The notes under the pieces were generated by a model, which worked only from the letters and a program-made list of their open reading frames with translations, had not been told where the DNA came from and searched no databases. A DNA stretch of 63,552 nt, filler included, from Reclinomonas americana ATCC 50394 (taxonomy: Eukaryota): NCBI GenBank assembly GCA_048213135.1. It is 14 parts of 14 records of this genome, joined end to end, with 100 filler letters (N's around TTAATTAATTAA, not from the genome) between each part and the next. Parts side by side here need not be neighbours in the genome. Positions count along the whole stretch, not along the records: positions 51,326 to 62,150 come from AFZH01020918.1; 13 more parts are not named here. One strand, 5' to 3'. The position numbers and the translations under genes are program-made. This document shows positions 1-63,552 of this stretch, one piece after another; the stretch's first letter is position 1, and the number at the start of each line of letters is the position of its first letter.

Positions 1-26051: not shown

Positions 26052-29000
26052 CAGCATCATTCTCTTCGCTCGTTCCCAGTTCGATTCTGGCCGGCGTCGG
26101 TGTGACACACCAACTTCGTGTGTCAGGAACTGGCTTGCTACCGCCTGGCGCGCGCACGGTGCCGACAGACCCAGTGGCATTGGTGGTGGATGCTGCGTCC
26201 AACCCGACGTGCAGCAACGCCGACATTTCCGCTGTGCGGTACACGACGTCTTTGTCGTCGGCCAGCACCACGCAGTTGGTGTTTGGCTTCGATGCCACCG
26301 GCGTGTCAACTGGTGTCTATCGATTNNNNNNNNNNNNNNNNNNNNNNNNNNNNNNNNNNNNNNNNNNNNTTAATTAATTAANNNNNNNNNNNNNNNNNNN
26401 NNNNNNNNNNNNNNNNNNNNNNNNNGGCGACAGCCATCACGAACAATAGTATCAGTCTGGGTGTTCCGTATCTGGGACTGAGCAATGTGTCTGGCACGTA
26501 CCAGATATGTGCATCGTGGGGAACAGGAGCGCCGTTTTCCAGCGTCGGCACACTTGACGTGGGTTCGTATCGTGGTGTTTTCTTTGCTTGAGAGATCAAT
26601 CAACTCACTTGCGTGGATACATGTGTGTGTTCTATGATGTGCACAGCTGGGTTCTCGTCCGTGTCACCTGCTGCTGTCAGCATTGGCGGCGTTGGGTCGC
26701 AGCAGTCGTTCAACATCAACGGTCAGTCGTTCACGGACCTCACGACAGGTGGAGATGCGCAGGCGGTTGTTGTTGCGCGGTCGTGCTCTCCAATCAACAT
26801 GGCGGATGCGTGGACTCGCGTGCCGAGCAGTGTGTCGTTTGTGTCGAGTACTCGCATCTCGTTTGTGCTTGGCTTGAACGGGTTGGCCGCGATCAACGGG
26901 CTTCTTGTGTGCGTCCGCTTCTCGTCGACATCACTGTACACATCAGCCGGAACCATTGCGATCGGTGCGTTATTTGTTGGCGGCGAGAGAGAGGGAGAGA
27001 AACAACAAAGGAGAGCTTGCGACAGTCATTCACATTATGAGTGTGCTCACATGCTCTCTCTTCTCCGCAGAGGATTTGACGATCGATGCCAGCAGCATTC
27101 CAAGTACAGTGTTCCGCGGCTTCGAGTACACTCTTCGATGGCGGTGCTGGTCACGCGATGTGAATGCTCGAGTGGCGGTGACTGTGCAGCGTGTGTGTGA
27201 CAGCAGCAACGTGCGCGCTGTTCTTGAAGCCTATCCGGCTCGGTGCGATGCTGGCGCCACGCTCAACTCGCGAGTGTGGGTGGCGGTGGGGATGGACGAA
27301 GCTGCTGCGGGCACGTATCAACTGCAAGTGCAGCTGATTGATGTGGACGGACTGTCGCTGAGCCGCACATCGTCTGCATTCGGGTCGTCGCTCAGCAGCA
27401 TTGTGGTCAACTCGGTGTCGGTGGCGTCGGCGGACAGCGTCAGCCTCGTATTCACATGTAGAAACGAACTTGTCTCGGCCGTACAAGTGTCGGTTCGGAC
27501 GGCGACCAGTGCGAGTACCGAGACGGTAATTGGCAGCAATGTGGCGGCCACGTGCGGGCCGAGTACCGCCAGCCAGACGTATGTGTGGCAGCCGAGTGTG
27601 TCGTTTTCGGGGGCCGTTGATCTGGCACTGGATGTGGCCGACTTGCCGCGACTGACGAGTCGGTCGTCGAGTGCGATGTTTTCGTTGCCGACGATGGATG
27701 CGACGGGTGTGCGAGTGGTGGTGCCGACGGGTCACAGTGGTGTGGTGTTTGTGGGCGTGCAGTACACGATTGGGTGGCGGTGTGCACGAGCAGCAACTAG
27801 CAGCGTCGACGTGACCGTGAATGGAACGATTACAGTGGGAACTGGTGTGTCATCTACGTGTGGCAACTTGACGGTGGAAAACACGACGCAGTGGACGGTG
27901 AACAGCAGTCTGAGCGGATCGAACAACACGCGGGTGTCAGTGCAACAGACAGGCTATGCCGGCGCAGCCGGTCAGTCGTCCGTGATGCAGGTGCTGACGG
28001 CGAGTGCGACTCCGACGGGCGGCATGTTTCCGAGCACTGTGTACGAGGGCTACACGTACTCCGTGCCGTACACGTGCAATGTGCCTGGCGGCTACGTGCG
28101 GCTGCTGGTATCGGTGACAGGCAGTGCGAATGCGGCGGATACGGTGGAGGTGGCACGAGTGACGTCGTCGTCGACCGCGGCATGTGCGTCGACGGCGCTG
28201 AGTTGGACTGTGGCGCGTGCGGCATTGGCCATGGGCGGTGCGGCGGCTGGCGGGTACACGGTGTCGATTGAGGTGATGCACAGTGCACTCGTCTTTGGTG
28301 CTGCGAGCGGCGCGGTGAGTGCCGTCGGACAAGTGGGAGCCGTTGCAGACACGTTCACACCGGTGCCAGTGGTGATCACTGCTGGTGGCATGCCGACTGT
28401 GGTGAGCACTGTCAGCACGGACACGCTGTACCGCGTTCGATTCGGCTGTGTGGCGAATCCGCTCGTCGGCACGAATGTGGTGGTGGAGGCGATGGCACCG
28501 ATGTCGACGGCACCGATTGTGATTGGCACTGTGAATGGCGCGATGGCGTGTCCGAGTGGCTCCATGACCGTTGATTGGCGACCGCCGTCGGCACTGGTGT
28601 CTCTGGGCGGGTCGGTGGTGTTGTCGGTACGTGATGCGGCTGCTGCTGGAAGCAAGCGCACAAGTTCGAGCAGTGTGACGGTGGTCGCGTGGCAGCTGGC
28701 GGTGCGCATTGTGTCGGTGTGGCCGGAGCGTGTCAATGTCGGTGTGCGCTGTGCGCATCAGCTGGTGACGGCGGTGAATGTGGTGGCATCGAACGGAGTG
28801 ACGTTGCAGACGGGTGCACCGCTGACCTGCGCCAGTGCGGCGACGGAGAGTTTACTGTGGTGGAGCACGAGCACGTTGCCTGTGGGGACGTCACTGACGG
28901 TGCAGTTGGTGTATGCAGCCGACGCAACGATTGCGGTAACGAGTGCGGCANNNNNNNNNNNNNNNNNNNNNNNNNNNNNNNNNNNNNNNNNNNNTTAATT

Positions 29001-31723
29001 AATTAANNNNNNNNNNNNNNNNNNNNNNNNNNNNNNNNNNNNNNNNNNNNAGTGGAGAGAGAGAGAGCAAGGAGGAAACGCCTAATGGCGGACGAGAATA
29101 GAGAGCACACGATGGCGAGACGGCAAAGGAGCCGCAGACGTGGGAGAAGAATGCGAGAGAGGGAGGAGAGAGAGAGAGAGGCCGAGAAAGGGAGAGATAT
29201 TGAGAGGACATAGAGAGGGAGAGAGTGTGGGAGCGAGAGAGCAAGGAAGAATCGCCTGACGACGACAGACGGGAGTAGAGAGCATACAAAGGCGAGACGA
29301 CATCGAACCGCAGACGCGGGATGCGAATGAGAGAGAGAGAGAGAGACTGTGAAGGCACGAGAGTGGGAGTAGATATATTGAGAGGGAGAAGAGAAGAGAG
29401 AGAGCACGAAATGAAGAAAACAGCACCTGCTCACCCGCTCGTTGTGCACAGCATCCTTGTTCAGTGTGACGTCTCTCCAGCTGCCGTGGACAACACCGCC
29501 GACGGCGTTTGAGGTCAGCGCCATCACACTGCAAGTGCAGTGCAACCTGCCGTCGGTGACTGGCGTCAGTGTGGCTGTGTTGCCGGCTGGAGGTGGCGCT
29601 GCTGTTGTGGTGGTGCCATCACAGGCGGTGACGTGCGCTCTTGGAGGAACCACGTTGACGGTGGGACCGGCTGTCGTCGGTGCGCAGCCGACTGGTGTGT
29701 CATACGTATTGCAAGTGACGGGGACGGACGGTGGCTCGTTTGCACCTACTGCCACGTCGTCGGCCTTCGTCCTGTCTGGTGAGTTTCTGAGGTGGTGCTG
29801 ATGGACATGTTCGGTGTCTGCCTCTTGCTGACACATCTCACAGCGCCGATGTTTACGATGACGTCGCCTGCCGCCGACACGGTCCTGTATCACAACTACC
29901 AATACGAGGCAACGGTGCAGTGCGTGCAAGACAGCGCGAGCGGATCGGTCGATGTTGATGTGCTGCTTGTGGGTGGCGGCGGAACGACGACTGTCGCTCT
30001 CGCCACGGCATCGCTGCTGGAATGTCATCCGCGTGCGGCAGGTGCCACCTGGCCGACCGTGTCCTTTGCTACTCCAGCGACGACTACTGAAGGCGTGTGG
30101 ATATTGCGAGTGCAGTTGAGCTCGTCGCCGACCACCGTTTTCGATGGTGTCAGCGTGACAGTTCGTCGTGCACTGGCCATGGTGAATCCAGTGATCAGCA
30201 GCGCGACGCCAATCTTCACGGGCGAACTGATTCGCGTCGGCTTCCAGTGTTTCGGCAATCCGCAAATCACGGCAGTGGAGGTCATTGCGCGGCAGTCATC
30301 TGGAGCGACGATTGTTGTGCGCCGAATCGATCCGTTTGTGTGCGATCTCACCTCCCCGGTGACTGCGTTCGACTGGCGTGTCGACGCGACACTGCCTTCG
30401 CAGCCTATCGGTCTACTCGTGCGTGACGCGGTGCGCACCAGTGCCGAGTCGGCGGCCATCCAGGTACCGCAGTTGTATCGCACGCAGTTGCGCAATGCGT
30501 CGGTGCGGGCGGCCGATGGGGATGTGGCGGTGGTGGTGGCCGGTGAGGATATCGAAGTCGGCTGGCAGTGCAACAATCCCGCCACGCAGTCCATGCAGCT
30601 GCGCTTGATTCGTGCCGTCAGCAGCCTCACCTCGTCGGCGGTGGAGGCCACGGTGGTGGTGTCGCCGGTGCGATGTTCACCGCAATGGGACGCGAAGAAC
30701 GTGTATGTGTGGACACTGCCTGCCGAGGTGAAGACCGACACGTATCAGGTGGAGGTGTACGACAATCTGCGCAATGTGGCGTTGAGGACGCTGGCATTTG
30801 CCGTGCAACGTGAGTTTGATGAAGAGAGGGTGAAGAGGGGAAGGGGAATGAGAGGGGAAGGGGGAAAGAGGGGAAGTGGAAAGAGTGGGGAAGGGGGAGA
30901 GAGGGGAAGGGGAAAGAGAGGGGAAGGGGAAAGAGAGGGGAAGTAGAAAGAGAGGGTGGAATTGTGAGGAAAAGAGAAGCTGAGATTGAAGCAGGAGGGA
31001 CGAGCAGAGAAACGAGATGTTTTGGGTTTGCGGGGAGGGTGAAGCGAAGGAGAGGAAGTAGAAAGAGAGGGTGAAAGTGTGCGGAAAAGATAATCTGAGA
31101 GTGAAGCAGGAGGGACGAGAAGAGAAACGGGGTGCTTTTGGGTAGCGGGGAAAGTGCTGAAGGAGAAGGAGAGGAAGCCGCATGAGGAGAGTGCAAGGAA
31201 AAGATAAGCAGTGAGTGAGGCAGGAGGGACGAGAAGAGAAAACAAGTCGATGTGGGGCTTTGGGGACAGTGAGGGGGACGGAGAGGAAGTGGAAGGAGAG
31301 GAAGGCGCATGAGGAGAGTGCAAGGAAAAGATTAGCAGTGAGTGAGGCAGGAGTCGATGTGGGGTTTGGGGACAGTGAAGGGGAAGGAGAGGAAATGGAA
31401 AGAGAGGAAGGCGCATGAGGAGAGTGTACGCTAAAGGGAGACAGAGAGTGCGGCTGGAGGAATGAGAGGAGAAAATCGAGCGCATTAGAGTTTGCAGGGA
31501 AAATGAAGAGGAGATAGGGGACGCAGAAAGAGAGGAGCCCGCAGAGCGAGTCCCTTTTGCTCCTTCGATAATGTGGGGGGAAGAGATGAGTGTGATTATG
31601 TACTCTCTCTGCAAGTGAAGTGCAGAGTCGCTCACCTCATGAGAGAGGGAAGAGAGTGCGTGTGTTAATGCAGGATGGAACTCAGTTTGCTGCAGCATTG
31701 CAAGGTAGCGGTATTTTGTGCTG

Positions 31724-31758
<35 letters not shown>

Positions 31759-33766
31759 CTCCNNNNNNNNNNNNNNNNNNNNNNNNNNNNNNNNNNNNNN
31801 NNNNNNTTAATTAATTAANNNNNNNNNNNNNNNNNNNNNNNNNNNNNNNNNNNNNNNNNNNNGGACGCGCTGTCAGTGCTGGGTGAGTTGGGAGGAAGGG
31901 AGTGGCGGGGAAGGCAGAGACTGAGTCCGAGTTAGGCATTCGATAATAGGAGGGATAGTAATGGGGAAGTGGGATGGCGGTGAGGTGGGAGAGAAGTCGG
32001 GCTGGAGGAAAGTGGAGGCTGAGCTGAGAGACAATGAGAGAAAGGTGAACGAAGTATGTGCGGCAGAACAAGAGGTGGTCAGATCGAAGGCACAATCAAC
32101 GTCGGCATAGGCACCGTCTGCTATTTGTATTTGCATCGTGAACGCAGCAAGCGAGACATAGAGCAGAGTGCATGGACGAGACTTGATCAGATAGAGGACT
32201 CAGTTGACGAAGGCACCGCCTTGCATTGTGCCACCACAACGTGTTCAGGGCTCCAATTAGTTTCCTTGATGTGTTTGAGAGTTTGTGACGTGAGCACCGC
32301 GTGGTGCTTGTATTTGCATCGTGCCACCACCTCTTGGTGTAGCGCCTCTCCTGCGATCCATTGATACATTCACTGACTCTGTTTGGTTTCCCCCGCAGCT
32401 CCTCCGTTGCAACCCGTCATGAACACGAACACGACGACGACTCCGGTGCTCGAGTACACGGACGGTTACACACTCAAGTGGCAGTGTCTGCGTCGAGCCG
32501 TGGCCTCGCAGCGCGTGCATGTGTTGCTCACTGCCAACCCGCGCAACTCGACCGCCGTTGTCACTGGCAGTGGCACGACGAGTCCGTCATCTGAAAGTGG
32601 CCTGCCGTCGACTGCGAGTTTCGTGGCTTGGTGCCGCGCTGCATGCTGTCGTGATCTCCGTGAATTAACTCGCCGTGTGCGATTCCGTTGCAGTTGTTGG
32701 CAGCCTCAATCACGTGGTGGTTTCGGGTGCCAGTGCACAGCATTTCTGGATCGTAGCGTTCAACATTACATCGACATGCAGTTGCGTGTCCACGCTGTTT
32801 CTGTCGGTTGGAGGTGGACTTTTCGTCTCATTTTTAATGTGTGAACACAGCGGAGAGCAACAGCACGAGTTCACGCGCTGCTGCCGACGACGTGTTCAAC
32901 AGCATCAGCTTCTCGGCGGCCTCGTCGCTTGCCAGCCAGGACCTCATTTATCAGGTGACATTTGCTGCGCTCTGCTCTCTTCTTCTTTCTCAAACGGACA
33001 CACTCACTTGTTGCTGCTGACTTGGCAGGCGACGGTGATGGATGCCGATCAGCCATCGGTGGTCGCTCGGAGTGCCGAGTTCACACTGCAGAGTTTCGTG
33101 GCATGCGCAGTGCACACGAGTCGTGCAGCGACTGACACAGCTCTCTCACTTTATTTTACCGCAGGTCCGACCTCGACATCGTCAACAGATACCAGCAGCA
33201 GCAGCAGCAGTGGCGGAGGGAGTCGCGGACTCGCCAGTTGGGCGATTGCGCTCAGCGTGGTCCTGCCGTTGCTGTTTCTCCTTTTGCTACTTCTGCTGCT
33301 GTTGTGGTTCCTGCGCAAGCGGCAACTGCAGAAGCGGCTGCGCGACAAGCACGAGCGGCAGTTTGAGAGTGCGCGCGTCAAGTTCGACAGTGTCAGTCCG
33401 GTCAGCGCGAGTGGCGTGGAGCCTTTGTTGCAGGCGGCGGCATCACGGTCGCCATCGTCGCCGCCGGCTTTGTTACTTCCGCTCACACCACCTCCACTTC
33501 CGTCCTCGCCAGTGTCGCCAATGCATGGTCACGTTTCGAGAGGCCTTGTGTTGACGCCGCTCGAGTTGCCGTCCACGCCCACCTCGAGTGCACGTGAACA
33601 GGAGGGTGGCGATACAGATGTACGCAGTCGTCAGCATCTGCGTGCGCCTGCAATCGCCGCCGCTGCGGTGTTTGCGCCACCGTCGCGTGCGCTGCTGACT
33701 TTGGTGAGTTCTGTTGTTCAGCATCGTCAGCTGGGAGGAGAGAATGCTGAGAATGATGGAATGTAG
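16631..33766 (+). CDS. Giant type-I membrane protein: signal peptide, NHL-repeat beta-propellers, FN3-like and Ig/IPT-like Ser/Thr-rich domains, single TM, Pro/Ser-rich tail; crosses six gaps
   Basis: Signal MSRSAIHHLVLLATAVVIIAASCTVAHG; many YVADxxNxxIR...VTTxAG...DGxGxxARFNxPxG repeats (18040-23440); TGLTTNTIYYYRAVA; TM WAIALSVVLPLLFLLLLLLLLLWFL-RKRQ (about 33240-33320). Continuity across gaps and the exact last exon are inferred. Confidence 0.8.
30830..31430. repeat. Purine-rich diverged tandem repeats in a long intron
   Basis: Recurrent GCAGGAGGGACGAGAAGAGAAA and GCATGAGGAGAGTGCAAGGAAAAGAT blocks. Confidence 0.75.
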
Positions 33767-33974
33767 ACTAGATTGGTGTTTGCGGAGATGGATGCTCTAG
33801 AGACTGTAATTTTTTCTTAGCTTCTAGACTTGAAAGTACTTCTGGGTACTGACTGTATCAGTGCCGTCATGGACAATCACCTGCTTTCACCCAGTTGTTC
33901 TTGATTGTCCTGTTAATTCTTGTTTTTTCTTGCACGTGTGAGCAAGCGCACCCTTTTGTCTGTGTCAACTAGCC

Positions 33975-34115
33975 ATGAACCACCATCCGAAAGATCCCCC
34001 ACGTCCGCCGCGTCCGATTGTTGGTCCGCGCCCTATTGTGGGCCGCCCTCACCCACTGCCTTACCCGAAGCCGGGACCCATTGGACGTCCTCAGGGGGGG
34101 CCTGTGCTGTACTAG
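33975..34115 (+). CDS. 46-aa Pro/Arg-rich small ORF MNHHPKDPPRPPRPIVGPRPIVGRPHPLPYPKPGPIGRPQGGPVLY (below the ORF-track cutoff)
   Basis: GCC-ATG context; 16 Pro and 7 Arg/Lys; the tandem PRPIVG copies differ at four third-codon positions, all synonymous. Confidence 0.6.
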   Translation: MNHHPKDPPRPPRPIVGPRPIVGRPHPLPYPKPGPIGRPQGGPVLY

Positions 34116-35619
34116 CCGATGGTCGTTCCTTGTCCACTAGTAGTTCATCGCACAGTGGGACTGTCGGCCTTGCGCAGCGTCGTGTACTTGTTCTTAGTCT
34201 TTGGCTTTCATCCACAGAAACAACAACAACAATTCATTCACCAACAAACAAGCAACAGCTGTCTTGATGACCAAGTTCAACCTGAATCCTTCGCTGCGAC
34301 ATGAAAAAGTCATCCGTCTGTGATCGCGTCTCGCTGCGCGTTGCTACATTAAATGTGACAGCGCTTGCACGCCAGTGGAGTTCGAAAGCGGACAAAAACA
34401 GGAACAGCTTGTTCTGACCTTGGTGTCATGTGCGTGCAGGCGTGCGTGTCTCGTGCACTGCTTTGTACTCGATTGTGTTGTATTGATGCACTTGCCGTCG
34501 CATTCTTCCTCGTGAGAGAGAAGTGCGCACGTTGCTTGATCATCTCAGCGCCCATGCTGAAACATTTTGCGCCACGAAATCCTTTTGAGGCCAACACGCG
34601 TTTGCTTGGCTTTGTCTCCTGAAAGGGAAGATGTCTGTTGGAGAAGATTTATCTATGTGTTGATTATTGTTGGTGTGCCAATGGTCATCGTCGGCAAGGG
34701 ATTTGTGGACATTTGTCGCATTATTGGATGTGGTGAATGAAGTGTTTTTCTTTCTTGACTGATTTTGAAGATCTAGACGCAAGTTTATGGATACCCAAGA
34801 TGCACCAATCTCTATTCTTCTACAGTCTTTTTTATCGCTCGAGCTCTGCAAAGCAACCATTGGTGGTGGTACGGCCGTGGTATCAGCTGAGCTGCAGCTG
34901 CAGCCGGCGGCAGACTTGCAGCGCCTCTATTCAAATTTATACTTTCCACTGTTGCTCAGCGCGACATGTTTTTAGTGTCCCTTGCACTGCTCCGCACTGC
35001 GCAGCACCACCGTGTGCGTACCGAAAAGTGATGGAGACGATCATGTAATTCAGAGAGGCGGACAAAACAAGAAGAGCTGGCTGGCAGCTAGCTGGCTCAC
35101 TATTATCATTTCTATTAAACTCGCAGCGAGTGCGTGCACTGTCTGCGTCCATGTCGGCGGAAGAGACGATGAAGAATAATACGAGAGGAAGCGCTGGTGG
35201 TGAGTGGGTGTTGCAGCATCGAAACAGTACTCGCTGCTTCATGTTGTCGCTCATTCAGACCTCAATCAGCGGCTGCCAGTGCAGCTGTCCTCTCTGACCC
35301 ACCAGTGCTCGCTGTTCCACCGCCTCGAGCTCGCGGTTCACGCGACCGGCATTCACGAGTTGCGAATCGTAGCGCAGCGCAGTGCGTGTCACATGTGTGT
35401 GTGTTGTCTCTCTCACTCTCTCTTTCTCTCTCTCTTTCACTCTTTCCCTCCCTCCTTCTCTTGCCCTCTCTCTCTCTCTCCATGTACATTCTCGCCCTTT
35501 GCTGCAACTCTTTGTCTTTTCAGTGATAGGTGTTTTGCTCTTCGTTCACGCGATGCGCACACGTGCAGAACTCACATGTGTGGTTGACGCAGGGGCTTTC
35601 TGGTGGCGATTCACTCGGC

Positions 35620-41042
<5,423 letters not shown>

Positions 41043-41085
41043 GGGAGACTGCGCGATATCGATAGATCAAGATGATGTATTGCAC

Positions 41086-41540
41086 GCACATACCGATCAA
41101 GGGTTGAGGGTGGAAGAGAGACACTGACTGCATGCACACACCGATCAAGGATTGAGGGTGGAGGAGATACAAATTACACGCACACCGATCAAGGGTCGAG
41201 GATGGCAAGAGACACTGATTGATCATGGGTTGAGAGTGGAAGAGAGACACTGATTGCACGCACGCACACCGATCAAGGGATGAGGGGGGAGAGAGATACT
41301 TATCACACGCACACACGCTGATCGAGGGCTGAAGGTGGAGGAGAGACACTGATTGCACGCACACACCGCTCATGGGTTGAGGGTGGAAGAGAGACACTGA
41401 TTGTACGCACGCACACCGATCAAGGGATGAGGGGGGAGAGAGATACTTATCACACGCACACACGCCGATCTGAGGGCTGAAGGTGGAGGAGAGACACTGA
41501 TCACACGCACACACCAATCAAGGGTTGAGGGTGGATAAGC
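41086..41540. repeat. About 46-bp minisatellite, roughly 10 copies (CACACCGATCAAGGGTTGAGGGTGGAAGAGAGACACTGATTGCACG)
   Basis: Units visible immediately after the ABC stop codon; same family recurs at 54903-55180. Confidence 0.92.
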
Positions 41541-42300
41541 CAGTATGCAAAAGACTGCGTTGTCCAGGAAGGGAGGAGGGAGAACGGAGGGAAGGGAGGG
41601 GAAGGGAGGGGAAGGGAGGGGGAAGAGCAAGGGGGAGAGCAAGGGGGAAGAGAGGGGGGAAGAGAGGGGGTAAGAGAAAGGAGAGCTGGAAGATTGAAGA
41701 ATGAAGAATGAAGAACGATGAGCAGCGCACACCAACTCGGGATACGTGGGAAGCGGCGGTACATCAACAACAGAGGGACCTGCGTGACACGCGTGTCAGC
41801 ATGCTTCAAGAACTGCTCTCTCTCTCTCTCTCCAACATCGCGTCACATTCTCAGCTCTCCACAACGCCACTCACCCATCGCCGCCGCTGGTGACGAAGCG
41901 CACGCAGTGGCATCGCCCGCCACCAAGAGAGATCTCGTGGTGGTGCATCGGAGAAGTGCAGATTGTCATACCACGACGCCGAATGATGAGGACAAGGCAG
42001 AGGAGCCCACGTGTACTACCGCATAGGGTGCTCTCGCAGTACATCGGTGTACAGCGAGTCGGCTGCCATAGTGGCGGTGGAAACGATAAGCCTCGAAGCT
42101 GTTTGTTTGATCTCCACTCGTCGTCTACTCAATTCCAGAATCAAGGTTCCAACTCAACCGACGATTCATTCTGCAATCCGTCGTTGTAAATGGCGTTTTC
42201 ATTCTTTTTGGAGGAAGGGAGGGAGGGAGAGATTGAGAGAGAGAGAGATAGAGAGAGAGAGTGTGGAAAACAAGAATCAGAAGAGAGCCGCAGCGAGCTC

Positions 42301-43031
42301 TCAGGTATTCAAGAACAGCACGTCGAGTTGGAGGTGCACGCCAGCGGCGACAGTCGTCAATACGCCGACATCGAACATTAGGTATCGGAGCCATTGCATG
42401 CGCAGCATGAAGAAGAGCGAGTGCATCAGTCGTGCAAAAGTGAACACGACAAAGTACACCACAAAGGCGTTCTGGCGTGCGCCCTCGAGGCTCCTTGTGA
42501 GTACCAGCAAGATGCCAATGATGAGGAAGATTGGGATGTTCTCCACGTCATCCCTGCCAGTCAGCACAAGCAAGAGAGTGAGTGAGTGTTGCTGATTGCA
42601 GATGCAAGATAAACGAACCGCAGCATGGCAGTGCCGCGATCGACGCGCGACAGGATGCTGCTGATGCCGCCGACGACTACTCCTTCACCGAGAATGGCCA
42701 CCTCCTTGTGGGCGGCCGCAGGCTCTGGTTGGAAATCCTGCAAGTGCGGTGTGCGCGGAGTTCAAAGGTCAGCGGGTGTAACAAGCAAGACTTTTGACAA
42801 GGAGACGACATACTTCAGGCGCAAGCGGTCGGCCCTCCTGCCGGCGTGCCACCGAGGTATATATGGCACTTGCCAACATCTTGCACAGAGAGACAAAGAA
42901 GCAGCGTCAGAGGATTCGGAAACTGCAAAATCTGCGCTTCTTCTTTCGCAACAAACCTTGACGTAGAGGGTGACGGTGCAGACGGAGAGGGCCTGCACGG
43001 CCATATTGGTTCCTTGGACGATGACAGACAT
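42301..43031 (-). CDS. MAPEG family protein (microsomal glutathione S-transferase 1 / PTGES-like), 4 exons
   Basis: ...VTLYVK|MLASAIYTSVARRQEGRPLAPE|DF...VDRGTAMLR|DDVENIPIFLIIG...YFVVFTFARLMHS...QWLRYLMFDVG. Confidence 0.88.
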
Positions 43032-43614
43032 GGTGACGAGGGTGATTGCAGTTGCTTTGTTGGCGGTGGTGGTGTCGATTAAAGTCTGCACAACTGCACG
43101 ACGGCGAAAGCATCGGTAAGAAAGAAACGCACGGTGTCTGACAGACGAGCACGAGGCTCCAGGGGAGGAGAGGAGGGGGGAGAGTAAGAGGTATCCAACT
43201 GCGCTGGGGGGTGCTCTCGCTCTCGCCACAACGATTCGGATGCAAATAATAGAGAGAGGTGATTCGGAAAAATGGTTCCCGCCAGGACAACTAAACGCAA
43301 AGGTGCGTTTAATCGTCTGTGCCCGCGACGTCGACGCGATCTATGGCTTTTATAGTGGCGCACCCTTCACGTCAGAGAGTCTCTCAAAGGAGTTGGCGGC
43401 CTCGCAGGCGCTCGGCGGAGAGAGATAGGAGACTGACGAAAGAATCCGATGGTGGAGACTGTTGTCATGTCGATTCTTCTGTTTCACTGGCAATTGAACA
43501 GGTGTGTGTGTGTGTGTGAAAGAGAGAGAGAAATAGAGGAGAGTAGTAGAGCGAGAGTCTTTGGGAGAGAGTGTCTTCGGCAACGACGCATCTGGACGAT
43601 GACGCGTACGGAAG

Positions 43615-43661
<47 letters not shown>

Positions 43662-44011
43662 GACGGTAAGGGGAAGACGGGAAGGGGAGACGGAAGGGGA
43701 AGAGTAGGGAAGGGGGAGAATGATGCACGTACGGAAAAGGAGCTGCTGTACCGGCCAAGGCGGATGTACGGTACAGCAGAGAATCAAGAAGAGAGCCGCA
43801 GGCGAGCTCTCAGGTNNNNNNNNNNNNNNNNNNNNNNNNNNNNNNNNNNNNNNNNNNNNTTAATTAATTAANNNNNNNNNNNNNNNNNNNNNNNNNNNNN
43901 NNNNNNNNNNNNNNNGAGAGGAGGAAGGGAAGGGAAGGAAGGAAGGAAGGTAACGTACTTACTTTCGTTCGTACGTACGACGTACGTACGTAGTACGTAC
44001 GTTACTCTCTC

Positions 44012-44059
<48 letters not shown>

Positions 44060-44182
44060 CTCTCTCCCGTACAAACACACACACGCATACCTTTCATGAT
44101 GCAACAACGAATCGAACATGAGTCCTTTTCACCTCTCGCATCCCTCACTCCCTCGCTCGCGCACTCTCTTCCTCACTCATCC

Positions 44183-46290
44183 ATGGTACGTGTGTCACAG
44201 CAGGCGGCCATCAAACACGTGCTCGTGCTGCAGAAAGAAAGATACGTCTTGATGTCCCGCATGACATTGATCTGTCACGCACAGCACAACGAGAACAAGC
44301 CGACAGTGTGTGAGACGTGTGTGCAACAAGGTACATCAACCTGAGGAGCGAGAAAAGAAACAAAGTGCTGGAGCGAGAAGATGTCGGTGAGTTGTATTGA
44401 TGGAGTGGGGGACGCTTGCTGTTCGCTTGCTTCTCTCTCTTCTCTCTCTTCTCTTGACACTCACTTTCCCTGTTGTGTCACAGTTCTCTGTGAACGAGAG
44501 TGCGGCGCATGATTCATCGCTGGCGGTGTGTGGTGGAGGGCATGACGGCCGTGTCCACTCTCGCGGACTTGGTGCGCGAGGCCACACGCTTGCTGCGTGA
44601 GACGAGTGGAGATGCGGGGATGGAGATTGTAGGGGTGGAGAGGCCTGCTCCATATGATGTGGCAGTCGTGGGTGGTGTGCCGCCTGCTGGACTCGGCATC
44701 AACTCATCTCCACTACACTCATCTCGTCCTCCGTCTGGCGTGGCGCTGCAGTCTAGTGGGCGGGGGGGGGGGGGGAGGTGGGAGTGAGGGCGGAAGGTGT
44801 GTGCTTGGGATGTGTTGGATCACCTCTTTGCGCCAAACTTGTTGCTCACTCTCATGCCAACGCACAGCAATTCGGAGCGAATGACTCGGTTTGTTTGCTT
44901 GTCTTCATCATCCTCCTCTCTCCCTTTCCTTGTTCTTCCACGCGAGGCGAGTCTGTGCTGACTATGTGTGTGTGTGTACTCACAGCATGATCAGCTTCCA
45001 TCGCATCAACATGGCCTTTGAGGTGGTGGAGGAGGCCGTGCGACTGCGCTGTCAACGCTCAATGGCCCAGTTCAGTCGCGACCATTCCGACTTTGATGTG
45101 CGGGCGTGGGTGCCGATTCACGCCTGCTGGCATGGACGCGGCGGCAGTGAAGGCGTGGCGTGAGCGACGTGCTCCACTCCGCCCCTCTCGAGTCAAGTTG
45201 TTTGAGGAGAAGCAGCCTGTGTTGTTGGCCTGGCGTGCTGCATTCGACGCCGACTCCTCATCCGACCCTCCGTGTGAAGGTTTCGACACGACAGCACTAA
45301 CCTCCATCATGCTGTTTGGTGGCTTCGTTCTGGATGACGGTCGCAAGCTGCTGTTGATTGACGATGCTGATGAGCGGAAGGCTGGTGCACAAGGACCTCG
45401 TGCTGACGGATGTCACTGTACAGCAGTACCTTGGCGGCGGTGGTGTCTTGCTCTCCGTCCTCGCTCGGATGCAGTTGACGGCCGACGAGTGTGCTCGACT
45501 CTCTGCTCGTATCCGTGAGGCTTGTCACGTACAGCACATTGTCAGCACTTTCGATGAGCGACTGCACCGACTGGCTGTACGTGAGCTCTCATTCTACCAA
45601 CACGACGAGAGTGTGCGCAAGGACATGCAGATGTATGTGCCACTGTTGTGCTGCACGTAATCGTGACGTCTCGTCGAGTGACAAGATGATGGATCTGTTG
45701 TCGGAAGTGGATGCTTTCCTCTCCTACACCAACACCACGCTGCATGTGGTAGTGCTGTTTGGCAACAGTGCAGCCGTGGAGTCAGCGGCGGCGTGCGCGA
45801 GGGTTGCGCAAGGCGGTGTTGGTGGGCGCGTTGGCGGTGGCGTCGCCGCGGTTGACGCACACGAATGTGTTGTTAGTGGGAGTTGAGTTGTGGCGGGAAG
45901 GGGGAAGGGAGGTAAAAGGGGAAGGGTGAAGAGAGAGAAAGAGACATGAAAAGAGAGAGAGAGAGAGAGAGAGAAGNNNNNNNNNNNNNNNNNNNNNNNN
46001 NNNNNNNNNNNNNNNNNNNNTTAATTAATTAANNNNNNNNNNNNNNNNNNNNNNNNNNNNNNNNNNNNNNNNNNNNTGGATGACGGTGATTGTGGAGAGC
46101 ACGAACCTGGTATGCAATGATTGTCAACAATCAGAGTGCGCTGAGTCTGTGTGCGTGTGTGTGTGAGAGAGAAAGAGTGTGTGTGCAAAGAGTGGATGCA
46201 TGACAGGGGAGAGGAAGACGGGCTCTGGGTGAGACGGTGATTGCGGAGAGGAACACGGCACATTGGTGATTGTCATGTTGTCGGTGCCCC

Positions 46291-46325
<35 letters not shown>

Positions 46326-47664
46326 CCTCGTTTCCACTCCTCCTCACTTCCTCCTTGCGTCACTGCTCCTCCTTGCGTCACTGCTCCTTCTTGCGTCGCT
46401 GCTCCTCCTTGCGTCGCTCCTCCTCCCCGCATCGCTCCGCTCCTCTCCCTTCTCCTCTCATCCGCCCCCTCACGTCCCTTCTCTCCAACGCAGCCCTCCG
46501 GCGGCGGCAAGTCCTGCCTGATCAACAACCTAGTGCGCGCTCTGCTTGGTGACGCGAGCGGCGTATGCGACGAGTTCCAGTTTGGCAACGACGGTGCGGC
46601 GACTCCTTTCCTTGCCTCCATTGTTTCATCGCCGCTCACCCACCTCTGTGCAGGCACATTGGAATTATCTCGTTCCTCGGCTCGCAATACCGCTTCAAGC
46701 TGTGGGACTCGAGGTGCGCTGACTCGTGTCTGATGCTTGTGCTCTCCCAATACTCATCCATTGTTGTTCGTTGCAGAGGGTATCGTGAAACTGCGTCTTC
46801 ATCGTGGCGCCTTTGTCGCATCTCACTTCTTCCTCTCCTCTTCGCATATCGCCCTCTCCTCTTCCCATATCTGCCGCCGTCCCCTTCCCCTCCCCTTCCC
46901 TCCCCTTCCCTCCCCTTCCCCTCCTCCCTTCCCCTCCCCTTCCCCTCCCCCTTCCCCTCCCCCTTCCCCTCCTCCTTCCCCTTCCCCTTCCCCTCCCCTC
47001 CCCCTTCCCCTCCCCTTCTCCCAGGGCCGTCGCACCGGAAATGTTCGTCAGTCTGGTGGAGCGGCGCGTGGCCGACGGTCACGTGGTGCCGCAGTACCCG
47101 CAGGAGCTGATTGACGCGAGCGGACTGGCCGCGCCACCCAGTGTGCCCGAGGAGCAGATGCACGCTTGCATCTTTGTGCACAGTGCCCGTGATCCGCGCG
47201 ATTTGCTTCCGTACGCCGACTCGATGCGATGCATTCGCCGCTTTGGTGAGCGCGCGAAGCGAAGAGGCATCTTCTCTTTTCTCTCTCATCTCTCTCCCTC
47301 TATTCCCCAAACCGCAGGCGTGCCAATTTTCACCGTCTGCACGCACGCGCGCTCGCTCAACCAGGCGCAGCGTGTCGCCTTGCAGACGCGCATGGCCCCG
47401 ATCTCCTTCTCCGCCGATGAGGCCACGTGCTTTTACGACCTGCTGCCGCGCGAGAAGCTGGAGGAGCAGTCGGAAGAGGCGTCGGTTGCGCTGCTGCACA
47501 TGTTGCTGGCCGTGCTGCAGCAGTCGGAGAAGTTTCGTGTGTTGGAGAGGAAAGTAAGGACTGGGTCGGTCATGGCTGACTGGTTTTCATTATGCCGCAG
47601 GTACATGAAGTACTTGGTGCAGCGCGGACTGCTGGAGGGGCAGCTGAGACCGATCGGGGAGTGA
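44183..47664 (+). CDS. Protein with C-terminal IFI44-like P-loop GTPase domain (core 46263-47664); N-terminal exons uncertain
   Basis: LVIVMLS|PSGGGKSCLINNL; FKLWDSRG; LVERRVADGH; EQMHACIFVHSA; GVPIFTVCTHA; LLHMLLAVLQQSEKF. One-base frame discontinuity near 46672. Confidence 0.62.
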
Positions 47665-47789
47665 AGCGAACGTAAACTCGCAGGTTTGATCAGGCACCGT
47701 CGAACAGGACGCAGCGGTGGTGACTGGTGCTAGAAGATCTGAAGCACTCGCAGTGCACTGAGGTGGCATCGGCTGTTGGTACGATGGAC

Positions 47790-48135
47790 CGACATGTATT
47801 GACCAGCATCACGTATCTGTTCTTCTCAGTGAGAGGCAAGCCCACCAAATCAAGCCTTCCGATGGTAAAACATCCTCACTCGCAACACAATGGGGTGGCA
47901 TCTGCTGCTGGCATGATGGACAGGAAGAGCTCTCGTTTCTGCACTCATCTGTTCTTCTCAGTGAGAAGCAAGCCCACCGATGGTAAAACATCCTCACTCG
48001 CAGCAATGAGGTGGCAATTGCTGTGACAGGATGATGGAAATGCACATCTGCACACGTGTATTGACCAGCATCATTTATCTGTTCTTCTCAGCGAGAAGCA
48101 AGCCCACCACCGATGGTAATCCATCCTCACTTCCA
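47790..48135. repeat. About 130-bp tandem repeat, three diverged copies, between convergent genes
   Basis: TCTGTTCTTCTCAG(T/C)GAGA(G/A)GCAAGCCCACC...CGATGGTAA...CATCCTCACT near 47816, 47949, 48078. Confidence 0.88.
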
Positions 48136-48408
48136 CGCTCAGTCTCATGCTAACGCTGCACACGGCACTTCGGATATCCAGACTATTGGAATATCGCGGT
48201 TTCATAAAGTGAAAATGCAATCGGAGTCTTTACATTCTCCTCTCGTTTCTCACTTTCTTTCCTGTTGAGAGAGCTGTTTGATACTCTCCGTAGCGTCGCA
48301 TTGCGCAAAGGCGGTCGACATCCCCAGCCTGTGTTCCAGGGCGACGATTGCGGGATCAGTGGCGGTGCCTGTTTCCAATCCCAGGCGGTCTGCGTTCGTG
48401 CACGCGCA

Positions 48409-50365
48409 TTACCATGCCGAGGTGTTGTCCAGCACGCGATCCACCCGCAACACGTGGCGATGGCGATTGACGACGGCCTTGGAGGTGAGCAGCGTGCTCC
48501 GCCGTTGCTCGGCATCAAACTGGCGCATCGTTGTGGCGAATTCGCGAAGTGGGCCATCCGACGTGGGCAACACTGCCGGTTTGCCAGTGGATGCTGATAG
48601 CCATTGGTCGACCAGCTGGCGCACGGTGGCGACTGCGAAAGCGACGTGAGAAGGCAGAGAGACAAGCACGAGGATTCGCGATGAGGCAAACCTTGCACGC
48701 GGAGCCAATCATCGTCCACAACGGCGCTAAGCGGAAAGGACGTGGCGACCGTGCGACAGCTGGACTGCAGCGCCGAGAGCACGTCAGCAGGCAAATTCAC
48801 CGGATCAGGGTCGGAGATGCCGGTTGCCAGAGTCTGGTACATGTGGGTAAAGGCGACTTCGAGGACGGCGAGGCACTGAGGAGGGAGGGAGGGGAAAGAT
48901 GAGATAAGAGAGCAAAGAGGTGGATGACTGATCAGCGAGAAGGGAAATGAGGCGCAGAAGTGAGACACAGGGGGCGGCATGTGCTGAAGACAATGAGAAG
49001 AGGAGACATGGAAATGCTCAGTGGGGAGCAAGAGAAAGAGGAGTGACACGCGCTATAACTGTCAAGTGCAACTCAAAAGGAGGGAGAAGAATTCAAAACA
49101 TGCACCCCGGCAAGTGAAATCGCACTTTGTCGACTGACAAGCAACGATGCGACTGGCGGCGAAAGTACATGACAGAGTGAGCGAGAGACTGGCGACAGGT
49201 GAGCGACGCAATAAAACCAAAAGGACTGAAAGCAGTCTTGAAGCGCAGGACACGGCGTTGCTTGCTTGTGTGGTGCCCCTGTTACATCACGTCTCTGACT
49301 ACTCGGACGGAGTGCAGTGCGCGTCAGATATGAAGCACCACAACAGCCTGAGCGCAAACAGAAGACGTGAAACCAATTCGCTGTAAAAGTCCCGTGAACA
49401 TGGAAACAAAATTTGTAAAGAACAATCCGAAGTGAACAAGTGAACTTGGAGCACACTGCCTTGCCCTCTTAGCAATCTCCCGCCACGCAACTGCCAACAG
49501 CAATACCTCGCCGACAAGAATGGACGACGGCCGACCCGAGAGAAACCACGGAACCATCGTGGTCACCACAAACACGAGGGATGTGGCGCGACCAATGCTG
49601 GCGGCTGTGTCAAGTGTCAGACATGAGTAATTCATGCATTCTGTGTCGGTGTACCAAACCGTCAGGAAGCGCGCACAAGATGTGCAAGTGCCACGCCAGA
49701 CGCCGACGATGATCGCCACAGAGGTACTCGGCCGGCAACTCGCGCGGCCACTCCCACGACACCGGCGAACGACGTCGATTGAAGCAAGCAACAAAAAGGG
49801 GACTGCGAGAAACCTGTGAGGACGATTCCCGCAAGCAGGAAAGCAATTCTGCGCACCGAATGGAATTCCAGCAGTCGAGGCAGGTGAGCCATCGCACTCC
49901 GGCATCGACTTCCTGCACTTGTCGAGACACGCGGCGTGCGGGTTGTCGTGCTGGAGGTCGCACACCGTCCTTGCCGCCTCCTCCACGACCAGACACGGCA
50001 GTCGGCCTGGCGGGTGGAGGCACACACAGCTGCACCCAGAAGCTGCCGTCTCATTGTGAGCAACCAGCAAGGTTCTCCCGACACCAATGGGGAGGGCGCA
50101 TACCGAGTCGCTTCGAGATCCATGTGTCGCAAGCTCTGCGCGGCCTGCACGTGCGCCGACTGCGCTTTGCGGTATTGCGTGCAAGCGGTGGTCATCAGCA
50201 GGTGGGCGAGCCATGAGGAGGTTGCGGGGAGGGTGGGTGATTGGAGCGGTCGACGGCAGAGGAGGGCGGTCAGCAGGTAGCGCGCGAGACGGCTGAGCGC
50301 GACGGTGTGGGAGTGGTGCACGGCGGATTGGAGGCGGTGGAGGGTGGTGGAGAAGTTCACGCACA
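48409..50365 (-). CDS. Hypothetical spliced protein (partial model)
   Basis: Exon-like segments bounded by pyrimidine-rich acceptors: CLAVLEVAFTHMYQTL...DDDWLRVQ|VATVRQLVDQW...LDNTSAW*. Upstream exon frames unresolved; no family recognised. Confidence 0.4.
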
Positions 50366-50404
50366 CTGGATGGAGAGAAGGGTGGAATAAAGGAAAGAGA
50401 AAGC

Positions 50405-50790
50405 GAAAAGGGGAGAAGAGTGGAAGTGAGCAGTGGGAAAATATGAAGATGATAAGGGACGAGGAGCGAGAGCAGCGAGAGAACAAAGGGAGACAGCGAT
50501 AAACAGGCACATCGACTAGGGAGAAGAGCGGAGGTGAGCTGTGGGAAATATAAAGATGATAAGGGACGAGGAGAGAGAGTAACAAGAGAACAAAGAAAGA
50601 CAGCGATAAACATGCTTATCGAAAAGGGAGAAGAGTGGAGGTGAGCTATGGGAAAATATGAAGATGATAAGGGACGAGGAGCGAGAGTAACAAGAGAACA
50701 AAGGGAGACAGCGATAAACAGGCTCATCGAAAAGGGAGAAGAGTGGAGTAGAGCAGTGGGAAAAGATGAAGATGATGAAGATCGGGAGAG
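50405..50790. repeat. About 108-bp tandem repeat, three to four copies, probably intronic
   Basis: GGGAGAAGAG(T/C)GGA...GGGAAAATATGAAGATGATAAGGGACGAGGAG...GAGAACAAAG..AGACAGCGATAAACA near 50411, 50519, 50626, 50734. Confidence 0.88.
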
Positions 50791-51186
50791 TGAGAGAAGC
50801 AAAGAGTAAAGAGATAGAAAGAGACGTCGATAGGGAGACGAGGAGGCGAGCTGTTGGAAGCCTTGAAGATGATGGTGGACGAGGAGAGAGAGAGAACAGG
50901 CAGAGAGTGAAAGAGACAGAAAGGAACAGGTTCATTGAAAGGGGGTGGAAAATGCAAGGGAGTGAGAAAGGCATGAAGATGAAGAAGGTCGGGGGAGTGA
51001 GAGCAAAGGCAAAGTACAAAAGAGAGATAGGGATCAACAAACACATCGCGAGAAACGAAAAACAGAGAGAGGACAAGGGAGAAGCGCGGACGTGAGAAGT
51101 GGGAATCACATAAAGATGAGGAGGGGGTTGAAGGAGTGAAAAAAGCAAGACAACGAGGAGCCATGATGCGGCACTGAAACCTAAGA

Positions 51187-51225
<39 letters not shown>

Positions 51226-51325
51226 NNNNNNNNNNNNNNNNNNNNNNNNNNNNNNNNNNNNNNNNNNNNTTAATTAATTAANNNNNNNNNNNNNNNNNNN
51301 NNNNNNNNNNNNNNNNNNNNNNNNN

Positions 51326-51387
<62 letters not shown>

Positions 51388-51826
51388 GTGCATCTCTGCA
51401 TCTCATTGCCTCACCATCACTTGCCTTTCTCTCTCTCTCTCTCACCCTCTCAACCTCACAGTCTCTCTCTCTCTCTCTCCCTCTCTCTCTCCCTCTCCCT
51501 CTCTCTCTTCCCCCTCCCCGCACCTGCTCATCCTCACACCCTCCAATGCTCGGCGACGAATCCAACACCGACGTGTTGCTCCAATACGACACCGACAAGT
51601 GCTTCAGCAGCACGCGCACGAGAATGGAGAGTGGCCACAAGAAAATCAATGCACACACTGCACTTTGTGTGTGAGAAATAATGACACCAAAAGCGCGCGC
51701 TGTCTTCACCTGCGACAATCAACGTCACGCCACACACTCCTCCACACTCGTCGAGCATGCGCACAACGAAGAAACGCGTGTAGTGACAGACTTGACTTTC
51801 TGTCGATCGGTTCCAGCAATATCGTT

Positions 51827-54822
51827 TTACTTATTTCTGCGAGTGCGTGACGCAGATGTGATACTTTTGCCACGGGTAACAGCACTAACAGGTACTCTCC
51901 ACGATGTCAGCGACAAGCCCACAAAGATTGCCACAAACGGAACCACCTCGTACTCGGGATGCAACTTCCGCAGGTTCGTCGCATATCGCTGCACCTGCTT
52001 ATCGGCGGCAGCTACTGTGGCTGCAAGTGTCGTTGTGACCATAGCTTGCGCTTTCTGGTTGAAGTAGCTGTACGACAGAGATGGCAGGGGTTTCCTGCCA
52101 TTGTCGGTCGTGAAATTCTCGTTCGTCTGCACAGACGACAATTCGTTAGCGAACATCCAACTCTCACCGCGAAGAAACAGGAGATGCGCACCGGAAGCAC
52201 AGCCTCGAGAGCGGACTGAGCCTCATCAGTACGATGTGCCTTGGCCTCCATGTTTGTCGACTGGCTGGTTGGAGGACTGCGAAGATTCAAGTGGATCGTG
52301 TTTAGTGGAATGCACTTGAACTCGAGCACCAGGATGCGCTTCGGACACTCCATGAAAAGCGCCATGTCGCAGATTGCTGACATTGGCTCATGCTACACTC
52401 AAAGAGTAAGTGTAATCGCAAGTCTCACAGTTCGCAGCATCGTTGCTCACCTCTAAGCTGATATTTATCTCACACTCAGTCTTGGCCGGAACTTTGGCGG
52501 CCATGAGCTGCACGTCAAAGGCGTCCCTGACGTTTACCTCGCGCATTTGCTCTGGATTGCACAACATGCGTCGGCGCAAATAGCGTTCACAGACGTCGCT
52601 CAAGGGAACAATGTTGAGATCACTGCTTTGTGTTGAGCATACACCGAGTGAAAGGAGGACGTAGAGCGGCAATTGAAGAAGAACCTGAGGAGCGAATTGC
52701 AGGCAGTTGGATCGGTACGCTGCACGAGGCGCTGGAGAATGCGATCGCGCGTGCTCTCATTCGGTACAATCAGCGCTGTGCGAGGAGTCAGTGAGGGTGC
52801 GACAAGTCGGAAGACAAGAGATGACAACACAACAATTTCCATCCGGCGCGATCGTATAGCCGCCGAGGTACTGGCAGAACTGCGCAAATGCGGGCGCATC
52901 GGCACTGGCAATGTCATCACGGCGAAAGGCTGCCATGTCACGCGGCAGTGGGATCTTGGAACCACGCAGCATGCCAAGCAGCGACGGCAGGTGAGGCGAC
53001 TCCACCATCATCTGCAGTGCCGGGCTGCTCAGCTCGGCCTGCTGGAATACAGTGGTCGGCGTTGCTTGACCCAGCTCTATCAACTGTGGGACCTGATGAG
53101 AGGTGTCCGACAAGTGCGAGGAATGAGAACAAAAAAACCACCCGCAGGTACGACATGACTTGGTCGGTGCAGTACATGGGAACGGCATCCGCGGACGGGA
53201 AGAACCGAAAGCCCTCGTAATGCTGCCGGATGACGGTACGGTGGAATGTCTTCTCGCTGACAGACAACGAGCGAGTGCCGTTGAACTGCAGTTGGTCCAA
53301 CAGCAAATCAACCTCGGCGCCCGTCAGACCGCACACGGATTGCGTTTGCTGGAAGAATGTCCAATCCTGACCGATGTTGAAGCCGCTCGTCATGTCGTTC
53401 ATGAACAGTGGGAGCACACTACGCACGCGTACGGGGGAAATCAGTGCCATCAGTGTACGTGATGGGGATCATGACAGGAGCTCACCCAGTGATGAGCATG
53501 AAGCCAATGGCGTCGGCCTGTACAGCACTCTTGATGGTGGCGAACAGACCCTTCACGCCACTGTCGCTCAGCAGAATATGGTACTTGCGCTCGGCGTCGT
53601 CGTTCAGTACTGGTACAAAGGGGCGATCGGATTCGTCGACGAGGATGACGAGCTGCGAGGTGGCGTGTGTGTGTGAGTGTGTAAGTGAGTAAGTAAGTGA
53701 GTGAGTGAGTGAGTGAGTGTGAGTGTGAGTGTGTGTGTGTGCGTTTGCGTGTGTGCATGTGTTGGCGATTGAAAATGAAAGAGCAAGCTGGTCATGATCA
53801 CACCTTCCTGCCGAGACCCCGCACGGTTCTCACAATGGCCTGAAGCACAGCAGAAGGCTTGCCGAATCTGGCAATGCCAGACGCCTTGAACTCGGGATAG
53901 CTGTCCAAGAAAGGCGTGACGCAGAACTGCAAAAAGAATTCCTCAAAGGTGACGCGTGATGACTGTGGTTCCGAGAGTGAGAATTCCAGCGCCGTCATGT
54001 CCATCCTCAGCACGTAGTGCTGGCACGGTAGCTGGTTGCGGTGTACCTCGTGGATGCGATCCACAATATGTAATCCCTGCGGCGAGAAACAGACAACCAC
54101 AAGCAACGACAAACGCAAACACAAAAGTGGAGGGGAGGGAGAGAGAGAGAGCGTGAGGGAGAGCGACGCTTCTTGAAGAAGGGCGACCAAGTGAAACATA
54201 CCAGGAAAAGGCGCTCGAACTTACTCTCTCCCTGTGAGGCCTTTCTGCTGAGCAGCCGCGTGTGCAGTGCCGACACGGCGCGCTCGCGGATGGCCCGCAC
54301 TTCCGTGTGTGAGCGATCAGCCATGGCCTCACGTTCAGCGGAAGACAGCGCATTGTTGATGTCGTGATAGTTGGCGAGAGTGTCGACCAGCATGCTCTTG
54401 CCGAAGCGGCGAGGGCGCACAAAAAGAATAGGCGACACTCTCTCAGGAGCAAGCCAGGGGAGAAGTTGCACGGTCTTGTCGACATAACAGAACGACTCGC
54501 TCGTGCGGATGCCGACGAAACTGTCACCAGTGGGTGGTGGAATCAAGTGCCCTGCGAGAAGAGGAAGGATGACGTGCGTGAGAGGTGCGTAAAGGATCAG
54601 TCGCTCTCGCTTTCTCTCTCTCACAGCACACGAGCAAGAGTGTGCGAAGAGAGAGAGAGAAAAATTGCGTGTCAGGTCTGGATCCGGATACTCTGACCAC
54701 ACAGTAATTATAATACACTGCATATTAGCTGTTCACGCACCTCCAACGTTAACGACGGAGGCAGTGGCGGTGGCATAAGTGCGGAGAGATGCGTGGGTGG
54801 TGATTACCCACAAGCGCATCAT
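51827..54822 (-). CDS. AAA-ATPase-like domain plus PD-(D/E)XK nuclease (PDDEXK_9/DUF1703 type), intron-containing, with candidate mitochondrial presequence
   Basis: YVDKT...FVRPRRFGKSMLVDTL; LVILVDESDRPF; MLITG|VLPLFMNDMTSGFNI; CGLTGAEV; HYEGFRF; LIVPNE; CDMAL...ILVLEFK; ADKQVQRY. Exon 1 (54822-54741) reads MMRLWVITTHASLRTYATATAS. Confidence 0.85.
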
Positions 54823-54902
54823 CTTTGGAGATCAATCTACAAAACAGAAGGTGAGATGTCCTGCGGAAACAGCACACGACGTCCCGGAGTCTTTGCGTGT
54901 GG

Positions 54903-55180
54903 ACACCGATCTAGGGTTGAGGGTGGAGAGAGACATTGATTACACGCACACACCGATCAAGAGTCGAGGGTTGGGAGACACTGATTACACGCACACACCG
55001 ATCAAGGGTCGAGGTTGGAGGAGTGACATTGATTACACGCACACATCGATCAAGGGTTGAGGGCGGAGAGAGATACTGATTGCACGCACCGATCAAGGGT
55101 TGGGGGTGGAGGAGAGACACTGATCACACTCACATATAGAATAAAGGGTTGAGGGTGGAGAGGGACACTGATCACATGCA
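54903..55180. repeat. Second array (about 6 copies) of the 46-bp minisatellite family
   Basis: CACACCGATCAAGGGTTGAGGGTGGAGAGAGACACTGATTACACG units, same orientation as 41086-41540. Confidence 0.9.
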
Positions 55181-55309
55181 CCGTTTCTGAAGAAAAGGAC
55201 AATGACCGTGCACCAGAATGTACAGTGTCCGCGACGACAGCGGTGGTTCTGACGTGTTGCAATCATTCAGCACCTACTCGGATCCAATGCTCTTGCACAG
55301 TACACTGAA

Positions 55310-58300
55310 TCAAACAGCTCCTGTGACCATGCCGCGATGTTCGGTTCTGTTGTAATCCTCGTCGGCAGCCTCCAGTAGCGGCGCATGGAGCGTTGAGTCG
55401 CCAGTAACTTGCACATGACGGCTCGCACCCACTTGCATCTCGATTTCTGTTGAGCAGCGACGGGGAAGCATACAGAGATAAAAGGAATGAGTGAGAGAGA
55501 GAGAGGGTAATGAGAGTGCTCTGCATCGAGAATCCCCGCCTCTAAGACGACGCGCACCATCGGAAACTGCGGATCCTCGCCTCTGCCGACGTCTGCAAAA
55601 CGCCACCACGGCCTTGATACCAGACAGCACTACTGGGCCCACCAACACTGCGCCAGCCAGCGAGAGCACTACGATGCACGTGACAACCTTGAAGCGCGTG
55701 GACGCCTGCGATGCGAACACGGTGGATATGACAACCAGCGAGCCGAGCCCGATGGCCTGTCAAGCACACAATGAGAATGCATGTGTGTCCGCACTCACAG
55801 TGCACGACTCACCTCCAGCACATTGTACAAGAGGTGTTCATAGGCGCGAACAACAAGGTGCACCGCGAGGAAGGCGACACACACCACCCACAGTGCCAGT
55901 GGAAGGATGTCGATGGATCCCGTGGCGGCGAGAGGGAAGAGCACAGCGAGGATGATCAGACGTCGACAGAGTTGATAGCCTGATGTACCGAAAAGGAATA
56001 GTGAGAAGTCATGCTCGGTGCGGTGACGACCTTCATCTGCAATACTGATGGTGGGGCAATTGTTGACTTTTGTATTCCCCTACTGTGTGTTTGCTTGTCC
56101 CTCAGTCTGTGGTGCGAATACGAGACTCTTTTCGACGGCAAGTGGCAGTGGTGTAACTATTTGCCGTGCGTACTCAGGAAGCGCTATAATCTTATCTTGA
56201 ACGCGAGAGAGTAACACAAATAGTGCAGCGGAGAAGCAAACAATTAAACATCAGTGCGCCCGTATGCATTCTGACCTCACTGCTCTCAACAACTTTTGGG
56301 CATGATTTGCTGTGCGCACCCAGCAAATGCAAAGCCTTATCTTGCACGTGAGCGAGTGACGCAGAGAATACATCGGAGAAAAGCATCAACCTACCCGCGT
56401 GCATTCTGATCTCGCTGCTCGCTTCCACCCTTCCCTCTCGAGTCACTCACCTTGATACCACACCACCGGAGGCCGGAAGTGGTCGTACAACACACCGAAT
56501 CGTCGCCGAGTCTGTCACACAAGAATGAGACCATGGCATCTCACGCAAGCTTCTCTTGCAATCCCACCGACCTTCTCGTCATGCAGTCTCTTCTGCCGAC
56601 GCAAGCGCACGGTCCACCACACCACCAGCACTGGCACACTGAGAGTTGCTGCCAGCAGCACGGCGAAGAGCGGAATCAGTCGCTGCCACCTGTGCACATA
56701 TTTGTTGATCAGCACGGAACGAGACAGCCGCACCGCTGCAAAATCAAACGCAACACTCCCTCGTAGCACACAATGCTGGGTGAAAAGAGCACCACATGAC
56801 TGTTGCCGACCTCCGTGCACGTGAAAAACGTAATCGCCGTCTCCGCCAGGCCCTCGTACGCTCCCAGCAGCAGCACAACTGTTGTCAGGATGTAGTGGTG
56901 CGGCGAGGCGATAACCCTGAACCATGTGACGAATCGCGGCCATCGTCCGCTCGTCGAGCCATGGTGGATGCAGCGCACCAATGCTCTTGCAAGCAGCCAA
57001 TGTAGAACAAAGCAGGCCCACAAGATCGCCAGCGACACAAATGGCGACACGACACGAGCCAACAGGTCACCGACAGCGTCTGTGTTGAACGGACAGCCGA
57101 CATCCAGAATGCGCGGCACGACAAAGGTGAGCAGCCGGTTGAGAGAGATGAGTTCCACGTTGGGGTAGAAGAGGAGTGTGGTGGTCTGGAGGGTGAAGAT
57201 GATGATTTCGGCAGATGCTGCAAGCAAACATTCAAGTGGGTCAGTCTTGATCCAATCAACACGGGTGTGTTTGCTTTCCTCTCTAACTGCCTATAGTTCC
57301 TCTTGCTTCATGTCTCTTCTCCTCACTTGCTGTCTCTCCTTCGACTGCGTCGTGTTACCATCTTTCTCCCACTCGCTGTGTTCCGCAATGAGTGCGGCTT
57401 CCCTCATCGCTCCTCTCACGCCTTTCCTGTCTCCCTTCCTCTGGGACTCGCTCGTCTCTCCATTGCTCTTCTCGCCCTCGCCTTTCCCATCTCTTCTATT
57501 CTCACTTTCGCGTTTCCCGTCTCTTCTTCCGGATTACACACCTTCGCCAACATCAATCTGGAAGAAGACGTGGATGAATAGCACAAAGGCAAGCATCTTT
57601 GTAAACGTCCACAAGCGCGCCCATCCAGAGGTTGATTCGCACGGAATGCACAGTCCCTGCCACTGAGAGTAGCCCTCCTGCACATTCCAGTGAGTTCATC
57701 ATCTTCCACTCGTTGCATCGACATGTGACTCACCTTGCATGCTCCACACAGTGGCGAGTCCGACGCACGATTTGTCTCCTCACTGCAGTATTCGGCATCG
57801 ACGGCAACCAAAGTTTGACTGGCGTTGTCACCGCGTTCGCAGTAATCATAAGGACAGAGGTATGCCACCACAGTTGACGGTGGCGACACTAGCGTGCCTG
57901 TCCATCCTTTCGACAAGACACCCTCAATCTGCCAGTCAGCATCAACTGGGAAGGTCCAGAACTGCGACTGCACTGCCATCTGCAGTCCGCCGAGGCAGTC
58001 GGCATTGGCTGGACACGGTACACTCGTCTGGTTGAATGCGCTCGTCGGCAGCGCATACTCGCCAGGGGGACATTGCTGGCAGCCAATGTCCGTGTAACTG
58101 TAACCCGCTGGGCAGGCTGCCAGTGGCAATGAGAGCTCAGGCTGCGGGCCGACAAAGCCACCACCAGAGCCGGTGGTGATGCTGATGCTCACAGGATCAC
58201 CGCTGTCGCGCAGGTGCGCGCGAATGCCTTGAGTCGGATTCGCCCCACGCTCGACAATCGTCAACTGGAATGTCGCTGTTCCAGCCTCAGTCGACTCCGA

Positions 58301-61300
58301 CAGAGAGCTCGTCTGCATAAGTGGACGGGTCGTCAGCGAGGAACAATCTTGAAAGAAGAGATGAGAAAGCACGACAAACCGCTGGACTGCAACCAGTAGA
58401 GCAAATGACGTGGAACTGGGTATTATCCAGCGTGGACATGAATTGACCAAAGACATCCGTAGCGTTCACCTGTATCACTCGTGGTTGCTGTGGCGATGGA
58501 TACGGCACGCCACCGGTCAAACCCATCATAACAGAGTACAGCGCTGCAGCGGAGCACAAGCCTTGAAAATGCAAGCACACATATTGCTCATCACATGCAA
58601 CGCAACTGCTGCCGACATCATTCGCCAGCGTGTTGCTGGCCAGGTTACCAGTGACGCTTAATTGCCGCTGTTGCATCCACGATGACCACCCACCAGCCGC
58701 TGTGAACGACTGCCATACAGCAGCCAGCGTGGACGGATTGCCACCACCGTTCCAAAACACCCCGCCACCGGCTCCTTCGCCAACCAATCGCGGTTGACCC
58801 AGAGGCGTCACCGCTTGGTTGCCAAACACTGACACACCAAGCAGGAACACGCCGACGGAACTCGCTCTCGACTGAGTGATGTTGACGGCCAGACCGCCAC
58901 CGCGTGCTCCACTCCAGTTGTCAGCAAATGTCGTTGAGACAAAGGAAGTCACCGTCGTGTCCACTACTGATGCTCCACCACCATCACCTCGCTCGGCCGT
59001 GTTGCCTACAAAGCGAGTGTTCGAGCTGGTGACGTTGGCAGAGCCACCAGCAAAGAGTCCGCCACCAACTGTTGTCGCCGTGTTGTTCATCAGCAGCGAG
59101 CCCGTGATGTTCACTTGTGGATTGTTGTCCGTGTAGATACCACCACCGTTCTCAGCTTGGTTACCCTCCACAGTCACCGCAGTCATTGCCACTCGCGCAG
59201 TCTCCGCCGCCGACACGCCACCACCACCGCCACCACTAGCGACACGATTGGCGAGGAGGCGTGATCCCCGCAGCGTGGTGCTTGAACTACCGGCGGCATA
59301 CAATGCACCGCCCCACAACTGTGCCAGGCCAGCACTGAGTGTGCTGCCCGTATCAATCCACATTCCCAGTCCTTGCGTAGTCACATGACCGCCGGAGGTG
59401 GCTGCTGTGTTGCTCAGGAACTGGGTGGTGGACGATGTTACATTGGCCGTCTGGGACACGTACATGGCGCCTCCGGCCAGGGTGGCATTGTTGGTTGACA
59501 ACGTGCAGTTGGCGAGACTGATCTGCGACACGCCATCGGCATACACGCCACCACCATCTGCAGTCGCCTGGTTGCTGCGGATTGACGTTCTGATCAGCGT
59601 GTGCTTGCTGTTCTGGTCGATAAACAGGCCACTACCAAAGGGGGCAGAATTGCCCACAATAAAAGCGTCGGACCAAGAAGACGAGGACTGCAGGTCGGCA
59701 AACATTCCACCACCGAAATGAAGTGCCTTGTTGTTCTGCACACTAGAGCCGCTCGACACTGCAAGCGTGGCGGTGGCGGTGAGAAATAAACCACCACCGC
59801 TCTGCGTTGCTTGATTGCTGTCCACCACAGATTGCGATTGAATCTGCAAGTCTGCCTGCTCGGCACGCACAGCAAGACCGCCACCATACAGCGCCGTGTT
59901 GCTGGAGATACTGGTCTTGCTGATTGTGGCCGAGGTGGCCACCTCGCTGAGCACCACTCCACCACCGTATCCGTCAGGCGCCAAGTTGGACGTGATGAAA
60001 GAGTCCATAATCTTGCAGCCCTGTCCGCTCATGGCCACGCCACCACCACCCGTTTCCAGCGCAGTGTTCCCCGAGATATGAGATGCGGAGAGTAGAGACT
60101 GCGCTCCCACCAGCACACCGCCACCAGTTACGTGTTCGCCAGACACAGAGTTGCCGGAGATGATACATCTAGTGGCCGAGCTTGATGCGTCGAGCAGCAT
60201 TGCGCCACCCCCATGAGAGCGACCGGCAATGACAAGCGGGACAGACGATTGTACGGAGTTGCCAGTCAGGGCTGACGAGGAAATCGCGGCACCGTCGACG
60301 GCGAGCACCGCACCGCCACCGCAGAATCCACCAGAAGGATAGAGCGCATTCCCGGCACCAGCATCTTCCACGCGGTTGTCGACAAACTGAGAAGCGGAGA
60401 GGTATGAGGGCGAATTCACCAACAGCACGGCACCACCACCGTTGTGGTTGCTGCCTTGCCCGTTGAGAGTGTTGCTGAGGCCACCCGCACCGTCACGGAT
60501 AGACTGATTGCCGATGAATGTGCAACCCGTAACGTTGAATGTGCCCTGAGAGCGGAGATACGAATGGGCGAGTGAGTGGGCTTCGATCACGACATCATGA
60601 GCAACAGAAACGATGCAACTGCTGTTGTCGACGGTGCAACCAGCAACGCTGCTCCTCCACCATTGAAGCCGCCAAAAGAGGCGCCGATTGTACTGTTGAA
60701 ACCGCCCGCACCATTGTGCCACGATGTGTTATTGAGAAACTGGGACTGGCTGACCGTCTGCATGGTGGTGGTGACAGACTCAGGACACTACGAAGACGGA
60801 TGCACTCGGGGACAAGGTAACGAACTAGAACGGAAGAAGAATTGGGGGTGGAGAAGACGAGCAGTGCGCCTCCGCCGGAAAAGGTTGCAAGGCTGCTTCC
60901 CGACGACGTATTTCCGCTGCCCCCGTTTCCTGTGTGAACGATGAGTAACAATGATTTGATCACAGAAAATTCTGACGATTGCACGGCAAGAGTGGGGATC
61001 ACCATTGCCGCCAGCGGAGTTGTTGAAAAAAGTGCAGCCGGAAATCTTTTTCAAACGCAAGATGCGACAAATGAGTGACACTCTGAGACACTTGGTGAAG
61101 CTGACAAGCAGAACCTCGAGAGTGCCGGGAAGAGTGGCCAGGACGGCACCGCCGCCACCGGCTGACCCGATGGCATCGCCTCGGTTGGCACTGCTGCCTC
61201 CAACAGCATTCCTTGAAGCCACATTGGAGAGGAATGCGCAGTCTCGTATGACCGCCTGCGCAAGCGTGATAATGAGTTCAGGCAGTTATGCAGATAGACG

Positions 61301-61910
61301 ATGAAGCGAGAAACCATGATCGCGCTGCTCCTTAATGATACAAGCAATGCGCCGCCTCCATTTCGAGAACCTGATGCGGTGTTTGTGAGTTGACTCGATC
61401 CACCATTTCCATTTGTGCTGGCCTCATTGCTCTCGAATCGACAACCCTCAATTATCTGTTTGTGGGACTGTGTGAGAATCAAAAGTAAGATGATGACAAC
61501 AACCACGAGGGTACGAACCAAGTTCGATATCGTTCCGGCGGAAAACAAGATTAGCATGACTCCACCTCCATTCACGCTGCCAGAGGCACTGGCTGAAACT
61601 GTGATGGCGGGCGCACGAGAACATCCGCGTGTTAGAATCGTAAACCACGAGATCGCAATGCGGTTGTCGTCGTGGTGGCGTAGGCGGCCTCACCTGCAGA
61701 GCCGGAGCCGCCATTCCCATTGTTACTTGCAGTATTCGATGTGAAGGTGCAGTTGCTGATTCTCGACGTCTGCAACAACAACAACAACAATAACAACGAC
61801 AACAACAACAGCACGAAGAAGACGCACACAAAGTGTGAGTGACACGAAAACAAACAATCTCTCAACTCTTTCCAAGTTTGTGCAAACAAACATACAACCA
61901 ACAATAGGAA

Positions 61911-61958
<48 letters not shown>

Positions 61959-62049
61959 CACACCTGACTTGTAGTAGAGGCAAAGCCGTTGATCAGCACG
62001 ACACCACCACCATTGGTGCTACCGTTGCTATCCGCACTCGCACCGTATT
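55310..62049 (-). CDS. Large surface protein: polymorphic-membrane-protein (GGA[ILV]/FxxN) beta-helix repeats, Cys-rich module, multi-pass TM C-terminus; 5' end not visible
   Basis: Repeated FxxNxA..GGG[AGV][VLI] motifs (58600-62040); CPAGY...CQQCPPGEY...CPANADCLGG...CPYDYC...LCGAC; several TM segments 55650-57650; FFTC...PSIVCY; stop at 55310. Confidence 0.85.
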
Positions 62050-63226
62050 CTGCAAGCAAAGAGCACACATCGATCAGGTCAACTGTACGCACAATCAACC
62101 TCACACATACATTCACATCTTAATCTTAAACCGGAACATAAGAACAAGATNNNNNNNNNNNNNNNNNNNNNNNNNNNNNNNNNNNNNNNNNNNNTTAATT
62201 AATTAANNNNNNNNNNNNNNNNNNNNNNNNNNNNNNNNNNNNNNNNNNNNTCAAAAGGTAAAAAGGGGCTTACGTGCAGCTTTCTTGTGTGCAAAAAGAC
62301 GTGACAGGGAGGGATGCATCGATCAGAATAAGCAAACACTGCTTCTATTGCAACATTTATTGCAGCGCTGCGATATCGATATCGATTCAATAATATATCG
62401 CTGTCCTTGATCCTCTTCTGTGTACTACGAGTGGCGGCAAAGTGTGGTGGCGTGTGTAGTTGGGCCGTAGCTGCGCGCGAGGAGACAGGTGAGCACAGTG
62501 CTGGGGGATTAAATTGCACGTAACCAGATTTATATTTGATATCACAGCAAAAATTTAAAAGAATAGCGCAACCAGCACCATCGACAGCACGTGCACGTGT
62601 GCCTACCGCGGGGTCGCTGAGCAGGTTGTGCAACCCAAGAAGCAGGCCTCACCTCCAGAAAGCTGGAGAGAGAGAGAAGACGAGACAGTGAACCAATCGG
62701 TGCGCATATGCGTGCGCTCTCGCTTGCTCCGTGGCCGCTCTGCGCGCGCTGCACTTGTCCGCCACAGTGTGTCACACGTGGCAAGACTAGCAGCGAGCGA
62801 TGACAAGGTGAAGACAGGCCAGCATGCTTCTCTGCAGAGCACACAAATCTCGATTTCGCCTAAGTTGCGCACCTCGTGGTGGTGCGCTGCCTGGCACGCC
62901 AACCGAGGCCGATCAACCTCTGCGCATGCATGTCCATGGAGGAGCAGGGGTCGCCTCTCTAGCCACATGATCCACAAACAAGCACGAACGATAGTAACGG
63001 GCATTGACAAAAGCTCAACCGTCGCAAAACACCCATGCCACAGACAACTCCCCATTACACAACACAACGCACACTCAAAGCAACAGCAACAGCGCTGCGA
63101 ATGATGTTTACCAACTAGAAGAACAACAACATGTCACAACTTACTCAACAACACTCATCGCAAGAGATCATCGACAGTCTCTCTCCTTTTTCTCTCTTCT
63201 CTTTCACAAACACACACAGACACACG

Positions 63227-63412
63227 TCACTCTTTGTCGGGCTGCGGGCACGGGCGGTGAATGCACGTCCATTGAGGCGCCAGTGCCGCATCCGCGAGGA
63301 CAGCTGCCGCTACCTTCTCTACACGCTCCTCCGCCTCCTTGTTGTAGGCTGGGTTGGGACGATGGATGCACGTCCAGTCGCGCTCCGGCGTAGGCAGCTG
63401 TTGATCGCTCAT
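63227..63412 (-). CDS. Short ORF or first exon carrying a duplicated WTCIHRP motif
   Basis: MSDQQLPTPERDWTCIHRPNP...APQWTCIHRPCPQ; the two motif copies differ only by four synonymous changes. Confidence 0.5.
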   Translation of the reverse strand: MSDQQLPTPERDWTCIHRPNPAYNKEAEERVEKVAAAVLADAALAPQWTCIHRPCPQPDKE

Positions 63413-63470
63413 GGATGAATGTGTGTAAGAGTGGGGCGCAGGAGGCCAAATTTCGTGGATGAATGTGTGC

Positions 63471-63543
<73 letters not shown>

Positions 63544-63552
63544 TGTGTGTGT

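Follow-up and report, generated by a model that had tools for sequence, protein, structure and literature searches.

In the genome of Reclinomonas americana ATCC 50394 (GenBank assembly GCA_048213135.1), a short open reading frame (ORF) rich in proline and arginine lies between the last large exon of an intron-rich gene and the start of a gene for an ABC half-transporter. This raises the question of whether the frame is coding at all and, if so, to which transcription unit it belongs and what its product would do. A preliminary description of the locus had compared the peptide to the proline-rich antimicrobial peptides (PrAMPs) of animals and had tentatively linked it to the transporter. The analysis reported here covers a window of 63,552 nucleotides, filler included, composed of 14 parts of the genome; all positions are counted along this window, and the part that carries the ORF (positions 31,863 to 40,579) comes from record AFZH01020913.1. 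The features of the locus are compiled in Table 1.

The reading that we favor, with a probability of about 0.5, is that the ORF truly codes for protein, is restricted to this lineage and belongs to the transcription unit of the upstream gene, at whose 3' end it would be either a tail exon or a small downstream ORF. Its product would be a disordered and basic tail or microprotein that bears PxxP motifs; translation, the splice route and docking are all inferred. The main alternative is a frame that is open by chance, located in GC-rich, imperfectly duplicated 3' untranslated or intergenic DNA behind the upstream gene. The coding sequence of that gene would then end one codon into an exon that starts at 33973, or at the TAG at 33970-33972 after a hydrophobic segment, and the frame would be open because GC-rich DNA has few stop codons. 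This alternative is a serious one, to which we assign somewhat less than even odds, and the evidence on it is given below together with the corresponding results.

Table 1. Features of the R. americana locus, with positions along the window
Feature	Position	Strand	Properties
Last large exon of the upstream gene	33029-33703	+	Ser/Thr-rich stalk, one transmembrane helix, Pro/Ser-rich tail of about 140 aa
Donor ending the upstream exon, G/GTGAGTTCT	33704-33712	+	8.1 bits, 99.7th percentile of all GT in the window; phase 0
GC-poor stretch	33704-33972	+	39-46% GC, between two GC-rich blocks
Candidate acceptors in the GC-poor stretch	ends at 33820; 33894; 33972	+	33894: 7.0 bits, 98.3rd percentile; 33972: TAG, -2.3 bits
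Polypyrimidine tract	33894-33935	+	frame 1 reads LFLIVLLILVFSCT
Candidate 35-nt intron, GTGAGC...CTAG	33938-33972	+	donor 3.2 bits, acceptor -2.3 bits, no branch-like motif
Pro/Arg-rich ORF	33975-34115	+	ATG at 33975, 46 codons, TAG at 34113-34115; product MNHHPKDPPRPPRPIVGPRPIVGRPHPLPYPKPGPIGRPQGGPVLY
Tandem 18-nt units (two), both encoding PRPIVG	34008-34025, 34026-34043	+	4 differences, all at third codon positions and synonymous
Third, shortened copy, encoding PIGRP	34077-34091	+	3 differences from PI(V)GRP at 34032-34049, all synonymous; gap of exactly one codon
Predicted 5'-UTR intron of the ABC gene	35200-35523	+	donor 7.7 bits (99.6th percentile), acceptor 4.8 bits (96th percentile)
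ABC half-transporter, TMD then NBD	35620-40437	+	traced part: 13 exons, 12 introns, 786 codons without a stop

Composition of the ORF and its repeat units

The composition given in the preliminary description was reproduced in full from the sequence. The 46-residue product contains 16 proline residues (35%) along with 5 arginines, 2 lysines, 1 aspartate and 3 histidines, which corresponds to a net charge (K+R-D-E) of +6, and the PRP motif occurs at residues 9, 12 and 18. It also contains one class I SH3-ligand pattern, [RK]xxPxxP, at residue 6, and two class II patterns, PxxPx[RK], at residues 5 and 8; patterns like these are to be expected wherever Pro and Arg are abundant. A Kyte-Doolittle scan of the ORF found no hydrophobic core of the signal peptide type: the first 20 residues have a mean hydropathy of -1.67, and the highest 9-residue window reaches 0.99. 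The stop-to-stop frame that holds the ORF starts at 33942, and the ATG lies 2 nt 3' of the pyrimidine tract and its TAG. Open frames of this size are commonplace here, with 158 stop-to-stop frames of at least 30 aa in the 7 kb around the ORF, as would be expected if the frame were open by chance.

The argument for coding draws on the internal repeats. The two tandem units were found to differ as originally described, with four synonymous changes and no replacement, and with the shortened copy included, all 7 of the 7 differences are at third positions and synonymous in the frame of the ORF. In a single 18-nt pair, four of four differences would all share a phase with a probability of 0.0049 if the phase is given and 0.015 if any phase is allowed. 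The third copy contributes a probability of 0.022 for the given phase, although this copy was found post hoc, and the joint probability of 7/7 synonymous differences is about 1e-4 for the given phase, uncorrected for searching. These figures can be compared with a window-wide scan for neighboring imperfect copies in tandem, in which the unit measured 12-30 nt and mismatches numbered 3 or more without exceeding 25%. The scan returned 141 pairs, in 5 of which all differences fell in one phase, and four of these five were 12-nt units with 3 mismatches, which is roughly the chance level. Pairs with at least 4 mismatches numbered 31 by hand count, and only one of them, the pair at 34007, was of the one-phase type. 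An estimated 0.27 such pairs are expected by chance among the 31, so the first pair is not significant when the whole window is considered; chance would produce a pair like the first in about one window out of four, a point in favor of a frame open by chance.

Taken together, the two tandem units and the third copy are suggestive of protein-level constraint on the ORF without amounting to proof. The selection on protein that had initially been read from the first pair is therefore only partly borne out: the 7/7 synonymous differences and the gap of a whole codon speak for it and against a chance frame, whereas the first pair alone is not significant and the third copy was recognized after the fact. 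In the overlapping plus-strand frame of 116 aa, the same differences are replacements, and there is one minus-strand frame in which the first two copies are also identical in amino acids.

Base composition and codon usage

The GC content of the locus alternates between 61-66% in the upstream exon, 39-46% at 33700-33950, 60-69% at 33950-34150 and 42-50% beyond. The ORF thus coincides with an island of exon-like GC content, preceded by a GC-poor stretch of about 270 nt, and this coincidence counts against a frame that is open by chance. A codon log-odds model was built from some 7.5 kb of the window that is probably coding. In the frame of the ORF, its values between 33940 and 34170 range from -5 to +2 per 30 codons, as compared to -12 to -28 in the flanks, and locally it is this frame that scores highest, another point against a chance frame. 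The frame of the upstream exon has a positive codon score up to about 33700 and a negative one thereafter, which fits the use of the donor at 33704.

A second test considered synonymous codon choice. The ORF scored 9.5 bits, compared to 11.0 +/- 5.3 bits for coding windows (n = 101) and -8.0 +/- 9.6 bits for stop-free non-coding windows (n = 157), of which 1.9% reach the value of the ORF; the non-coding set consists mostly of GA-rich introns. Furthermore, the +1 frame at the ORF scores 12.4 bits, and since it scores as well as the frame of the ORF, the test is not frame-specific and, on both counts, weak. This failure to separate the two frames speaks for a chance ORF and tells against the favored reading.

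The upstream gene and the routes of splicing

The upstream gene is large and rich in introns, and its product appears to be a surface protein that spans the membrane once, shows weak hints of Ig-like domains and has a cytoplasmic tail rich in Pro and Ser. It had been referred to as an NHL gene, an identity that was not reproduced: there was no Pfam match to NHL in the 10 + 49 + 5 ORFs scanned (overlapping sets), and the only matches, all sub-threshold, were to TIG (E 0.031), Kre9_KNH (E 0.029) and DUF7862 (E 0.0016). Leads from the Atlas, at 0.83-0.89, point toward Kre9/KNH-like Ig domains. The Pro/Ser-rich tail of the protein has a low codon score of 0.07 per codon, so a Pro-rich continuation would be of the same kind as this tail.

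Splice sites were scored with a crude matrix derived from the 13 donors and 12 acceptors of the ABC gene, and donor percentiles refer to all GT in the window. Since the donor at 33704 ranks among the best 0.3% of GT dinucleotides, at least one further exon must follow the upstream exon; the GC-poor stretch from 33704 to 33972 is probably the terminal intron, or introns, of this gene. Within it, the tract at 33894-33935 may belong to an intron as its pyrimidine tract, or it may encode a hydrophobic C-terminus that stops at the TAG at 33970-33972. The acceptor at 33972 scores below all 12 training acceptors and ends in TAG, as do just 1 of the 12 curated acceptors, the other 11 ending in CAG.

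The strongest pairs of sites close the frame of the upstream gene before the ORF, which is a point in favor of a chance frame. Splicing from 33704 to 33972 matches the GC-poor stretch exactly but is out of frame with the ORF and yields one Pro codon followed by TGA. This TGA overlaps the ATG of the ORF (CCATGA, 33973-33978). Splicing from 33704 to 33894, the top-scoring acceptor, adds 25 codons, LFLIVLLILVFSCTCEQAHPFVCVN, and then reaches the TAG at 33970-33972, two bases before the ATG. The sole single-intron route in frame with the ORF runs to 33972 from a second GT at 33708 (GTTCTG), 4 nt 3' of the first. This donor scores 0.0 bits (24th percentile), and a similar word in the ABC gene, GTGAGTTGG (GTGAGTT), is cut at its first GT. 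There are also 49 two-intron routes in frame with the ORF, all of which use weak sites. If one base between 33942 and 33969 were an assembly error, the hydrophobic frame and the ORF would form a single frame.

Removal of the 35-nt candidate intron would join LFLIVLLILVFSCT in frame to the ORF, and the preliminary description had proposed that this intron attaches a hydrophobic segment. The string is present and the junction is indeed in frame, but length, branch motif and acceptor all argue against splicing. The 12 curated introns measure 79, 72, 366, 77, 53, 72, 199, 709, 87, 61, 71 and 614 nt (range, 53-709 nt), and 7 of the 12 have a CTGAY or YTRAY word at -20 to -31, which the candidate lacks; its donor is at the low end of the training range. 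A search of the window for introns that bridge two open, coding-like frames identified 29 candidates, 23 of 55-106 nt and 6 of 25-42 nt, while the same search in reversed sequence returned 9, of which 3 were shorter than 50 nt. Because the six short candidates are at about the level of the reversed control, introns of less than about 50 nt have no support in this window. A histogram of spacings from strong donors to strong acceptors was flat and uninformative. The 35-nt intron is thus unlikely, being too short, devoid of a branch motif and equipped with an acceptor weaker than any in the training set. A leader encoded by the hydrophobic segment would depend on it, and the frame of that segment (33853-33972) contains no ATG, so that such a leader is not supported.

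Homology searches

Searches with the ORF found no relative. There were no Pfam families at E <= 1 and no PDB chains of at least 20 residues at E <= 10; a k-mer protein search among longer proteins gave 8 candidates, none of which had E <= 10, and one among proteins of similar length gave no match. A HMMER search against 1.84 billion representatives returned a single match, a tandem-repeat protein of 1,507 aa, which we consider spurious, given that it consists of 16 weak stretches in repeats. The ESM Atlas gave no usable match, and none of the pattern matches could be confirmed in the metagenome scans, either with a 57-aa frame (597 matches) or with an ABC exon (177 matches), or in prokaryotic genome contigs (532 matches). 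A search for paralogues by tblastn, as had been suggested, was run within the window and found low-complexity Pro tracts only. The lack of a homologue in any search is what would be expected of a frame open by chance and counts against the favored reading. On the other hand, a k-mer search with a transmembrane-domain (TMD) exon of the ABC gene also found no relative, which indicates that this organism is poorly represented, so that missing homologues say little about the ORF itself.

A docking tail or microprotein

According to the favored reading, a PI(V)G-RP unit would have been duplicated locally to give rise to the ORF, which protein-level constraint would then have preserved. Two ways of expression can be envisaged. 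In the first, the segment would be spliced on as the last exon of the upstream protein. In the second, it would be a small downstream ORF with an ATG that shares bases with the stop codon at which the strongest splice would end the upstream frame. Stop/start overlaps of this kind serve reinitiation in some viruses and bacteria; the overlap seen here is possibly a coincidence. Among the points against the favored reading are that the strongest donor is out of frame when joined to 33972 and the sole in-frame single-intron donor scores 0.0 bits, in addition to the points on homologues, the +1 frame and the post hoc repeat statistic raised above. For a eukaryote, a free-standing gene of 46 aa would be out of the ordinary, and so would reinitiation downstream of a long ORF.

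The product would be an unstructured cationic segment of the polyproline type that may serve as a cytosolic docking site for SH3-, WW- or EVH1-like domains and not as a secreted antibiotic. PxxP docking segments in cytoplasmic tails and adaptors are known as class I and class II SH3 ligands. The ORF resembles such tails in that it combines a PxxP core with a flanking basic residue, is basic, Pro-rich and of low complexity, and adjoins a cytoplasmic tail, rich in Pro and Ser, of a protein that crosses the membrane once; it differs in that the strongest splice to this tail is out of frame. The fallback offered in the preliminary description, an SH3/WW-binding peptide or the last exon of the upstream gene, comes near to the reading preferred here and is supported in part. 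Eukaryotic microproteins encoded by small ORFs are another point of comparison. They share with this ORF a length of less than 100 codons, the lack of homologues and the fact of being missed by ordinary gene calling, whereas the ORF differs from them in that it abuts the end of another gene and does not stand alone.

If the ORF is translated, it would be another example of a short, repeat-born, Pro-rich segment that gene finders miss in an intron-dense protist genome. In that case, the presence of a docking tail on a membrane protein could hinge on the choice between two donors 4 nt apart or on a stop/start overlap.

The ABC half-transporter and the antimicrobial reading

The gene model of the ABC half-transporter was built by comparing the sequence with the motifs typical of ABC proteins, and exons were flagged by matches to the Pfam families ABC_membrane (E 5.7e-9) and ABC_tran (E 1.8e-9). 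These matches agree with the earlier observation of a co-oriented ABC half-transporter about 1.5 kb downstream; its ATG is located 1,505 nt after the stop codon of the ORF, on the same strand. The best solved match of one TMD exon was to an MsbA-type lipid flippase (E 7.7e-6). Beyond ABC_membrane and ABC_tran, the Pfam scan of 112 ORFs detected no peptidase or other peptide-export domain. K-mer and metagenome searches with the ABC exon found no related locus at which the linkage of peptide and transporter could be tested. The proposed link was drawn from adjacency, which in a eukaryote is weak evidence of a functional connection, and the ABC gene starts at an ATG of its own, preceded by a predicted 5'-UTR intron. 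Beyond adjacency, the link is not supported.

The PrAMPs are defined in the APD by a proline content above 25%, often combined with arginine (PMC9658076), and the groups named in PMC9658076 and PMC11484942 are those of insects, crustaceans and mammals. Those of the cathelicidin type are described in PMC11484942 as prepropeptides with an N-terminal signal peptide. The APD, in the count considered, lists just 8 protist antimicrobial peptides of any kind.

The ORF resembles animal PrAMPs in its proline content above 25% with arginine (35% Pro, with 5 Arg and 2 Lys against 1 Asp, within the definition of PMC9658076), its cationic character, its PRP-type motifs, its length of a few dozen residues and its expected extended or unstructured state; it differs in lacking a signal peptide or pro-region and, in the searches made here, any sequence similarity, and its host is a protist. 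Examples of PrAMPs are the oncocin- and apidaecin-like peptides of insects and cathelicidins of the Bac5, Bac7 and PR-39 type. The insect peptides, too, are made as secreted precursors with a signal peptide, and TAP-like transporters are known to move cytosolic peptides.

That the ORF encodes a Pro-rich antimicrobial acting on bacterial ribosomes, provided with a spliced-on hydrophobic leader or leaving the cell leaderless through the ABC half-transporter, is very improbable. Its composition (35% Pro, +6, three PRP motifs, 46 aa) fits that of the PrAMPs as defined in PMC9658076, a co-oriented half-transporter follows, and there are signs of protein-level constraint on the frame. However, the ORF has no core resembling a signal peptide, which cathelicidin-type PrAMPs possess according to PMC11484942; the segment that could be spliced on lacks an ATG, and the 35-nt intron that it requires is outside both the curated lengths (53-709 nt) and the 55-106 nt class. 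In addition, similarity to catalogued peptides was absent, with no match in Pfam or PDB and no real one among the 1.84 billion representatives, and the 112 ORFs scanned yielded no peptidase or other peptide-export domain. The ORF was thus not classified as a PrAMP because no core of the signal peptide type, a defining feature, was found, and what remains of the original antimicrobial interpretation is the likeness in composition. We similarly give little credence to the specific version in which a leaderless Pro/Arg peptide of a bacterivorous protist would reach the phagosome or the outside via the half-transporter and inhibit bacterial translation in the manner of apidaecin or oncocin. If the antimicrobial reading were true, it would matter far more than the docking reading, the PrAMP groups named in the cited papers being those of animals; the evidence for it is compositional.

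Further coding contexts, namely a minus-strand exon (RGG-like, GRPTIGRGPTIGRGGRGG), the 116-aa plus-strand frame at 33917-34267 and an upstream coding exon of the ABC gene, are equally remote: the minus-strand frame that preserves the first two repeat copies is open for 27 codons only (33968-34048), with the third copy unconserved in another stop-bounded piece and both neighboring genes on the plus strand; the 116-aa frame, although the longest open frame across the site and in frame with the donor at 33704 via an AAG acceptor ending at 33946, has a codon usage score of -22.9 bits, replacements at all repeat differences and an acceptor of -4.5 bits; and an ABC exon would have to use donors inside the ORF of -2.1 to 4.9 bits and an intron of 1.5 kb, twice the longest curated one, while the ABC coding sequence cannot extend upstream past 35523, since TGA and TAG follow this acceptor.

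Additional features of the window

Several observations concern the gene structure of the ABC half-transporter. Four of its 13 curated donors start with GTT, at 36094, 36490, 37141 and 37566 on the plus strand, with the donor words GTTCGT, GTTTCG and, twice, GTTGCG; three of them follow an exon that ends in A or T, and one follows G. The gene also contains a microexon of 12 nt (LYFN; 37554-37565, plus strand), which is flanked by introns of 72 nt and 199 nt, the latter with the donor GTTGCG, and which is required for an in-frame TMD in the 786-codon model. An apparently in-frame TGA at 36548-36550 (plus strand), which connects two open ABC frames, prompted us to consider a reassignment of this codon. 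It is no sign of a changed genetic code, because it is located inside another intron of 72 nt, at 36490-36561, and the 786-codon model is free of stop codons. The long introns of the gene are full of GA-rich and GT microsatellites, which are found at 38040-38260, 39715-40300 and 40450-40580 (plus strand) and elsewhere. The window also contains 13 pairs of 44-N runs, with 12 bases between the two runs of a pair, as in the filler between its parts.

Finally, an element of 47 nt at 34232-34278 (plus strand) is repeated at 9660-9708 on the minus strand, and the two copies share an exact 20-mer, as compared to 0.01 expected. Both copies end in ...CTTGATGACCA. A long CT-rich tract comes next, at a distance of 45 nt or 1.1 kb, and after it an ATG, which on the plus strand is the start of the ABC gene at 35620. 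The element could be a promoter or 5'-leader motif and possibly indicates where the next transcription unit begins.

Follow-up and report, generated by a model that had tools for sequence, protein, structure and literature searches.

A ten-exon nuclear gene of Reclinomonas americana encoding a divergent DUF1703 protein, a predicted ATPase-nuclease of probable bacterial origin

How does an ATPase-nuclease fusion of bacterial type come to be encoded by an intron-bearing gene of a microbial eukaryote, and could its short first exon direct the protein to the mitochondrion? Both questions are raised by a locus on the minus strand, at positions 51827-54822 of a 63,552-nucleotide stretch of DNA, filler included (the whole of which is referred to here as the window). 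The sequence-only reading of this locus had proposed a horizontally acquired, restriction-like enzyme retargeted to the organelle. Our analyses favour, with a probability of about 0.7, a resident nuclear gene for a divergent DUF1703 member of bacterial origin, catalytically intact as judged from its residues and predicted to act as an NTP-gated nuclease.

Gene structure and genomic setting

Joining the predicted exons by their coordinates gave a coding sequence of 2163 nt in 10 exons, i.e. 720 codons followed by the stop codon TAA (51829-51827). The start ATG (54822-54820) has an in-frame TGA 12 nt to its 5' side. All nine introns are of the GT..AG type, with lengths of 189, 125, 151, 67, 58, 58, 62, 58 and 65 nt, and in eight of them the length is not a multiple of three, so that each of these has to be removed for the conserved blocks to share one frame. 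Intron 1 is the sole exception and also the sole junction without a homology check; its donor and acceptor are similar to those of the eight introns supported by homology, and unspliced read-through from exon 1 reaches a TGA two codons on. The intron had previously been placed at 54740-54552, with donor G|GTGCGT, acceptor CAG and an in-frame junction with exon 1, and the minus strand reads exactly so. The features of the locus are as follows.

48-nt tandem repeat, 54903..55181, no strand: 6 copies, lying 81 nt 5' of the start ATG
Exon 1, 54741..54822, minus strand: 82 nt, residues 1-27 and the first base of codon 28; N-terminal extension
Intron 1, 54552..54740, minus strand: 189 nt, GTGCGT..CAG; (CT)n and (GA)n runs; in-frame ATG at 54723-54721
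Exon 2, 54202..54551, minus strand: N-terminal strand and Walker A, then a lineage-specific insert (residues 96-138)
Walker A, 54394-54417, minus strand: RPRRFGKS, residues 73-80
Exon 3, 53804..54076, minus strand: strand and helices of the ATPase core; aligns with bacterial homologues, inside a 120-bit profile domain
Exon 4, 53486..53652, minus strand: Walker B (D241-E242-S243-D244), next helix and strand
Walker B, 53626-53649, minus strand: VDESD, within residues 237-244
Exon 5, 53142..53418, minus strand: conserved S-G-x-N loop, lid, helical domain
Exon 6, 52834..53083, minus strand: helical linker and winged-helix-like region
Exon 7, 52685..52775, minus strand: invariant P-N pair (P471-N472)
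Exon 8, 52451..52622, minus strand: first helix of the putative nuclease (E525); the first-strand Glu is E546 (MAFFT) or E554 (hhalign)
Exon 9, 52192..52392, minus strand: nuclease D563 and E578-F-K580; first part of an insert specific to the lineage (residues 581-660)
Nuclease D, 52366-52368, minus strand: residue 563
EFK, 52315-52323, minus strand: residues 578-580
Exon 10, 51827..52126, minus strand: remainder of the insert, Q665..Y669 helix, last strands (G691), stop TAA
QVQRY, 51983-51997, minus strand: residues 665-669

Alternative splice sites may exist for exon 6, namely an acceptor at 53092 (adding three residues) and a donor at 52831 (adding one), the former being disfavoured because, with the acceptor used here, two conserved positions stay 19 residues apart as they do in bacteria (Y373-P392, against Y295-P314 in the bacterial homologue P0109). 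An alternative donor of exon 9, about 30 nt downstream, would make the intron too short. The 48-nt repeat lies inside a gap of about 490 nt to the next upstream reading frame on the same strand, which ends near 55310.

The gene has a GC3 of 0.68, and its RSCU correlates at 0.77 with that of the window's other reading frames; given this likeness, it is resident in the nuclear genome of an intron-rich microbial eukaryote. The nine spliceosomal introns and the host codon use led us to reject bacterial contamination. A tblastn search of the window with the joined protein yielded no second copy, the sole other match having an E of 0.47. Rfam gave no match in the whole window. In its 150 longest reading frames Pfam recognised the target, NHL repeats, an ABC membrane domain and, below threshold, an aldo-keto reductase, and nothing else. 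A word-indexed search with an ABC-transporter reading frame of the window yielded no match at E<=1e-10 among 8000 candidates.

Family membership and retention of catalytic residues

Bacterial DUF1703 proteins combine the Pfam domains AAA-ATPase_like (PF09820) and PDDEXK_9 (PF08011). Exon 2 alone scored 44.9 bits against PF09820, above the Pfam curated cut-off of 26.1, and exon 4 scored 16.4 bits over profile positions 143-190, below that cut-off. The joined protein matched a profile of 108 full-length bacterial homologues with 170.1 bits (E 3.6e-54), its residues 39-491 and 648-693 corresponding to profile positions 11-423 and 541-587; the latter, C-terminal match is weak but correctly placed. 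The best single bacterial match, P0109, reached 116 bits and spans residues 38-591. Both the profile match and the alignment with P0109 show four modules, over the full length and in the bacterial order.

Exons 8, 9 and 10, each scanned alone, gave no match to PF08011 at E<=1, a phmmer search with the C-terminus alone was not significant (best E 0.03 in a set of 195), and the C-terminus stayed unaligned by hmmalign in glocal mode. Its best local matches sit at the same place in the bacterial proteins, and hhalign paired it with the bacterial C-terminal profile at P 4.7e-4 (probability 33%) over 145 columns, with all motifs paired. Colinearity, conserved residues and this local hhalign result together point to a nuclease domain.

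The intact Walker A, Walker B, D...EFK nuclease motif and downstream Q..RY noticed earlier are all present at the mapped positions. Walker A (residues 73-80) is identical to the published DUF1703 signature and a D-E-x-D Walker B is present; the available text of the family definition lists RPRRFGKS, DEYD and nuclease motifs I-IV (PMC1913061), and the same motifs occur in the window protein. E525, D563, E578, K580 and Q665 align with bacterial columns that are invariant or at least 90% conserved. In a comparison with 80 bacterial proteins, 31 of 38 invariant family residues and 31 of 58 columns conserved at 90% or more are kept, overall identity to the bacterial consensus being 149/534 (28%). 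Among those retained are Walker A, Walker B, E525, D563, E578, K580, Q665 and Y669, and with them every catalytic one, as well as the invariant D162, E163 and D165 in exon 4 and S302, G303, N305, G321, Y358, G360 and F363 in exon 5.

By sequence, P0109 found no match in the PDB at E<=1. Its AlphaFold2 model (pLDDT 86.7) was best matched by the archaeal Walker-type ATPase 2qen (Foldseek E 4.9e-7, TM 0.65 on target), with further matches to 2fna, Orc1/Cdc6 and CED-4/Apaf-1 (E 4.9e-7 to 1e-4 overall), in agreement with the link to PF01637 and AAA+ drawn in the available text of the family description (PMC1913061).

The earlier term restriction-like is a statement about fold: neither a methylase partner nor membership of a defence system turned up with PADLOC or in 14 bacterial loci. 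PADLOC assigned no family to the four window exons; of the four bacterial homologues submitted to it, P0054 alone gave a match, a weak one to a type I restriction enzyme (16.4 bits); NCBIfam gave nothing meaningful, and no partner gene recurred in the 14 loci, with their 128 neighbouring reading frames. Judged by its sequence, the predicted protein is a divergent eukaryotic member of the known DUF1703 family, and the idea of a bacterial-type ATPase-nuclease fusion in an intron-bearing eukaryotic gene is upheld by the ten-exon model, the profile match and the motifs.

The leader exon and the cell compartment

Exon 1 adds about 28 residues absent from the bacterial proteins, a conserved Phe lying at position 39 here versus positions 10-13 in 70 of 80 of them. 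Since the first ATG of exon 2 comes after Walker A, a start codon is required upstream. The GC3 of exon 1 is 0.667, with other exons at 0.60-0.79. As had been noted from the sequence, exon 1 is free of acidic residues: the first 36 residues contain no Asp or Glu, two Arg and two His, with a net charge of about +2, and Ser, Thr and Ala together account for 11 of the first 27. The stretch R14-T-Y16|A17 is also present; R-x-Y|A is a cleavage pattern of R-3 type presequences. A signal peptide was rejected, the first Arg being followed by a hydrophobic run of just six residues.

It might accordingly be proposed that the exon-1 peptide came to direct a transferred ATPase-nuclease to the mitochondrion, and that the protein is cleaved after R-T-Y and acts on organelle DNA in its processing, in copy control or in defence against selfish elements. 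Such a history would suit an exon that looks coding, that is almost exactly the part absent in bacteria and that supplies the upstream start, and it would suit the composition of the leader and its match to the cleavage pattern. The same leader nevertheless has only two Arg and a low net charge, and a motif of the form R-x-[YFL]-[AS] arises in 5.4% of shuffles. In a crude test on the Eisenberg scale, in which shuffles keep the same residues, its maximal hydrophobic moment (0.29-0.37) was equalled or surpassed in 76%, 47% and 49% of shuffles for windows of 11, 14 and 18 residues, i.e. an amphipathic helix is not seen above shuffles. Moreover, any gene gaining a eukaryotic promoter could acquire a short leader exon with no targeting role. 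Of the presequence suggested earlier, the extension of 28 residues and its freedom from acidic residues stand, while the two Arg and the hydrophobic moment speak against it. Mitochondrial targeting, as suggested by composition and a short motif, is possible; the full retargeting scenario we hold only tentatively and consider doubtful.

A further step would be that the protist domesticated a bacterial single-gene STAND-like ATPase-nuclease which, imported into the mitochondrion by means of the recruited leader exon, polices organelle DNA, for example by breaking down mitochondrial plasmids or mtDNA that is foreign or damaged. We regard this as unlikely; if true, it would mean that a prokaryotic conflict module was repurposed for control of an organelle genome.

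The start codon itself could be placed differently, at the in-frame ATG 54723-54721 inside intron 1, with exon 1 then being 5' UTR or lying outside the gene. The frame is open from 54723 into exon 2, and intron 1 is the one intron that is both divisible by three and without a homology check. The stretch in question, however, has a GC3 of 0.50, like the introns (overall GC 0.47-0.57) and below the exons, it consists partly of (CT)n and (GA)n runs, and the intron 1 splice sites resemble those of the other eight introns, all of which makes an intronic start improbable. The leader beginning at this ATG would have 58 residues, acidic ones among them.

Origin, proposed mechanism and known systems

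Among 7999 proteins scored, 5828 were relatives at E<=1e-5. Within the best 120 relatives, the 25 named by organism are all bacterial, and among the 554 pattern matches listed in prokaryote genomes at least 548 encode relatives, which bears out the earlier statement that the family is widespread in bacteria. One relative from a plant assembly (P0019, 42.6 bits) is no closer than the bacterial ones. A HMMER scan of 1.84 billion cluster representatives with exon 2 only gave 74 matches, the best at 47.7 bits and none at E<=1e-10, and a word-indexed search of 5.8 billion clusters, again with exon 2, found none among 424 candidates. In the sequences sampled the family is overwhelmingly prokaryotic, as is the distribution given in the available text of its description (PMC1913061).

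A phylogeny against bacterial and eukaryotic homologues had been named as a check on horizontal acquisition, and its outcome, for the bacterial side, did not favour the claim. In two trees built with bacterial homologues, a very long branch (2.59 changes per site in FastTree, 5.52 under the IQ-TREE mixture model) leads to the window protein, which falls in neither of the two bacterial clades sampled. The bacterial ingroup has an SH-aLRT of 93 in IQ-TREE, and FastTree joins the window protein to the outgroup, with a long-branch warning. Neither tree nests it in a sampled bacterial clade or gives positive support for a bacterial donor; owing to this position and to the long branch, transfer is inferred from the distribution of the family, and no donor can be named. 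The earlier proposal of acquisition thus keeps its basis in a family that is otherwise prokaryotic in our sample and loses the expected nesting. An old horizontal transfer from a bacterium is the likeliest history.

The same trees would also fit a history with no transfer into this lineage, the gene belonging instead to a branch of the family, outside the sequences sampled, that is old and vertically inherited or else specific to eukaryotes. The maximum identity is 28-29%, and the gain of nine introns together with complete adaptation in composition points to great age. Yet exon 2 found no closer relative in either of the two large searches, the organism-named relatives are bacterial except for P0019, itself no closer, and the published distribution, as far as the available text goes, is prokaryotic; vertical descent is hence improbable, and somewhat more so than an intronic start. 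That transfer left behind no more than a functionless relic, decaying or unexpressed, as the very long branch and the two large inserts (residues 96-138 and 581-660) might suggest, is very improbable in view of a frame intact over ten exons, the retention of 31 of 38 invariant residues, every catalytic one included, against a background identity of 28%, and adapted codon usage.

Under the favoured reading of a resident gene of bacterial origin, the gene would have come from a bacterium long ago and later acquired nine spliceosomal introns, the codon usage of its host, two inserts specific to the lineage and a short additional first exon that provides the start codon. The product would comprise an N-terminal P-loop ATPase of the ORC/Cdc6/STAND-like kind, in which Walker A (R-P-R-R-F-G-K-S) is of the unusual type seen in the family and Walker B has the form D-E-x-D, then a helical linker and a C-terminal PD-(D/E)XK nuclease. 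Binding and hydrolysis of nucleotide by the ATPase module would switch or assemble the protein, and this state would license the nuclease domain to cleave nucleic acid in a Mg-dependent manner, resulting in a self-contained, single-gene NTP-gated nuclease. To judge from family and fold, this is the most likely mechanism.

DUF1703 is abundant in bacteria, and the available parts of the published family descriptions report no tested function, ATPase or nuclease activity included, for any member. That all catalytic residues were kept while nine introns accrued argues that the ATPase-nuclease chemistry itself is of use to a eukaryotic cell, and with the eukaryotic copy the substrate could be sought in another setting, independent of the bacterial one. 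Should the leader exon direct the protein to the organelle, the gene would clearly exemplify the recruitment of a bacterial conflict-type enzyme to the control of organelle DNA.

Among known systems, the nearest are the bacterial DUF1703 proteins of about 595 residues from Thiothrix, Thiolinea and Desulfobacterales (P0109, P0102, P0123), which share the order of four modules, the Walker A signature, the D-E-x-D Walker B and the nuclease E/D/E-x-K/Q..Y residues. The window protein differs from them in its identity of 28-29%, its nine introns, its extra N-terminal residues, its inserts, a Y-to-S change in Walker B D-E-Y-D and changes at six other invariant positions. PABY2304 (2qen), SSO1545 (2fna), Orc1/Cdc6 and the STAND ATPases CED-4 and Apaf-1 share the ATPase fold with P0109, a bacterial stand-in for the window protein, but are without a PD-(D/E)XK domain and only 8-14% identical. 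The CifB cytoplasmic-incompatibility factors, set beside it by description only, differ in being much larger, in having two nuclease domains and in acting with CifA. Finally, the available part of a study of Hemiptera reports bacterium-to-eukaryote transfer of this family in sap-feeding insects, where AAA-ATPase-like genes of whitefly, psyllid and mealybug are likewise members of a bacterial family fixed in eukaryotic nuclear genomes through several independent transfers (bioRxiv 10.1101/2024.06.03.597214); genes reported on the mealybug B chromosome belong here too. By description, which is the level of this comparison, those genes are animal and linked to endosymbiosis, whereas the present one belongs to a GC-moderate microbial eukaryote with short introns; at present, it adds one divergent case to the pattern of transfer already reported there.

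Structure and residence of the gene

The gene at 51827-54822 (minus strand) was modelled from the minus-strand reading of 51500-55200 and its stop-to-stop frames, and its ten exons were joined by coordinates in a script. The spliced product comprises 2163 nt, or 720 codons, and terminates in a TAA at 51829-51827.

Exons of the gene model and motifs of the joined protein
54822-54741, minus, exon 1
54551-54202, minus, exon 2
54076-53804, minus, exon 3
53652-53486, minus, exon 4
53418-53142, minus, exon 5
53083-52834, minus, exon 6
52775-52685, minus, exon 7
52622-52451, minus, exon 8
52392-52192, minus, exon 9
52126-51827, minus, exon 10
residues 73-80, Walker A
D241-E242-S243-D244, Walker B
D563, nuclease Asp
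E578-F-K580, nuclease E-x-K
Q665..Y669, nuclease Gln/Tyr

All nine introns (189, 125, 151, 67, 58, 58, 62, 58 and 65 nt, in order) are of the GT..AG type with pyrimidine-rich 3' ends, and because eight of the nine lengths are not divisible by three, each must be removed for the conserved blocks to stay in frame. The sequence-only reading had placed the first intron at 54740-54552 with an in-frame junction, exactly as in this model, and every catalytic motif that it had named was located by residue in the 720-residue protein. Intron 3 contains (GTGA)n and (GTGTGC)n microsatellites (53665-53761).

This is a resident gene: its GC3, at 0.68, falls within the range of seven other frames in the window (0.54-0.70), and its RSCU correlates with theirs at 0.77. 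Bacterial contamination is ruled out by that correlation, the host-like GC3 and the nine spliceosomal introns. A linker (44 N, TTAATTAATTAA, 44 N) recurs in 13 places (e.g. 51226-51325 and 62151-62250), which shows that the window consists of 14 contigs strung together by an all-frame stop linker; the order of genes from one contig to the next may be arbitrary. The contig holding the gene spans 51326-62150, and no second copy was found within the window. About 90 copies of TC occupy the contig end downstream of the gene (51326-51518). On the other side, between the gene and its upstream neighbour and 81 nt from the start codon, is a 48-nt tandem repeat (54903-55181; six copies, 79% matches).

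Other frames in the window include an 813-residue open frame with Gly-Gly-Gly-containing repeats throughout (58287-60728, minus), which lacks a Pfam match, suggests a surface protein of the beta-helix kind and perhaps runs on to 55310-55759 (minus); a same-strand frame downstream of it combines a hydrophobic segment with a basic tail, resembling a membrane anchor. Three long frames without introns (16541-17881, 26878-28998 and 29783-30946, all plus) have a high content of Ser, Thr, Ala and Val and are built of recurring modules, about 100 residues long, that bear a Trp/Tyr-x-Cys pair. They lack a Pfam match and may constitute a family of surface proteins specific to this lineage. Across several linked contigs (17.9-23.2 kb), four plus-strand frames contain NHL repeats (PF01436; highest score 47.5 bits). 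In the pair at 37648-38256 and 15536-16000 (both plus), one frame scores 36.5 bits against a membrane domain of ABC transporters and the other 22.1 bits against an aldo-keto reductase, below the cut-off of 24.

Membership of the DUF1703 family

By every sequence criterion tested, save a direct PF08011 match, the predicted protein is a member of DUF1703, the family combining PF09820 (AAA-ATPase_like) with PF08011 (PDDEXK_9). Exon 2 alone scored 44.9 bits against PF09820 (Pfam curated threshold, 26.1), and exon 4 gave a sub-threshold match further along the profile. When exon 2 was run exhaustively by HMMER against 1.84 billion cluster representatives, 74 proteins were returned at E<=0.001, the best at 47.7 bits and 41% identity, and none at E<=1e-10, so nothing in that library lies near the gene. 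PF09820 was present in 11 of 13 matches scanned against Pfam, one of these also carrying PF08011, and the three organism-named proteins among the ten best comprised Planctomycetaceae, Bacteroides and one plant assembly. Of 7999 proteins scored with a profile built from the nearest matches and window exons, 5828 reached E<=1e-5; the best 120 of these 5828 were mostly of 560-600 residues with both domains, and all 25 that bore an organism name were bacterial (Thiothrix, Thiolinea, Desulfobacterales, Planctomycetaceae, Tannerella, Thermotogota, Thermoflexia and others).

The joined protein matched the best single bacterial protein at 116 bits (residues 38-591). Against a profile made from 108 full-length bacterial homologues it scored 170.1 bits (E 3.6e-54), profile positions 11-423 corresponding to residues 39-491, with a small, correctly placed further match at residues 648-693. 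Aligned together with 80 bacterial proteins, it retained 31 of the 38 invariant columns and 31 of the 58 conserved at >=90%, at an overall identity to the consensus of 149/534. The columns kept include the entire Walker A, both Walker B acids, E525, D563, E578, K580, Q665, Y669 and G691, the pattern that would be expected under continuing selection for catalysis.

The family case is weaker for the nuclease domain. No exon scanned singly matched PDDEXK_9, phmmer with the C-terminal 229 residues alone was not significant, and hmmalign left those residues unaligned. Comparison of the C-terminus with the bacterial C-terminal profile by hhalign (P 4.7e-4, probability 33%, 145 columns) pairs all four nuclease motifs; the first-strand glutamate is E546 or E554, two alignments disagreeing. 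Because the N-terminal match is strong and colinear, the domain is accepted as probably homologous. In its published description the family has an AAA+ module carrying RPRRFGKS and DEYD, then a helical linker, then a PD-(D/E)XK domain that bears motifs I-IV (PMC1913061), and the motifs of the target agree with this. What is new here is that the copy is eukaryotic, divergent, rich in introns and equipped with a leader exon; titles, abstract openings and passages of the papers listed by full-text searches revealed no protist or organelle-targeted member.

Translation start and targeting

The conserved Phe of the first strand lies at position 10-13 in 70 of the 80 bacterial proteins versus 39 in the target, so that exon 1 (residues 1-27) represents almost exactly its extra part. 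The first ATG within exon 2 falls after Walker A, and the start must therefore lie upstream. An ATG inside intron 1 (54723-54721) is a possible alternative, although the stretch that it would add has an intron-like GC3 (0.50) and is partly microsatellite. As exon 1 resembles the other exons in GC3 (0.667), a spliced start in exon 1 is favoured, on small numbers.

Import into the mitochondrion directed by the exon 1 peptide, proposed by the sequence-only reading as an apparent presequence, appears unlikely. In its favour, residues 1-36 lack acidic side chains, have two Arg and two His with a high content of Thr, Ala and Ser, and include an R-x-Y|A matching the R-3 pattern; yet the maximum helical hydrophobic moment was equalled in roughly half of the shuffles or more, and the motif type itself arose in 5.4% of them. 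Were exon 1 found in transcripts and import into the organelle seen, the value of the gene would rise sharply.

Origin, bacterial setting and predicted mechanism

The case for the proposed horizontal acquisition rests on distribution in the sampled sets. The family is common among prokaryotes: their genomes yielded at least 554 pattern matches, 548 of the 554 matches listed encoding relatives, and passages in print treat it as a prokaryotic family with several copies in some symbionts. A eukaryotic copy has precedent, since transfers of bacterial AAA-ATPase-like genes into whiteflies, psyllids and mealybugs are reported (bioRxiv 10.1101/2024.06.03.597214). Neither tree shows a donor or nesting in a sampled bacterial clade. 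In FastTree (126 rows; proteins <400 residues, the plant-assembly protein and five repeat proteins from outside the family left out), the target adjoins the outgroup on a branch of 2.59, with a long-branch warning; in a quick mixture-model IQ-TREE run (44 rows, 43 representatives hand-picked), it falls outside both bacterial clades on a branch of 5.52 (bacterial ingroup SH-aLRT 93).

Among 128 adjoining reading frames scanned in 14 bacterial loci, no recurring partner gene was found. Neighbours are mostly unrelated housekeeping genes, with small nuclease or mobile-type genes scattered among them: Uma2 in two of the 14, and DUF559 with a reverse transcriptase in one. Three further features occur in one locus each, namely a PIN domain, a tandem paralogue, and a DNA methylase adjacent to an ORC-CDC6-like kinase.

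Features beside family genes in bacterial loci
L030:2282-4060 and L030:5938-7767, tandem family paralogues
L001:7794-8381, putative Uma2 endonuclease, directly beside
L039:8039-8815, putative Uma2 endonuclease, directly beside
L003:5354-5773, putative DUF559 endonuclease, directly beside

A PADLOC scan found no matching model. Taken with the lack of a recurring partner and the switch-like fold of a bacterial homologue (P0109), this points to a self-contained nuclease, predicted to be NTP-gated. In bacteria the protein may plausibly serve in defence or conflict. A table in one review reportedly places PF09820 among the domains of some defence systems. Walker-type ATPases, Orc1/Cdc6 and STAND ATPases are nucleotide-dependent switches that bind DNA or form rings. 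The AlphaFold2 model of P0109 (pLDDT 86.7), on which this likeness was seen, has as its closest PDB entries the archaeal Walker-type ATPases 2qen and 2fna, Orc1/Cdc6, and the STAND ATPases CED-4 and Apaf-1.
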